A stretch of DNA of 64,000 bases, taken from contig JAUVNS010000005.1 in the NCBI GenBank assembly GCA_030599585.1, forward strand, positions 1 to 64,000. Direction: 5' to 3'. The translations under genes and the position numbers were made by a program. Origin of the DNA: Promethearchaeota archaeon. GTDB lineage: Archaea > Asgardarchaeota > Lokiarchaeia > Sigyniarchaeales > SOKP01. The first letter of the stretch is position 1. Each line of letters begins with the position of its first letter. Below, in pieces: positions 1 through 64,000 of this stretch. Below the pieces are notes generated by a model. That model worked only from the letters and a program-made list of their open reading frames with translations, did no database searches and was not told where the DNA came from.

Positions 1-777
1 ATCAGTTGTCTTCCCGAACCAAACCGGTTTATTTTGATCAACAAAACAAAGGTTACAGTAGCACATAGGACAAGCTTCTCGACACGCGTAACACCTGGTA
101 CACACGCTTAACTCTTCCGTAATCTGGTTCCATTTTTCTTGAGGAGTTAACGCTTCAAACTCGGCAATGTCGCTAAAATCGTCTACGATGTTGGAGTATT
201 CTTCGCATTCGCCAACGCATAAGTCAGGGGCTTTAGAAACGAGAGGGGGTTTTCGAATTTTACAGGTCTTGCATAAATCGTTCATGTATTCGTCGTAAGA
301 AAATTCTTTTTCAAAATCCTTTCCTTTTACGATTATACTATTACCCGACACGGAGACCTCAAGAATTTCTTTTTCTCCAATTTCCATCTCAATTCGTTGT
401 CTATTTATTACACCGTTGCATGGAATTCCGATAATTTTTATCTCGTCTAATTTAATCTTATTTTCTGACGCTAAGTGAATTAAGGCTCTTCCTACGCAGC
501 CCTTAGAAACAACTCCTACCGTTAAGTTGCCTTTTTCTGAGTCTACAAATTTAGGCACTCGAGGTACTAAATACTTAGCTAAATTTACGTAGCATAAATT
601 GTTCCAAATCAACTTATCGACATCTTCTTCGCTATCGATTATAATTGGTTGAGAGAGCATAGGTAAAGTGCCTTCCATATAGCCAATGATCACATCGACT
701 TTTTTATCTTTTAGTAAACCTCTGGCAATTTCTCTTAGATTAGTCTCAATATCCTTATTTTCTGTCTCAAGTCCCAT
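1..777 (-). CDS. FlxC/FdhB-like 4Fe-4S protein of an Hdr-Flx type cluster (3' end runs off the window)
   Basis: Not in ORF track; read by hand from ATG at 777: MGLETENKDIETNLREIARGLLKDKKVDVIIGY...KGCVGRAL...IIGIPCNG...CTRCYACREACPMCYCNLCF. Directly follows mvhD/flxD. Confidence 0.8.
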   Translation of the reverse strand, partial: MGLETENKDIETNLREIARGLLKDKKVDVIIGYMEGTLPMLSQPIIIDSEEDVDKLIWNNLCYVNLAKYLVPRVPKFVDSEKGNLTVGVVSKGCVGRALIHLASENKIKLDEIKIIGIPCNGVINRQRIEMEIGEKEILEVSVSGNSIIVKGKDFEKEFSYDEYMNDLCKTCKIRKPPLVSKAPDLCVGECEEYSNIVDDFSDIAEFEALTPQEKWNQITEELSVCTRCYACREACPMCYCNLCFVDQNKPVWFGKTTD

Positions 778-782
778 AAGTT

Positions 783-1238
783 TCACCATTTCTTTTCAAA
801 TTTTGTGTTTGGACCCAATTTTTTTACGATTTCGGTTGCTTTTCGAACTAACACGGCAAAACGCTCGCCTTCTGCGGCAGAAGCCCACATAAAGTTAACT
901 CTCCCGGGTTCGATGCCAAAAAATTCTAAAAGTTCTTTTAATATCGCAAATCTTCTTCGGGCAACCAAATTTCCACTAATATAGTGGCAATCGCCAGGGT
1001 GACATCCAGAAATGAGAACCCCGTCCCAGCCATCAGTTAAACTTTTTATAATAAAATAAGCGTTAATCCTTCCAGAGCACGGGACCCTTACAATCCTAAT
1101 GTTTGGTGGGTATTGAATTCTACTCACGCCCGCTAAATCTGCTCCGGCGTAGGAACACCAATTACACAGAAAAGCGATAATTTTCGGTTCCCATTTCTTA
1201 CTTCCATCTTGATTTGATTCAACAACTTCTTCTGTCAT
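783..1238 (-). CDS. mvhD: MvhD/FlxD-family [2Fe-2S] subunit
   Basis: FLCNWCSYAGADLAG, RVPCSGR, GCHPGDCHY and WASAAEG motifs; GGAGGT SD upstream. Confidence 0.93.
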   Translation of the reverse strand: MTEEVVESNQDGSKKWEPKIIAFLCNWCSYAGADLAGVSRIQYPPNIRIVRVPCSGRINAYFIIKSLTDGWDGVLISGCHPGDCHYISGNLVARRRFAILKELLEFFGIEPGRVNFMWASAAEGERFAVLVRKATEIVKKLGPNTKFEKKW

Positions 1239-1240
1239 AT

Positions 1241-4200
1241 TTATAACCTCCCTGTTATCATAGCATATATTTGTTCAGAGGAAAAACCTGCTACATCTAT
1301 AGCGGCACACCTACAATTTCCGGAGCATGCACCACAACCTTTACATAGAGCACTATTAATAATGGCAACGGTACCGAATCGTCTATCCTCAATTAATTCT
1401 ATCGCATTATAAGCACAATTATCTATACACATCCCACAACCACTACATCTAGCAGGATCTATGGCCGCAATTTTGCCTTCGGCTTCAATTTCATCCTTTG
1501 AGAGAATTGTACACGCTCTTGAAACCGCGGCATTTGCTTGAGAGATAGAATCCTCAATTGTTTTTGGACAATGGGCTAAGCCAGCAACAAAAACTCCTTC
1601 CGTAGCAAAATCAACTGGTCGTAACTTAACATGTGCCTCTAAGAAAAAATTATCGTCATTTAGTGGCACTTTTAACAATTTGCCCAGTTCCTCGTTATTT
1701 TCTTTTTGGGCTACTATTCCAACACTTAGCACTACCATATCTGAGTTTATTAAAATTGTATCTTGATTAGGTGTAACTACACTCACTTTTAATTTCGAGC
1801 CTTCTGGAACTATTACAGGTAGATTATCTTCGTCGTAACGAATAAATACGATTCCTACTTCACGTGCCATTCTGTAATACTTTTCTTTAAATCCATAGGT
1901 TCTTATATCTCTAAACAAAATAACAATTTCAGTAGAAGGGCTTTGCTCTTTAGCTAATATTGCGTTTTTAATTGCCTCTGCGCAACACATTTTGCTACAA
2001 TAAGGATGTTCTTCGTTTCGCGATCCGACGCATTGAATCATAACAACTGACTTTTTGTTTTTAATATCATCAGTCGTGTTTATTACTTTCTCGAATTCAG
2101 ATTGAGTAATGACATTATCATTCGTACCATATAAAAATTCATGAGGTTCATATTCTTTAGCGCCTGTTGCTACAACTACAACTCCATGTTCAAATTCTGC
2201 TCTAGTCTTTTCTGGTCCGTGAATTACTACTGATTTGAAATTTCCAATATAACCATTAATAATTTCTATTTCAGCATCGGTGAAAACATGGATATTTGCG
2301 TGTGTTTTTACTTTCTCAATTAAGTCTGATAGAAAGGCTTGGACATTTCCCCCTTCAAGCGTCGTATATATGTTCCGGGCAAATCCCCCTATTTCCTTTT
2401 CTTTTTCGACTAAAAATGTTTCGAAATTTTGATTCGCAAAATTAAGAGCAGCAACCATACCGGTAATACCTCCCCCTATGACAAGAGTTTTAGGAGTAAC
2501 TCCCAATTTAATTCTTTCTAATGGCTGAATGTTTCTCGCTTTATTTACTGCCATTCTTACGAGATCCATTGATTTCTCTGTAGCTTCTTTATATTGGTTC
2601 ATATGAACCCAACTACATTGATCTCTAATATTCGCCATTTGAAATAGGTATCTATTCAATCCGGCTTCTCTAATAGTTTCTTGAAATAATGGTTCGTGAG
2701 TTCTTGGAGTGCAAGAAGCTACAATAACTCTATTTAAACTAAATTCCTTAATTTTATCCTTAATTATCGTTTGAGTGTCAGCCGAGCACGTATATAAATT
2801 TTGATCTGCTAAGACAACATTTGGAAGCGACTTTGCATACTTTACTACTTGGGGAACATCTACATATCCTCCGATATTCACTCCACAATGACATACAAAG
2901 ACACCAATTCTAGGTGGTTGACCGGCGACAAATATCTCTGGTGGTAATGTCTTTTCTGTGATTAGTGTATCTCTTTTTTCATGTAATAGGGTATTAACAC
3001 AGCCTGCAGCTGCACTAGCTTGAGTAACAGTCTCAGGAATATCTTTCGGTGAAGAAAATGCACCACACGCGAAAATTCCGGGAACTGTTGTCTGAACGGG
3101 ATTAAAAATATCCGTTTTAGCAAAGTTATATTCGTTTAATTCAATCCCAAATTTATCTGCTAAATATTTAGCATCATCTGGAGGGTTCAAACCAACAGAA
3201 AGTACAACCATCTCAAAATTCTCTTGAATTATTTTCCCATCTTCTGATTCGTACTTCAATATCAGATCCTTAGTTTCTGGATCTTCATTGATTGAAGAAA
3301 TACGGCTTCGGATATAGCGCACTCCGTATTCTTCTTGCGCACGAATAATATATTTATCAAAATCTTTTCCGAACGCCCGTATATCCATGCTAAAAATTGT
3401 TGGTCTTATTTGATGCATGTGTTCGTGGGCAATTACTGCTTCTTTTGCAGTATACATACAACACACGGAAGAACAATAAGGTTGACCATTTCCTGTAAAG
3501 TCTCGAGATCCAATACATTGAAGAAACGCGACTTTTTCTGGTATGTCTCCATCAGACGGTCTTAATACTTTCCCTGTATATGGACCACTAGCGCTTAAAA
3601 TTCGCTCGAACTCAATACTTGTAACTACATTTTTGTATTTGCCATAACCATACAAATTACCTTCTGGAGGTATGTATTCATCATATCCGGGTGATAATAC
3701 AATACCCCCTACTTTTAATTCAATAATCTCATCTTCTAAATCATATTCTACGGCATTTGCTTTACACACTCCTTTACAAATCCCGCACCCAATACAATAA
3801 TCTTTATTTATAGCGTACACAAGTGGGACTGCTTGGGGATACTTGACCGCTGTTGCAGCGAATTTAGATAATTTTTCGTTAAATACATCAATCGCCTCAA
3901 CGGGGCACGCTCGACCACAAACACCACATCCCGTACACTTATCCATGTTCACATATAATGTTTTTTTTAACACTTTTATCGTAAAATTACCGGCTTCTCC
4001 TATAACATCTAAGATTTTACAATTTATACTTAAATCAATATTATGATGACGCCCCGTCTCTACTAGTTTAGGGCTTACAATACACATTGCACAATCGTTA
4101 GTTGGGAATGTTTTATCCAACTGAGCCATTACACCACCTATGCTTGTTGTTGATTCAACTAAATAAACTTTGAAACCAGCGTCGCCTAAATCCAAAGCTG

Positions 4201-4255
4201 TTTGAGACCCTCCAATTCCAGCTCCTACAACTAATACCGCTCCTACTTTTTCCAT
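1241..4255 (-). CDS. hdrA: Large (1004 aa) heterodisulfide reductase subunit A-like flavoprotein with two FAD/TrxR modules and ferredoxin domains
   Basis: VGAGIGG; QLDKTFPTNDCAMC; CIGSRD...YCSSVCC; then PRIGVFVCHCG, ASCTPRTHE, IGGGITG, CVGSR...CSKMCC; C-terminal 2x[4Fe-4S]. Confidence 0.95.
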   Translation of the reverse strand: MEKVGAVLVVGAGIGGSQTALDLGDAGFKVYLVESTTSIGGVMAQLDKTFPTNDCAMCIVSPKLVETGRHHNIDLSINCKILDVIGEAGNFTIKVLKKTLYVNMDKCTGCGVCGRACPVEAIDVFNEKLSKFAATAVKYPQAVPLVYAINKDYCIGCGICKGVCKANAVEYDLEDEIIELKVGGIVLSPGYDEYIPPEGNLYGYGKYKNVVTSIEFERILSASGPYTGKVLRPSDGDIPEKVAFLQCIGSRDFTGNGQPYCSSVCCMYTAKEAVIAHEHMHQIRPTIFSMDIRAFGKDFDKYIIRAQEEYGVRYIRSRISSINEDPETKDLILKYESEDGKIIQENFEMVVLSVGLNPPDDAKYLADKFGIELNEYNFAKTDIFNPVQTTVPGIFACGAFSSPKDIPETVTQASAAAGCVNTLLHEKRDTLITEKTLPPEIFVAGQPPRIGVFVCHCGVNIGGYVDVPQVVKYAKSLPNVVLADQNLYTCSADTQTIIKDKIKEFSLNRVIVASCTPRTHEPLFQETIREAGLNRYLFQMANIRDQCSWVHMNQYKEATEKSMDLVRMAVNKARNIQPLERIKLGVTPKTLVIGGGITGMVAALNFANQNFETFLVEKEKEIGGFARNIYTTLEGGNVQAFLSDLIEKVKTHANIHVFTDAEIEIINGYIGNFKSVVIHGPEKTRAEFEHGVVVVATGAKEYEPHEFLYGTNDNVITQSEFEKVINTTDDIKNKKSVVMIQCVGSRNEEHPYCSKMCCAEAIKNAILAKEQSPSTEIVILFRDIRTYGFKEKYYRMAREVGIVFIRYDEDNLPVIVPEGSKLKVSVVTPNQDTILINSDMVVLSVGIVAQKENNEELGKLLKVPLNDDNFFLEAHVKLRPVDFATEGVFVAGLAHCPKTIEDSISQANAAVSRACTILSKDEIEAEGKIAAIDPARCSGCGMCIDNCAYNAIELIEDRRFGTVAIINSALCKGCGACSGNCRCAAIDVAGFSSEQIYAMITGRL

Positions 4256-4267
4256 TCTTGAATACCT

Positions 4268-5029
4268 CTATATTCTCATATATAACGGAGTATTTCCGTC
4301 AATTTTTTGATAATCTATTTCTCCTCTACTCTTTAAAGTTAGCATGTTTTCTAAAATTTCACTTGGATCCAGTTTTAGTTCAGCAGCTAAATCTTTAACG
4401 GATAAAACTTTAGTACTTAATGAAAGTAAAATTCGATGCCTTACAAATTCATCGTGGATTGCTTCGTCAAAAATAGCGTTAAATTCATCGATTGGCACTT
4501 TCTCTCCATACTCGTTTTCAACTTCTGTAATTTTTCTCTGCCGTCCTACTAGAGCCCTAATCCTATCACTTGAAACAGAATTTTCCATAGCTTTTAGATT
4601 ATTGAATAACTCTTGATCGATGTTCTCTCCGCTAAGGGGAGATGGTCCTTGTTCGCGAATTGATTCGATAAACTCGGTAACTACCTTAGCGAATCTTACT
4701 CCTTCAGAAGCAGAAACCCAATCTAATCTTATTCTTTTATCAAAATTGACCATCTTAAGAAATTTTTGTACCATGATAAACTTCTTTTCCGCTTCGTAGT
4801 TTCCTTCCAAATAATGGCAATCTCCCGGATGACAACCTAAGACAAATACTCCATCTATTCCTGTTAAAAGAGCTTTGAAAATAAATACAGGATCAACCCT
4901 ACCACTACACATAACTCTGATAACTCTCATGTTAGGGGGATATTGAATTCTACTTACTCCTGCTAAATCTGCTCCTGCGTAGGAACACCAATTACATAAA
5001 AACCCTAGAATTTTTGGTTCAAACGTCAT
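4268..5029 (-). CDS. mvhD: MvhD-family [2Fe-2S] subunit with C-terminal helical/winged-HTH extension
   Basis: FLCNWCSYAGAD, CSGR and GCHPGDCHY motifs; extra ~120 aa ending LSVKDLAAELKLDPSEILENMLTLKSRGEI. Confidence 0.88.
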   Translation of the reverse strand: MTFEPKILGFLCNWCSYAGADLAGVSRIQYPPNMRVIRVMCSGRVDPVFIFKALLTGIDGVFVLGCHPGDCHYLEGNYEAEKKFIMVQKFLKMVNFDKRIRLDWVSASEGVRFAKVVTEFIESIREQGPSPLSGENIDQELFNNLKAMENSVSSDRIRALVGRQRKITEVENEYGEKVPIDEFNAIFDEAIHDEFVRHRILLSLSTKVLSVKDLAAELKLDPSEILENMLTLKSRGEIDYQKIDGNTPLYMRI

Positions 5030-6714
5030 TATACTTCTTTCCCTCCATATGCATATATTTCAGAAAGTATTTGTTGATCTGTAAAATGTCTTATAATAAT
5101 AGCGTGGTTAGTACATGTAGCGCCACATACGCCACAACCTTTACATAAAACTTGAGTAATTACTATTTCGTCTTCCTCATTCTTGCTTATAGCATTATAC
5201 GGACAGACTTTTATACACACTTCGCAACCTGTGCACAAACTTTTGTTGTAATCGGGTAAAAATGATGTAGCGCCCTCAACTTCTATTGTATCGTGAGAAA
5301 TTATCGTGCTAGCTCTTGCTGCTGCCGCATATCCTTGAGATATAGATTCTGTAATATCAACAGGCCATTTTGCAGAACCACAAACAAAAACTCCCGCGGT
5401 AGCGAAATCCATTGGACGCAGTTTTACATGTGCTTCTAAAAAGAATCCGTTTTCTTCTAACGGAACTTTTATCATTTGTGCTAGAGCTTTATTATCATTA
5501 TTTGAAACTAAGGGTGTTGATAGTACACAAAGATCATATGGAATTAACAATTCTTCTCCAAGATATTGATTATATACTTTTATTTGATTCTCTTCTACAG
5601 ATGGCTCTTTTTCAGGAGAATATTCAATAAATACAACACCTGCTTCTCGAGCTCTTCTATAATAATCTTCATAATGAGTACCAGGTGTATATAAATCCCT
5701 AAAAAGTATGGATACATTTGCTTTCGGATTGGTCTCCTTTAAAATGAGCGCATTTTTTAGGGCAGTCATACAGCATACGCTTGAACAATATACTCTCTCA
5801 TCATTACGAGATCCAACGCACTGTATCATCACAATATCGTTGGCTTTAACATCATTATTATTTAATTTATTTTCTAATTCGTGTTGTGTAATTCGGATCT
5901 TACCATCATAGCCGAAATATCCGGTTGGTGTGAAAAGTGAGGTTCCAACAGCAACGAGAATAACACCAATAGTTAAATCAATATTACTCCCATTTTTTTC
6001 AACGCTTACCTCAAAATTACCTACAAATCCTTCTATATTTTTTACCTCGGCTGAAGTATGAATTTTCAGATTTTCCTTACTTCCAACATTTTTCTTAAGA
6101 TTGTCTAATAAAATTTGAGCTTCTTGGTCATTCGGGAAAAGTTTATGTAGCGTTTTCAGCCTTCCACCTAATTCGTTTTCTCTTTCCACTAAATGGGTTT
6201 CAAATCCTTGATTTGCTAAACTAAGCGCAGCAGTCATCCCTGAAACGCCTCCACCAATTACTAACGCTGTAGGAGTTGCATCAACTATAATATTATCAAG
6301 TGCTTCAAGCTTAGCTGCTTTTGCCACACCCATACGAATTAAATCTTTAGCCTTGTCAAACGCCTCCTGAGGGTATTTCTGATGGCACCATGTGTTTTGG
6401 TCTCTTATGTTTACAAAATTAAAGAGATACTCATTTACTCCTTCTTTTTTAACACAATCTCGGAATAAAGGTTCATGAGTTCTTGGAGTACATGATGCGA
6501 CAATTACTCTATTCAAATTATGGTCTTTGATTCCATTTTTAATTTGTGCTAATCCTGTTTCTGAGCAAGTATAGAGATTATCCTCCGTAAACACTACATT
6601 TGGTAGAGTTTTAGAATATTCGGCAAGAGCTTTAACATCTATAAGCCCTCCAATATTACTTCCACAAGAACAGACAAATACTCCAATTCTAGGTTCTTCT
6701 TCTTTATCAGACAT
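5029..6714 (-). CDS. hdrA: HdrA-like flavoprotein matching the C-terminal half of the 1004-aa HdrA (QmoB-like layout)
   Basis: PRIGVFVCSCG, ASCTPRTHEPLF, IGGGVSG, CVGSR...YCSSVCC, EAHVKLRP; C-terminal 2x[4Fe-4S]. Confidence 0.92.
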   Translation of the reverse strand: MSDKEEEPRIGVFVCSCGSNIGGLIDVKALAEYSKTLPNVVFTEDNLYTCSETGLAQIKNGIKDHNLNRVIVASCTPRTHEPLFRDCVKKEGVNEYLFNFVNIRDQNTWCHQKYPQEAFDKAKDLIRMGVAKAAKLEALDNIIVDATPTALVIGGGVSGMTAALSLANQGFETHLVERENELGGRLKTLHKLFPNDQEAQILLDNLKKNVGSKENLKIHTSAEVKNIEGFVGNFEVSVEKNGSNIDLTIGVILVAVGTSLFTPTGYFGYDGKIRITQHELENKLNNNDVKANDIVMIQCVGSRNDERVYCSSVCCMTALKNALILKETNPKANVSILFRDLYTPGTHYEDYYRRAREAGVVFIEYSPEKEPSVEENQIKVYNQYLGEELLIPYDLCVLSTPLVSNNDNKALAQMIKVPLEENGFFLEAHVKLRPMDFATAGVFVCGSAKWPVDITESISQGYAAAARASTIISHDTIEVEGATSFLPDYNKSLCTGCEVCIKVCPYNAISKNEEDEIVITQVLCKGCGVCGATCTNHAIIIRHFTDQQILSEIYAYGGKEV

Positions 6715-6720
6715 ATTTTT

Positions 6721-8034
6721 TTAACCTCCTTTTATTACTTCTGCAGCTCTTGCTGCTGCCCCGCTGGCTTCAGCAACAGACCGAGGAATATCCATTGGTT
6801 CCCGAGCGCATCCGCAAGTATAAATTCCTTCTGCACTTGTTTCAACAGGTAAAAATGGATTCGTTTTCACATAATCGTAATGATCTAAATCAATACCTAA
6901 TACATCTGCTAATTTATTTATCCCTCTCGATGGGATTATACAAGTTGCTAATACAACCAAATCTACTGTTAATTGTTTTATTTCAGATGTTTCGTAATCT
7001 TCATACGTGATTATCGGATTATCATCCTTATCAACATTTACGTGAGAAATTTTACTTTTTAAATATTTAATATTATACTCTTTAGCGCCCCTTTGTAGAA
7101 ATTTTTGAAATCCTTTGCCTCCCGCTCTCATATCAATATAAAACACATAAGATTCCAACTCATTGTCGTGTTCATATGCAATCATAGCTTCTTTTGTAGT
7201 ATACATACAACAAACAGAGGAACAATACATTTGTCCTTTCTGAGAGCGCGAATCAATACATTGAAGATACGCGATTTTTTTTGGGTGCTTTCCATCGCTT
7301 AATCTACTTAAATGGCCTGCTTGTGGGCCTGAAGCACAAATCAATCTCTCAAGTTCCATTGCTGTGATTACATTATCATATTTTTGATAGCCATACATAT
7401 TTAAAGTATGAATATCTTCTGCTAAATCTAAACCAGTAGCAACTATAATTGCTCCAATATTATCTAAACTAAGTATTGAGTCTTTTTGCGTAAAATCAAT
7501 CGCGTCCGCACCACAGTTTTGGTAGCACAACCCACAAATTTCATAATTTAAATATAAACATTTATTTGGATCAATACGATACGCCGCAGGAACTGCAGCT
7601 GGAAAGGCTATTTGTGCTGCTGCTTGAGTAACCAAATTTGCATCAAAGAAGTTAGTAATTCCTCTAACAGGACATATAGCTCCACAATCACCGCAATTGG
7701 TACAAACACCTTCTTTAACATACCGAGCGTGTTTTAGCACATCGACAGAAAAATTACCTACTGAACCTCCTATTTTTTGGATCTCTGCAAGAGTATGTAG
7801 CGTAATATTATCATGTCTATAACATTCTGAAAGTTTAGGAGCGAGAATACAGATTGAACAATCAAGTGTAGGGAATGTTTTATCTAATTGAGCCATTCTG
7901 CCTCCAATGCAAGGCTGTTTTTCGATCAAATATACCTGTATTCCCATATCGCCTAGATCTAGGGCAGCTTGAATGCCCGCGATTCCTGCTCCAATAATTA
8001 CAACTGATTTTGAATTTTCTCCCAAATTTTTCAC
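6721..8034 (-). CDS. hdrA: HdrA-like flavoprotein matching the N-terminal half of the 1004-aa HdrA (QmoA-like layout, with ferredoxin insert)
   Basis: GTG start; IGAGIAG, QLDKTFPTLDCSIC, inserted CxxCxxCxxxCP motifs, YCSSVCC, PMDIPRSV. Confidence 0.92.
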   Translation of the reverse strand: MKNLGENSKSVVIIGAGIAGIQAALDLGDMGIQVYLIEKQPCIGGRMAQLDKTFPTLDCSICILAPKLSECYRHDNITLHTLAEIQKIGGSVGNFSVDVLKHARYVKEGVCTNCGDCGAICPVRGITNFFDANLVTQAAAQIAFPAAVPAAYRIDPNKCLYLNYEICGLCYQNCGADAIDFTQKDSILSLDNIGAIIVATGLDLAEDIHTLNMYGYQKYDNVITAMELERLICASGPQAGHLSRLSDGKHPKKIAYLQCIDSRSQKGQMYCSSVCCMYTTKEAMIAYEHDNELESYVFYIDMRAGGKGFQKFLQRGAKEYNIKYLKSKISHVNVDKDDNPIITYEDYETSEIKQLTVDLVVLATCIIPSRGINKLADVLGIDLDHYDYVKTNPFLPVETSAEGIYTCGCAREPMDIPRSVAEASGAAARAAEVIKGG

Positions 8035-8037
8035 CTA

Positions 8038-9159
8038 TTAAGATTTATTTATTTTATTGTTTGTCATTCTCCTTAGCAAGTCAATTTTTTTTACCTTCCA
8101 TTCCGTAATTGTAGACTTCTTAGGAGTAAATTTATCAATATAACCGGCCATCATTGCATTACTGATAAGAGTTTCACCTTTTTCAGTGCGTATCACAACC
8201 ATTGAATTTTGTTGAACCGCACCAGAGCCACCAAAGCTAATATCAGAAAATCTGCCTGTGAACTCGTCGCAATCATGGCAATGATTCCTTACAGCATCGT
8301 CAAACTTATGGAGTTCGACTTCATAAACTTTATTTTCTTTATTTGTTATGTAAAAATTCTTTTTTATGTTCATCTTAGCTATATTTGTTGGATCTTCGTT
8401 AGTCTCCTTCTTCACTAGCTGGAACAATTTCTCATAATCAAAGTTTTCCATACAAAACAAACCAAAGACATATTTAATGACATGGGCAGGGCTGATACTT
8501 AATAGTTGCATTTTTCGGACAGCTCTACACTGACAAGGAGTTCCAACAAACGCCATGCGAATTTGATTTATATCATAAATTTGATGTTGCTTTTCAACAA
8601 TTTCCTGTGCAATAGTATAAAGATCTGTTAGAGGTAAAATGTTTGACGATATTGAATATCTTGTCCCTGAAGATTTCAACAGTTCCTCTTTGTTATATAT
8701 GATTTTTGGAATCGGTTTTAATTTATCGTCATATTCAGATACAATAGCAGCATCAATTTTATTTTTATCAAATAAGTACGTCAGAAGAGTGGTTACTAAA
8801 CCTCCATCTTGTCCCATTTCTTTTATTTTTTCATCCTTCGTTTTTGCCGCAATTACATTTTGAATAAACCCAATCTCATCTTTGATTCGATACTCTTCTT
8901 TTAAATGTTTCATCAACGGTTCTGTTTGCGGACAGATATAATAACATACTCCACATTCTTTACAATTTTCAACATTCGCATCTGAAATGAATTGAGGCGT
9001 ATATCCTTCCATTTTGATGACATCAAAAGTCTGGCTTGAACAATAAGCTACGCAAGCGCCACAAGCACAGCACTTGTTAGCTTTAATGATTTCATCTTCA
9101 AGATCCTTGAAGACTTTAACATCTTTTAATACTGTTTTTTTGGGTAATACATCTGCCAT
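8038..9159 (-). CDS. F420H2 dehydrogenase subunit F / FrhB-family protein (N-terminal 2x[4Fe-4S] plus FrhB domain)
   Basis: CCACGACVAYC and CKECGVCYYICP; GQDGGLVT, SGTRY, VGTPCQ, GLFCMENF, CHDC, DISFG. Confidence 0.88.
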   Translation of the reverse strand: MADVLPKKTVLKDVKVFKDLEDEIIKANKCCACGACVAYCSSQTFDVIKMEGYTPQFISDANVENCKECGVCYYICPQTEPLMKHLKEEYRIKDEIGFIQNVIAAKTKDEKIKEMGQDGGLVTTLLTYLFDKNKIDAAIVSEYDDKLKPIPKIIYNKEELLKSSGTRYSISSNILPLTDLYTIAQEIVEKQHQIYDINQIRMAFVGTPCQCRAVRKMQLLSISPAHVIKYVFGLFCMENFDYEKLFQLVKKETNEDPTNIAKMNIKKNFYITNKENKVYEVELHKFDDAVRNHCHDCDEFTGRFSDISFGGSGAVQQNSMVVIRTEKGETLISNAMMAGYIDKFTPKKSTITEWKVKKIDLLRRMTNNKINKS

Positions 9160-9214
9160 AAAATATCAATTCCTCTAATAATTCCTAATTATTTTATTAT
9201 TTTTATTGTGAATT

Positions 9215-10090
9215 TCAAACTGTAAAGTTAATACTTTCAAATAGCTTACTTGGTTTTATCCTGTGAAATTTAAATCCTAACTCTTCTGGTATGAAACCAA
9301 ACGCTAATGCGATTAACTCTGAGAGATAGAAAATTGGAAAATCATATTCTGAATTGTTTTTTTTATTGAGTTCTCGTTGGTTAAACTCAAATTGTTGATA
9401 ACAAGCAGGGCAAACCACAACAACGCAATTGGCTCCTGATTCTTTAATAGCTTTCAATTTGTTATCAATCAGTTGCAAAGATAAATCTTTATCTGATTTT
9501 TCAACCGGATTTCCACAACATTCCATCTTTAAATCGTAATCAATAGATTCAGCTCCAAGATTTTTAACAATTTCATCTAAAGTAACTGGCTCGAAAGGAT
9601 CGTCCCATTCAATAATTTCTGAAGGTCTTAAATAGTGACAACCGTAATGAACCGCAACCTTAAAGCCTTCTAGTGGTTTTTCAACATTATTTTTAACTTT
9701 GTCGAGATTTTCATAAAGTACCTGAGCAAAGTGTTTTACCTCTACTTTACCATCATAAGCTTTTCCTACTTTACTTAAGTAATCATTTACTTCTTTCTTA
9801 GTGTTCTCATCCCTATTTAGACTATAGTTAACGCCCTTTAAGGTTTCAACACAACCAGAACAAAACGATATTATCCCACCATTACTGTTACACAAACTTA
9901 AATTTCGAGCCCCTAAAGTCAGCCAAGTCTTATGATCTATTTGTTCAATCCCTGTTGGATCAGGACAACAACTGAAACCATCAACATCGCGCAATTCAAT
10001 ACCAAGTTTTTCAAAAATCTTCCTTGAGGATACTTCTAAATAAGGTAATCTGGCAGGTATAACGCACCCTAAAAATAAGTCAAATACCAT
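9215..10090 (-). CDS. hdrB: Heterodisulfide reductase subunit B
   Basis: Two CCG-type domains: FLGC...SCCP...CSGC and HYGCH...ECCG...CPAC. Confidence 0.95.
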   Translation of the reverse strand: MVFDLFLGCVIPARLPYLEVSSRKIFEKLGIELRDVDGFSCCPDPTGIEQIDHKTWLTLGARNLSLCNSNGGIISFCSGCVETLKGVNYSLNRDENTKKEVNDYLSKVGKAYDGKVEVKHFAQVLYENLDKVKNNVEKPLEGFKVAVHYGCHYLRPSEIIEWDDPFEPVTLDEIVKNLGAESIDYDLKMECCGNPVEKSDKDLSLQLIDNKLKAIKESGANCVVVVCPACYQQFEFNQRELNKKNNSEYDFPIFYLSELIALAFGFIPEELGFKFHRIKPSKLFESINFTV

Positions 10091-10091
10091 T

Positions 10092-10589
10092 TTATTCAGC
10101 CCCCTCTAGAATGTTTTTTTCAAAATTAGTTTCTTTCATAAGTGTTTGAATCTCCTCTATAGGCGCAGTTTTAATTTCAGGAAGACCTAAATTTTTCCTC
10201 CTAACAACTATCGCATTCGAATACGGAATTGCAACCCCATTTTCATATACTGAACGACCCTGTACATAAAATGCTTCTGGATACTTATGATTTTCAAAAC
10301 ATCTGTTTTTTATCAGAGTAAAAATCTCTGTTAATTCTACGTTTTGAGGACAAAGCTCAACACATCTTTGGCATGTTGAACATAACCAAGGATTTGGATC
10401 TTGGCTCTCTATTAATTTATCCTCTAACCCTAAGATCGCTTCTTCAATTATTTTTCTTGGATTATACTTACCGTTGGTAATTAAAGCGATAGGACATCCT
10501 CCAGAACAAGTCGAACACTGGTAACAATAACTTAAAGAGGCGTTATGTTTGAGGACTTCATTCCTAAAGTCAAAATTGATGACGCTCAT
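10092..10589 (-). CDS. hdrC: Heterodisulfide reductase subunit C
   Basis: CYQCSTCSGGCP and WLCSTCQRCVELCP; immediately upstream of hdrB. Confidence 0.93.
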   Translation of the reverse strand: MSVINFDFRNEVLKHNASLSYCYQCSTCSGGCPIALITNGKYNPRKIIEEAILGLEDKLIESQDPNPWLCSTCQRCVELCPQNVELTEIFTLIKNRCFENHKYPEAFYVQGRSVYENGVAIPYSNAIVVRRKNLGLPEIKTAPIEEIQTLMKETNFEKNILEGAE

Positions 10590-10656
10590 GTCAATATTTT
10601 TATCTCTTTTCTTGTGATTTTTAATTATATATCTAATATAATTTTTAATGGAACTC

Positions 10657-10672
10657 TTACATTTTTATGTAA
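10657..10672. promoter_or_regulatory. Inverted repeat upstream of the hdr operon promoter (candidate operator)
   Basis: TTACAT-TTTT-ATGTAA, about 25 bp upstream of a minus-strand TATATAAT element (~10624-10631) in front of hdrC. Confidence 0.35.
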
Positions 10673-10701
10673 CTTGAACTGCGAAGGAACAAATTCGTGC
10701 T

Positions 10702-10995
10702 TCATTGAATTTCTTTATTCTCGAGATGTTTTTTAAGATCGATATCAATAGGGATTTCTTCGCCCTTATTCTCTATTACAACCCTTAAAAAACTTCCTTC
10801 TATTGAGGAACTAATAAGATTTAATTCTCCCTCGATACCTTTCGAAACAGAATCATCCTCTAAACGTTTTGTTTTTGTGGATAAACAAGTATGAGTTTCG
10901 TTATAAAGAAAGCAGTGGGAACAACAAAAACCAAACGGAAGGTAGCCTACTATAGAACATTTATCATAACCGTCGCAATTACAATTATTACACAT
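10702..10995 (-). CDS. Small Cys-rich hypothetical protein
   Basis: Eight Cys in the first 37 aa (MCNNCNCDGYDKC...FCCSHC...HTC), then a charged C-terminal domain. Confidence 0.7.
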   Translation of the reverse strand: MCNNCNCDGYDKCSIVGYLPFGFCCSHCFLYNETHTCLSTKTKRLEDDSVSKGIEGELNLISSSIEGSFLRVVIENKGEEIPIDIDLKKHLENKEIQ

Positions 10996-11227
10996 GTTTT
11001 AAGTCTTATCTTCTATTATTTTTAATTATGAAGTTTTTCTCACTATTTTTTTTACATGTTACAAAACAATAAAATATAATATTTAAAAATTCTTGTTAGT
11101 GAAAAATAACTTTTTCAACAAAAAAGATTATACAATTACGGAAAAAGTAAAAATTAAATTTTTTTAACCCGGATTTCTCAATAGCTTAGGTTTTTCCAAG
11201 AAAAGAATGTAAAATTATATTATTCCA

Positions 11228-11247
11228 CAATCTTATAAACAAGATTG
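11228..11247. promoter_or_regulatory. Inverted repeat overlapping a TATA-like element upstream of the Lrp gene
   Basis: CAATCTT-ATAAAC-AAGATTG; 7-bp perfect arms overlapping TTATAAA. Confidence 0.35.
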
Positions 11248-11339
11248 ATAATATTATTAATTAAAATCGTAATTTATTTAAATTATTTTTATATATTTGA
11301 TCATACTATTTAAATAAATAATAAAAAAAATAACTGTAA

Positions 11340-11786
11340 GTGATAAGGGCTAATAAAATGGCGTCCGTAGATCCAATAGATATTAAAATTTTAGAAGAAT
11401 TGAAGAAAGATGGGAGAAAATCATTCAAAGAAATAAGTGATATTATCGAAAAAACCGAAGCAACAGTTAGAAGAAGAGTATCCAAGATGCAAGAAGAAGG
11501 GACTATCACTCGTTTTACCGTGGTATATGAGCTTGATACAAAACCAAAAACATCCGCAACTATAAAAATTGAGCCCGATTTCAAAGAAATTAAACGGATT
11601 CTTGTTGAATTAAAGAAAATAGAAGAAATAACCTCTATTTGGAGGCTATCTGGAGATTGTGGACTCTTTATGAAAGTTGATATTCCTTCAATCGAGCAAT
11701 TTAATCCCCTTATAGAAGACAAGATTTCACAAATTGCTGGAATAAAAATTGTAGAGACTTGTTTTATTACTGATATTATCAAATAG
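11340..11786 (+). CDS. Lrp/AsnC-family transcriptional regulator (start may be ATG 11358)
   Basis: DPIDIKILEELKKDGRKSFKEIS...EATVRRRVSKM HTH plus RAM domain (LSGDCGL). Confidence 0.92.
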   Translation: MIRANKMASVDPIDIKILEELKKDGRKSFKEISDIIEKTEATVRRRVSKMQEEGTITRFTVVYELDTKPKTSATIKIEPDFKEIKRILVELKKIEEITSIWRLSGDCGLFMKVDIPSIEQFNPLIEDKISQIAGIKIVETCFITDIIK

Positions 11787-11940
11787 TAATATCTTTTGTT
11801 TTACGCTCTTTTTGAATGAAGGAACAATAGTAAAAATTAATAATTATCCTCAGTCACGTTTTATTAATTGCTTTTAGGGGTATAAAGTATATATCTGAGT
11901 ATTACTATCCTTTAAAAACAATTAGAAGTTGATTGATTTA

Positions 11941-12102
11941 ATGATTAGTGAGTCAAACTTTAATCTTGATATTACCATCTTATCCTGTCCTTTTACCCGA
12001 ACTTGCAACCTACCAAAAATTGAACATTTATGTAACTTTTCGCATTACAAAATTTGTCCAGATTACGATTCGAAATTAAAAAAATTGAAAGCCCATTTTT
12101 AG
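11941..12102 (+). CDS. Small 53-aa Cys4 protein
   Basis: Below ORF-track cutoff; MISESNFNLDITILSCPFTRTCNLPKIEHLCNFSHYKICPDYDSKLKKLKAHF*; TATAAA at 11881; T-rich tract downstream. Confidence 0.6.
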   Translation: MISESNFNLDITILSCPFTRTCNLPKIEHLCNFSHYKICPDYDSKLKKLKAHF

Positions 12103-12149
12103 ACTTCCATTTAATTTTCTTTTTTTATTCGATTATCTATAAAGCTATT

Positions 12150-13337
12150 TTAGACGTATTCAATTGTTGCTGGGGGTTTCGGTGTAATATCAAAATAAAT
12201 ATCCTTTGTGTCTGGGAATTCTAACAATTTATATTTTAATTCTTCAATTAAACTTATTGGTAAATTTGTAACGCTAGCTGTTCTGGCATCTATACTATTA
12301 ATAGAACGGATAATTACATCATAAATACCCTTGTGACTCTCGTGTAGCTCGTAAAGAATTCTAGCGTATCCTTTTACCTGAGATGCAAAATTAACTAGTT
12401 TATCAAAATCCCATTCACCCTTAATCGATAATGGAACTTCGTAAGTTCTATGACCGTTAATGATGCCCGTTACTTTTCTTAACAAAACATCCGTAGTTGT
12501 TGCAGCAAACGCTTGGAAAGGCTCTTGTTCACCTTTATCATTGATAATCATTGGGGTTCCAAACTTTTCTATGTAATAATCGTTAATAGTGGATTCTACA
12601 ACGTCGTGCACTTTTTTTTCAAATTTTAAATTTTCTAATGTTACAGGGCCAATAATCCTCGCTGAAAGCGCAGGTCCTGGGAATGCTTTCCTAAACACTA
12701 ACTCTTTAGGCATATTGAAGTATTCAAGCGTTTTTCTAACTTCTGGTTTGGTAAGGCTAGCAACAGGTTGGATTGTAGCTTCTACATCGTATTCAATATC
12801 TAAATTATGCTGGCTTTTAACAAATCCTTGTGGATTTTTAGCTTTTAATGAAAGCTCTTCTTGCAATGACATAGTTTCTTTCAGATCTGAGATTTTCACA
12901 CCAAAGCTCTCCTCTATATCCGGTAAAATGGTACCATCAGATAGTAAATGACAATTCTCCTCTTTAATTACTCTACTAATGGTATCAGAGTAAGCGTTTT
13001 TAAATAATTTTCTTTTAACTTCAGCATCTTCTTCTCCGAAAATCTTCGGCAGAAATTCTTCTCTAATATCTATAACTAAAACATCAGGGAATAGTTTTTT
13101 AATCTGTTCTCGTTCTTCTACACCTCTTATTATTCGCATGAGTCCGTGATCTATGAAAACCGGAATCGTCTCGATTTCAGCTTCTTTTAGCAGAAGATAG
13201 GTTAAAGAGCTATCGATCCCTCCAGAAAGCGCACAGAATACTTTTTTATTTTTCGCATGCTTTTGTAAAAATTGAACTGCTTTTTTGACAAACTTCTCGG
13301 GTTCACGGGGTGGATCTATTAATCTATGATTTAACAT
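12150..13337 (-). CDS. guaA: GMP synthase, ATP pyrophosphatase subunit (no fused glutaminase)
   Basis: PP-loop ALSGGIDSS, IDHGLMR, GTILPDIEES, KSQHN, FPGPALSARIIG, C-terminal DITPKPPATIE. Confidence 0.88.
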   Translation of the reverse strand: MLNHRLIDPPREPEKFVKKAVQFLQKHAKNKKVFCALSGGIDSSLTYLLLKEAEIETIPVFIDHGLMRIIRGVEEREQIKKLFPDVLVIDIREEFLPKIFGEEDAEVKRKLFKNAYSDTISRVIKEENCHLLSDGTILPDIEESFGVKISDLKETMSLQEELSLKAKNPQGFVKSQHNLDIEYDVEATIQPVASLTKPEVRKTLEYFNMPKELVFRKAFPGPALSARIIGPVTLENLKFEKKVHDVVESTINDYYIEKFGTPMIINDKGEQEPFQAFAATTTDVLLRKVTGIINGHRTYEVPLSIKGEWDFDKLVNFASQVKGYARILYELHESHKGIYDVIIRSINSIDARTASVTNLPISLIEELKYKLLEFPDTKDIYFDITPKPPATIEYV

Positions 13338-13442
13338 AAAATAATTTAAGATTGAACATAAAAAAAGTGTAATTATTAATTGGTTATGATTCGCCTAATT
13401 TTTTATTAGGATTAATTAATTTTGATGTTAAAATGTTGATTT

Positions 13443-13895
13443 TTAGTTTTTTTCATGGTATTTTTGATGATATTCTTCTGCTTTATAATACTCAGCAGCC
13501 GGAACTATTTCAGTAACAATTGGATTCTTATATTTTCTAACCCTTTCCAACTTTTCTTTTAATTTTATTGCAGACAATCGTTGTTCTTCATTACTGTAAA
13601 ACACAGCAGATCTATATTGAGTTCCAATGTCCCAACCTTGGCGATTAAGCGTAGTAGGATTGTGAATGTCCCAAAAGATTTCCAATAACTCCTCATAAGA
13701 CACAATCGAAGGATCAAAGGTAACTTTAACTACCTCAGCATGTCCTGTTTTATTAGTACAGACGTCTTTATAAGTTGGATTCTTTGTAGCCCCGCCAGTA
13801 TATCCGACTTCAGTTTCAATTACGCCTTCCACCTTTCCAAATTTAGTTTCGACTCCCCAAAAACAACCTGCTCCAAAAATAGCTTCTTCCGTCAT
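13443..13895 (-). CDS. msrA: Peptide-methionine (S)-S-oxide reductase
   Basis: FGAGCFWG, TGHAEVV, GTQYRS, AEEYHQ. Start moved to ATG 13895 (MTEEAIFG); the track's N-terminal extension looks non-coding. Confidence 0.95.
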   Translation of the reverse strand: MTEEAIFGAGCFWGVETKFGKVEGVIETEVGYTGGATKNPTYKDVCTNKTGHAEVVKVTFDPSIVSYEELLEIFWDIHNPTTLNRQGWDIGTQYRSAVFYSNEEQRLSAIKLKEKLERVRKYKNPIVTEIVPAAEYYKAEEYHQKYHEKN

Positions 13896-14037
13896 TAATA
13901 CAATTAAAATAAAATATACTAAAAAAAATGATGGTGATTTCTTATAAAAAAAAAAGGCGAGACGCAAATATTATTAATAATAAATAGAAGGAAGTCTAAT
14001 AAAAAAGAAATAAATATAAAAACATTTTATTTTTATC

Positions 14038-15678
14038 CTACTTCTTTTGTGCTTCGAGGTCTTTCAATTCGCGATGGAGTACTTTACCTACAACCGTTTT
14101 CGGAATTTCATCAATAAATTCAACAAAACGGGGATATTTATCTCCTGCCATGTTTTCTTTTGCCCAATTGATGATATCCTGTTCGCTGATTTCTTTATCT
14201 TTGTATTTATCTTTTATTACAATATAGGCTTTGATATTTTCCTTTCCTTCGTCATCAATTATTCCAATAACACCACATTCCTCAATAGCTTCATGGTAAT
14301 ACAAGAGATCTTCAACTTCCGTAGGGTAAACAGAATGTCCCTTATATTTGATTAAATTTTTTAGCCGAGCCTTAATGACAAAATAACCATCTTCGTCCAT
14401 TAGTGCTAAATCACCCGTCCACAGCCAACCATCCTTGATTGTGTTATTAGTTTCCTCTTCATGTTTATAATATCCTTTCATCATCTGTGGACCTCTTGTT
14501 ACGAGTTCTCCAACTTCTCCAATCCCAAGCGTATTACCATTGGGATCGCAAATTTTTACATCTGTATTAGGAAAGGGCATTCCAATCGTTCCTGGTTTTA
14601 ATTTACCTTCGAAAGGAGTTGCTGTGACGGCTGGGGACATCTCGGTTAATCCATATGCTTCTCGAAGCTTGGATCCCGTCAATTCTTCGAATGTTTTTCT
14701 TACATCGTCAGGGAGGGGTCCCGCTGAGCTTAGACAATATTTTATACTTGACAAGTCGTGATTTTGAATTCCTTCGTAATTATTTAGATTATTATAAATA
14801 GCGGCAACTCCGGGAAATACAGTAACTTTCGTTGTTTCAATAACTTCAATAACTTCATGCGCCTCCCTAGGGTTGAAAACACACGCTAATTTCCACCCGT
14901 TATGAACACACATATTCAGCATAAAACCCATATAAATGTGATAAAATGGTAAAGCTGCAAGTAAAACTTCCTTCCCTAATTCCTTTTCTACAAACCATGA
15001 TTCTGCTTGAAAGATGTTTGCAGCAATGCTTCCATGAGTCAACATTGCTCCCTTAGGGAATCCCGTAGTTCCTCCTGTGTATTGCAATTGAGCTAAATCT
15101 TCTAAAGCTATATCGACTTTTGGCGGATTTGGAGCAGTTTCTCTTATTAAGTCCTCCATCATAGGTTCTCCACCCATGGAAAATTCAGGAGGTGCCAAGG
15201 GGTCAGGTGATAAATAAGGCGATAGATTGCTATAAAACTTGTGTTTTACACCGGTTTCACTAATAATAGGATCCACTAATCCCGAAAAACCTTCCCAACC
15301 GATATAAACTTTTGCGTCACTGTCATTTAATTGACGTTTTATCTCTAGTTTTTTAAACAATGGAGAAATTGGAGTTACTACAGCTCCAATTTTTAATATA
15401 CCATAATAATAAGCGATAAAAGCTGGGTTATTCGTAAATTGGATTGCTACACAATCGCCTTTCTTTATACCAAGTTCGGTTAATTTTGTTGCTACGCGAT
15501 AAACAATATCGAGGAGCTTAGCATAGGTCAGTTCGAATCCCATAAAATATGTTATAACATTATTAGGATAGAGTTTAACAGAGTCTTCGAGAAAATCTAC
15601 TAAATTCTTCTTTGGTATATCAACATGTTTTGGAACTCCTTCAGGCCAATATTTGTAATAAATTTTTTGATCTGACAT
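14038..15678 (-). CDS. Long-chain fatty acid--CoA ligase
   Basis: QYTGGTTGFPKG, EAYGLTE, WTGD, PKTVVGK. Start moved to ATG 15678 (MSDQKIYY). Confidence 0.92.
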   Translation of the reverse strand: MSDQKIYYKYWPEGVPKHVDIPKKNLVDFLEDSVKLYPNNVITYFMGFELTYAKLLDIVYRVATKLTELGIKKGDCVAIQFTNNPAFIAYYYGILKIGAVVTPISPLFKKLEIKRQLNDSDAKVYIGWEGFSGLVDPIISETGVKHKFYSNLSPYLSPDPLAPPEFSMGGEPMMEDLIRETAPNPPKVDIALEDLAQLQYTGGTTGFPKGAMLTHGSIAANIFQAESWFVEKELGKEVLLAALPFYHIYMGFMLNMCVHNGWKLACVFNPREAHEVIEVIETTKVTVFPGVAAIYNNLNNYEGIQNHDLSSIKYCLSSAGPLPDDVRKTFEELTGSKLREAYGLTEMSPAVTATPFEGKLKPGTIGMPFPNTDVKICDPNGNTLGIGEVGELVTRGPQMMKGYYKHEEETNNTIKDGWLWTGDLALMDEDGYFVIKARLKNLIKYKGHSVYPTEVEDLLYYHEAIEECGVIGIIDDEGKENIKAYIVIKDKYKDKEISEQDIINWAKENMAGDKYPRFVEFIDEIPKTVVGKVLHRELKDLEAQKK

Positions 15679-15851
15679 AATTTTAGAAAAATCATCCCTA
15701 GAATTTAAAGGATTATTTATCTTACCATTAAAAAGTTCTTTTATTAAGAAGTTATCTTTATAAATAAGTATAAAAGATAGTTTTATTTTAAAATAAGAAA
15801 TCAAATATTTTAAATAATTAGTTAAAATTATTTTAGAAGAAGATTGGTATT

Positions 15852-16391
15852 ATGACTGATCGTGAAGGTGCGTTTAAATTATGTGTATTTGGTGATGGAG
15901 GGGTCGGCAAAACCACTCTCGTCAATCGCTATCTAACAAGTGTATTTGATGAAAGTATTAAAATGACGATTGGTGCAGATTTCTACGTAAAAGATTTAGA
16001 AATTGATGGTAAGAAAGTAGTGAACCGAATTTGGGACTTTGGAGGAGAACAACGCTTTAAAGTTCTATTACCAAGTTTTGCAAAAGGTGCTGATGGGGGA
16101 ATATTTATGTATGATATAACTCGATATACAAGCGTAAAAAATATAGATGATTGGCTTTCTATCTTTGAGAAAAACACACGGGATAAGCAAATTAATATAC
16201 CAATCGTTATGGTGGGGGGTAAACTAGATCTTCAAGAAAAACGATCTGTCGAAACCGAGGACGCTGTTGAATTATCCGAAAAGCACAATTTACAGGGTTA
16301 TTATGAATGTTCTTCCAAAAATGGTGAGAATGTCGAAGAAATCTTCGAATCTATCACTCGAAAAATGATGAAGAGCACAAATCTAATCTAA
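15852..16391 (+). CDS. Rab-like small GTPase (Ras superfamily)
   Basis: G1 GDGGVGKT, TIGADF, G3 WDFGGE, G4 GKLD, G5 CSSK; no C-terminal Cys. Confidence 0.93.
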   Translation: MTDREGAFKLCVFGDGGVGKTTLVNRYLTSVFDESIKMTIGADFYVKDLEIDGKKVVNRIWDFGGEQRFKVLLPSFAKGADGGIFMYDITRYTSVKNIDDWLSIFEKNTRDKQINIPIVMVGGKLDLQEKRSVETEDAVELSEKHNLQGYYECSSKNGENVEEIFESITRKMMKSTNLI

Positions 16392-16425
16392 ATATACCTG
16401 CTTCCTTATAAAATAGAAGTATTCG

Positions 16426-16962
16426 CTAACTGGATGTCCTTTTAATAACTTTAACTAATCCTTTCTTTCGTAATTTATCAAGCATCTTTTCGACTTTATC
16501 GATCGGTTTTTGGGCAACTTCAGCGCATTGCTCTACTGAATTCATTCCATCGCATATCTTTAATAATTTAAACTCATCTAATGATATCATGCCTAATTGA
16601 ACACTCATTGGTTGCACTTCTTTTACTACTATAGGTATTCTCACTTCTCCACCCTCCTCAGTAGTTCCGCGACCAACATCTTTCATACTAGGTGAATCCC
16701 CAAAAAAAGATCGTACACCAGTTACATCATAATTATCATTTATATAAATGAAAACAGTATGTTCTTGGTTGGAAACATCCTCGTCGTCTTCAAGATCAGG
16801 ATGAGGGTTTACATGCTTATGTTCTTTTGTGTAAATACCCATTTTTAAACCCGCTTTAATTTCGTCTTTATCTACTCTTATATTTACCATTTCGGTGCAT
16901 ATTTCACACCAAGCCCAAGCTTCTATAAGACTAAAATATTTTTTCACTTTATTCTCCGGCAT
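16426..16962 (-). CDS. Hypothetical protein: CxxC/His Zn-binding domain plus C-terminal winged HTH
   Basis: CEIC...HKH...EHTVFIYIND; C-terminal LLKICDGMNSVEQCAEVAQKPIDKVEKMLDKLRKKGLV. Confidence 0.75.
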   Translation of the reverse strand: MPENKVKKYFSLIEAWAWCEICTEMVNIRVDKDEIKAGLKMGIYTKEHKHVNPHPDLEDDEDVSNQEHTVFIYINDNYDVTGVRSFFGDSPSMKDVGRGTTEEGGEVRIPIVVKEVQPMSVQLGMISLDEFKLLKICDGMNSVEQCAEVAQKPIDKVEKMLDKLRKKGLVKVIKRTSS

Positions 16963-17158
16963 CGCAATTTTCCTAAAATCTAAATTTCGTATAAAATAAA
17001 ATAAGCTTTATAATAATTATGTTGTGAATTTATATAAATATTGATTACGAATACAACCTCGAAATAGTAGATAAAACAATTCTGTAAAATCGAAAATGAT
17101 TAAAGTTATTGGATATTTTATTATCCATTAAAGATAACTATGACTAACTGTAATAACG

Positions 17159-17335
17159 ATGTCTGCTTATAAAAAAAATATGTGTTTCTCTTGTGGACTA
17201 CCTATTGCCCCTTTCGAAGCTGCAGTTCACTTTCCATGCCCCCAATGTGGGGATGTTACCATATGGAGATGTGAACGATGTAGAACTATGGGAAACCAAT
17301 ATACTTGCCTCAAGTGCGCGTTTCAGGGTCCTTAA
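17159..17335 (+). CDS. Zn-ribbon protein (DUF1610/HVO_2753-like), 58 aa
   Basis: Not in ORF track; MSAYKKNMCFSCGLPIAPFEAAVHFPCPQCGDVTIWRCERCRTMGNQYTCLKCAFQGP*; four CxxC motifs; conserved archaeal position upstream of EF-1beta. Confidence 0.92.
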   Translation: MSAYKKNMCFSCGLPIAPFEAAVHFPCPQCGDVTIWRCERCRTMGNQYTCLKCAFQGP

Positions 17336-17392
17336 TTTAGTAGATTAATTTGATTTAAGCCTAATAATAATAAAGCAAAAGATCTGAGTAAA

Positions 17393-17659
17393 ATGGGAGA
17401 ATTTGTAGCATTAATAGATGTTGTTCCAGAAGATATTGATATTAATTTTGAGGAATTTGTTTCAAAACTAAAAAGTGTTCTACCTGAAGCTGCTGTTATA
17501 GAAAGTTACGACGTACAACCAGTAGCATTTGGTTTAAAAAAAGCTAGGGTTCGCGTTAGATACCCAGAAGAATGGGGTGGTACAGACAAACTCGAGGGTT
17601 TTTTTAAACAAGTTGAAGGTATACAGGGAATTGAAGGAATAGCCTTCAGTAAATCATGA
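17393..17659 (+). CDS. ef1b: Translation elongation factor 1-beta
   Basis: VVPEDIDINFEE, PVAFGLK, GGTDKLE; follows the Zn-ribbon gene. Confidence 0.92.
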   Translation: MGEFVALIDVVPEDIDINFEEFVSKLKSVLPEAAVIESYDVQPVAFGLKKARVRVRYPEEWGGTDKLEGFFKQVEGIQGIEGIAFSKS

Positions 17660-17743
17660 ATTTTTTGTAGTTTTGCTTTTGTTTATTCTGTATATGTTTA
17701 TTTTTATATTCAATAAATAATTACAAAACTTTTATTATTTATT

Positions 17744-19669
17744 TTAAAGTCTTCTCTTAAAAAGCTTATCTAATTCATTAAATGAGAAAAATTTGAGAGT
17801 TGGTCTTCCATGTGCACAATGGAACGAGTCCTTACAATTTCCTAGATCTACAATCAACCTTCTAATGCTTTTTAAGCTCAAATCATCACCCCCTCGAATA
17901 CTTTTGTGACACGCCAAATAATTAATAATTTCGTCTAATTTTTCTGTAAAACTTGCTTCCTTGCCAATTTCAGTTAAATCGCTTATAATATCAGTAATTA
18001 TCTTGATGTTAGGTATTTTTCCCATAATTGTAGGAACAGCTCTCAAAACAAATGTATTCCCTCTAAACCATTCAAAATCAAACCCTAGTTTAGAAATTTC
18101 TTTTAAATTAGCTTCTAAGAAGAATTTTTCGCTTGGACTTACTTCAACTTTAAGAGGATTAATCAAATTTTGCTTTTCTTTTTTAGAGTTCTGAAAGTAA
18201 TTAAAAAAATATTCTTTATTCACGCGCTCAGATGCTGCGTGTTGATCTAATATGTAAAAACCTCCTTCTCCATTTTCATTTATTCCCTCTAACAATATAT
18301 AAGTTTTATTACTCAATTGACCAGTTTGGGAAATTAAACGTAGTTTAGGGAAGTTTTTTATTGAAACATAATCTCCTCTCAAAAACGACTCCGCTGACGA
18401 CTTATCAATTCTTTCGCTAATGTTATCCTTATCACTCAAATTTAGTTGAACAGATTTCTCTATAGGTACACCTTCTAATGACAACGATTTTATTTCTTCA
18501 ATCTCTCCTTTATCTACTTCAATATCATGAATGATTTTGGGATGCTTTCCTTTCTCAACAATACTACTTTCGGAATCTTTGTAAAACGTTGTACCTTTGA
18601 CTGCCTTTTCATTTTGAGAAAATTCACTTAAATCTGAATATGAATGAGTAATTTCTTTTTCTATAAATTTCTCTTCAACAAACATGCGAACAATGTTGTA
18701 AACTTTGTTGTAGACGTACTCTTCGTTTTCAAACCTAATATGCAATTTTTTAGGATGTACATTAAAATCTATTACTGAAGGATCTATTTCTAAATGCAAT
18801 ATAAAGAAGGGAAATTTACCAATCATTAATGTGCCTTTATATGCTTCTTGGACGGCTCGAAATAAAAGGTCGCTAATGACATATCTATTATTTAAAAATA
18901 AACTCGAGTACGTTCTATTGTTTTTAGAGATCTCGCTGTGCCCTAGTAATCCATGTAGCTTAATATTGTTTTCTTCATAGTTGACTAGCTCCATTAATTT
19001 AGCGACCTTTTTCCCATAAATATGGAAAACAGTCGTTCTTAAATCGTTCGAACCAGGGCAATTTAAAATGTTTAGGTTATTGTGATTATAAATGAAATGA
19101 ATTTGAGGATAAGCCAATCCAAACCGTTCGATGATATCCGTAATGTGACCTAGCTCTGTAGGATCTTTTTTAAGAAACTTCTTCCTTGCTGGAATATTAT
19201 AGAACATGTTTTTTACTTTAATATTAGTTCCGATATGGCAGGAAACTTCCATTTTTTCTATAAACTTCCCAGCCTTCAGAATTATAGTAACTCCCCTTTC
19301 ATTTTCTTTAACCCTAGAAGAAATTTCAATTTGACTCACTGCTGCAATGCTAGCTAATGCTTCCCCTCTAAAACCTAGAGTGGACAATTTCTCTAAATCT
19401 TCGAATTTTTCTATTTTACTGCTTGTATATCGCTCAAACGCTATTAATATTTCATCTGGGGGCATTCCAGAACCATCATCAATAATTTGAATTAGTGTTT
19501 TCCCCGCTTTCTTAATGATTATCCGTATTTCCTTAGCACCAGCATCGATACTGTTTTCAATCAATTCTTTCACAATATTTGCTGGTCTATCCACTACTTC
19601 TCCAGCTGCTATCTTTTCAGCATCGATTATTTTCTTTATTTCGCGTCTAATCAAATTTTTCCTCTTCAT
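17744..19669 (-). CDS. mutL: DNA mismatch repair endonuclease MutL
   Basis: IAAGEVVDRP, KELIENSIDAGA, GFRGEAL, DFNVHPKK; endonuclease motifs DQHAASERVNKE, ACH and CAHGRP. Confidence 0.96.
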   Translation of the reverse strand: MKRKNLIRREIKKIIDAEKIAAGEVVDRPANIVKELIENSIDAGAKEIRIIIKKAGKTLIQIIDDGSGMPPDEILIAFERYTSSKIEKFEDLEKLSTLGFRGEALASIAAVSQIEISSRVKENERGVTIILKAGKFIEKMEVSCHIGTNIKVKNMFYNIPARKKFLKKDPTELGHITDIIERFGLAYPQIHFIYNHNNLNILNCPGSNDLRTTVFHIYGKKVAKLMELVNYEENNIKLHGLLGHSEISKNNRTYSSLFLNNRYVISDLLFRAVQEAYKGTLMIGKFPFFILHLEIDPSVIDFNVHPKKLHIRFENEEYVYNKVYNIVRMFVEEKFIEKEITHSYSDLSEFSQNEKAVKGTTFYKDSESSIVEKGKHPKIIHDIEVDKGEIEEIKSLSLEGVPIEKSVQLNLSDKDNISERIDKSSAESFLRGDYVSIKNFPKLRLISQTGQLSNKTYILLEGINENGEGGFYILDQHAASERVNKEYFFNYFQNSKKEKQNLINPLKVEVSPSEKFFLEANLKEISKLGFDFEWFRGNTFVLRAVPTIMGKIPNIKIITDIISDLTEIGKEASFTEKLDEIINYLACHKSIRGGDDLSLKSIRRLIVDLGNCKDSFHCAHGRPTLKFFSFNELDKLFKRRL

Positions 19670-19839
19670 TTTTTTTTGCGAGTATATACTATCATGTAAT
19701 TATAGAATTTAAAATAAAACTCTATTAAGATTTAAATAATTACAGTAAATTGAAATATAACAGACAGCAACAAAATTCTTTTAAATTTCTATTAATATTT
19801 ACAATTAAGATTTTATAATATAAAATTTAAAATGGAATC

Positions 19840-20763
19840 ATGAGTGACAAGGCACATTATAATATTCAAAGAAAAATGATCATCCTACTGGCTTTGATCA
19901 CCATTTTTCTATTCATCACGAGAATCCTTGTTAATATTTTTGACTTTCCGCTGGTCCTTGATGGCTCAAGAGATGTAGATTTTAAGATTCTTCTACAAGG
20001 ATTAAAAAATGGTTTAGCAAATTTCTACGATCCCGTTATAGTTCCAGAAGGAGTACCCGATTGGCCTCCTTATTATCTTTACTTTTGGTACTTCATATTT
20101 TATCCAATGGGTTTGATTCCGTTTGAAGTAGGCGTATATGTCTGGGATGTATTAAGATTAATTACCAGTAGTTATATAGTCCTCAGGGGTTATAAAATAA
20201 TAAAAAACAGAACAAATCTCAAATGGTTTTATTTTACCATGGCAGTTGGTTTTTTTATTGATGGATGGTATAACAATTGTAATTTTCTTATCGTCTTCTT
20301 CCTATTTCTTTCTTATACTTCTTTAGAAAAAGATAAAATGTGGTTGTCTGGAATATTTTTTGTTCTTTCCACAATAAAAATTAATTCAATTCTGTATATT
20401 CCCGTTTTGTTAATAGCAAAAAAAATAAAAGTCAAAGATTTAATTTACTATGTTTTACCCTTCATACTCTTGTGTTTGCCATACATTATATTTCCGGATT
20501 ATTTTCTCCAAATGTTATATAATTGGACAAATAATACTCCTGGAATTCAGGGACTTACATTTCTTGATCCTATAATATGGAAAGCAGTCCAACCCTCACA
20601 TTTAATGTTTTTAGGGTTTATGGCTATCATAATATTTGAGAGTCTTGAGAAGTATAAGAAAAGAGATCAGATAAGAAACGCACTTGTATTGATTTTGATT
20701 ACATTCTATATTTATATAAGCATAGTAGTGATGATACTACCAAGTATTTTTAATCCAATCTGA
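19840..20763 (+). CDS. Polytopic membrane glycosyltransferase (GT-C, GT87/DUF2029-like)
   Basis: About 8-9 TM helices; DVDF loop motif, WPPYYLY, NNCN, STIK; overlaps the mutS 3' end by 14 bp. Confidence 0.6.
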   Translation: MSDKAHYNIQRKMIILLALITIFLFITRILVNIFDFPLVLDGSRDVDFKILLQGLKNGLANFYDPVIVPEGVPDWPPYYLYFWYFIFYPMGLIPFEVGVYVWDVLRLITSSYIVLRGYKIIKNRTNLKWFYFTMAVGFFIDGWYNNCNFLIVFFLFLSYTSLEKDKMWLSGIFFVLSTIKINSILYIPVLLIAKKIKVKDLIYYVLPFILLCLPYIIFPDYFLQMLYNWTNNTPGIQGLTFLDPIIWKAVQPSHLMFLGFMAIIIFESLEKYKKRDQIRNALVLILITFYIYISIVVMILPSIFNPI

Positions 20764-23686
20764 GTTTAGATAATTTTTCTTTCAGATTAATTAGTTTTTT
20801 CATCGCTTCAACAGGAGTTAATGAATCAAGATCAATATCTTTAACGATTTTTATTAGTTCTTTAGCATCATCGTCAGGTAGCGTTTCTCTCATGATTTTC
20901 GGTTTAAAAAAAGTAGTCTGCACATATTTTTTTTCTTTTTTAACATCATTATTCTGACTGGCATCTAATTGAATAGCTGAATTCGCTCTATTGCTTGGGA
21001 AGGTTTGTATTTCACTTTTCGTTTTTTCTAGCTTCCCGTTTTTGAGAATCAGTTCATCTTCACATTTAGATAATTCGTTTTGCTTTAATTTTAAATCTAA
21101 GTTCAGTCTATCCAGCACCTTTTGTTTTTCTAAAATAAATTTGTCATAATATTTACCTTTTATTGCTTCATTACCATTTTCCTTAACAGTTTCTTTAAAC
21201 GGATCTTTTTCTTCGATTTGATCTAGAATTTCGAACGCTCTTATGATGACATCGTCTGGAATTCCCGCAAGTTTTGCTACATGAATTCCATAAGATTTAT
21301 CAGTGCTTCCAGATTTCAATTTGCGAATGAAATTTATGCTTCCATCCTCATTTTCAATAATATCAAGGTGATAGTTTTTAACTCGAGGTAAGTTAATTTC
21401 TGTTAGCTGGTGATAATGTGTACTAAAAAGAGTTTTTGCCTTTAATTTGTGCAATTTTTCCAGTGTGGCTAATGCTATACTCTGACCATCACTAGTGCTC
21501 GTGCCTCTACCTAACTCATCAATAATTATTAAACTTTTTTGAGAAGCAAAATTCAAAATCTTTGCCGTTTCAGTCATTTCTATCATGAATGTGCTTAGTT
21601 TTCTTGCCAAATCGTCAGAAGCACCAATTCGAGTAAATATTTGATCAATTATACCTAAATTTGCAGATTTCGCTGGTACGAAGCTCCCCATCTGAGCAAT
21701 AATACAGATTAGCGCAACTTGTCTGAGGTAGGTGCTCTTCCCCGCCATATTTGGACCGGTAATGATTAATATCTGTTCTTTATTCGTATCCATATAACAA
21801 TCGTTCGGTATAAACCTATCAGAGATATTAATTTGCTCTACTACAGGGTGTCTTCCCTCTTTAATTAGAATAATGTCTTCTGTATTCATCTTAGGTTTAC
21901 AATAATTGTATTTCTCAGCTACTTCCGCAAAACATGCAAAAACATCGATAAAAGCTATATTTCTAGCCGTTTCTAATATCTCTGAAGTTTTTCCTGCTAC
22001 ATTCTCTCTTATGCTACAAAAGATATTGTATTCTATTTCGCTTATTTGCTCTTCAGCCTGAACGATTTTCTCTTCAAGTTTTTTAAGCTGGCTAGTGGTA
22101 TATCTCCTAGCATTTTTAAGCGTTTGTCGTTCTATATATTCATCTGGTATTTTTGGAATTTCTTTTAGAGTTCTAAAAGTGATTTGAATGTAGTAGCCTA
22201 GTATGTTGTTGTGTCCTACTTTAAAACCAGAATTTAACTTCCATCTCTCTCTCTGTGTTTTTTCGTATTCAAGAATGTAATTCTTACCATTTTGAAGTAT
22301 GTCTCTTAGTTCATCGATCTTATCATTGAACCCTGTTTTGATAAGGTTGCCCTCCTTTACAGTAGTTGGAGGATTGTCTTTTATAGAAACATCTATTACA
22401 GTTCTTGTTTCCTGAAAATCTTTGATTTGATTGTTGAATTTTGAAATTTCGGGAATTTTAGTTTTTTCCAATATGTTTTTAATTTGGGGTATTCTTTCCA
22501 AAGCGTACTTGATGTTTATCAAATCGCGGGCATTACTATTTCTAGCAAAATTAATTCGGTTGATGAATCTTTCAAGGTCACCTATTACCTTTAATTCTTC
22601 TCTTAATTCCGATCTTAAGAAAACATCGTCCTTAAATTTCTGAACGATATTAATTCTTTGGTTTATTTCATTTAAATCTGTTAAGGGTTGGAGTATAATT
22701 TTCTTCAATAATCGAGATCCCATAGGCGTATGTGTCTGATTAAAAATCGAATACAATGTGGAATCTCTCCCCTTTTCCCATAAAGATTTAACTAACTCTA
22801 AGTTCCTTTGCGTTATGTAATCTACGTGTAATATTCTTTCTTCTCGAATGTAATTTATCTTGAAAAGGTTGGGAATTACATCTCGCTGAGTCTCTTTTAA
22901 AAATGCTAACAATCCTCCAGAAGCTTGAACTGCTAATTCACGGCTTTCTAAATCAAAACTGTTTAAATTGGATAAATTGAAATGTCTTCTGAGAAGATCA
23001 TACGATTCATCAAATTCAAAAACTGAATCCTCGTAAGTTTTAATTAAAGCATTGTTCAAATCTGATAATAGCATAAAAAGGCGTTCGTCCTTTTTTATTG
23101 TAGTAGGTATGATTAATTCTACTGGATCGTATTGAGAATATGTGCTTAGTATTTTTTCAATAGGATCTTGTTCCTTTTTTAAAAATTCAGTAGTTAAGAA
23201 TTCGCCTGTAGAAAGGTCTGCGAACGCGATACCAAAACCTTTTCTTTCCTTAACAATCGAACAAATGTAGTTGTTCTCGTTTGATTTTAACATATCAGAT
23301 TCAATAATGGTTCCAGGAGATAGTATTCGTACCACCCCCCGCTTTACGATCCTACCTTTAACAGTAGCAGGATCCTCTAGTTGATCGACGACAACGACAG
23401 TTTGCCCTAAATTCACTAAATTTTTTAAATAATTACCTGCGTGGTGAGGAATTCCAGCAAGAGGATATGCATCTTTTCCTATTTTTCGTTTAGTTAGAGT
23501 GATGCCCAAAAGTTTAGAAACTCTTACAGCATCATCATAAAAAAACTCGTAGAAATCTCCCATTCGATAGGCAATAATATGGTCGGGGTACTTATCTTTA
23601 TGATTCTGTTTAACACTGTACCAATGTTTCATCATCGGTGTTAAATCTTTAAAGTTCCTATCAACTATCGAATCTTCATTAGGCAT
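20750..23686 (-). CDS. mutS: DNA mismatch repair protein MutS (MutS1)
   Basis: TPMMKHW, RMGDFYEFF, TGPNMAGKSTY, STFMIEM, IDELGRGTS, SYGIHVAKLAG, DLDSLTPVEA. Confidence 0.97.
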   Translation of the reverse strand: MPNEDSIVDRNFKDLTPMMKHWYSVKQNHKDKYPDHIIAYRMGDFYEFFYDDAVRVSKLLGITLTKRKIGKDAYPLAGIPHHAGNYLKNLVNLGQTVVVVDQLEDPATVKGRIVKRGVVRILSPGTIIESDMLKSNENNYICSIVKERKGFGIAFADLSTGEFLTTEFLKKEQDPIEKILSTYSQYDPVELIIPTTIKKDERLFMLLSDLNNALIKTYEDSVFEFDESYDLLRRHFNLSNLNSFDLESRELAVQASGGLLAFLKETQRDVIPNLFKINYIREERILHVDYITQRNLELVKSLWEKGRDSTLYSIFNQTHTPMGSRLLKKIILQPLTDLNEINQRINIVQKFKDDVFLRSELREELKVIGDLERFINRINFARNSNARDLINIKYALERIPQIKNILEKTKIPEISKFNNQIKDFQETRTVIDVSIKDNPPTTVKEGNLIKTGFNDKIDELRDILQNGKNYILEYEKTQRERWKLNSGFKVGHNNILGYYIQITFRTLKEIPKIPDEYIERQTLKNARRYTTSQLKKLEEKIVQAEEQISEIEYNIFCSIRENVAGKTSEILETARNIAFIDVFACFAEVAEKYNYCKPKMNTEDIILIKEGRHPVVEQINISDRFIPNDCYMDTNKEQILIITGPNMAGKSTYLRQVALICIIAQMGSFVPAKSANLGIIDQIFTRIGASDDLARKLSTFMIEMTETAKILNFASQKSLIIIDELGRGTSTSDGQSIALATLEKLHKLKAKTLFSTHYHQLTEINLPRVKNYHLDIIENEDGSINFIRKLKSGSTDKSYGIHVAKLAGIPDDVIIRAFEILDQIEEKDPFKETVKENGNEAIKGKYYDKFILEKQKVLDRLNLDLKLKQNELSKCEDELILKNGKLEKTKSEIQTFPSNRANSAIQLDASQNNDVKKEKKYVQTTFFKPKIMRETLPDDDAKELIKIVKDIDLDSLTPVEAMKKLINLKEKLSKLRLD

Positions 23687-23807
23687 TATAACAAAAGAAC
23701 CAATTTTTAAAATTAAATATTACAAGAGTATAAGTTTTTAAAAGAAATATATAATTTCTATTAGAATTTTAATAATGTATAATTTAAAATTATAAAATAT
23801 CAAGGGA

Positions 23808-24608
23808 TTGAGAATAATGTCTGGAGAAGATATCATTTTATATGAATTGAAAGGTAAAGTTGCAAATATTGTATTAAATAGACCAGCAGCAGCTCATTCA
23901 TTTAATTTGGATTTAATGAAAAAATTATATACTACGCTTGTAGAAGCCGATGAAGATGAAAGAGTTAAGTGCATATTAATGAAAAGTACCGGTAATCGAA
24001 TGTTTAGCGCCGGAATTGATATTAAATCTAAATCTCTTGAGGATAACAAAGAATATTTCGAAGAAATGAAGGTTTATGGGAGATCCATAACACAAAAAAT
24101 GTTAATTATGAAAAAACCAATAATCGTTCAAGTCCAAGGCACCGCAATCGGGTTTGGGATGGAACTCATAATGGCATCTGACTTACGAATATTTGCCGAT
24201 AGACCAAAAGAGGAAATGTTCTTTAGAATGCCGGAAATAGCAATTTCTATATATCCTCAAACAGGAGCGACAATTCTACCCTTATTAGCGTTTGGTCTTT
24301 CATATACTAAGAATATCTTATTTACAGCTGATGAGTTCGGATTGGACGACCTTAAAAAATTTAATTTCCCAACAAGAATTTTCACTTTAGACAAATTAGA
24401 AATAGAAACTAAGAAATTTATGAGAACTTTTAGTAAGAGAATGGATTCTTTTACATTTTTGATTAAATCCTCTTTAAATATTATGAACACGAAATATATT
24501 GAGAGATGGTACGATCTAGAGGATGAATGCGGAAAAATAGCTTACGATAAAAAAACAATGAAGGAACTTGATGAGTTTATAAAAAACTTGTATAGCAAAT
24601 ATCCGTAG
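23808..24608 (+). CDS. Enoyl-CoA hydratase/isomerase family protein (start may be ATG 23817)
   Basis: LNRP, FSAGID, AIGFGMEL..ASD, FRMPEI. Confidence 0.85.
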   Translation: MRIMSGEDIILYELKGKVANIVLNRPAAAHSFNLDLMKKLYTTLVEADEDERVKCILMKSTGNRMFSAGIDIKSKSLEDNKEYFEEMKVYGRSITQKMLIMKKPIIVQVQGTAIGFGMELIMASDLRIFADRPKEEMFFRMPEIAISIYPQTGATILPLLAFGLSYTKNILFTADEFGLDDLKKFNFPTRIFTLDKLEIETKKFMRTFSKRMDSFTFLIKSSLNIMNTKYIERWYDLEDECGKIAYDKKTMKELDEFIKNLYSKYP

Positions 24609-24633
24609 AAGTCAAATAAATTTCAAAATTTCC

Positions 24634-25491
24634 TTATTTTTGTGCTTTAATGTGTTTTTCAAGCCATATAAACATATCTTGAAAAACTTGTAATCTGCTT
24701 TTTTCATTCCATAATTCGTGAAGAAGTCCGTCGTATTCCCGGTATGTCTTATCAACACTTTTGATTCTTTCGAAGAATTTTCTATTTGTTTCCTTATCAA
24801 CAAGCTTATCATTTCCTGCTTGTAAAATAAGAGATGGACATAGTAAATTCGGTGCGTTTTCGAAAGTCCACTTCATTGACCTTTCCATCTCAGCAGCAGA
24901 TCGCCAAGATATCTCATTTATTCTTTTTTTATCCGCAATGTGTTTTCTTAAAATTTTAATGTCGCTTGTCAAGAAATTCTGTTCAATATTCATTTCCATT
25001 GTTTTTTTTGCTGAAATTTTAGAAATTGGGCCAGCAATTTTCTTGCCCAATCTTTTGCTTAGCGAGAAATCTTTGACATATTTTAATAAGGGTGAAGATG
25101 CTATTACACCCGGTATAGCTGGGTGATTTATAGCAAAAATCAAAGAAATTAAGGCTCCAAATGCGTGACCCATTAAGAAAATTTTCTTGTCATTGGCTTG
25201 TTTCTTTATTAAATCCATGAACAATACGATATCTTTTTGAATATGGTCCATACTATCGATATGTCCCGGGAAGTCTCCTGAATTTCTCCAATGTCCTCTG
25301 ATATCGAAGGCGTAAATGGCATAACCCTTTTCTGTGAAATATTCTGCAGGAACATTTATTCTATCTGAGTGCGTCCCCCATCCATGTAATGCAATTATGT
25401 AAGCTTTAACGGTTCCCGAACTGGGTAACCAATTCTGATAAAATAGCTTCTTAGTTTCTCTACCTTCGTAGGTACCGTTTTGGTTAATCAT
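24634..25491 (-). CDS. Lysophospholipase/monoacylglycerol lipase-like alpha/beta hydrolase with Ala at the nucleophile position
   Basis: LHGWGTHS, FDIRGH, GHAFG, AGNDKLVD, GLLHELWNE. Confidence 0.85.
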   Translation of the reverse strand: MINQNGTYEGRETKKLFYQNWLPSSGTVKAYIIALHGWGTHSDRINVPAEYFTEKGYAIYAFDIRGHWRNSGDFPGHIDSMDHIQKDIVLFMDLIKKQANDKKIFLMGHAFGALISLIFAINHPAIPGVIASSPLLKYVKDFSLSKRLGKKIAGPISKISAKKTMEMNIEQNFLTSDIKILRKHIADKKRINEISWRSAAEMERSMKWTFENAPNLLCPSLILQAGNDKLVDKETNRKFFERIKSVDKTYREYDGLLHELWNEKSRLQVFQDMFIWLEKHIKAQK

Positions 25492-25689
25492 TAGTTTAGT
25501 AGAAAATTTTTGAGTGATTATTCTTTGTTATGATTCATTATCTTTATACTTTTTATCACCATTGAATTCATTCAATGAATCGTGAAGCCCGAAAGCTATA
25601 AATTACAAAAGTTTTAAATTTTTGAATAAACTCTTTAAGTAATAAGAATCTCACGAAGCAATAGTGGGAAATTACCTTAGGTTTTAAAG

Positions 25690-26277
25690 ATGAGCGATTT
25701 AGAATTGATTAAAATTGTATTACTTGGTAGAGGCGGTATGGGTATAGTAACAGCATGTGAAATCATAGCGGAAGCCGCATATTTAAGTGGAAGTTTCATT
25801 GATGTCCATGCCTATCCTTCTTTTGGAGCTGAGAGGAGAGGTGCTCCAGTTCAAGCGTATGTTAAGTTATCTAGACATGAAAAAGTATATGATAGAGCAC
25901 AAATTGAAAAACCAGATATACTAATAGTCTTTGATGATAGTGTTTTAACCCAAGAAGATGTAAGTTCCCTCGAAGATCAAGGCATTTTTATCGTTAATTC
26001 TGATAAAAATCCCGAATATTTTGTTGAGAAATTTAACCTCAATAGCAAAATAAGAGTTATTGTAGCTAACATTAGTAACTTATCACTTGAAAAAAACCTA
26101 ACCATCGATGGAAACCCCGTTATCAATACCCCTATTTTAGGTTTACTATCAAAAGCATTACCAGAACTACAATTGAAAAACCTTAAGGATGTTCTATTAA
26201 ACAGAATGGGAGAACAATTAGGGAGCATAAACTTTGATCTGATTGAGCAAGGTTTTAAGATGGCAAAACTTTTGTAA
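25690..26277 (+). CDS. porG: 2-oxoacid:ferredoxin oxidoreductase gamma subunit
   Basis: GRGGMGIVTA, PSFGAERRGAPV, INTPILG. Confidence 0.92.
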   Translation: MSDLELIKIVLLGRGGMGIVTACEIIAEAAYLSGSFIDVHAYPSFGAERRGAPVQAYVKLSRHEKVYDRAQIEKPDILIVFDDSVLTQEDVSSLEDQGIFIVNSDKNPEYFVEKFNLNSKIRVIVANISNLSLEKNLTIDGNPVINTPILGLLSKALPELQLKNLKDVLLNRMGEQLGSINFDLIEQGFKMAKLL

Positions 26278-26296
26278 TTCTTTTTTTGAAAATAAA

Positions 26297-28459
26297 TTAT
26301 TGAATTGGTAGTCTAACAACGAATGTGCTACCCTTATTTCTTCCCTCGGACTCTGCTCTTATTTCGCCCTCGTGAGAATCAACTATTTCTTTTGAAATGT
26401 ATAATCCCAAACCCGTACCTTGGATATCAATATATTCAAATCCTTCTCCATATCTCTCTAATTTGCCAAATTTCGTAAATAACATTTCCATTTCCTTTGG
26501 AGATATGCCAATACCTGTATCGCTTATCGAAAATTCCGCAAAATTCTCTTTCTTTATCAATTTGATTACAATCTCCCCATTAGGTGGTGTATTTTTGATA
26601 GCATTAGATAAAAGATTCATAATCACCTGCTCAATTCTAACGAGATCTAAATTAATCTGGAACGATTCTGGTAATAGAAGCATTAAATTTATTTTTCTAT
26701 CTTTTATTAAATAGTTTAATTCTTTAGATATTTCCCGAATAATGACGCTAAGATCGTTCGGATTTTTTAAAAGTTTAAATTTCTCATAGTCTATTCTGGA
26801 GATATCAATTAAATTGTCAACTAAATGTTTTAGTCTTTTTCCTCCTTTTTCTATTAGCTCGACTATTTCTAATTCTTCTTTACTTAATTGTTCTCCATAA
26901 ATTGTTAAAAGAAGTTCGCATCCTCCACTTACAGAAACGAGAGGTGTTTTTAGTTCGTGCGATACTCTCGAGATCAAATTTTTCCTGATTTGGTCAAGTT
27001 CTTTTAATTTCTTCACTTCTTCTTCTACGAGGATCTCAGCTTCCTTTTTTGCTGTTACATCCGTAAATAAGGCTTGAACATACGTTTTTTCATTAATTTT
27101 TGTCAACGCTGCTTGTAAATTTGCCCAAAACACAACGCCATCTTTTCTATTTATTTTAAGATCCATTCGATGGAATTTTTTGCCTTTAACGAACTCTCTA
27201 AAAATTGTGAGAAGATTTGGTAAATAATCCTTATGTATTATGGGCAAATTCATAAATTTTTTACCTATTATTTCATGTCTATCGTATCCAAACATTTGTT
27301 CGGCTTTTGGGTTCATGTCTACGACAGCTCCTTGAGTGTTGATTAATACTACCGAAAACGGTGTGTTATCATAAAGATTGCGATATTTTTTTTCAGATTC
27401 TCGAAGTTTTTCTTCTAATTTGTATTTTTCTGTGATATCAATAAAGGTTCCTTCAATTCCATATCTATTTCCTCTTTTATCGAACATTAAATGAGAGTTT
27501 AATTGAACAACGACTTTCTTACCGTTTCTTGTCAAAGACGGGCAGATGTAGTTTTTTGCATATGTATCACTTAAAATTTGTTTTAAATAATGTTCTCTAT
27601 CTTCCGGATGTTGCCAAAAATCCGTAACCTTTTTACCAATTAAACTATCTGAAAGATCGTATTCTAAAATTTTATTATGAGCCGGATTGTGATTTAACAT
27701 TATCCCATCAAGAGTAACTTGATAAAAACCTACATCTAAATTATTAATCATGTTACGATATTTAAGCTCGGATTCTTTTAACCTCTCTTCTGCTTTCTTT
27801 CTTTCTGTTATGTCTTCAGTACGCACAACTATTAAATCTGGATCGACATAACTGTAATTTACAAGGAAATTTTTCTCTTCATTAGAGGATTTAAATCGGT
27901 AATTAATTTCTCGCTTAACATGAGTTTTATCATTCAGGCATAAATGCATATCATCTAAAATGTCTAATCGATCTTTATACATCTCCGAAACTTTATTTCC
28001 TATATAGTTTTCTACGCTTTTATAAGCTAATTTTGCCGCGGCGTTGTTGTAATTAACTAAAACAAAATCACCGTCCACATTTTTCCAAGTATACGCCGGT
28101 ATCGATCCTTCTTTAAACAATGCCTTGAACATACCTACCGATTCCTTTAATTTTTTCTCTGCTTTTTTACGTTCCGTTATATTTTTAGCTACCCCTAGTA
28201 CGGCATATATCTCACCATCTTTCTTAAGAGGAATCCCATAAGTTTCTAAGTAAATATATTCACCCATTTTTGTTTTAAGTTTATACTCGCTCTGGGCGGA
28301 TTGATATCCTGTTTTTCTTAATTCCTTCGTTACTTTGTATGCTTTGATCAAATTATCTCTGTCTAATAAATCAATAAAAGAAATATTAGGGATATCTTCT
28401 TTATCCATACCAAGAGCAATTAATGTTAAATCGCTAGCATCAAGGAAATTGCCATTCAA
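26297..28459 (-). CDS. Multi-PAS sensor histidine kinase (true 5' end probably upstream; frame is open to 28570)
   Basis: Four PAS/PAC repeats ending NITERK, DITERK, DITEK, DVTAK; SHELKTPL; NLLSNAIK, DTGIG, GTGLGL. Confidence 0.93.
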   Translation of the reverse strand: MNGNFLDASDLTLIALGMDKEDIPNISFIDLLDRDNLIKAYKVTKELRKTGYQSAQSEYKLKTKMGEYIYLETYGIPLKKDGEIYAVLGVAKNITERKKAEKKLKESVGMFKALFKEGSIPAYTWKNVDGDFVLVNYNNAAAKLAYKSVENYIGNKVSEMYKDRLDILDDMHLCLNDKTHVKREINYRFKSSNEEKNFLVNYSYVDPDLIVVRTEDITERKKAEERLKESELKYRNMINNLDVGFYQVTLDGIMLNHNPAHNKILEYDLSDSLIGKKVTDFWQHPEDREHYLKQILSDTYAKNYICPSLTRNGKKVVVQLNSHLMFDKRGNRYGIEGTFIDITEKYKLEEKLRESEKKYRNLYDNTPFSVVLINTQGAVVDMNPKAEQMFGYDRHEIIGKKFMNLPIIHKDYLPNLLTIFREFVKGKKFHRMDLKINRKDGVVFWANLQAALTKINEKTYVQALFTDVTAKKEAEILVEEEVKKLKELDQIRKNLISRVSHELKTPLVSVSGGCELLLTIYGEQLSKEELEIVELIEKGGKRLKHLVDNLIDISRIDYEKFKLLKNPNDLSVIIREISKELNYLIKDRKINLMLLLPESFQINLDLVRIEQVIMNLLSNAIKNTPPNGEIVIKLIKKENFAEFSISDTGIGISPKEMEMLFTKFGKLERYGEGFEYIDIQGTGLGLYISKEIVDSHEGEIRAESEGRNKGSTFVVRLPIQ

Positions 28460-28809
28460 ATCGTTTACATAAATTAAATCTAACGAGTGTTCAAATAAGT
28501 ACTTAAATTTTTCTCTAACTTCTTCCTTATTATATAAAATTATATTATCACCTAAAGAAGTGAAATTTATTCATAAATGGTGTTTTTATAAAGAGATAAT
28601 GAAACTGTTGAATATAAATTTCTTTCGATTTCCAAATGTTAAAATTCAAACTTCTAATAATTGGGAATCATACAATCAGTTTCTTTCTCGTTAAAAAGAA
28701 AAAATGATATTTTAATTAATATTTGATGTAAATCCCTATTTCAATTAATAGGAAGAGTTTTATTACAACAGATACTAATTTTTATATCGGTTATTATTCA
28801 CTATATTGT

Positions 28810-29118
28810 GTGATATCTATGGTTGATACGAAAAAAGATTATCAAAAAATCTTGGGTTCTGTTCAAAAACCTGTTAAGGGAGAAGCTGGAAAAACTGGAA
28901 CCTGGAGTTCTAAGAAACCAATAATAGATCTAGAAAAATGTATTCCCGCAAAATCTGGAAAGCCTAGTTGTTTTAATTGTTGGTTGTATTGTCCAGAAGC
29001 AGTAGTATCTAGAACAATACCTCCGGAAATAGATTTAGAATACTGTAAGGGGTGCGGAATTTGTCAAGAGGAATGCCCTGTAAAGGCAATTACAATGGAA
29101 GAGGTGAAAATTGAGTGA
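28810..29118 (+). CDS. porD: 2-oxoacid:ferredoxin oxidoreductase delta subunit (start may be ATG 28819)
   Basis: KTGTW...P, CFNCWLYCPE, YCKGCGICQEECP. Confidence 0.92.
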   Translation: MISMVDTKKDYQKILGSVQKPVKGEAGKTGTWSSKKPIIDLEKCIPAKSGKPSCFNCWLYCPEAVVSRTIPPEIDLEYCKGCGICQEECPVKAITMEEVKIE

Positions 29119-30410
29119 CAGTTACAGAAAAAAACCCTGAAATTAGTGATAAAAAAAAAAAAATTTTGACGGGGAATCATGCTGCAGCCCACGCCCTTAG
29201 ACAAGCAAGAGTTGGAGTTATTGCTGCTTATCCTATAACGCCACAAAGTCCTGTCGTTGAAAAAATCGCTGAATTCGTTTCAAAAGGCAAAATTAAAACT
29301 CGTTTTGTTAAAGTAGAATCAGAACATTCTGCTATGGCAGTATGTTGCGCTGCTTCCGCTACCGGGTCAAGAGTTGGCACAGCAACATCGTCCCACGGAT
29401 TAATGTTGATGTATGAAATGTTGCCTTGGGCTTCTGGCAATAGATTGCCTATTATAATAAATTTAGCAACCAGAGCTACCGGTGCTCCATGGTCTGTCTG
29501 GACAGATCACCAAGACTTTATTACGATTCGAGATGTAGGCTGGATTCAGATGTTTTGCATGGATAATCAAGAGATTTACGATACCAATATTCAAGCATTT
29601 AAAGTAGCAGAAGATCCTCGGGTTTTTCTTCCAACGGTAGTCGCGTATGATGGTTATATCTTATCTCATACGATGATGCCTGTTTCTATAGAAAAACAAG
29701 AAGAAATTGACGATTTTTTGCCTCCACTAAAACACCATATAAATCTTTCTGATGTTTCTGTAGTGAAAGGGATAGATCCAGTAACTACACCCCATATAAG
29801 AGATAGAGAGAATGAAGGTACTGTCCCGGGATATTTTGAATATAGATACGCGATGCAAAAAGCTCTTGAAAATTCAATTGAAATTATAATGAATGTTCAC
29901 GATGAATTTTCAGAAAAATTTGGACGATCGTATGGAAATGGAATTTATAAAACTTATTTAACGGAAGACGCTGATGTCTTAATATTCTCTATGGGATCAG
30001 TTGCTTCTCAAGCCAGAAATGTTATTAGTAAACTTCGTAAAGATGGATTAAAAGTTGGTTTAATTAGTTTAAAATTATTCAGACCTTTCCCCATTGTGCA
30101 ATTGAGAAAATTGTTTAAAGATACTAAACTCGTAGTAGTTTTTGATAGAGATATAGGCTATGGCTATGAAGGAGTTTTATCTTACGAATTAAAGGCAGCT
30201 CTATATGGTTTAAAGCAAAGCCCGTTTATTAAAGGTTTTATAGTGGGATTAGGTGGTAGAGATGTCACTGATCAGCATATAATCCATGGAGTGACCAAAG
30301 CAATTAATGAATCAGAAAAAGGAATTGTATCTCATGAAACCGATTTTATCGGTTTGAAATTAGAAAACCTTGGTGATTATGACGAAAAAGATTATTTTAA
30401 AGGAGGATAA
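29115..30410 (+). CDS. porA: Pyruvate/2-ketoisovalerate:ferredoxin oxidoreductase alpha subunit
   Basis: GNHAAA, YPITPQ, ESEHSA, ATSSHGL, GLGGRD. Confidence 0.94.
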   Translation: MTVTEKNPEISDKKKKILTGNHAAAHALRQARVGVIAAYPITPQSPVVEKIAEFVSKGKIKTRFVKVESEHSAMAVCCAASATGSRVGTATSSHGLMLMYEMLPWASGNRLPIIINLATRATGAPWSVWTDHQDFITIRDVGWIQMFCMDNQEIYDTNIQAFKVAEDPRVFLPTVVAYDGYILSHTMMPVSIEKQEEIDDFLPPLKHHINLSDVSVVKGIDPVTTPHIRDRENEGTVPGYFEYRYAMQKALENSIEIIMNVHDEFSEKFGRSYGNGIYKTYLTEDADVLIFSMGSVASQARNVISKLRKDGLKVGLISLKLFRPFPIVQLRKLFKDTKLVVVFDRDIGYGYEGVLSYELKAALYGLKQSPFIKGFIVGLGGRDVTDQHIIHGVTKAINESEKGIVSHETDFIGLKLENLGDYDEKDYFKGG

Positions 30411-30415
30411 AAAAA

Positions 30416-31315
30416 ATGGCTAAACTTATGGATATTCCTGAAGAGGAATTCATATATCCTGGTACTAGAGCGTGCGCGGGATGCTCAATGGCACTAATAT
30501 ATAGAATAGCTCTAAAAGCTTTAGGTCCAAAGACGATAATTACTGTTCCTGCATCGTGCTTAACTGTTCTACACGGAATGCAAGGATTTTGTACCACTAA
30601 AGTTTCTGTACTTCACACTCCATTTGCCACTACAGGTGCTTCAGCATCGGGGATCGTTGCTTCACTTGAAGACAAAGGATTAGCTGACGATGTTAATGTG
30701 GTTGCGTTTGCAGGAGATGGTGGTACCGTAGATATCGGAATTCAGAGTTTAAGTGGGGCTGTTGAAAGAGGTACGAATTTTATTTATGCTTGTTACGATA
30801 ATGAGGCATATATGAACACTGGAGTCCAAAGAAGCGGAAGTACACCACCAGGTGCTTATAGTACTACTACTCCTAAAGGTAAAATAGGATATAAGAAAAA
30901 TATGCCTAAAATTTTAGAAGCACATGGCATACCTTATGTGGCCACAGCAATTTCTTCTTATCCTCTGGATTTATACGAGAAATTTAAACACGCTATGAGT
31001 ATTCATGGTCCAAAATATATTCACATTCTTGCTCCATGCCCACCCGGTTGGGGTTATAATCCAAAAGATTCAATTGAGATTGGGAGATTAGCAGTTCAAA
31101 CTGGGTTTTGGCCCCTCTATGAAGTAATTGAGGGTAAATTTGTATTATCAAAGGATAGTAGTAAATATTTAGATCCTAAAAAACGAAAATCTATCATAGA
31201 GTATTTGAAGACTCAAAAAAGGTTCAAAAACATATCTGATGAAGATATTGAGAGACATAAAAGTTATATTGAGGAACAGTGGAAGCAGATTCTAAAAAGA
31301 ATTGAAAATAAATAA
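30416..31315 (+). CDS. porB: Pyruvate/2-ketoisovalerate:ferredoxin oxidoreductase beta subunit
   Basis: ACAGC, GDGG...DNEAYMNTGVQRS TPP motif, PCPPGW. Confidence 0.95.
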   Translation: MAKLMDIPEEEFIYPGTRACAGCSMALIYRIALKALGPKTIITVPASCLTVLHGMQGFCTTKVSVLHTPFATTGASASGIVASLEDKGLADDVNVVAFAGDGGTVDIGIQSLSGAVERGTNFIYACYDNEAYMNTGVQRSGSTPPGAYSTTTPKGKIGYKKNMPKILEAHGIPYVATAISSYPLDLYEKFKHAMSIHGPKYIHILAPCPPGWGYNPKDSIEIGRLAVQTGFWPLYEVIEGKFVLSKDSSKYLDPKKRKSIIEYLKTQKRFKNISDEDIERHKSYIEEQWKQILKRIENK

Positions 31316-31426
31316 AGTTACCTTGTTTTTTTATCAAAATCTATTTGATACTATCATTTTGATGGTCTGATATATTCATATAGAAAAAGATATAAATTAC
31401 CTAGAGTTAAAAATATGTGAATATAT

Positions 31427-32212
31427 ATGCTAAAAACATACATTTTCGACGAATCTAATAAAAATTGGATTGAAGAGCGACTAAGTTTACTTTACCACGA
31501 TCTTTGCGCACTTCTAGATGAGGAACGCAATATTATTTACATATGGAACGGACCAAAAAGTTCTCAAGAAAGATTAAAAAAAGGATACGAACAATTAAAA
31601 AATCTAGTTTCTAATTACCCCAATATTGATTTTCAAATCTCTATATTGAATAAGAAAGTTCCAGATTATGTTCAGATTAGACTAGATAAAATGTTGAGCG
31701 AAATAAAGTATGATGATAAAAAAAAATTCGATAAGTTCTCAAGATTCATTACTTTAAGGCTTTATTTCATTTTTTTACTCCCAGCATTAATTTTTCCATT
31801 AATTTCATTTTTAAATCTGAGTACTTCGTTAACTTGGAGAAAAACGGGATATAATTTTGAAGTGAGTTCAGGACTTTACGATAATTGGCTATCAATTTCC
31901 TTACTTTTTATTATCCTAACAATAATATCCTTTGTGATTATCCTAATACTAGGTATTGTCGAAATCGAATATAAAATAATAACCTATTCAATTATAGGAC
32001 TTATCGTTTCTAGTGGAATTGCTATTTATCTCCAACAAGGAATATTCTTGTTTCTATTTCAAGATGGATCAACAGCTTCAATCTACTATATTAAACAAAG
32101 CGACATCCTATTATTTCTAGTAATAATCGTTTTTGGAATCGCGATATATGAAATACCAAATCTTGTAGAACTCATCAATTTCATTATAGTCTTTCGTAAA
32201 TTTATTCTTTAA
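31427..32212 (+). CDS. Gelsolin-like domain fused to a four-helix membrane domain
   Basis: N-terminal LLYHDLCALLDEERNIIYIWNGPKSSQERLKKG fits the gelsolin core (hhD...hYhWxGxxS); four hydrophobic segments from about aa 110 to 260. Confidence 0.7.
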   Translation: MLKTYIFDESNKNWIEERLSLLYHDLCALLDEERNIIYIWNGPKSSQERLKKGYEQLKNLVSNYPNIDFQISILNKKVPDYVQIRLDKMLSEIKYDDKKKFDKFSRFITLRLYFIFLLPALIFPLISFLNLSTSLTWRKTGYNFEVSSGLYDNWLSISLLFIILTIISFVIILILGIVEIEYKIITYSIIGLIVSSGIAIYLQQGIFLFLFQDGSTASIYYIKQSDILLFLVIIVFGIAIYEIPNLVELINFIIVFRKFIL

Positions 32213-32253
32213 TTTACAGTTATAAACTAATACTAAAATAAAGTACAAACAAA

Positions 32254-33138
32254 ATGAGTAAAGCTGCGAAAATTCTCCCTAACATGGAAAAAGAAGACCT
32301 TAGGGTTTTAATGGCAATTGAAATTGGAATGCGAAGATCAGAATTTGTTACAATAAATAATATTAAATTCTATTCAAGGTATCCTATGGAAGAGACTTTA
32401 TATCGCCTTAAGAAGGTTCATAAACTAGATTTAATAATAAGAGATTCTTCAAAAAGTAAAGTAGGATATACTCTTAATTCAATTGGTTATGATATCTTAG
32501 CACTTCATACCTTAGTAGAAAAAGAGATAATTGGGCAATTAGGCCCATTAATTGGTAAAGGAAAAGAATCAGATGTTTATGGTTGTATGGATGATGATGA
32601 GAATATTTTCGCATTAAAAATTTATCGAATTGGGAGAACTAGCTTTAAAAGTATTAAAAGGCTAAGAAGTTTCCTTGGAAATCGAAAACATGCATCTTGG
32701 TTGTATATAAATCGACTTGCTGCTAAAAAAGAATTTGAAGCACTAAACAAGATTTATGAACTTAAATTAAATACTCCTAAACCAATTGGTTTTAATAGAC
32801 ACATAATAGTTATGTCTTACTTAAGAGGAAAAGAATTAGCCTATCATAGCAATATTAAAAACCCAGTCAAATTATTTAACAAAATTATCAAACAAGTTAA
32901 AATTATTTACCAAAAAGCAAAAATGATACATGGAGATCTAGGAGAGTTCAATATCGTAGTAGATCATAAAGATAATATTTTAATTATTGACTGGTTACAA
33001 TGGGTTCCTTCAGATCATCCAAATGCAAATTCGCTTTTAGAAAGAGATATAGGAAATGTGTGTAATTTCTTTAAAAAAAAATTCAATGTAGAAAGCAACC
33101 CTTTAGAAATCATTGAATCATTTAAAAAAAAAAAATAA
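32254..33138 (+). CDS. rio2: RIO2-type Ser/Thr kinase
   Basis: N-terminal wHTH (LMAIEIGMRRSEFV, GYDILAL), GKGKESDVY, IHGDLGEFNI, IIDW. Confidence 0.93.
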   Translation: MSKAAKILPNMEKEDLRVLMAIEIGMRRSEFVTINNIKFYSRYPMEETLYRLKKVHKLDLIIRDSSKSKVGYTLNSIGYDILALHTLVEKEIIGQLGPLIGKGKESDVYGCMDDDENIFALKIYRIGRTSFKSIKRLRSFLGNRKHASWLYINRLAAKKEFEALNKIYELKLNTPKPIGFNRHIIVMSYLRGKELAYHSNIKNPVKLFNKIIKQVKIIYQKAKMIHGDLGEFNIVVDHKDNILIIDWLQWVPSDHPNANSLLERDIGNVCNFFKKKFNVESNPLEIIESFKKKK

Positions 33139-33140
33139 AT

Positions 33141-33743
33141 TCATTTTTTTTTCAAAAGAGTTCCCTGAATAATTACATCTTCAACCCTTTCCAACCTTAT
33201 TAAATTTAAATCTACGATTTCTGATTTTAGATACGAATCAATATTGTCTAAATTCAAATTTTTCTTCAAGATTGATAAATTTAATGAGGTTCCTTGCCGA
33301 CCAACGCGAAATAATTCTCTCAACCCTTTCTTAATATCATGTAAATTTTGAAGCGATGTAACAGCAAAAATTTGGTGGATTTTTTCTTCCCTAAAAGGTA
33401 GATTTTCTATATCCCCTAATATTAAATTTGGGTGTTTGATACTTGATACCTTAGTTATCTTGTGTAAGAATTGTTTCAACATTTTCCAAGAAATATCTAA
33501 ACCGATATATTTTAACTTCTCATCATATATTTGCTGATTAGATCTAAGAAAAAATTCAAAAAGAAGTCCCGTCCCACAACCTGCATCCAATAAGATTTTA
33601 TTATCAAATTTAGAATCTCTTAAAAGTAGTTGGAATTTCGAATTTTGGATATTCTTATATCTGTCATCATAAAAGCTTGAGGTTGAATTGTATTTAGCGA
33701 TAATATATTTTTTTTTCTCTGAATCTTTATTTAGAGGGTTCAA
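33141..33743 (-). CDS. Class I SAM-dependent methyltransferase
   Basis: LLDAGCGTG, GLDIS, GDIENLPF. Confidence 0.88.
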   Translation of the reverse strand: MNPLNKDSEKKKYIIAKYNSTSSFYDDRYKNIQNSKFQLLLRDSKFDNKILLDAGCGTGLLFEFFLRSNQQIYDEKLKYIGLDISWKMLKQFLHKITKVSSIKHPNLILGDIENLPFREEKIHQIFAVTSLQNLHDIKKGLRELFRVGRQGTSLNLSILKKNLNLDNIDSYLKSEIVDLNLIRLERVEDVIIQGTLLKKK

Positions 33744-33836
33744 TATTCTTAGAAAGGTTTTAATTGAAAAAAGTTTTTCTTTAAATTATCTTTTTAATAA
33801 TTATAATATAAATGTTTTTTTAATAAGTGATAAAGA

Positions 33837-34091
33837 ATGTCAAGTCAAAATAATAGAAATAAGAACCCTTTACATATATTACAAGCCGCCCAAAACAGTC
33901 AAATCTTGCTTAGATTAAAAGACGGTACGGAATATAAGGGTTTATTAAAAGAAATCGACGCCTACATGAATTTAATCTTAGAAAATGCTACTGAAATCAT
34001 GGAAGGATCTCCTGTGGCTAAATACAACGAAATTTTTATACGCGGTAATAATTTGCTGTTCATAAAGCCAGATGCTTCTCAAATTATGTAA
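33837..34091 (+). CDS. Sm/Lsm-family RNA-binding protein (SmAP)
   Basis: LKDGTEYKGLL..DAYMNLIL (Sm1) and IFIRGNN (Sm2). Confidence 0.94.
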   Translation: MSSQNNRNKNPLHILQAAQNSQILLRLKDGTEYKGLLKEIDAYMNLILENATEIMEGSPVAKYNEIFIRGNNLLFIKPDASQIM

Positions 34092-34104
34092 TTGAGAGCA
34101 AGAA

Positions 34105-34548
34105 TTGAAAAATAGCGACACTTCAGATTCTAATTTCATATCAGTTATAGGTTACGGTACGTTCATCACCCTTGGGCATTGGAAGAATAAATTCAATGTT
34201 GAGGTGTGTACTGTGAATAAATTTACAAGGATTTTCCCTAGAAATAGCTGGTTTCCTTATGCGTTAAAATCATCTGGCTCATTTAAAGCGTTAAAATTTG
34301 ATGTATCTAAAGAAGAAATAAAGATTTTAGATAAAATCGAAGGTGTAGCTGACGGCTTATTTAAGCGAGTTATGGTTGATATTTTATTAAAAAATAATCA
34401 GTCCTCATCTGCTTTTATGTATATTCCTACTGAAGAGACAATAGTTTCTCAAAAACTAACCTTAGAATCAGACAAAATTGATCGATGGAAAGAAGAAATC
34501 AAGAAACTACCCGAAATTGTTAGAAAATTTCCCGATCTATTCACTTGA
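34105..34548 (+). CDS. Gamma-glutamylcyclotransferase (AIG2-like) family protein
   Basis: YGT motif (IGYGTF) and LDKIEG...FKR. Confidence 0.7.
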   Translation: MKNSDTSDSNFISVIGYGTFITLGHWKNKFNVEVCTVNKFTRIFPRNSWFPYALKSSGSFKALKFDVSKEEIKILDKIEGVADGLFKRVMVDILLKNNQSSSAFMYIPTEETIVSQKLTLESDKIDRWKEEIKKLPEIVRKFPDLFT

Positions 34549-35445
34549 TTAAGAGATAATCTTAGGTATCACTGTTTTATTTCTTATAATTGCGTATGAT
34601 GCGGGAATGGGGGCTAATGTGCCTCGATAATTAGCAGAAGAAAAAATTGATAACAATCGTTTGTTGAAAAACCATTTATACCCTTCAGGGAACCTTTCGT
34701 GAGCTCTTACCAAGTAATCTAATTTGTTTTCTCGCATAAAATCTGAGAATACATCTTCTCCAAAGAATTTGACCTCTCTTCCTCTAAAACTTTCCGTAAA
34801 ACCTTCTAGATTGGGTTTGGGATCGTTCCACATAATTTGTAGCAAGCTTTTAGCTGTATTTTCATCAATTAAGTTTATTTCTGATGTTTTAATACCTCTT
34901 AATCTATTAATAGCGTTGAATTCTTCTGGAATACCTCCATGAAGACACAATATGGATTCATTTACTAAAGCACTATAAGGAAGAGCGTTATATAATGCTT
35001 TAACCTGGTTAAATTTCTTAGGATCTTTAAACCGATTTAAAAAATCTTGATAAAACCCATAGTTCCGATTAACTTCTAGAGTTTCGTGATTCCCCTTTAA
35101 AAAAAAATATTTATTAGAATCTTTTATTTTTAATGCTAGGACTAAAATTAAGCACTCTAACTGATATGAACCGCGATCGACGATATCGCCTAAAAAGATA
35201 ACATACTTCGAGTTTTCTTTTTTGATGATTTCCATCAATTTCATCAGACTTTTCAAATCCCCATGGAGATCTCCAATTACCATAACTTTATCTTGTGGAT
35301 GTTCTTTCTTTAACTCCAAAATTAGAGTTTCTTCTCTAAATAACTTAACTGCTTCGCGAAAAACTAAAAGAAGTTTTTTAAACTTTAATTTGGCTATTAG
35401 ATATGGATTTTCGATTATTCTATCTAAGAATGATTGTTCTATCAA
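34549..35445 (-). CDS. PPP-family Ser/Thr protein phosphatase
   Basis: GDLHG, GDIVDRG, GNHE, HGG, WNDP, RAHE, FSSANY. Confidence 0.94.
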   Translation of the reverse strand: MIEQSFLDRIIENPYLIAKLKFKKLLLVFREAVKLFREETLILELKKEHPQDKVMVIGDLHGDLKSLMKLMEIIKKENSKYVIFLGDIVDRGSYQLECLILVLALKIKDSNKYFFLKGNHETLEVNRNYGFYQDFLNRFKDPKKFNQVKALYNALPYSALVNESILCLHGGIPEEFNAINRLRGIKTSEINLIDENTAKSLLQIMWNDPKPNLEGFTESFRGREVKFFGEDVFSDFMRENKLDYLVRAHERFPEGYKWFFNKRLLSIFSSANYRGTLAPIPASYAIIRNKTVIPKIIS

Positions 35446-35608
35446 TTTTCACTATGATTATGTATTGCAAATTTAAAAATCTCTAATAACTATGACACTA
35501 TTTTAAAATTAATACCTTACAGTTTTATAAATAAAGGCTATGATTATAAAAGTAGATATTATAAAAGTCTTTAATGAATTAATTTTTAAATCTGTCTAAT
35601 GAAAAATT

Positions 35609-37636
35609 TTGCCAAATAAAAGCGCTACTTTTACCTTAGAATCGGTAATTAAGAGTTTCGAAGAAAAAAAAATTGCGGAAAAAATCAATAACCGTGATCG
35701 TGGGGTAATATATACGCCTCAACCTATTGCAGATCTAATGGTAGTAAATATTTTTAGAATCTTTGTTAGCGATATTTCAGAAACATTAAATACGGGTGAA
35801 AAGTTCAATACTACTCTTAAGCTTTTAAATTTTTTTATAGAACATAAAAATCTTAAAAATAAGCTTAAAATAAAGCTAAATAATATAAAAATTTTAGATC
35901 CTGCTTGCGGAACGGGAAGATTTTTAACTGCTGCTGCCAATTTGCTTTTAAATTTTTATAAAATATGCGAACCGGAACAAAATATCTACGATCTTAAGAA
36001 GAAAATTATTCAGAATCATATATTCGGAATTGATATTGATAAAACATCAATATTGATGTCAAAATTAATATTAATAAAATGGATATATTCGGAAAACAAG
36101 ATTGAACTGAAGAAAAATAAAGATAATATTCCTAATTTAGGAGAAATTGAAAATTTTATCGATGATATCGATCTAAGCTTTAATCTGTTTAATATGGATT
36201 ATTTGCTCGAGTTTGATCAGCAAGACTTTGATATCATCATTGGTAACCCTCCCTATGTAGAAAATAAAAAAATTGGTAATAAAGAATTTAAGAAAAAGCT
36301 AAAAAAAAATTTTGATTCTGCTTATAGATTATATGACCTCAGTGTAGTTTTTCTTGAAAAATCACTAAAAATCCTAAAAACTGGAATTGGTTGTCTTTCC
36401 TTTTTAACCACCAATAAATTTATATCAGCAGAATATGGTTTGAAAATAAGGGAATTGTTATTGCGAATAACGGAGATTAAGGAAATACTAAACATATCTT
36501 CGTTACCAATATTTAAAAACACGGCAGCCTATCCCATAATTCTATCATGCAAAAAGAACAACAACGTCAAAAATACAGTTATTATTAAAAATTATGACAA
36601 TATCACCGATTTTAAACAACTTCACAGCAAGAATCTAATTAAATTTCCTCAAAGCATAATCCATTCTTTGCCTTCATTTATAATCCCTTTAAATTCTGAT
36701 GCCAATTTAATTAATTTCCTTTATGCAAACTTTAAACCTTTATCAATTGCAATAAAGGATCTTAATATTCTATATCGGCCATTTGGATTTATTAAATGGG
36801 CAGAAAATTTTAAATATATGAATAAGAACAAGGTATCTGATAAAGATCTCATTTTATTGGGGACAGGAAATGTAGGTAAATATTTCATTAATTTTAATAA
36901 GCGAATAAAAATTGCCAAAGTCGATAAAGAGATATCTTATTTTAGCTATCAACCAGCATACAAAGAAGTTTGGAGCAAACTTTCAAGTGAAAAATTAGTT
37001 TTTAGAGAACTTTCAAAAGAGATTACTTTCGTATACGATCCAGGAATTTTTGCTAATTTAACAGGGTTGTATTTTTTGAAGGTACCGTCATTTACAACAA
37101 ACGATTATTTTTGTTTGTTGTCGATACTGAATTCAGATATTATTAATACCGTATTTAATGCATTATACGGAACTCTTCATATGTCTGGAGGGTATTTAAG
37201 GTATAACGGAAGCTTTATAAAAAACCTACCCATGCCAGATCGTTTTCCCATATCGCTTTCTTATCTAGGTAAAATAATTCAATTTTTATCACAATTAAAA
37301 TTTGAACTTCTCCAAGAACCTATCGATGAAATTAAATTATTAGAAATCGAAAACTTCTTAAATTTTTATCAGAGTCTATCAAATTCTTTAGTTACTCAAC
37401 TGTATTTACAATTCGAACCTTATAATGAATTAAATAAATTATTAAATTCTCCTAATTCGATACCAGATATAAAAATTAATAATTTTAAATGTCGTTTTGA
37501 TCTACCGAAATATAATACTTATTTAAAGGAAGAATTGAAGGAAAACCTAAATCAAATTAATAATTCATTTAATTTTTTAAATGAAAATTCGAAATTGGTG
37601 CATCAAATAAACAAATGTTTAGTGTATAAATTCTAA
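35609..37636 (+). CDS. Type II gamma-class N6-adenine DNA methyltransferase with target-recognition domain (Eco57I/TaqI-like), no nuclease domain seen
   Basis: GVIYTP, ILDPACGTGRF, GIDID, IIGNPPY; C-terminal KLVFRE, LSILNS, LPMP. Confidence 0.88.
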   Translation: MPNKSATFTLESVIKSFEEKKIAEKINNRDRGVIYTPQPIADLMVVNIFRIFVSDISETLNTGEKFNTTLKLLNFFIEHKNLKNKLKIKLNNIKILDPACGTGRFLTAAANLLLNFYKICEPEQNIYDLKKKIIQNHIFGIDIDKTSILMSKLILIKWIYSENKIELKKNKDNIPNLGEIENFIDDIDLSFNLFNMDYLLEFDQQDFDIIIGNPPYVENKKIGNKEFKKKLKKNFDSAYRLYDLSVVFLEKSLKILKTGIGCLSFLTTNKFISAEYGLKIRELLLRITEIKEILNISSLPIFKNTAAYPIILSCKKNNNVKNTVIIKNYDNITDFKQLHSKNLIKFPQSIIHSLPSFIIPLNSDANLINFLYANFKPLSIAIKDLNILYRPFGFIKWAENFKYMNKNKVSDKDLILLGTGNVGKYFINFNKRIKIAKVDKEISYFSYQPAYKEVWSKLSSEKLVFRELSKEITFVYDPGIFANLTGLYFLKVPSFTTNDYFCLLSILNSDIINTVFNALYGTLHMSGGYLRYNGSFIKNLPMPDRFPISLSYLGKIIQFLSQLKFELLQEPIDEIKLLEIENFLNFYQSLSNSLVTQLYLQFEPYNELNKLLNSPNSIPDIKINNFKCRFDLPKYNTYLKEELKENLNQINNSFNFLNENSKLVHQINKCLVYKF

Positions 37637-37700
37637 TTTTTCCTATAAAAAAAACCGTTAAAATAGATGCTAATTATAATATAATATTTAACTACAATTT

Positions 37701-39164
37701 ATGAAAAAAAAAGGGATTTATAAGATGGAAAACTCTACATCAGAAAAATTAAGTTTGGCACCTCCAAAATTTAATACAAAACAACGTATACATTGGGGTT
37801 TAGCAAGTTTTGGCGGATCATTAATAAGTGGAACTTATGGTTCGCTTTTGTCGATTTTTTATGTCGATTATTTAGGTCTGGTTGGACCTTACGCCTATTT
37901 AGTAGTTATTATGAGTGTAGCTTACGCTGTTTGGAACGCTTTTAACGACCCTCTTTTTGGGTTCTACTCTGATCGGTCAAAATCAAAAAAAGGAAGAAGA
38001 ATTCCATTCATGCGGTATACAGCGCCGTTTCTTGGTTTAACTTTTATTATTGTTTGGTTTGCCCCGATTAGTCCTGACAAAATATTTATTTTTTGGTGGA
38101 TGCTAGTAACAACATTCCTGTATGATACTGCCTATACTATCGTGTTCCTAATATATTCAGCGCTTCCTCCTGAGCTAACTGAAGATGAACAAGAAAGAAA
38201 TAAATTATCTTTATTTGCCTCTTTTTTTAGTCTAATAGGGATGATTTTAGGATTCTTAATTCCAGACTTCTTCCGACAAGAACAAGGAATATTTCCTCTA
38301 CAAATGGCCATGATAGCAGTTGGAATCGTTGGAGCTCTTTTTATATTATATACTACATTTAAGTTTAAAGAGCGTCCAGAATTTACAAAAGTAGATGAGC
38401 CTCTCAAAATTAAAGATGCTATAAAATATACTTTTAAAAGCAAATCGTTTATAGTTCTTGTTTTAGCCAATTTTATGAGCGTATTTATGCAATCGCTGAT
38501 TATTGGTTCGATGTTTTATTTGGCTGATTATGTAACGCAATCATCTACTATCCTGTTGCTTGTAGCTGTATTCGTTCCGCTTATATTAGGAGTATGGATA
38601 ACCCCAAAATTGATTGCCAAATTTGGAGTTGTACGGGCCGATCAAATATTATTGACAATAGGAGCTACGGGTTTACTGCTTTTAACATTTGTTCCGGTTA
38701 CAATGATATATCTTAGCTTTATTCTTGCAGGTATGGGGCTTGTAGGACCATTAGTTTTGACTAATGTAATGTTCGCTCAAGTGATCGACGAAGATGAGTT
38801 AAAAACTGGAGTCAGAAGAGAAGCAGTTTATTTTGGCATGAATGCTTTTATTACTAAACCGGCACAGAGCATCGCACTTGCTCTTCCAGCTATTTTGTTG
38901 TCTTTAGCTCACTTCGTTCCCAGAAATGCATTGGGGGAGATTCAACCCCAAACACATCCGACTGAAGTAGATTTCGCAATAAGAGCTTTTATGGGGTTAA
39001 TTCCAGCCATAGTATTGTTTATTGAGGTTTTAATTCTGCAGCTTTATCCGTTAAAGGGAGAATATTTGGCAAAAGTTCAAAAAGAAATTCTCGTTTTACA
39101 CAACAAAAAACATGCTAAACTGATGGAATTAGAAAAACAACAAAAGCCAGATAGAAATCAATAA
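37701..39164 (+). CDS. MFS transporter, glycoside-pentoside-hexuronide (MelB-like) family (start may be ATG 37725)
   Basis: WNAFNDPLFG..SDR...GRRIP, DEDELKTGVRREAVYFG; about 12 TM helices. Confidence 0.9.
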   Translation: MKKKGIYKMENSTSEKLSLAPPKFNTKQRIHWGLASFGGSLISGTYGSLLSIFYVDYLGLVGPYAYLVVIMSVAYAVWNAFNDPLFGFYSDRSKSKKGRRIPFMRYTAPFLGLTFIIVWFAPISPDKIFIFWWMLVTTFLYDTAYTIVFLIYSALPPELTEDEQERNKLSLFASFFSLIGMILGFLIPDFFRQEQGIFPLQMAMIAVGIVGALFILYTTFKFKERPEFTKVDEPLKIKDAIKYTFKSKSFIVLVLANFMSVFMQSLIIGSMFYLADYVTQSSTILLLVAVFVPLILGVWITPKLIAKFGVVRADQILLTIGATGLLLLTFVPVTMIYLSFILAGMGLVGPLVLTNVMFAQVIDEDELKTGVRREAVYFGMNAFITKPAQSIALALPAILLSLAHFVPRNALGEIQPQTHPTEVDFAIRAFMGLIPAIVLFIEVLILQLYPLKGEYLAKVQKEILVLHNKKHAKLMELEKQQKPDRNQ

Positions 39165-39352
39165 TAATTCGAATATATAGCTAAAAATTAATTTTTTTTT
39201 CTTTTTTACATATAATATAAGCATTTTAGGTTTTAACACCAAGTACGAATTGAACTAAATATTCACTTCTCCAAAATAAAATAATAAAATCTAAATTTTA
39301 TATTAACCATTCATTTCTATATTGATATTAAAATATAAAAATAATATTACTC

Positions 39353-39679
39353 GTGAAATCAATGGCTAAAAAAAAGAAATTACCAGATGAAACTGAAGTA
39401 GAAGATGTTCCTGTTGGGAACGTAGATGAAGACGGAGATGAAATTTTAGATTTATACGATGAAGAGGATAATCTCGAAGAGGATATCGATTACGATCTGA
39501 GCAAAGTCGAGGACGATATGCTAGCAGACGAGACCGAAGACGAAGAATTCGGGATGGAAGTCGATGCAGTAGTAACAATGCTAAGAAAAGTTAAATGCGA
39601 CCCTTGTCCGGGTTTAAAAAGTATACCTGGATGTAAAATAGCGCACGATTACGGTTGTCCAAAACCTAACAAGCCATAA
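39353..39679 (+). CDS. Highly acidic small protein with C-terminal Cys4 motif (start probably ATG 39362)
   Basis: MAKKKK, then ~60 aa D/E-rich tract, then CDPCPGLKSIPGCKIAHDYGCP. Confidence 0.8.
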   Translation: MKSMAKKKKLPDETEVEDVPVGNVDEDGDEILDLYDEEDNLEEDIDYDLSKVEDDMLADETEDEEFGMEVDAVVTMLRKVKCDPCPGLKSIPGCKIAHDYGCPKPNKP

Positions 39680-39738
39680 TTAACCTAAATTATATCCTCT
39701 TATTTTTTATTTAAATTTTACTATGTTTACATGTAAAA

Positions 39739-40740
39739 ATGCTTTCTAAAAATCACAAACGTGTTATACTTATCTTTTTTGATCTCTTAATTAGTGCCTA
39801 CATATGGAATGTAAATGCCTCGTGGGGGAATCCTTTTAACACATGCCTAGTTTTGTCAACAACGACTTTTTTAATCATTTACACACCATTTGAAATATAT
39901 TGGAGCTTTAGGGATATTTATTTTGATCGGTGGATTCCAATCAAACATAATAACTTGAAAACATCTAAAATAAAAATCAAGGTCGATCAAAGCAAAAAAG
40001 GAAAAAGCGAGTATCTAGGAGGGCTTCTAATCTCATTTGATGAAATTAATAAAGATCGATTGAATGACACTGTTGTAATTGTGTGTCACGGATTTTCAGA
40101 TAAAAAAGAAACCCTCGAATATTATTATTTACCTTTAGCTTACCAAGGATATACTATTCTCGTATATGATGCCCGAGGTACTGGAGATTCTAAAAAAGTT
40201 GGAAAAAGAAGTCAGTTTATAAAAAGAATAGATGATTTCAAAAAAGTAGTTAGTTGGATTGAAAATAATAACGAACTTAAATCATATAAAATTTATGCCG
40301 TTGGATTCAGTATCGGAGCTATTACTGCTCTATGTGGTGGGTTTTCAAGTGATAATATAAAGAAGATTATTGCGATATCGGCTATGTCTTATTATAAACA
40401 AAATTTACCAAAATATAATTTAATTGTTATGCTCAGCTATTTAATGAAGGGAGTTAAATTGTTTCCAAATATAGAAGAAAACAAAAAAATCTCACCGTAT
40501 ATCGTTATTGAACAATTCAAGAGTTTAATTTCAAATGAAGAATGGGAGAATTACTCTCGAAGGGTGTTTCTTATTCATGCTAGAGATGATAGAATAATTA
40601 AATTCAAAAACTTCAAAGAAAATGTTTCCCTACTTGGTACCACAGAAAAAAATACATTAATCCTTAAAAAAGGAGGTCATACACAAAAGAAAAATGAATT
40701 ACTCTTAGTTGCAGCCACATTAGATTTCTTTAAATCTTAA
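39739..40740 (+). CDS. Membrane-anchored alpha/beta hydrolase
   Basis: Two N-terminal hydrophobic segments; CHGF, YDARGTG, GFSIG nucleophile elbow, DDRI, GGH. Confidence 0.88.
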   Translation: MLSKNHKRVILIFFDLLISAYIWNVNASWGNPFNTCLVLSTTTFLIIYTPFEIYWSFRDIYFDRWIPIKHNNLKTSKIKIKVDQSKKGKSEYLGGLLISFDEINKDRLNDTVVIVCHGFSDKKETLEYYYLPLAYQGYTILVYDARGTGDSKKVGKRSQFIKRIDDFKKVVSWIENNNELKSYKIYAVGFSIGAITALCGGFSSDNIKKIIAISAMSYYKQNLPKYNLIVMLSYLMKGVKLFPNIEENKKISPYIVIEQFKSLISNEEWENYSRRVFLIHARDDRIIKFKNFKENVSLLGTTEKNTLILKKGGHTQKKNELLLVAATLDFFKS

Positions 40741-40824
40741 ATACCACATTTCATAGACTTTTTAATACGTTTACTTTAAATAAGCTACCTCTCAAATATT
40801 CTATATTAAGCATAATGATTTTAA

Positions 40825-41010
40825 ATGATAAATTGCCCCCATTGTTCAGAGGAGCTAAAAGAACAGAACCTGTATAAATATTTTCAAATTTCTTTAGGTG
40901 ATTTCATAAATGGCGTGTTTAAAGGTGACAAAATTCTTTACTTTCATCCAGAATGTCTTCGTAATTCAGAGCTTAGTAAAAGTCCGCTTTTAACTCCAGT
41001 ATTGGAATAG
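40825..41010 (+). CDS. Small CxxC...HxxC zinc-finger protein (PARP-type finger-like)
   Basis: CPHC...YFHPEC in 61 aa. Confidence 0.7.
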   Translation: MINCPHCSEELKEQNLYKYFQISLGDFINGVFKGDKILYFHPECLRNSELSKSPLLTPVLE

Positions 41011-41041
41011 CTATTTGAGCTTACATATAATTAAATTGAAT

Positions 41042-42481
41042 CTAGTTCAAAAAATTACTCCAATTTGAAAAATGTATGATCTCATTGTAATTCTCGATCA
41101 TACTTCTAAATATTAAAGCTCCAATGCAAAATAAGTTAGTAAAATCTGTAGCTTTTAAATTTAATACATTACTGTTGTCCTCTGATAAACCGATTCCACG
41201 ATTCACTTCTATTCTTCCATCGTACCCTGATAAATTTACAACAAATTCTTCTTTGTTTAAACCCTTAAGATATCGACCCTTTGCGATACGAGCTAATCCT
41301 CCGATTGGAATAATTTGGTTTTTGTGCAGAGCATAATATAACCGTATGTCAAATGTATGCTTATAACCTTCCCATTTAATAAGAGAAAAATTGACCTTTT
41401 CTTGAATTGTGTAAGGGAAAGGATTTCGCTTTCTTGAGAATTTTACATAGAACTCTTTTTTGCTCTCCTCTAATCTCTTCATAATCTCAATCGGCTTATG
41501 ATTTTTAAGAATTTGAATTACCCCTGCTCCTCCAGATCCTCCGCTTGGTTTAATTATAAATGATTTCTTAAAGGTTTTTATCATTATGGTTACTTTTTCG
41601 ATTAAATCCTTCTCATTGTAGGCTTTGGCAAAAACTAAACTTTCTAAATTATAGGCTTCAAGTCGATTCTTTATTAAATGGCTCGCTAAATATGTGAGGG
41701 ATTTATCATCCGTTATTTTAAAGATAGGGTTTACGATTGTGGAATTAATTTGACGATAATCTTCTCGAATCATATTATTAAATTTTTCATCGATAAATCT
41801 CCTAGCTATGCCATCTCCTATCAAAACGCTTACTTTTTCACCTAGATATCTCATTTCTGTGTCGGTAAAAGACAAAGTTTTACCTAAATGTTCATAATCG
41901 CATATCAGAAATACAATTTTTGCTTCGTAATTCTTGTCATAAGTATCGGAGTTAAAAATTTTTAGTGACAATCCTAATGATCTAATTTTCTTCCTAAAAT
42001 ATTCAACCATTATTACCTTTTCGTGAATTAGAGCATCATTTACTGGGACTCCAATTAACACTAAAATTTTTAAATCTTTATTAAACGATTTTTCTATCGC
42101 TTGAGAAATCGATTCAAAATATCCATCATATATTAAAGCTTGTTGTTTTTTGGTAAGTATTGATAGCCCTCGGTTTGAACCGCCATTGGCTTCAAGAAGA
42201 AAGAAACTTTTACTATGAGGGCTTCCACCCACCATAAAATCTATACTACCCGCATAAAAAGAAACATTATTAGGCATATAAATATCATTATGCTTAGTTA
42301 ATTTTCTCAACGCATGTTCTCTAATTCCATCTACAAAATTATCATCTTGTGATGCTCGGAGCTTAGCAAAAGAAATTAAATCAAGGCCTAGTGCTTTACC
42401 TAGTGGAATTAGTTTTAAATCAGAGTCGGTTATGTCTTTTGACATTAATTTAAGGAATTTGGTTAATAAATTTTCTTCCAA
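41042..42481 (-). CDS. Circularly permuted ATP-grasp ligase
   Basis: Metal-binding SIDFM...LLEANG motif is N-terminal; IIKPSGGSGGAGV, IQEK, FDIRLY, GGLARIA and VVNLS come later. Confidence 0.75.
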   Translation of the reverse strand: MEENLLTKFLKLMSKDITDSDLKLIPLGKALGLDLISFAKLRASQDDNFVDGIREHALRKLTKHNDIYMPNNVSFYAGSIDFMVGGSPHSKSFFLLEANGGSNRGLSILTKKQQALIYDGYFESISQAIEKSFNKDLKILVLIGVPVNDALIHEKVIMVEYFRKKIRSLGLSLKIFNSDTYDKNYEAKIVFLICDYEHLGKTLSFTDTEMRYLGEKVSVLIGDGIARRFIDEKFNNMIREDYRQINSTIVNPIFKITDDKSLTYLASHLIKNRLEAYNLESLVFAKAYNEKDLIEKVTIMIKTFKKSFIIKPSGGSGGAGVIQILKNHKPIEIMKRLEESKKEFYVKFSRKRNPFPYTIQEKVNFSLIKWEGYKHTFDIRLYYALHKNQIIPIGGLARIAKGRYLKGLNKEEFVVNLSGYDGRIEVNRGIGLSEDNSNVLNLKATDFTNLFCIGALIFRSMIENYNEIIHFSNWSNFLN

Positions 42482-42556
42482 TTATATCACTCACTCGTGA
42501 TTTAATACCAGTTAGCCCATATTCCAATTATACTTACAATTTTTTAAAGCTTTAAA

Positions 42557-43774
42557 TTATAAATAAAGATAACCTTGGTGATTTCCTTTTATACTTAATC
42601 TGAGACTACCTAGTAGGATTTTTCTAATGCTAGTCTGCTCTTTAAAATTTAAATCCGAAAAAAGAAGAATGTACTTTTTCTCCAAATTAATTACGAAAAG
42701 TAGACATATTCTAATAAGCTTCGAATCCTCTGTTAATAGCGCAGAAATCACGTAATGGTAAGGGAGAGTCCTTAAGTCATTGATATTGATTTCTTCTTCT
42801 GTGACTTTATCTTCCTCTTGGTTATACCCTGCTTTAATGAATTTAATTCCTTCTAAGGGTATCGATATTTTTCTAAAATTTTCTAAAACTTTTGCGAATT
42901 GACTCTGCCGTAAAAACCTTCTTTCTTCCTTATCTTTTTCGTAGAAATATTTATTTTCTTCCTTTAAATAGAATATCGTTCTTTTCTTCGATTTAGATGC
43001 GTTCTTTTCAATTTCTCCTAACTCTTCGATAGTATCATCGTGAAATACAATTAAAATATCAGGATCAACGGTGTTTATAAAAAAGTTCTTATATATTACT
43101 CCTGCCTCAGTTTTTATCCATCCATCGCTATCAATAAGTACGATATCTACATTTTCATGCTTGGATAAAAATTTATTTATTAATTCAACACACGAATGAG
43201 CTATAATAAATTTGAAATTTGCCTTTGGGAAGGTGCTTCCAATAAATACTGTTTCTTCAGCAAGAATTTCAGCGCTCGAAACGATGTCCTTATTAACTTC
43301 TCCAATGTTAAGAGTTGTAGGAAGGTATAATAATTGCTGTCCTAAATCAGAATCCAGGAAACCTGCTTTCATTCCTTCTTTATGGATGTTATTTGCAAGG
43401 TATTTGATGAGAGTCGTTTTACCACTGCTCAAGCCTAAAACCATCAGTTTTAAGGGGTTTTTTCCCTCATTTTTCCGAATCGCATTAATAACGGATTCCT
43501 TAATTTTAACCCATTCTTTGTTAATGGTGTTTCCTTCAATTATTTCTATATTATCTCTACTATTCGTAAAAATTTCTAATTTCGATGGCTCCAGTGCAAA
43601 TAACGGATAACTATTAGCACTGGGTACAATAATAGTATTTTCTACCTCACTTTTTTTTGGTGAAAACTCCTTTCCAAACACTTCAACCTTTCCTTCTAAT
43701 AAAGTAACTCTTGAAGGTCCTTTTACCAAAAGAGTGTGATCTTTTTGCACTTCTTGAATCATAATTTTCCTCAA
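42557..43774 (-). CDS. Clp1/Nol9-family polynucleotide 5'-OH kinase
   Basis: N-terminal LLVKGPSRVTLLEGKVEVFG, P-loop GLSSGKTT, DSDLGQ, IDSDGW, ERRFLR. Confidence 0.85.
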   Translation of the reverse strand: MRKIMIQEVQKDHTLLVKGPSRVTLLEGKVEVFGKEFSPKKSEVENTIIVPSANSYPLFALEPSKLEIFTNSRDNIEIIEGNTINKEWVKIKESVINAIRKNEGKNPLKLMVLGLSSGKTTLIKYLANNIHKEGMKAGFLDSDLGQQLLYLPTTLNIGEVNKDIVSSAEILAEETVFIGSTFPKANFKFIIAHSCVELINKFLSKHENVDIVLIDSDGWIKTEAGVIYKNFFINTVDPDILIVFHDDTIEELGEIEKNASKSKKRTIFYLKEENKYFYEKDKEERRFLRQSQFAKVLENFRKISIPLEGIKFIKAGYNQEEDKVTEEEININDLRTLPYHYVISALLTEDSKLIRICLLFVINLEKKYILLFSDLNFKEQTSIRKILLGSLRLSIKGNHQGYLYL

Positions 43775-43907
43775 ATCATCCCATATGATATGATAATTAT
43801 TTCTCTCCTTACATTTTATACTTATTAACTAAAAGAAATATACTTTTTCTTTCCTACTGAAATTTTTAGTTATATATATGTATCATTTTCGTAAAGACAA
43901 TGGATTT

Positions 43908-44435
43908 TTACTTCTTAAATTCTTTATAACAAGGGATGCACATATTTTTGTCTTGATAATTCATCATCCGGCTGTCCATTGTAAGTTCTCCGCAAATCTC
44001 GCAAAGTACTGATTCTTCTATTTGAGCCATCATAGGAGGGTCATATTCAATATTTCTAATTTCAAAAACATCTTCAGGTTTCAAACCAAGAAACTTCTGA
44101 ATTTTCTCATCCCTTGTCAATTTATTATTATTTAAAATAGACTTTTTTAAAGCTAACCTAACCCCTTTTTGGTTTTTTCTACTGTAGATGCTATAGTTGT
44201 TTTTGCCATAATCTTTATGAATTAAATTGCCTTTACCATAGGTGGTACCTAACAAAACTTGGAGCGCATCAACGCTACAGTTGTCAGTTTCGACAACAGC
44301 TACTAGTTCTTCATCAGAGGAGTGCTCAAATCCATGTTCTAAAGCATATTTAGCAACCAACACGCCAATAGCAATTCCAGGACAAATATGTCCATGAAAT
44401 ATCGTAGCTTTTTTCATTAACTCTTTAATTTCCAC
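43908..44435 (-). CDS. FmdE-family protein with C-terminal Zn finger
   Basis: FHGHICPG, CSVDALQ, TYGKGN, CEICGE...CIPC. Confidence 0.9.
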   Translation of the reverse strand: MEIKELMKKATIFHGHICPGIAIGVLVAKYALEHGFEHSSDEELVAVVETDNCSVDALQVLLGTTYGKGNLIHKDYGKNNYSIYSRKNQKGVRLALKKSILNNNKLTRDEKIQKFLGLKPEDVFEIRNIEYDPPMMAQIEESVLCEICGELTMDSRMMNYQDKNMCIPCYKEFKK

Positions 44436-44519
44436 TTTAAATCAGTATATTATTTTAGATTTAAAAAAAATATCAAATATATTAATTTATTTTATGACTT
44501 AAATATAATTGTACTAGGT

Positions 44520-45011
44520 ATGAAATTTCTTGCAGATGCAATGTTAGGAAAACTCGCGCGATTCTTACGAATTTTTGGATACGATACAATTTATGCGAGT
44601 GATCTAATAGATCATTATCACGCTAATCCCGTTCCGGATAAAAAAATAAATGAATATGCTTTATGGAGCAATAGAATTGTAATAACTAAGGATTTACAAT
44701 TCTATAAAGAAATTAAAGAAAACGCAATAATATTAGAAGGGGAAGGCGTATATAATTACTTAAATCAACTTAAACGTAAGTTAAATTTAGATTATGATTT
44801 TAACATGGAAAAGACAAGATGCTCTGTTTGTAATACAACGTTAAAGAAGGTAAATAATAAGAATTCGATAGAACAATTTGTTAAATGTGAAACTTTTAAA
44901 AACTATAATGAGTTTTTTCAATGCACTAATAAAAGATGTCAGAAAGTATTTTGGAATGGACCACATATAGCGGATATTATTAGAAAAATACAGAATATGA
45001 CCGAAAACTAA
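44520..45011 (+). CDS. Mut7-C RNase (PIN-like) domain protein
   Basis: FLADAMLGKLARFLRIFGYD, ITKD, RCSVCN, CQKVFWNGPH. Confidence 0.9.
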   Translation: MKFLADAMLGKLARFLRIFGYDTIYASDLIDHYHANPVPDKKINEYALWSNRIVITKDLQFYKEIKENAIILEGEGVYNYLNQLKRKLNLDYDFNMEKTRCSVCNTTLKKVNNKNSIEQFVKCETFKNYNEFFQCTNKRCQKVFWNGPHIADIIRKIQNMTEN

Positions 45012-45253
45012 GTCTTAGTGCTTGTGAAGAAGTTCTTTTTTATGTCATCAAACTTAACTTTTACTTTCTCAGCTTCATCTTTTGCGCCTCCTTTTTTAAA
45101 CAATCCGTGTGCTTGCGAAAGTAGCTCAAGACTTTTTTTGTATTCTCTATTCTTAAAATGGTTTTCTGAAAGTTCAACTAAATATTGCCCTTTCTTAACA
45201 TAAAACGCTAGGAACTGGGCAGATGTATCTATTTTCCGACTCAAATTAAACAC
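45008..45253 (-). CDS. Small helical (TPR-like) hypothetical protein
   Basis: GTG start; ENHFKNREYKKSLELLSQAHGLFKKGG helix-turn-helix pattern. Confidence 0.6.
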   Translation of the reverse strand: MFNLSRKIDTSAQFLAFYVKKGQYLVELSENHFKNREYKKSLELLSQAHGLFKKGGAKDEAEKVKVKFDDIKKNFFTSTKT

Positions 45254-45317
45254 TTTTTTTTTTTCTAAGTATATTTATCTAATAAAGCTAGAGTAATTAA
45301 AAATTTGCATTTTCCGA

Positions 45318-46748
45318 TTAAATTAATCTCATTCGGAACTCATTCATCTCAATGACTGAATTTTTAACTCTGGCTTTATTTGCAGCAAACGCCATGAGAT
45401 GACTTTCAATAGTCTCGTTGGCGTTTGTTAGAGGTTGAGATTTTTCTGGGTTAGTAAGCGTTTCTAAAAAAGAATCTACTAGAGAAAAATCTCCTCCTCC
45501 ATGACCAGAATAATCAATTGATAGTTTTTCAGAAAAAATCTCCTTAGATGTGCCTGTAAAATGATTATAAATTGTAATTTTTTGTCCAGAATCAAAGAAT
45601 TCTCCAATTAAAGTAGCTTTAGTTCCATCAATTCGCAGAGTCCTCCCTTCTCTCTCACTAAATCCATGAACTATAAGATTTGCTGTAACATTATTTTCAA
45701 ACTCAATATTTACTACTTGATGGTCAATTACATTATTATCGCACTTATATACACATCTTCCATAGGGACTCGTTCTTAATATTCTCATTTTAGTTTCGTC
45801 AGAATAATCTTCACTCGCCTCTTCAGGCAATCCCGAATACAGCGGTTCTACTGGCCAATCTCTCCAATATCTCAAACTTTGTAATAATTTGATTGGTTTA
45901 CTTAGTACGGCTAATATTTTTTGATGTTTTTTTCTTAAATTAGCAAGAATTTTAAACTTTTTTATTTCACTTTTTTCTAAGATTTGAGTTATTGGTACAA
46001 TGTTAATATATATTCTTGGAGCGTAATACAAACAAGTATCTTCTATAGGACACCCTTCCACACAATAATCGGGAGAACTTATAGGTGCGTTTATCGATTT
46101 AAAATGTAGAAGACTTCCAAATGAACTTATTCTTTTTGGTAAAGCTTCTACCATCCAATAAAGCAAATCTAAATCGTGGCAACATTTTGCAAGTATCATA
46201 GGGGATGATTCATTCACATTCCGCCAGTTGCCCCTAACAAAACTATGGGCGAAATGATACCAACTAACATTTTCCCTGTGTGAAATGTTAATAATATTTC
46301 CTAATGACCCTTCACTTATTGTTTTCTTAATTGTAGAAAAAAATGCTGTGTATCTTAATACGTGGCAGACTCCTAAGATTCTCCCTGTCTTTTTAACACC
46401 TTCTATGATTTTATAGCAACCTTCGAGAGTGTGTGCCATAGGTTTTTCCAATAAAATGTCATAACCTTTTTCGAGAGCATTTAAAGTAGGTTCTACATGC
46501 ATTTGGTCTTGAGTACAGACGAAAACCACGTCAGCAAATTTGGCCTCTTGTAATAAGGGCTCCCAACTATCATAACAACGCTCTGAAGCAATATTATGAA
46601 GTTTTGCAAACTTATCTCTCCTATAAGTAATTGGCTCTGCGACAGCTATAAAATTTAATTTGTTAGGATATCTTAAAGCGTAATTACCGTAAGCGGTCAT
46701 TCCTCTATTTCCGGCTCCAATTAAAATCGCTGTGGTTTGTTTTTCCAT
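45318..46748 (-). CDS. Gfo/Idh/MocA-family oxidoreductase
   Basis: IGAGNRG, LEKPMA, HVLRY, HSFVRGNW, AKCCHDLD, GHGGGD. Confidence 0.92.
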   Translation of the reverse strand: MEKQTTAILIGAGNRGMTAYGNYALRYPNKLNFIAVAEPITYRRDKFAKLHNIASERCYDSWEPLLQEAKFADVVFVCTQDQMHVEPTLNALEKGYDILLEKPMAHTLEGCYKIIEGVKKTGRILGVCHVLRYTAFFSTIKKTISEGSLGNIINISHRENVSWYHFAHSFVRGNWRNVNESSPMILAKCCHDLDLLYWMVEALPKRISSFGSLLHFKSINAPISSPDYCVEGCPIEDTCLYYAPRIYINIVPITQILEKSEIKKFKILANLRKKHQKILAVLSKPIKLLQSLRYWRDWPVEPLYSGLPEEASEDYSDETKMRILRTSPYGRCVYKCDNNVIDHQVVNIEFENNVTANLIVHGFSEREGRTLRIDGTKATLIGEFFDSGQKITIYNHFTGTSKEIFSEKLSIDYSGHGGGDFSLVDSFLETLTNPEKSQPLTNANETIESHLMAFAANKARVKNSVIEMNEFRMRLI

Positions 46749-46763
46749 TTTTCATCAAAAGTG

Positions 46764-47885
46764 TTAATTCTCTAACACGCTCGGTATTTTTCCTTCAATT
46801 AATAATTGATCTAAAAATACTATCGCTAATATTGATTCTACTACTACGACTGCTCTTGGAACTATGCAAGGGTCATGGTCCCCTTCTAATTCGATTTCAG
46901 TTTCTTTCATTGTTCTAAAATTGACAGTTTTTTGCCGCATTCCTATAGATGCCGTTGGTTTTATAGCGACTCGTAAAGTTATAGGCATTCCTGTAGAAAT
47001 GCCCCCAATTATCCCTCCTGAATCGTTTTTTAAGGTCGATATCTCCCCATTTTTTATAATCCAAGGATCGTTGTGTTCTGATCCCTTCATATTCGCAACT
47101 TTAAAACCAGCGCCAAATTCTATACCTTTGATTGCCGGGATCGCAAAAATGGCTCTACTAATCTTAGCTTCAAGGCTATTGAAGACTGGCCCACCAATAC
47201 CCGGTGGAATATTTTTAACAACACACTTTATACTTCCACCTACTGAGTCCTTCAAATTTTTAACGGATTCGATTTCATTTTCCATTTTTATTGATAATTT
47301 CGCATTTAGAGATTTTACAAGAGATTTTTCCCTTATTTTAACAAGTTGCTCAAAATTATCTTCAGAATACTCAGTTGGGTCTGTTATTTTTCCAATACTC
47401 TCTGTATATGCAAATGTAAAGATGTTGAATTTGTTTAAAATCAATTTCGCGATTGCACCTGCCATTACAAATCCAGCAGTTATTCTCCCTGAAAACCTTC
47501 CTGATCCACGATAATCCGCAAATCCCCCATATTTCTTTATTGAAACATAATCTACATGAGAAGGTCTTAAAAATTCTTTAAATTTATCGTATTTTGTTGA
47601 ATCAAATGATTGGTTTTTGATAATTAAACAAATTGGAGCTCCAGTTGTTTTATCTTTAAAAATTCCCGATAGAACCTCAACTTTGTCTGATTCTTTACGG
47701 GCTGTAGCCAAGTGCGATTGCCCAGGTTTTCGTTTATCTAATTCATGTTGAATAAATTCTAAATCAAAATTTAATCCCGCGGGTGTACCATCAATCAAAA
47801 CTCCAATTACTTTACCATGACTCTCTCCAAAAGAAGAAATTTTAAATCTTGTTCCTAACGTGTTATCTCCCATTATAACCATCAT
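46764..47885 (-). CDS. aroC: Chorismate synthase
   Basis: FGESHG, RPSHVD, RFSGRIT, DSVGG, IKGIEFG, GGISTG, KPTASI, HDPCIVPRA. Confidence 0.95.
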   Translation of the reverse strand: MMVIMGDNTLGTRFKISSFGESHGKVIGVLIDGTPAGLNFDLEFIQHELDKRKPGQSHLATARKESDKVEVLSGIFKDKTTGAPICLIIKNQSFDSTKYDKFKEFLRPSHVDYVSIKKYGGFADYRGSGRFSGRITAGFVMAGAIAKLILNKFNIFTFAYTESIGKITDPTEYSEDNFEQLVKIREKSLVKSLNAKLSIKMENEIESVKNLKDSVGGSIKCVVKNIPPGIGGPVFNSLEAKISRAIFAIPAIKGIEFGAGFKVANMKGSEHNDPWIIKNGEISTLKNDSGGIIGGISTGMPITLRVAIKPTASIGMRQKTVNFRTMKETEIELEGDHDPCIVPRAVVVVESILAIVFLDQLLIEGKIPSVLEN

Positions 47886-48080
47886 AGATGTAATATATTT
47901 GAACCATATTCATTACATAGGTCAATTAATATATAATGAGTAGTCTGCGCTTATTATGTTTTGTGAATCTTATAATTTATGTTATCCATATCTATTTAAA
48001 CTTAATATACTAATAAAAACAAAATTATATTGAAAGCCTTCATTTATTTTTACTTAGCATCCATTTAAATCAATCAGAAT

Positions 48081-49415
48081 ATGAAAAAAATGAAACTTAG
48101 AATAGCTCCAACAAAAAAACTTAGTGGTACTATAAATGCTCCACCATCTAAGAGTTACTCTCATCGTGCTTTTATCGCTTCTAGCTTAACAAAGGGAGTT
48201 TCAATTATTAAAAACCCTTTAATTTCTGGTGATGTTGGTGTGACGATTAAAATTTTAGAAGCGTTAGGCAATAAAGTGTCAAAAGCATCAAACAATTCCT
48301 TTATTGTTAAAAGCAACTATAAAAATTACAAATCAATTAAAAATTTGTTAGATTGCGGGAATTCTGGTACGTCTATCAGAATATTTACTGCACTTGCAAT
48401 GTTAATTGATGGTGGGTTGTCTTTTACCGGGGAATTCATAAAAAGGAAGCGACCGATTATTCCCTTATTGGATGCATTAGAAAATATTGGATGTGATTAT
48501 AGATTAACCGAAAAAGAATTAAAGGTAAAGCGTAAAGGAAAAAAATGTGATGTTATAAAAATTCCTGGAGATATTAGTTCCCAGTTTGTTTCAGCTCTAC
48601 TTATGATGTGTCCTTTGTTAGATTGCAAGAAAAGAAATTCAATCATTGTAGAAGTTACATCTCCCATAACTTCTTATCCATATGTTAAAATCACTTTGGA
48701 TGTATTAAGCTCATTTGGTATTAAAGTTCAAGAGAAAATAAACGATGAGAAAGTAGGTTCATATTTAATTGCATGTCAGCAAAACTATAGAGCCCAAACG
48801 TACGAAATACCTGGTGATTTTTCTTCGATTTCGTTTATACTAGCCGCCACAATATTAACTCCTGAAGAATCACAGGTTGTTATAAAAAATTTAAATTTCG
48901 AAAAACCTCAAGGAGATCAAAGAATTATTGAGATTTTACAAGAAATGGGTGCGAATATCAAGACTATGAAAGAAAATAATTGTCTTATCGTAAATGGTGG
49001 TATTAATCAGAATCCTTTGACTGGTATAACGATAGATATCAAAGACACTCCCGATTTATTTCCAATATTATCGATTATTGGAGCATATGCTAAGGGTAAG
49101 ACAGAAATATACAATGCGTTAAATCTTAGAAAAAAAGAAAGCGATAGAATTTCGATAATTGCTAAAGAATTAAGTAAAATGGGTGTCAAAGTGATTGAGG
49201 AAAATGATAAGATCACAATTTATCACTGCAAGGAATTAAGAGGAACTTCCTTTAATCATGAAAATGATCATAGAATTGCGATGTCTTTAACCATAGCAAG
49301 CTTATTTGCTCAAGGCACATCCTTAATTGAAAACATTGAGATTGTGGAAGATTCATACCCGAATTTCGTAGATCACATAAAAAAATTAGGCGCAAATGTA
49401 AACTTGGTAGAATAA
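48081..49415 (+). CDS. aroA: EPSP synthase
   Basis: PSKSYSHRA, GNSGTSIR, SSQFVSAL, KESDRI, DHRIAM, SYPNF. Confidence 0.96.
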   Translation: MKKMKLRIAPTKKLSGTINAPPSKSYSHRAFIASSLTKGVSIIKNPLISGDVGVTIKILEALGNKVSKASNNSFIVKSNYKNYKSIKNLLDCGNSGTSIRIFTALAMLIDGGLSFTGEFIKRKRPIIPLLDALENIGCDYRLTEKELKVKRKGKKCDVIKIPGDISSQFVSALLMMCPLLDCKKRNSIIVEVTSPITSYPYVKITLDVLSSFGIKVQEKINDEKVGSYLIACQQNYRAQTYEIPGDFSSISFILAATILTPEESQVVIKNLNFEKPQGDQRIIEILQEMGANIKTMKENNCLIVNGGINQNPLTGITIDIKDTPDLFPILSIIGAYAKGKTEIYNALNLRKKESDRISIIAKELSKMGVKVIEENDKITIYHCKELRGTSFNHENDHRIAMSLTIASLFAQGTSLIENIEIVEDSYPNFVDHIKKLGANVNLVE

Positions 49416-49431
49416 TTCACATTAAAATAAA

Positions 49432-49848
49432 TTATCTAAACGATTTTTGTCGTCTAGCCCTTGCTTTTTTTCCCCCAAAATGTTTAGGTTCAGTTCTTCT
49501 TGAATCTCCTGAGAGAAGAGATTCATCGTATTCTCTGAAAGATTTTTCAATTGTTTTCGTTCCAATAAATTTATTTAACGATTTAGCGATTGCTATTCGA
49601 ACCGCATCAGTTTGTCCCATTTTTCCACCGCCTCTTACTCTAACCGAAATGTCACATTTTTCTATTTTAGGGTGGTCGATAACATCTAATACTTCTTGAA
49701 TGCGCATTCTTCCTATATCCGGTTCATAATTTTCTAAAGGTACATTATTTATCTTTATTTGTCCTTTAGCCGGATACTTTAAAACTGCTCTAGCGATCGC
49801 TGTTTTTCTCTTACCCGAAGATTGTATTACTTTTGTTCTTTCAGACAT
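49432..49848 (-). CDS. rps9: 30S ribosomal protein S9 (uS9)
   Basis: GKRKTAIARA, GGGKMGQ, DSRRTEPKHFGG..ARARRQKSFR. Confidence 0.97.
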   Translation of the reverse strand: MSERTKVIQSSGKRKTAIARAVLKYPAKGQIKINNVPLENYEPDIGRMRIQEVLDVIDHPKIEKCDISVRVRGGGKMGQTDAVRIAIAKSLNKFIGTKTIEKSFREYDESLLSGDSRRTEPKHFGGKKARARRQKSFR

Positions 49849-49853
49849 AATTT

Positions 49854-50324
49854 TTAGGCCTCAATTTCTAATTTATTCCATCCTATTCTCAAACAAAGAT
49901 TTTCTAAAGTAATAAATTTGTTGTAATAAGAAAGTCTTTTCTTTTCTGAATTCGGTATATCTGTTGGTATTAAATTCTGATACCTCTTTTGGAAGCGATC
50001 AGGAATTCCTTCGATATATATATGAACTCTTTTTAATGCATCCTTACCCCTAATTTTTTTTGTAGGGAGCATTTTTTTTATTACATTCCTCATAAAGGTA
50101 TCAGGGCGTCTAGGCCAGAAAGGACCACGCCTTGGATTAGTTGCTGTACTTATATTCAGCTTTTCTAGATATTTATTGTGAATATTTTGCTTAGTACCAC
50201 TTATGATTGCATCTTTAGCATTAATAATGACAATTTTTTCACCAAGTAATGCCTTTTTTGCTGCTTGGCTACAAAATCTTCCTAAAATTTTATCCTTAGC
50301 ATCCAATAAAAGATATTCCTGCAT
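49854..50324 (-). CDS. rpl13: 50S ribosomal protein L13 (uL13)
   Basis: DAKDKILGRF, NPRRGPFWPRRPD, MLP. Confidence 0.96.
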   Translation of the reverse strand: MQEYLLLDAKDKILGRFCSQAAKKALLGEKIVIINAKDAIISGTKQNIHNKYLEKLNISTATNPRRGPFWPRRPDTFMRNVIKKMLPTKKIRGKDALKRVHIYIEGIPDRFQKRYQNLIPTDIPNSEKKRLSYYNKFITLENLCLRIGWNKLEIEA

Positions 50325-50346
50325 CTATTCTCCACCCCATTTTTTA

Positions 50347-50703
50347 CTAATAAAATACTTTAACATCTTTACCTTCAGGATTTTGTTCAAGTAATTCCTC
50401 TATTGATAATAGCTTACTTCCTGAAGTTTCTATTTTTTTTCTAGCAGTTTTGGAACAAGTTAAACAAGCTATAGTTAACTTATGGTCAATTTCGCCAATC
50501 CCTAATACTTTGCCTGGAACTACAATAACATCATTTTCTTTGGTTTTTTTGTTAATTCTATAGAGATTTGCTTCAACTTTCTCTCTTCGGGGACCTGATA
50601 ACTTTTTTGAAACCTTCTTCCAAATTCTCTGCTTAGTTTTCCATAATTCTCGGATCAGTTTTCTATTGTAATAGTTACTTGGTCCTGTAATGCGATGGCT
50701 CAT
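50347..50703 (-). CDS. rpl18e: 50S ribosomal protein L18e (eL18)
   Basis: IWKKVS..L..PRR, NLYRIN, VVPGKVLG. Confidence 0.95.
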   Translation of the reverse strand: MSHRITGPSNYYNRKLIRELWKTKQRIWKKVSKKLSGPRREKVEANLYRINKKTKENDVIVVPGKVLGIGEIDHKLTIACLTCSKTARKKIETSGSKLLSIEELLEQNPEGKDVKVFY

Positions 50704-50781
50704 ACTACTAAATCATTTGATTTTTTAATTTTAAAATTATAAACATTAAAATTTTTAATATTTTAATAAATTTGCGGTTGA

Positions 50782-51621
50782 TTATGATTCTATATCGAGT
50801 TCATCTAATTCTGTAACAAATTCATCGATCTTTTCGTTATAGACTTCAAAAACTTTTTTAATTAATGCGTTATATTCCAGCACACCATCACTTTCAATAG
50901 AAAAGATATAAGAATCCTCTTTTGAACTTACGCTTATCTTTTCACCAGAGTTTTTCTCACAAGAATTGCATAAAGTGCAATATTTCCAATATTCGTTCTT
51001 TAATTTGAGTGATCCATTACTAGCTAATTCGAATAATTTCTCAGGACACATTTTAATTATTAAATCATTCTCTTCTGCGTCTTTAAGTGCGCTCGCATCG
51101 AATTTTACCTCGGGATAATGTCTAAATGCCACATTCGATACAGCCTGCCATTTTGCATGGTCTTTTGCCAAACCTAAGATTGCATAGGCTTCGATAATAA
51201 CTTTATCATTTTTATCAATTTTGACGATCGGGATAAAATCGTCAACTGGTACTATTTTTGGGTCATTAGATTTCAAATCACCGGAGTAGATTTCTAATGA
51301 AGCATTGGTAGTGTTAGTAATTTCGCATGTTAAGGAAACTTGGCAGAGTGGACACCCATAACCTGAACACTCGCACTCCTTAGGGAGTTTGTACACCTCT
51401 AAATCAGTTTTAAGGGGTATTAAACCAAGTCTATGACTAATAATTTCATCATATAACGGAGAATCATTTTTCAAAATGATTACTTCGTCAATAGCCATTA
51501 CAGGTACTTCTGTAAGTATTATTCGCCTTATTGCATTTAACATTTCAACAGAAATTCCTTCAACTACTAAAACTAATCTATGTTCACTCTTTTCAAGAAT
51601 ATCAAGTTTTAAGGGTATCAT
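50782..51621 (-). CDS. rpoD: DNA-directed RNA polymerase subunit D (Rpo3)
   Basis: NAIRRIILTEVPVMAI, DEIISHRLGLIP, HAKWQ, Fe-S-like insert (CPE...CTLCNSC), ESDG. Confidence 0.96.
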   Translation of the reverse strand: MIPLKLDILEKSEHRLVLVVEGISVEMLNAIRRIILTEVPVMAIDEVIILKNDSPLYDEIISHRLGLIPLKTDLEVYKLPKECECSGYGCPLCQVSLTCEITNTTNASLEIYSGDLKSNDPKIVPVDDFIPIVKIDKNDKVIIEAYAILGLAKDHAKWQAVSNVAFRHYPEVKFDASALKDAEENDLIIKMCPEKLFELASNGSLKLKNEYWKYCTLCNSCEKNSGEKISVSSKEDSYIFSIESDGVLEYNALIKKVFEVYNEKIDEFVTELDELDIES

Positions 51622-51731
51622 TTTACTTTATAACTCATTAAATAGGATATAATGCATTAACTACTTGTTAAAACGTGTAATTTAAGAAAAACTTTACTAT
51701 TTAAAACTAAGAATAATTTTAGAAAAAGGTT

Positions 51732-53060
51732 TTAATAAAACTTCAAATATTCATACGCTTTGTTAGGGGTTTGAAAACAATATTTAATTTCTTGAAAATC
51801 CTTTTTAAATTCAGCGACGTCTTGTTTAACTTTCTGAGGATCTTTTTTGTCGATAAGTAATTCTTTAAAGAATTCTGCAATATCAACCATTTCGCTTCTT
51901 CCCATTCCAAGTCGGGTGATTTCAGAGGTGCCTAATCGTAAACCACCAGGATTCATATAATGTCTTCCTTGAGTAATATCCCATGGTAAGAGGTTTCTGT
52001 TTATAATGATATTTGCTTCCTCTACTAATCTTTCAATATCCCCGCCTAGGCCGATGGTCTTTTCGAAATTTGTAATATCAACAACAATCTGATGAGATTC
52101 TGTAAAATTTTTATGTTCCATCAGAGCATTAATACCCCTTTCGTAAAGAGCTTGACCTAACGCTTTAGCATTATCTATCACTTTTTTGTGATAATCTTTC
52201 CCAAATTCTAACATTTCAGCATATGTAACGGCCAATCCTGCAACGTGATGTAAGTGATGGTTAGATAACAAAGCTGGAAACACATTGGGTCGTAAAGTTT
52301 CAATTAAATCCTCTCTATCTGATAAAAGTGTTCCATGTTGGGGCCCTGGAAGCGTTTTATGCGTGCTTAGTGTCATTACATCTGCTCCTTCTCTTAAAGG
52401 GTCTTGAAAATAACCAGAACCTATTAGCCCAGCCACATGTGCTGCGTCGTATCCCACACTTGCTCCTACATCTTTTGCTACTTCACTAAGTTCACTAACA
52501 GGGTGAGGAAAGAGAAATACGGAACCTCCAAATAAAACTAATTCAGGTTTGAACTCCCTTATAATTTTAGCTGTAGCATCCGGATCGATATTCATCTCGT
52601 CATTATCAAACGCCATGTATCCGATATTCAATCCACGTACGGTTCCAGCAGTTCCATAAATCGCCATACCACTTTTTGTGAATTTAGGTGCGTGAGAAAT
52701 GTGTCCACCCTTTGGTATAGGCATTATCAGCATTTTGCCATTATTTTCTGATGTAAACGCATTATACATTGCTAAATTTGCTACAACCCCAGAAATGGGT
52801 CGCACATCTGCGTGAACACATTTAAAATACTCTTTTGCAAGGTCCATACATATATCTTCAACTAAATCAATATACTTGCATCCAGCATAAACCCGTTGTC
52901 CAACCCATCCTTCTGCGTATCTGTGAGAAAAATCGCTATTACAAGCTTCATCTACAGCAGGACTGGTAATGTTTTCTGACGCTATAAGTGGGATTGATTT
53001 ACTAAATAATTCATTATGTTCGATGAGTATATTTCTAATTTCTTCTACTTTCTTATTCAA
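51732..53060 (-). CDS. glyA: Serine hydroxymethyltransferase (archaeal type)
   Basis: LIASEN, RYAEG, GGHISH, DAAHVAGL, STHKTLPGPQ, GLRLGT. Confidence 0.96.
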   Translation of the reverse strand: MNKKVEEIRNILIEHNELFSKSIPLIASENITSPAVDEACNSDFSHRYAEGWVGQRVYAGCKYIDLVEDICMDLAKEYFKCVHADVRPISGVVANLAMYNAFTSENNGKMLIMPIPKGGHISHAPKFTKSGMAIYGTAGTVRGLNIGYMAFDNDEMNIDPDATAKIIREFKPELVLFGGSVFLFPHPVSELSEVAKDVGASVGYDAAHVAGLIGSGYFQDPLREGADVMTLSTHKTLPGPQHGTLLSDREDLIETLRPNVFPALLSNHHLHHVAGLAVTYAEMLEFGKDYHKKVIDNAKALGQALYERGINALMEHKNFTESHQIVVDITNFEKTIGLGGDIERLVEEANIIINRNLLPWDITQGRHYMNPGGLRLGTSEITRLGMGRSEMVDIAEFFKELLIDKKDPQKVKQDVAEFKKDFQEIKYCFQTPNKAYEYLKFY

Positions 53061-53314
53061 AAAAAAATCAACACTTTCTCTATTTTAAATTCAATTCTTA
53101 AAAAGAAATAAAATTTCAATGGTTTTAAACCTTTTGACAAATCCCTAGGTTGCCAGAAGCGGAGTAGGTAAAATTTAACGTTATTTAATTGGAATGTTTT
53201 AGAGGAAATGGTGACTTTTATTTTACAATTCGCATTGAAGCGATATAATTAAGGTTAAAAAGCTTTATTTTCCCTCAAAATTTTTAAAAACAATAGAATA
53301 ATCAAAACTTGTGG

Positions 53315-54241
53315 TTATGCATCGTAATTCTTAGAGCTCTCAAGGATTAATCTAGCTTCATACAAGTTTAGTTTTCTGCCTGATTTTTGTTTTTCAAGAG
53401 CAACAGCGAGTTTTTCTTGTTTCAATTTTTCCAGCTGAGAATTTCTATGAGTGAACCGTTTTTGAGGGGGTCTCGGTTTTTTGGACGAATAATTAGATTG
53501 TTTCCCTTTAGATTCTTTTTTCCTCTTATTCATAACTTGAAGGAATTTTTCATGGTAGACGTCAGCCGCTTTTTTGTTTTCAATCAAATTTTCTTCAAGA
53601 ACTTTCTTTTCCTCTCTTAGTTGGTTCACAGTTTGATAAATTTCAAGCATTTTAGCGTGATAATCTTGAGATTTGCTTGACCATTTATTTAATTGCTCAT
53701 AAATCTTGTTTAAGTTAATTTTAACAATTTGAATCTTGCGTTCGATTTTATATACATCAGTATCTTCTTGTTCAGCTAAAAAATCTACTTTAATTTTCGC
53801 TAAGTCTCTAATTTGATCGACCATAGCGTTTTCTTCCAGTATATCTAAATTTTCGATTTCAATCCGCCTTTCGAGATTGTCGATCTTCTTCTCTATCTGT
53901 CTAACAGACACAAAACTTTTAGAATGACTACCTTTTTTCCTCTTTCCAAGAATTTTTTTTTTCTCTTCAAGAAATTTATCTAAAATCTCTTTGTACTCAT
54001 TTTTTTTGTCTTTTAGTTTTTTTACTTTAGTATTCCAATAGTCTCTTTTTTTTTTGTAGTCTTGTTTGGCAGTGTTTAAGTCTTTTTCAATTTCAATATC
54101 AATAGCTTGTAATTTAGTAATGAAGTCTTTAGTTTTTTTATTTAAATCATCCCGTTTTTGCCTAAATTCTTCGATTTGAAGTTGCAATTCTCGAAAGGAA
54201 TTCCTTGAAGTTTGAGGGGTATTTGTGTTTGCTCTACTCAT
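53315..54241 (-). CDS. Archaeal coiled-coil protein (COG1340-like)
   Basis: Long heptad repeats; KRDDLN...KRDYWN, YHAKM, ADVYHEKF, C-terminal KSGRKLNLYE. Confidence 0.75.
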   Translation of the reverse strand: MSRANTNTPQTSRNSFRELQLQIEEFRQKRDDLNKKTKDFITKLQAIDIEIEKDLNTAKQDYKKKRDYWNTKVKKLKDKKNEYKEILDKFLEEKKKILGKRKKGSHSKSFVSVRQIEKKIDNLERRIEIENLDILEENAMVDQIRDLAKIKVDFLAEQEDTDVYKIERKIQIVKINLNKIYEQLNKWSSKSQDYHAKMLEIYQTVNQLREEKKVLEENLIENKKAADVYHEKFLQVMNKRKKESKGKQSNYSSKKPRPPQKRFTHRNSQLEKLKQEKLAVALEKQKSGRKLNLYEARLILESSKNYDA

Positions 54242-54415
54242 AGATTAATTCATTAACGAGTATTTATAAAAAAGGTTTCAATATAGCATTTAATATAGCA
54301 TTTATTTTATATTTTGCTCAAACTCGTGAAAAAAAATTACAATTTTGTAAAATTACCCCTGCTAATTTATTAAAATAAATATAATTGCTAAATTAAAACT
54401 ACAGATTTATTAGAA

Positions 54416-55300
54416 GTGATGGAAATGGAAGATGGTTTAATAAAGCCAAACGATTTAATTTATTTAATTCTTGATGCAAGAAGAAGATGGTTAGTAAAGG
54501 TAGAAGAAGGAAGAGAATTCCAAACTCATAAAGGAACAGTGAAATTTGACGAAGTTATAGGTAAACCGTTTGGATCTGTAGTATTTTCTCAACCCTACGA
54601 AACTCAAGGATATAAATTCTATGTTCTTAAGCCTTTACCTTCTGATTATGTAATTTATATGAGTCGTAAAACTCAAATAATCTATCCAGAAGATGCCGGA
54701 TTAATTTTGATTTATACGGGGATTAGCCCTGGTAGCGTAGTCATTGAAGCTGGTTGTGGTTCTGGGGCATTGACGTGTATTTTAGGAAACTATGTTAGAC
54801 CGAATGGGCACATTTTTTCGTACGATATAAGAGAACAAAGTTTAAAAAAGGCTAAAAACAATGTTCTTAAGGCGGGGTTAAGTGATTTCGTATCAATTCA
54901 ATATGGCGACATAACAAATGACGACTTGGGACATAAAAATGTTGACTCAGTTGTTTTAGATATGCCGCAACCGTGGATGGCAATTGAGAAAGTCAAACAA
55001 TATCTCAAACTTAGCGGAACTTTAGTATCGTTTTCACCAGCGATAGAGCAGGTGAAAAAAACAACTATTGCCCTGAGAGAGAACGACTTTTACGAGATAA
55101 ATACTTACGAATTAATAAAAAGGAAATATCAGGTGAAAAGTAACGCGACTCATCCCGAAGTAAGAATGATTGGTCATACAGGTTATATGACTTTTGCACG
55201 AAAGATTCAGGACGTTAAAAATCCATATAGAGCGCGGACACCAAAACAGAAAGAATATGTGACGATGAATGGAATGCCTTTAAGTGGTGAGAATTTGTAA
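54416..55300 (+). CDS. trmI: tRNA (adenine-N1)-methyltransferase
   Basis: FQTHKG, RKTQIIYPED, EAGCGSGALT, LDMPQPW, FSPAIEQ, HTGY. Confidence 0.95.
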   Translation: MMEMEDGLIKPNDLIYLILDARRRWLVKVEEGREFQTHKGTVKFDEVIGKPFGSVVFSQPYETQGYKFYVLKPLPSDYVIYMSRKTQIIYPEDAGLILIYTGISPGSVVIEAGCGSGALTCILGNYVRPNGHIFSYDIREQSLKKAKNNVLKAGLSDFVSIQYGDITNDDLGHKNVDSVVLDMPQPWMAIEKVKQYLKLSGTLVSFSPAIEQVKKTTIALRENDFYEINTYELIKRKYQVKSNATHPEVRMIGHTGYMTFARKIQDVKNPYRARTPKQKEYVTMNGMPLSGENL

Positions 55301-55635
55301 TGATAGAATACAGTGATTTTGCAAAATTAGATATGAGGGTTGGTCTAATAATACATTGTGAAAAGGTGCTAAGATCTAAAAATCTTTTCAAGCTAATGAT
55401 TAATTGCGGAGAGAAAGAAAAAAGACAGATTATTACTGGCATTTCACAATTTTATTCACCAGAGGAACTGGTTAATAGGAAAGTTGTTGTTCTAATAAAT
55501 CTTAAACCAAAAAAGATTATGGGATTAGAAAGTCAAGGGATGCTTTTAGCTGCTGATTTGAATAGCGAACCGTTCTTGTTAAAAATAGATGAAAGAAACG
55601 GTAAAAGTATCCCTCCTGGAAGTATTATAAAATAA
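55300..55635 (+). CDS. Stand-alone tRNA-binding OB-fold protein (Trbp111/MetRS C-terminal-like)
   Basis: FAKLDMRVG, RQIITGI, NLKPKKIMGLESQGMLLAA. Confidence 0.9.
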   Translation: MIEYSDFAKLDMRVGLIIHCEKVLRSKNLFKLMINCGEKEKRQIITGISQFYSPEELVNRKVVVLINLKPKKIMGLESQGMLLAADLNSEPFLLKIDERNGKSIPPGSIIK

Positions 55636-56055
55636 TTAGAATCCTTTTAACTTAACGCCGGTTTGCATTATCTTCTTTTTCTTATACCTTTCCGTCATAA
55701 AATAATGCTTTTTTTTATCTGGTAAAATGTTAATATATTTCCTTAGGATATCCTCAACGAAAACTCTTGTCGTTTTATTCGGTATTTTATTCGGATTTGA
55801 GAGGTTTGCTAGAATCTCCTTGTTTTTGGCTTTAGGTGCTAACCCAATGTTTTTTATTGGAATGTGAAAGGAATGAACAAACCATCCTGCAGTTTTCTCT
55901 TCGTGAACAATTACTCGTAGAATATTCGCCTCTTCTTTTTTAATCTTAATATCTACTACCTTTTTCCCCGGTCGTACGATGATAGTTGCATAAATAGGGA
56001 GATTATTTTTAGGATCGTGAATCTTCTTTAAGAATTCCTTTAACTTTTCACTCAT
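55636..56055 (-). CDS. Basic hypothetical protein
   Basis: 139-aa ATG ORF filling the gap between flanking genes; no motif recognised. Confidence 0.7.
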   Translation of the reverse strand: MSEKLKEFLKKIHDPKNNLPIYATIIVRPGKKVVDIKIKKEEANILRVIVHEEKTAGWFVHSFHIPIKNIGLAPKAKNKEILANLSNPNKIPNKTTRVFVEDILRKYINILPDKKKHYFMTERYKKKKIMQTGVKLKGF

Positions 56056-56125
56056 TTTACTTTAAAAAGGCTGTGTAATATATAGCATTAAAGTAGGATA
56101 ATTAATTAAATTTATTGTGTAAATT

Positions 56126-56548
56126 ATGACAGTTATTTTAGAAACATTTTCCATAAACACAAAAAAAAATTGCGATGTAATTAATATAACATCACAAGTT
56201 CAAAATGCGATCGAAAGAAGCGGGTTGAAAAATGGGATCGTTAATGTTCATGTTGCGGGATCTACTGGCGCAATATCAACTGTCGAATACGAGCCCGGAT
56301 TAGTTCAAACAGATATAAAGGAATTCTTGGAAAAAATCATTCCTTATGAAAAAGACTATGCGCATCATAAAACTTGGCACGATTACAACGGAGCGGGGCA
56401 CCTAAGAAGCTTTCTCATTAAAACTTCGCAAACATTCCCATTTCACAATAAGAATTTAATCCTTGGGAGCTGGCAAAACATCATATTCATCGAAAACGAC
56501 GAAAAACCTAGACATCGTAAAATTTATGTAACCTTGATAGGCGAATAA
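56126..56548 (+). CDS. yjbQ: YjbQ/UPF0047 family protein
   Basis: NIT, GSTGAISTVEYEPGL, YAHH...NGAGHLRS, LGSWQ. Confidence 0.92.
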   Translation: MTVILETFSINTKKNCDVINITSQVQNAIERSGLKNGIVNVHVAGSTGAISTVEYEPGLVQTDIKEFLEKIIPYEKDYAHHKTWHDYNGAGHLRSFLIKTSQTFPFHNKNLILGSWQNIIFIENDEKPRHRKIYVTLIGE

Positions 56549-56651
56549 AGCAATTTTCTTTTAATGTCTGAATCAAACGAAGTTATTTGAAATTGTCGAG
56601 ACGGATTATACCTATTCTAATCTTATTTTAAAAAGAAAATGAGTAAAAAAT

Positions 56652-56873
56652 TTAGATTCTTTCGGAAAATTTATTAAATTCATGGACTAGCAGTTTATAG
56701 ACTTCTCTACGGCGAACATTTTCGAATTTATCTATCATCTTTAAGATTGTTTTGTGCCGTTCTTGTATCATACTTTTAAAAATGGGAATTTTACGAACTA
56801 CATCTTCAAATTTATTTTTCTGGATAATTTGATAGTTTAGATATTCCAAAAAATTGTTTTCTTTTTCTGTCAA
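56652..56873 (-). CDS. Hypothetical protein, 73 aa
   Basis: TTG start with AGAGGA SD-like element upstream; helical composition; no motif recognised. Confidence 0.5.
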   Translation of the reverse strand: MTEKENNFLEYLNYQIIQKNKFEDVVRKIPIFKSMIQERHKTILKMIDKFENVRRREVYKLLVHEFNKFSERI

Positions 56874-57127
56874 TTAAATCCTCTTTTTTAGATTACTATA
56901 TTTACCAAATTGAAATAATAATCTATAAAAAATAGTAGTGTCATGTATGTATTTTTCAAGTAATATCAGAGGATTTAGATATTCGGATGTATAGTAGAAA
57001 AAGAACAAAAAATTAAAAATAATGAACTTCACTTACAATATAAAAATTTCATTAAATTAAGTTTAAAAGTAATAGAAGTTTTTTTTTTAAATTTTAGATT
57101 ATCATCAACTTAGAAAGTATTGATATT

Positions 57128-58063
57128 ATGCAACAATTTATTAAAATCATCATTGCAGGTTTGGATAACGCAGGAAAAACCTCCATTTTAACCGCTTTGA
57201 ACAAAAAATACAACTTCCAAAAAGATATAATCTCTCTTACACCAACTATTCGAGTTGAATATCAAGCGACAGAATTTCTAAAAAATCGCGTAGTTTTCTG
57301 GGATATGGGTGGTCAAGAGAAGTATAGGAAAATGTATCAAGAAAAGCAAGATCTTTATTTTTCTGACACAGATTTATTAGTATATGTCATCGATATTCAA
57401 GATCATGAAAGAATTGAAACTTCCTTGGCTTACTTGGCCATGATCTTAAAATATTTTAAGAAGCATAAAATGGATGTTCCACTTATAATTAGCTTTCATA
57501 AATTCGACCCCGAATTCATAGGAAATGAACAAATGGTTGAGCAAATAGAAGATTTGAGGAAGCATATACTTAAATTATACCCTTCTTTAAGAATTTTATT
57601 TCAACAAACCTCAATTTACGATATCATATCAATAGTGCAGCTCATATCATACGGATTATCAGTGTTTAATAAAAAATTCTTCGATCTCTCAGAATTCCTA
57701 GAGAAATATCTCAAAGAATTCGATAGCGAGTCCTTAATCTTATTTGACAAAAATGGGATTATCATAAGTGAGTATTATAGGGAAATTATTGGACCAGAGA
57801 TTTATGTAGAACTTATAGAATCAATAAAAGAGCACTTGTTTTTACTGAAAAGAATGCAAGAAGAATCTCACGAAACAGATTATTCGTTTTCGTCGATAGG
57901 AGATGAGTTATTATCTTACTTGCATCGAATTGAAATCAATAACGAATCCATGTTCGTGTCTGTGGTTATTAAAGAAAAATTAAAAGAACTGCTTTTAGAA
58001 AAATTTTCAGAATTTATGCTTGAAGTAAGAGAGTTAATCGAACCCTTAATTGTAGGAAAATGA
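57128..58063 (+). CDS. Arf/Rag-like small GTPase with C-terminal roadblock/longin-like domain
   Basis: GLDNAGKT, PTIRV, WDMGGQ, YVID, HKFD, QTSIYD; C-terminal ILFDKNGIIISE. Confidence 0.88.
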   Translation: MQQFIKIIIAGLDNAGKTSILTALNKKYNFQKDIISLTPTIRVEYQATEFLKNRVVFWDMGGQEKYRKMYQEKQDLYFSDTDLLVYVIDIQDHERIETSLAYLAMILKYFKKHKMDVPLIISFHKFDPEFIGNEQMVEQIEDLRKHILKLYPSLRILFQQTSIYDIISIVQLISYGLSVFNKKFFDLSEFLEKYLKEFDSESLILFDKNGIIISEYYREIIGPEIYVELIESIKEHLFLLKRMQEESHETDYSFSSIGDELLSYLHRIEINNESMFVSVVIKEKLKELLLEKFSEFMLEVRELIEPLIVGK

Positions 58064-58070
58064 AATTCAA

Positions 58071-59159
58071 CTAATCGATTTTTAAAAGCTCTCGAGCTTT
58101 ATCAATTAGTTTCTCCTTCTTTTCTTGATGGTTTTTTATAAATTTTAATACCTTTTCCACGCATTGAGCTTTATGTTCCCCACAAAGTAAATCTCCTTTA
58201 ACGCATCTTTCGAATTCATCGGCTAGAACATCATCATTCTCTTCAAAATGATACATTAATATTTTGTAAATCATACACTTTTGAGGTTCACCACCAAGTT
58301 CTTGTTGTTCTTTCTTATTTTTACGGCCACCAGTAAGAGCTCCTTTTACTTTTTTCTCGATAGAATCTAATGTTTCGTTAAAAGTAAATGAACTATTGGG
58401 ATTTCTTTTAGCCATTTTATCTGATCCATCAATCCCTGCTAATAAATAGTGATAAGTAGCGCCAGGTAGGAAAAATTTCTTGTAATACCTCCGTGTGAGG
58501 TCTCTTGTAAGTCTTATGTGTGGATCTTGATCTATACCGACGGGAACTACAGTTGGTTGTGGACCTTCTCTAACTTGGGGGAGAACTATGTCGCCTACTT
58601 GAATAAGGGCTGCTAGATAGAGGCCGAATGTTTTCTCTCCATAGATTGCATTTAACATGTTTTGGGTCACTAATCTACTTACCTTAAAGCATATATCTTT
58701 CACAATAGGCTCTTTTGATTGCCTCCAAATATAAGTTTTATCAGGAGAAGGGTCTAAGCCGAATGCTAAAATATCTGCTACATTATCTATCGCATTTGGT
58801 TCTGCTTCATCGTAGGGTATTCCATTATCTTCCCAAGATTCTATATCTGCGACACCATAATAAACTTTCCCTCCCATTTTTTGAAACTCGACAATTTCTA
58901 AAGCAGTCGTTGAGGTTCCTAAGTGGTAAGGCCCAGAAGGTTTTATACCGCTCATTACAGCCCATGGTTGATTATCTTCAATTGCTTTAAACACCAATCC
59001 TAAATCTCTATGGCCAAAAATGATTTTCCTTCTGAAAAATCGATTTTTTAACAATTTTTGTCTTAAACTTTCGTTTATATCTTCGATACCAAATTCTCTC
59101 TTTATTCTCTCGTAATCCTCATCTTCTACAGGATTAGAGGAACCCCAAGGATCAAGCAT
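58071..59159 (-). CDS. trpS: Tryptophan--tRNA ligase (archaeal type)
   Basis: LDPWG, SGIKPSGPYHLG, VPVGIDQDPHIRLTRD, KMAK, ALTGGR, LLCGE. Confidence 0.94.
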   Translation of the reverse strand: MLDPWGSSNPVEDEDYERIKREFGIEDINESLRQKLLKNRFFRRKIIFGHRDLGLVFKAIEDNQPWAVMSGIKPSGPYHLGTSTTALEIVEFQKMGGKVYYGVADIESWEDNGIPYDEAEPNAIDNVADILAFGLDPSPDKTYIWRQSKEPIVKDICFKVSRLVTQNMLNAIYGEKTFGLYLAALIQVGDIVLPQVREGPQPTVVPVGIDQDPHIRLTRDLTRRYYKKFFLPGATYHYLLAGIDGSDKMAKRNPNSSFTFNETLDSIEKKVKGALTGGRKNKKEQQELGGEPQKCMIYKILMYHFEENDDVLADEFERCVKGDLLCGEHKAQCVEKVLKFIKNHQEKKEKLIDKARELLKID

Positions 59160-59383
59160 TTTTTACTATTACCTCTTTTATATCGTAGGTACAATTTTAT
59201 TGATTAATATAAAGTAATATCCCAATTAAAAATTTGGGTTCATATTAAGGCTATATAAGTGGTTGAATAATAATATAAACACTAAAGTTATTTTTTAGCT
59301 TCTATTTGTTAACGATATTTAGTTTTACTTGAAAAGTTATAAAGATAACATATAATAAATCTTTTGACCTTCTTTCTATTAAG

Positions 59384-59794
59384 ATGACTGAAAACGATGC
59401 GCTACAAGAAGAGGAATGGAAGGAAAAACTAACCGAAGAACAATATCGCGTTTTAAGACTGAAGGGGACTGAACGCCCTTTTACTGGCAAGTATTGGGAC
59501 AACAAAAAGAAAGGCATATACTATTGTGCTGGTTGTGGAACGCCATTATTTGACTCAAATTCGAAATTTAAATCAAGATCTGGGTGGCCTAGCTTTTCTA
59601 CTCCTGTAAAAGATTCTAAAATTAAAGAAGAATCCGATAATAGCTTCAGTATGAGAAGAACGGAGGTCTTATGCAAAAATTGTGGAGGTCATTTAGGACA
59701 TGTGTTTAAGGACGGTCCTAAACCAATTGGTCTACGATACTGTATTAATTCGATATCTTTAGATTTTAAGTCTAAAAATAAGGACGAAAAGTAG
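59384..59794 (+). CDS. msrB: Peptide-methionine (R)-S-oxide reductase
   Basis: [34 protein letters not shown]. Confidence 0.96.
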
Positions 59795-59811
59795 AGGAAC
59801 GACTAATTTTT

Positions 59812-60267
59812 TCACAAAATGATAATCGAGGAATTTTTATATTCTTTTAAAACCATATTAGAATTAGTTTTGGTTATGAATTCTTTCTCGTTTAATTCTC
59901 GAATAAAATTGTGCACATCCTGAGCTTCTTTAAAACGACATATTAGTGCTGCAGACTGTTCTCCCGTTGTATGAAATACTGAACATACTTCTGGTTTGAG
60001 TGATATTTCGTCTAAGATTTCCTGCGTGTGTTTACCATCAATATTAATTCTTATTAAAAATGTTAATTTATATCCCAATTTCTCGTTATTAAGTTTAAGG
60101 GTATATCCTTCAATTATCTTATTTTTCTCTAATTTCGAAATTCTATTATGAATGGTTCCAATCGAAATATTAAGTTTATCTTGAATTACTCGATAGGATG
60201 TTTTAGCGTTTTCCTGTAAAATTTTAATAATTTCTTCGTCAATTTCGTCCAAAGTTTCTTTTTTCAT
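59812..60267 (-). CDS. Lrp/AsnC-family transcriptional regulator
   Basis: LDEIDEEIIKILQENAKTSY...SIGTIHNRISKL, TTGE. Confidence 0.93.
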   Translation of the reverse strand: MKKETLDEIDEEIIKILQENAKTSYRVIQDKLNISIGTIHNRISKLEKNKIIEGYTLKLNNEKLGYKLTFLIRINIDGKHTQEILDEISLKPEVCSVFHTTGEQSAALICRFKEAQDVHNFIRELNEKEFITKTNSNMVLKEYKNSSIIIL

Positions 60268-60311
60268 ATTTCATAAACCAGAAAAGTAAGATATTCTTTA
60301 AAATTTGTTAG

Positions 60312-60336
60312 TTTGTTGAACAAATTGTTGAACAAA
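60312..60336. repeat. Tandem 12-bp direct repeat with palindromic units (candidate operator)
   Basis: TTGTTGAACAAA at 60313-60324 and 60325-60336; each contains TTGTT-G-AACAA. Confidence 0.6.
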
Positions 60337-60407
60337 TTAAATAAATTTGAAATTTATTTATAATTTTTGAATTTCAAGTTTTTTATTTTTAAATGATCTC
60401 CAAATCA

Positions 60408-60424
60408 GAAAAATTCTTATAAAT
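60408..60424 (+). promoter_or_regulatory. Putative BRE/TATA of the thermosome gene
   Basis: GAAAAATTC-TTATAAAT about 57 nt upstream of ATG 60482. Confidence 0.45.
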
Positions 60425-60481
60425 TGAGTCATTAAAAAATTCAAGAATTAAAAATTTTTAAAAACAAAAAAAGGTAAAAAT

Positions 60482-62068
60482 ATGTCTGTACCGATTATAA
60501 TTCTCAAAGAAGGAACGGAAGAAACGAAAGAAAAAGAAGCTCGCATGCAAAATATCAATGCAATCAAAGCCATTACAGAAACAGTGAAATCTACTCTTGG
60601 ACCAAAAGGCATGAATAAAATGCTGGTGGATTCTGTAGGAGATGTTACAATTACTAACGATGGTGCCGAAATACTTAAATTACTTGATATAGATAATGTT
60701 GCCGCAAACATGATGGTCAATATTGCTAAATCTATAGATGACGATATTGGTGATGGCACCACAACTGCTGTCATCTTCTCAGCAGCCTTATTGGAAAATG
60801 CTCTTGAACTTATCGAACAAAATATTCATCCAAAACCCATTACTCATGGGTACAAGTTAGCGGCAGATAGAGCTTTAAAACTTGTGAACGAAATGGCTGC
60901 CAAAATCTCTCCCGACGATGATAAAATTCTTATTGCTGCAGCTAGAACTGCTATGAATGCTAAGGACATAGTAGGTGTAAAAGACTATTTTGCTGAACTA
61001 ACGTTAAAAGCCATCAAACACATACGTGGAGACGATGGTAATACGTTCTCGAAAGTTGGAAATGTTAAAATTGTCAAAACACCTGGAAAATCCTTAAGAG
61101 AGTCAGAGTTAATTAATGGAGTCTACATCGAAAAGGATAAAGTCAATTCAGCAATGCCAGAAGTAATTAAGAATGCGAAAATAGCAGTCATAAGGAGAAA
61201 ATTAGACGTCGTTAAAACAGAATTCGACGCCCAAATTCGAATAACGAACCCCGCGGACATTCAGAAATTCCTCGATCAAGAAGAAAAGATTCTGATAGAC
61301 TACTTGAAGATCTTTAAAGATTTAGGAGTTACTATGATAGTCAACAATAAAGACATATCTGACAAGTTTGGAGCTTATTTGGCTAAAGAAGGAATTGCCG
61401 CAATAAAAAACCTCGGCGAATCTGATATGAAAGCGGTAACGAAAGCTATTGGTGCTAGTACAGTTGATGATCTACATTCCTTATCTGAGGCCGATCTAGG
61501 TTTTGCAGAAAAAGTCAAGTTCGAAAAACTCTCTAGAGATGATTACGTACTCTTTACAGGATGCAAAAATCCTAAATCCGTGTCAATACTGCTTAAAGGA
61601 GGTTTAGAAAAAATCTTAAACTCAGCAGAAATTACGCTGCATGATGTACTTTCAGTTGTTGCTAAAGTTATGGATACTGAGCGGGTAGTAGCTGGTGGTG
61701 GAGCAATTTACATTGAATTAGCAAAAAAATTAAGAGAATATGCTAACGAAATTAGCGGGAAAGAACAACTAGCTGTAAACGCTTTTGCAATTGCATTAGA
61801 AGAAATTCCTAAAACATTGATCAAAAATGCAGGGTTAGATGAAATCGAAAATATGACAGAACTGCGTGCAGCCCACAAGACTGAAAGTGATAAGTGGCAA
61901 GGGATTGATACTATTACTAACGAGATAGGAGATAATTTCGAGAAAGGTATAATAGAACCAGCAGCATTAATTAATCATGTTATTAAAGCAGGAAGCGAAT
62001 TAGCAAATCTTATTTTAAGAGTAGATAGAATTATCAGTGCTAAAGGTAGTAGACCTCCTGGATTATAA
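60482..62068 (+). CDS. Thermosome (group II chaperonin) subunit
   Basis: STLGPKGMNKM, ITNDGAEIL, GDGTTT, VAGGGA, GIIEP, ILRVD. Confidence 0.95.
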   Translation: MSVPIIILKEGTEETKEKEARMQNINAIKAITETVKSTLGPKGMNKMLVDSVGDVTITNDGAEILKLLDIDNVAANMMVNIAKSIDDDIGDGTTTAVIFSAALLENALELIEQNIHPKPITHGYKLAADRALKLVNEMAAKISPDDDKILIAAARTAMNAKDIVGVKDYFAELTLKAIKHIRGDDGNTFSKVGNVKIVKTPGKSLRESELINGVYIEKDKVNSAMPEVIKNAKIAVIRRKLDVVKTEFDAQIRITNPADIQKFLDQEEKILIDYLKIFKDLGVTMIVNNKDISDKFGAYLAKEGIAAIKNLGESDMKAVTKAIGASTVDDLHSLSEADLGFAEKVKFEKLSRDDYVLFTGCKNPKSVSILLKGGLEKILNSAEITLHDVLSVVAKVMDTERVVAGGGAIYIELAKKLREYANEISGKEQLAVNAFAIALEEIPKTLIKNAGLDEIENMTELRAAHKTESDKWQGIDTITNEIGDNFEKGIIEPAALINHVIKAGSELANLILRVDRIISAKGSRPPGL

Positions 62069-62085
62069 TGATTTGATTGAATATT

Positions 62086-62105
62086 CTATTTTTTTTATTT
62101 TTTTT
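62086..62105 (+). terminator. Oligo(T) archaeal terminator-like tract
   Basis: Two long T runs about 20 nt after the thermosome stop codon. Confidence 0.45.
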
Positions 62106-62237
62106 AATTTTAAATCCTAATATTTGTGAACATTTTTTAATAATGCTAGGATTTAGAAAGACTTTTAAAAATTTTTTCACTTTTAAACCTATTGACCTAT
62201 TTTATTTTCAATAAAAAATTTTTAGATTTATAAATTT

Positions 62238-64000
62238 ATGAAATTTAATGAAGAATTCGCACAATCCATGGATAAAGATATAATATCTCAGCAAGATATT
62301 AAAAAATTATTTGCTTTAAAGAATGATCATGTTTTAAAAATTATAAAGCAATACGCAGATTTGTGTAAACCTAGCAAAATAACCGTAATTTCTGACGCTG
62401 AAGAGGATATTGAATATGTTTTCCAAAAAACTCTTTCTATTCGAGAAGAATGTACCCTCAATATAAAAGGACACACAGTTCACTATGATAGCTTCTATGA
62501 TCAAGCAAGAGATAAAGGAAATACTAAAGTTTTAATCCCAAAAGGAGAATATCGGAGTCCTTGGATTAACACGATGGATAGAGAGGAAGGACTTGAAGAA
62601 ATATTAGAAATTATGGATGGGTGTATGAAAGGGAAAGAATGTTTAGTAAGATTTTTTTGCCTTGGACCTATTAATTCAAAATTTACTATAGGAGCTTTAC
62701 AACTTACAGATTCATTCTATGTCGCTCATTCTGAAGACCTTTTGTATAGAAAAGGATACGAGGAATTCAAAGAATTAAATGGATCTAATAATTTCTTTTA
62801 CTTTGTCCATTCTGCTGGAGAGCTTGTTGGTAATCCTCCTGTTACTAAAAACATTGAAAAAAGGCGAATATATGTCGATCTCCAAGAATCACGGGTTCTA
62901 TCTGTTAACAATCAATACGCGGGTAATTCCCTTGGATTAAAGAAGTTAGCTTTAAGATTAGCAATATTTAAAGCAAATAACGAAGATTGGCTAACGGAAC
63001 ACCATTTTATATTAGGAGTTCGCCCGAAGGGTAAAAATCGGGTAACTTATTTTACCGGTGCTTTCCCAAGTGCATGTGGAAAAACTTCTACTGCGATGCT
63101 TCCTGGTCAACTAATTGTTGGAGATGATATCGCATATTTACGAGCTTGGGACGATGGTTTTGCACACGCTGTTAATATTGAGAAGGGAATTTTTGGAATT
63201 ATAAAAGATGTAAATGCGAAAAACGATCCTCTAATTTATGAAACTCTCACAACCCCAAGAGAATTAATTTTTTCTAATGTTCTCGTAAAAGATGGGAAGC
63301 CTTACTGGCTCGGTATGGGCGTTGAGCATCCTAAAGATGGTTTTAACCATTTCGGACAATGGAACGATGGAATTTCTGATAGAGAAGGAAAGTTGGTAAC
63401 TTTTGCTCATCCGAACGCAAGATATACAATTAACCTCAAGGATCTTTCAAATTGTGATCCTAAATTAAACGATCCTGATGGAGTACCAATCCACGGGATA
63501 TTCTATGGGGGAAGAGATTCTGACACAATGCCTCCTATTGTAGAAAGCTTAAACTGGGAACACGGGATTTTTTTAGGCGCTTCTATAGAATCTGAAACGA
63601 CTTCAGCAACTCTTGGGGAAACAGGCGTTAGAAAGGCTAGTCCTATGGCAAACCTTGATTTCTTGGTAGTTCCTCTGGGGAAATACTTAAACAACCACAA
63701 TATTTTTGGAAAAAAATTGAAGCACTGCCCACAAGTATTCTCTACTAACTACTTTCTTAAAGGTAAAGGCGGGAAATATTTAAATGCTATATTAGACAAA
63801 AAAGTTTGGGTTATATGGGCGGAAGGGCGTACTAGAGGAGATTTTAACGCTATTGAAACACCAATTGGTTATTTGCCTAAATATGAAGACCTTAAGATGT
63901 TATTTAAAATAGAGTTAAATAAAGATTATTCCAAACAAGAATATATTGAGCAATTTACAATAAAAATCAATTTTTTACTCGAAAAACTAAATCGCATTGA
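62238..64000 (+). CDS. pckG: Phosphoenolpyruvate carboxykinase (GTP), 3' end runs off the window
   Basis: Not in ORF track; ATG 62238 MKFNEEFAQ...; YAGNSLGLKKLALR, WLTEH, GAFPSACGKT, VGDDIAY, HPNARY, YGGRDS. Confidence 0.95.
   Translation, partial: MKFNEEFAQSMDKDIISQQDIKKLFALKNDHVLKIIKQYADLCKPSKITVISDAEEDIEYVFQKTLSIREECTLNIKGHTVHYDSFYDQARDKGNTKVLIPKGEYRSPWINTMDREEGLEEILEIMDGCMKGKECLVRFFCLGPINSKFTIGALQLTDSFYVAHSEDLLYRKGYEEFKELNGSNNFFYFVHSAGELVGNPPVTKNIEKRRIYVDLQESRVLSVNNQYAGNSLGLKKLALRLAIFKANNEDWLTEHHFILGVRPKGKNRVTYFTGAFPSACGKTSTAMLPGQLIVGDDIAYLRAWDDGFAHAVNIEKGIFGIIKDVNAKNDPLIYETLTTPRELIFSNVLVKDGKPYWLGMGVEHPKDGFNHFGQWNDGISDREGKLVTFAHPNARYTINLKDLSNCDPKLNDPDGVPIHGIFYGGRDSDTMPPIVESLNWEHGIFLGASIESETTSATLGETGVRKASPMANLDFLVVPLGKYLNNHNIFGKKLKHCPQVFSTNYFLKGKGGKYLNAILDKKVWVIWAEGRTRGDFNAIETPIGYLPKYEDLKMLFKIELNKDYSKQEYIEQFTIKINFLLEKLNRI

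Follow-up and report, generated by a model that had tools for sequence, protein, structure and literature searches.

Cultured Asgard archaea use Lokiactin to shape and move protrusions (PMC9834061, PMC13716822). The gelsolins described from these organisms are soluble. ProGel (PDB 7C2F; Akil et al. 2020, PMC7444086) is a stand-alone protein with a single gelsolin-fold domain; it bundles actin filaments though its Kd for actin is 337 µM, and five of five tested Thorarchaeota gelsolins act on actin in the same report. The 2DGel proteins (7C2G, 7WHG, 7WHF; PMC9433394) combine two domains with a WH2-like linker, carry type I and type II calcium sites, and cap and sever when triggered by calcium. 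In 1DGelX/B35_GelX, B35_Gel1 and B35_Gel2, one gelsolin domain is followed by a family-specific C-terminal part that is soluble (coiled or disordered), and 1DGelX is calcium-independent. In eukaryotes, ponticulin, ERM proteins and supervillin hold actin filaments at the membrane, the same job as proposed below; supervillin carries gelsolin repeats but is a peripheral rather than an integral membrane protein. The literature searched named no protein as tying Lokiactin filaments to the membrane, and the published co-immunoprecipitation (co-IP) is biased against membrane proteins. On Asgard gelsolins, the parts of the literature available to us cover ProGel, 1DGelX, 2DGel and further soluble forms only, and nine gelsolin-domain proteins of Ca. 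Lokiarchaeum ossiferum are tabulated in the supplement of PMC13716822; no transmembrane (TM) gelsolin of Asgard archaea was described in what was searched, though one may be mentioned in subscription papers or in that supplement. The gene reported here places a known gelsolin domain in an integral-membrane architecture that was found in no paper searched.

The window, a 64,000-nucleotide stretch from a Promethearchaeota archaeon, contains the gene and the neighbours listed in Table 1. The open reading frame is a genuine gene. A sequence search with the 261-aa protein returned 119 homologues of nearly equal length at 35-97% identity, and a profile search added full-length relatives at about 16-28% identity that retain both parts of the protein. 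The first-pass annotation had described the reading frame and its motifs correctly, and had also placed rio2 and a PPP phosphatase nearby, both of which Pfam recovered. The gene begins 111 bp downstream of the porB-like gene and ends 41 bp upstream of rio2. A sigma-70 promoter scan performed at chance level; such a scan is unsuited to archaea.

Table 1. Coordinates of the membrane gelsolin gene, its parts and its neighbours in the window.
Feature	Position	Strand	Basis
Gelsolin-fold + 4-TM gene, 261 aa, ATG start	31427..32212	+	ORF call, 119 homologues
Gelsolin-fold domain, aa 1-88, motif D31-W40-G42, predicted cytoplasmic	31427..31690	+	AlphaFold model, Foldseek, VIA, profile, alignment
Long helix, aa 47-62; basic, net charge of aa 43-63 about +3	31565..31612	+	Model, alignment
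Long helix: outer positions 47/51/52 charged, not hydrophobic; calcium-ligand positions 49 and 61 non-acidic	31565..31612	+	
Charged end of the domain's last helix, putative flexible hinge aa 100-102 (pLDDT <50), basic juxtamembrane segment	31691..31744	+	Model
Membrane helix 1, aa 107-136	31745..31834	+	Hydropathy, models
Outer loop 1: beta hairpin; conserved W137, Y/F151, W154; no conserved Cys or claudin signature	31835..31888	+	
Membrane helix 2, aa 155-179	31889..31963	+	Hydropathy, models
Membrane helix 3, aa 182-203	31970..32035	+	Hydropathy, models
Outer loop 2: G205, F207, F209, F211, Y220, I222, D226; one of the best-conserved regions within the membrane module	32036..32104	+	
Membrane helix 4 continuing into basic cytoplasmic C-terminal helix, aa 227-260	32105..32206	+	Hydropathy, model
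Upstream neighbour: porB-like 2-oxoacid oxidoreductase subunit	30416..31315	+	Named from sequence and gene order
Downstream neighbour: rio2	32254..33138	+	Pfam RIO1 and Rio2_N
Calcineurin-like phosphoesterase	34549-35445		Pfam

The gelsolin domain falls under the threshold of routine annotation: Pfam PF00626 scored 17.9 bits for aa 1-100 against a curated cut-off of 21, and the L. ossiferum homologue gave no Pfam gelsolin match. A gelsolin-repeat pattern had been noted in the first ~90 residues from the sequence alone, and modelling, together with structure and profile comparisons, confirmed aa 1-88 as a true gelsolin-fold domain. The AlphaFold2 model of the full protein (73 sequences; pLDDT 89.9, pTM 0.63) has strands at residues 2-8, 13-16, 26-31, 36-41 and 70-73 and helices at 47-62 and 80-101, and thus a predicted mixed sheet between a long helix and a shorter one, as in gelsolin homology domains. 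The best 50 Foldseek matches were gelsolin-family chains throughout, headed by Thorarchaeota ProGel 7C2F (E 2.5e-5; TM 0.72 by target), and VIA aligned 85 of the 88 ProGel residues (Z 10.1, rmsd 2.6). Searched against the PDB, a profile of 102 family domains matched gelsolin-family proteins only, with E values from 1e-18 (villin, six repeats) to 7e-8 (ProGel 7C2F). The DWG motif is well kept in the 102 homologues (D31 in 82%, W40 in 78% with an aromatic in 97%, G42 in 99%).

ProGel, the best structural match, also has the DWG motif, a basic residue at calcium-Glu position 49 and Asn-Tyr-Pro after the long helix, at 18-19% identity. Unlike ProGel, the domain retains Asp25 and is fused to four TM helices across the family. 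When 24 membrane-fused and 25 soluble Asgard domains were placed in one tree, built on a short alignment, a branch supported at 98/99 set the membrane-fused domains apart; the grouping of all sampled TM members in one clade is compatible with a single fusion.

Hydropathy gave four membrane-length peaks after the gelsolin domain, and four helices also appeared in the models, bearing out the four hydrophobic helices of the first-pass annotation. Modelled alone, the membrane module formed a confidently predicted four-helix bundle (pLDDT 96, pTM 0.89). Loop 1 contains a short beta hairpin in this model, and loop 3, which is outer loop 2, has one helix and one strand. The low pTM of the whole model and the low-confidence residues at 100-102 suggest that a flexible hinge joins the gelsolin domain to this bundle. 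Lys+Arg number 6.1 on average on the side where the two termini and loop 2 lie, as against 1.7 in loops 1 and 3, and 97 of 99 homologues share the direction of this bias. On this basis the gelsolin domain is predicted to lie inside, with both termini cytoplasmic, in agreement with its earlier placement. Conservation within the module is highest at aromatic residues on the outer side. Some members (P0121, P0193, P0224, P0213) have long cytoplasmic C-terminal tails after helix 4, either Lys/Glu-rich or made of Pro/Thr/Lys repeats.

Among the sequence and structure matches listed, the module resembled no known family beyond generic bundles. Pfam searches of 99 members and sequence searches of the PDB returned no common family match, and an Atlas search with the membrane gelsolin family returned its own cluster alone. 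Foldseek found no match at E <0.001, and the best VIA score (Z 14.1) was to a designed helical bundle. Fold searches yielded generic four-helix bundles, cytochrome oxidase subunit III and, weakly, AMPA-receptor auxiliary chains, none of them significant; claudins and tetraspanins were not among the matches listed. Outer loop 2, at ~23 residues and with Cys in 0 of 99 homologues, is no counterpart of the large Cys-rich loop of tetraspanins, and no homology between the membrane module and linkers of the ponticulin, ERM or supervillin type came up in these searches.

In the genomes searched, the family is confined to one order of Lokiarchaeia. Of 400 Asgard genomes scanned with a profile of the TM module, 127 gave a match; every one of these belongs to the window's order (127 of 154), and the other 246 gave none. 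Full-length matches to a full-length profile occurred in all four families of that order, which takes in L. ossiferum (UYP46179.1, NEF87_002464) and Ca. Harpocratesius repetitus; matches outside it spanned the gelsolin part only. The labelled homologue matches are Lokiarchaeia (Promethearchaeota). Labels of Thorarchaeota, Hodarchaeota and Odinarchaeota on some matches might be taken for a wider range, which we rejected since those loci share the gene order of the window and the survey confines the module to one order. In one record titled as a Nanopelagicaceae bacterium (DATKTW010000096.1, L040), the complete gene block of the Lokiarchaeia is present with 82-95% identity; the record is probably mislabelled. 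A partial family gelsolin domain in frame with an EamA transporter, from a genome outside the order (L116:646-1782, minus strand; G058), was set aside as an apparent assembly chimera. Within the order the gene can be lost. At two loci (L172 and L173, genomes G174 and G168) a gap of 107-175 bp separates porB from rio2; the membrane gelsolin gene is cleanly missing there and was found nowhere in either genome. Since these genomes are 98-99% complete, the protein appears dispensable in some lineages; Lokiactin was present in the one of the two that was checked.

The surface by which gelsolin domains usually grip actin looks lost in the membrane-fused domain, judging from the alignments. From gelsolin G1 and the helical register and periodicity, we take positions 47/48, 51/52, 55 and 58/59 of the long helix to be the actin-facing side. 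Aligned on the WxG motif, soluble Asgard gelsolin domains are hydrophobic at 47, 51 and 52 in 19, 19 and 16 of 25 cases (64-76%); the membrane family is so in only 10, 15 and 17 of 101 (10-17%, from kin that are not independent, so that p-values exaggerate the contrast), Lys and Glu being dominant. ProGel has L/F/L/M at 47, 48, 51 and 52, whereas the window protein has Q/E/K/K. In the single-domain gelsolins that co-purify with Lokiactin (B35_GelX, B35_Gel1 and B35_Gel2, recognized from their places in the genome), position 47 is V or L and positions 51-52 carry F-I or M; the 4-TM family shows neither these residues nor the co-purification. In the alignment of homologues, few parts of the domain vary as much as the outer face of its long helix, and the domain offers few conserved surface residues for any partner. 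In 86% of homologues the segment aa 43-63 has a net positive charge.

Calcium ligands are likewise incomplete. Among 102 homologues, Asp25 is kept in 99% and Glu49 in 8%, and Asp is not among the common residues at 61; the first domain of the 2DGel encoded in the window's own genome has both E49 and D61. The fold of each 2DGel domain is otherwise like that of the membrane protein, which in the model has one gelsolin domain, no second tandem one, and then TM helices. The membrane-fused domain also drifts faster than 2DGel: between the window's genome and L. ossiferum, identity is 93% for actin, 49% for 2DGel domain 1 and 27% for the membrane-fused domain. The charged helix face, the two missing calcium ligands, this faster drift and the clean gene loss in some genomes make capping or severing by the domain unlikely. 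The genomes that carry the membrane gelsolin also encode near-invariant Lokiactin. In addition, the window's genome has ~12 further ORFs with soluble gelsolin-like domains, mostly under the Pfam cut-off, four being detected by Pfam; they are spread over contigs C1, C3, C8, C11, C20, C22, C24, C26, C31 and C34.

Evidence of expression was sought in the proteomes of L. ossiferum, taken from the supplement of 10.1101/2025.11.30.690169, in which locus tags differ. There, GNAMCCOK_02486 (54.82 kDa) corresponds to the M18 peptidase UYP46182 (calculated 54.823), three genes from UYP46179, from which we infer that UYP46179 is GNAMCCOK_02483; the tRNA count and a 43.97 kDa protein further on agree. GNAMCCOK_02483 occurs in 16 of 16 published proteomes, at a mean of 15.9 as compared to 21.7 for Lokiactin, and by its place in the proteome file ranks about 1200-1300 of 3061 in abundance. 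Through this mapping, the homologue would be made as protein in L. ossiferum. It was not among the Lokiactin co-IP rows covered, from the most enriched down to a log2 ratio of -1.06. By the authors' own account, the assay samples membrane proteins poorly (10.1101/2025.11.30.690169), so this absence is weak evidence.

The reading that we place first, and tentatively, is that of a calcium-independent cortical adaptor in weak electrostatic contact with actin filaments. Computation or published data support the fold, the topology bias, the conserved fusion and the expression of the protein; we infer the ligand and each step of the following mechanism. Four helices would anchor the protein in the cell membrane with both ends inside. 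A small aromatic-rich cap would face outward, where it may let copies of the protein associate or touch surface proteins. On the inner side one gelsolin-fold domain, independent of calcium, would hang into the cytoplasm on a hinge and, having lost the hydrophobic helix face that wedges into the actin cleft, should neither cap nor sever. Its basic helix would instead touch the sides of Lokiactin filaments weakly, gaining avidity from clustering in the membrane, and inositol-phosphate lipids perhaps compete with filaments for that helix. Such weak side binding is possible, and has a precedent in ProGel, which bundles filaments in spite of its high Kd (PMC7444086).

Several observations favour the cortical adaptor: the fold and DWG motif, the ProGel-like basic residue at 49, the net-positive helix, the single TM clade, the presence of Lokiactin in the same genomes, the expressed homologue and the link to profilin of a related 2-TM family (below). 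Against it stand the non-hydrophobic residues at 47/51/52, the variable outer face, the fast drift, the absence from the co-IP, the clean losses and the single-order range; other Asgard archaea also crawl, yet the membrane gelsolin was found in one order only. The protein is thus a candidate for joining the actin skeleton of these archaea to their membrane, and its role with actin is doubtful. The idea that it is an actin anchor or capping factor survives in part: the gelsolin fold, the four-helix membrane module, the predicted cytoplasmic domain and the conserved fusion stand, while the step from these to actin runs against the charged, variable helix face, the missing calcium ligands and a homologue that is not among the proteins enriched with Lokiactin. 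Capping is unlikely, and the protein may be a weak tether. An integral-membrane gelsolin-fold protein that Pfam misses, that is annotated as hypothetical and that appears to be made in L. ossiferum is a concrete tether candidate; our analysis contributes its mapping onto the proteomes and evidence that speaks against canonical actin binding. Should it prove not to bind actin, an archaeal gelsolin domain would have been recruited to another membrane job, as in Sec23/24. The restriction to one Lokiarchaeia order limits the bearing of either outcome on the direct ancestor of eukaryotes.

A bolder version, possible but doubtful, would make the protein an integral-membrane Lokiactin receptor and the first archaeal actin link across the membrane to an outer cap. 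It and the profilin-linked 2-TM family would then make up a membrane-anchored, gelsolin-fold set that builds the cortex in those Lokiarchaeia that form protrusions. The 2-TM family was recognized in L. ossiferum as a 245-aa gelsolin-like protein with two TM helices (L184:1033-1770, minus strand), immediately downstream of the profilin B35_Pro1 (mass of 22.82 kDa matching). It aligned to the membrane-fused gelsolin domain with an hhalign probability of 95.7, and maps to GNAMCCOK_02670, detected in 15 of 16 L. ossiferum proteomes. A profilin-like gene is adjacent in 15 of the 16 loci of this family (L210-L225), which often lie upstream of a TFIIB gene; its position beside profilin indicates that membrane-anchored gelsolin-like domains can be tied to the actin system. 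The 2-TM family shares the Asp25 signature and, with Tyr48 and often Leu51, retains a more hydrophobic helix face; it may be a better candidate actin tether than the 4-TM family. The L. ossiferum query found no match to it in the window's genome.

Lipid binding is a close rival to the cortical adaptor, though unlikely on balance. Gelsolin domains bind phosphoinositides, and the basic domain could dock on ether lipids in the inner leaflet that bear anionic inositol-phosphate groups, marking or regulating the sites where these are made, or organising lipids, without touching actin directly. The basic helix would suit this role, and so would the genomic setting of paralogue 2 and of the copies in the most distant family: a CDP-alcohol phosphatidyltransferase gene (PF01066) lies within 1.5 kb in 22 of 24 such loci, across three families, and the gelsolin gene is often directly upstream on the same strand. 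In L. ossiferum the enzyme sits where the PIP synthase UYP47972 of 10.1101/2025.11.30.690169 is expected, a match by position only. The window's own paralogue, however, is not adjacent to this enzyme. Gene order is conserved over long blocks, so the neighbours may be passengers, and kin loci are not independent; moreover, a basic patch beside a membrane is common. Many of the paralogue-2 and distant-family loci (L169-L171, L183, L190-L209) have Ala-Arg at helix positions 47-48. One L. ossiferum locus (L183:1510-1788, minus strand), also near a CDP-alcohol phosphatidyltransferase gene, encodes a gelsolin domain of 92 aa that belongs to the membrane-fused clade (E 5.5e-21) but stands alone, lacking any TM part. 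In one genome of the most distant family, assembled as a single contig, the membrane gelsolin gene has as neighbours another gelsolin-domain gene, of 422 aa (L169:7861-9129, plus strand), and a gene for a ubiquitin-conjugating enzyme.

It is improbable that the domain acts like the gelsolin-like domain of Sec23/24 and brings some other cytoplasmic protein, for instance a small GTPase or a coat-like factor, to the membrane. That of Sec23a is not known to bind actin (PMC7444086), and a fold kept while its actin face is lost would fit a similar role. Small GTPase genes occur near some paralogue-2 loci. On the other side, no Sec23 chain was among the best Foldseek matches, and the scarcity of conserved surface residues counts against any partner. 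At aa 79-90, in what we take to be the register of the Sec23 arginine finger, no Arg is conserved; position 85 is K in 38%, E in 28% and R in 10%.

A canonical membrane-bound capping or severing factor, seated in the cleft separating subdomains 1 and 3 of actin like gelsolin G1 or 2DGel D1, is very improbable. The fold and the cytoplasmic position would allow it, but the helix face is charged, the Glu49 and Asp61 ligands present in the 2DGel D1 of the same genome are wanting, and the second gelsolin domain is missing. Among human gelsolin domains, moreover, the family profile scores G3 best and G1 worst.

A role at junctions or in membrane domains like that of claudin/PMP22/Sur7 proteins, with a cytoskeletal link built in, is hardly credible: the protein resembles that group in its four TM helices, both ends predicted inside and small beta elements in both outer loops, but lacks the W-GLW-C-C signature, has a much shorter first loop (~23 residues) and drew no Pfam match of that kind among 99 members. 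The claudin-like W...GLY noted in the first-pass annotation is present in this sequence and occurs there by chance, GL[W/Y/F] being found in 1 of 99 homologues, and the absence of the claudin Cys pair remarked at the same time holds for the family, with any Cys in loop 1 in 4 of 99. A functional partnership with the neighbouring Rio2 kinase, PPP phosphatase or oxidoreductase can scarcely be credited either, since the order porB - membrane gelsolin - rio2, seen in 78 of 80 loci of close relatives and with so short a gap to rio2, belongs to a conserved block of 15 kb, is replaced in L. ossiferum and its kin by TFIIB and DNA methyltransferase flanks, and closes up to porB beside rio2 in the two genomes that lost the gene. 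The adjacency to rio2 and the phosphatase, mentioned in the first-pass annotation, is therefore uninformative, and other families of the order show no linkage to rio2. Elsewhere in the window, a PAS histidine kinase gene (26297-28459, minus strand) lies between porC and porD on the opposite strand; it is missing in several relatives (loci L107, L109, L112, L115), where porC adjoins porD.
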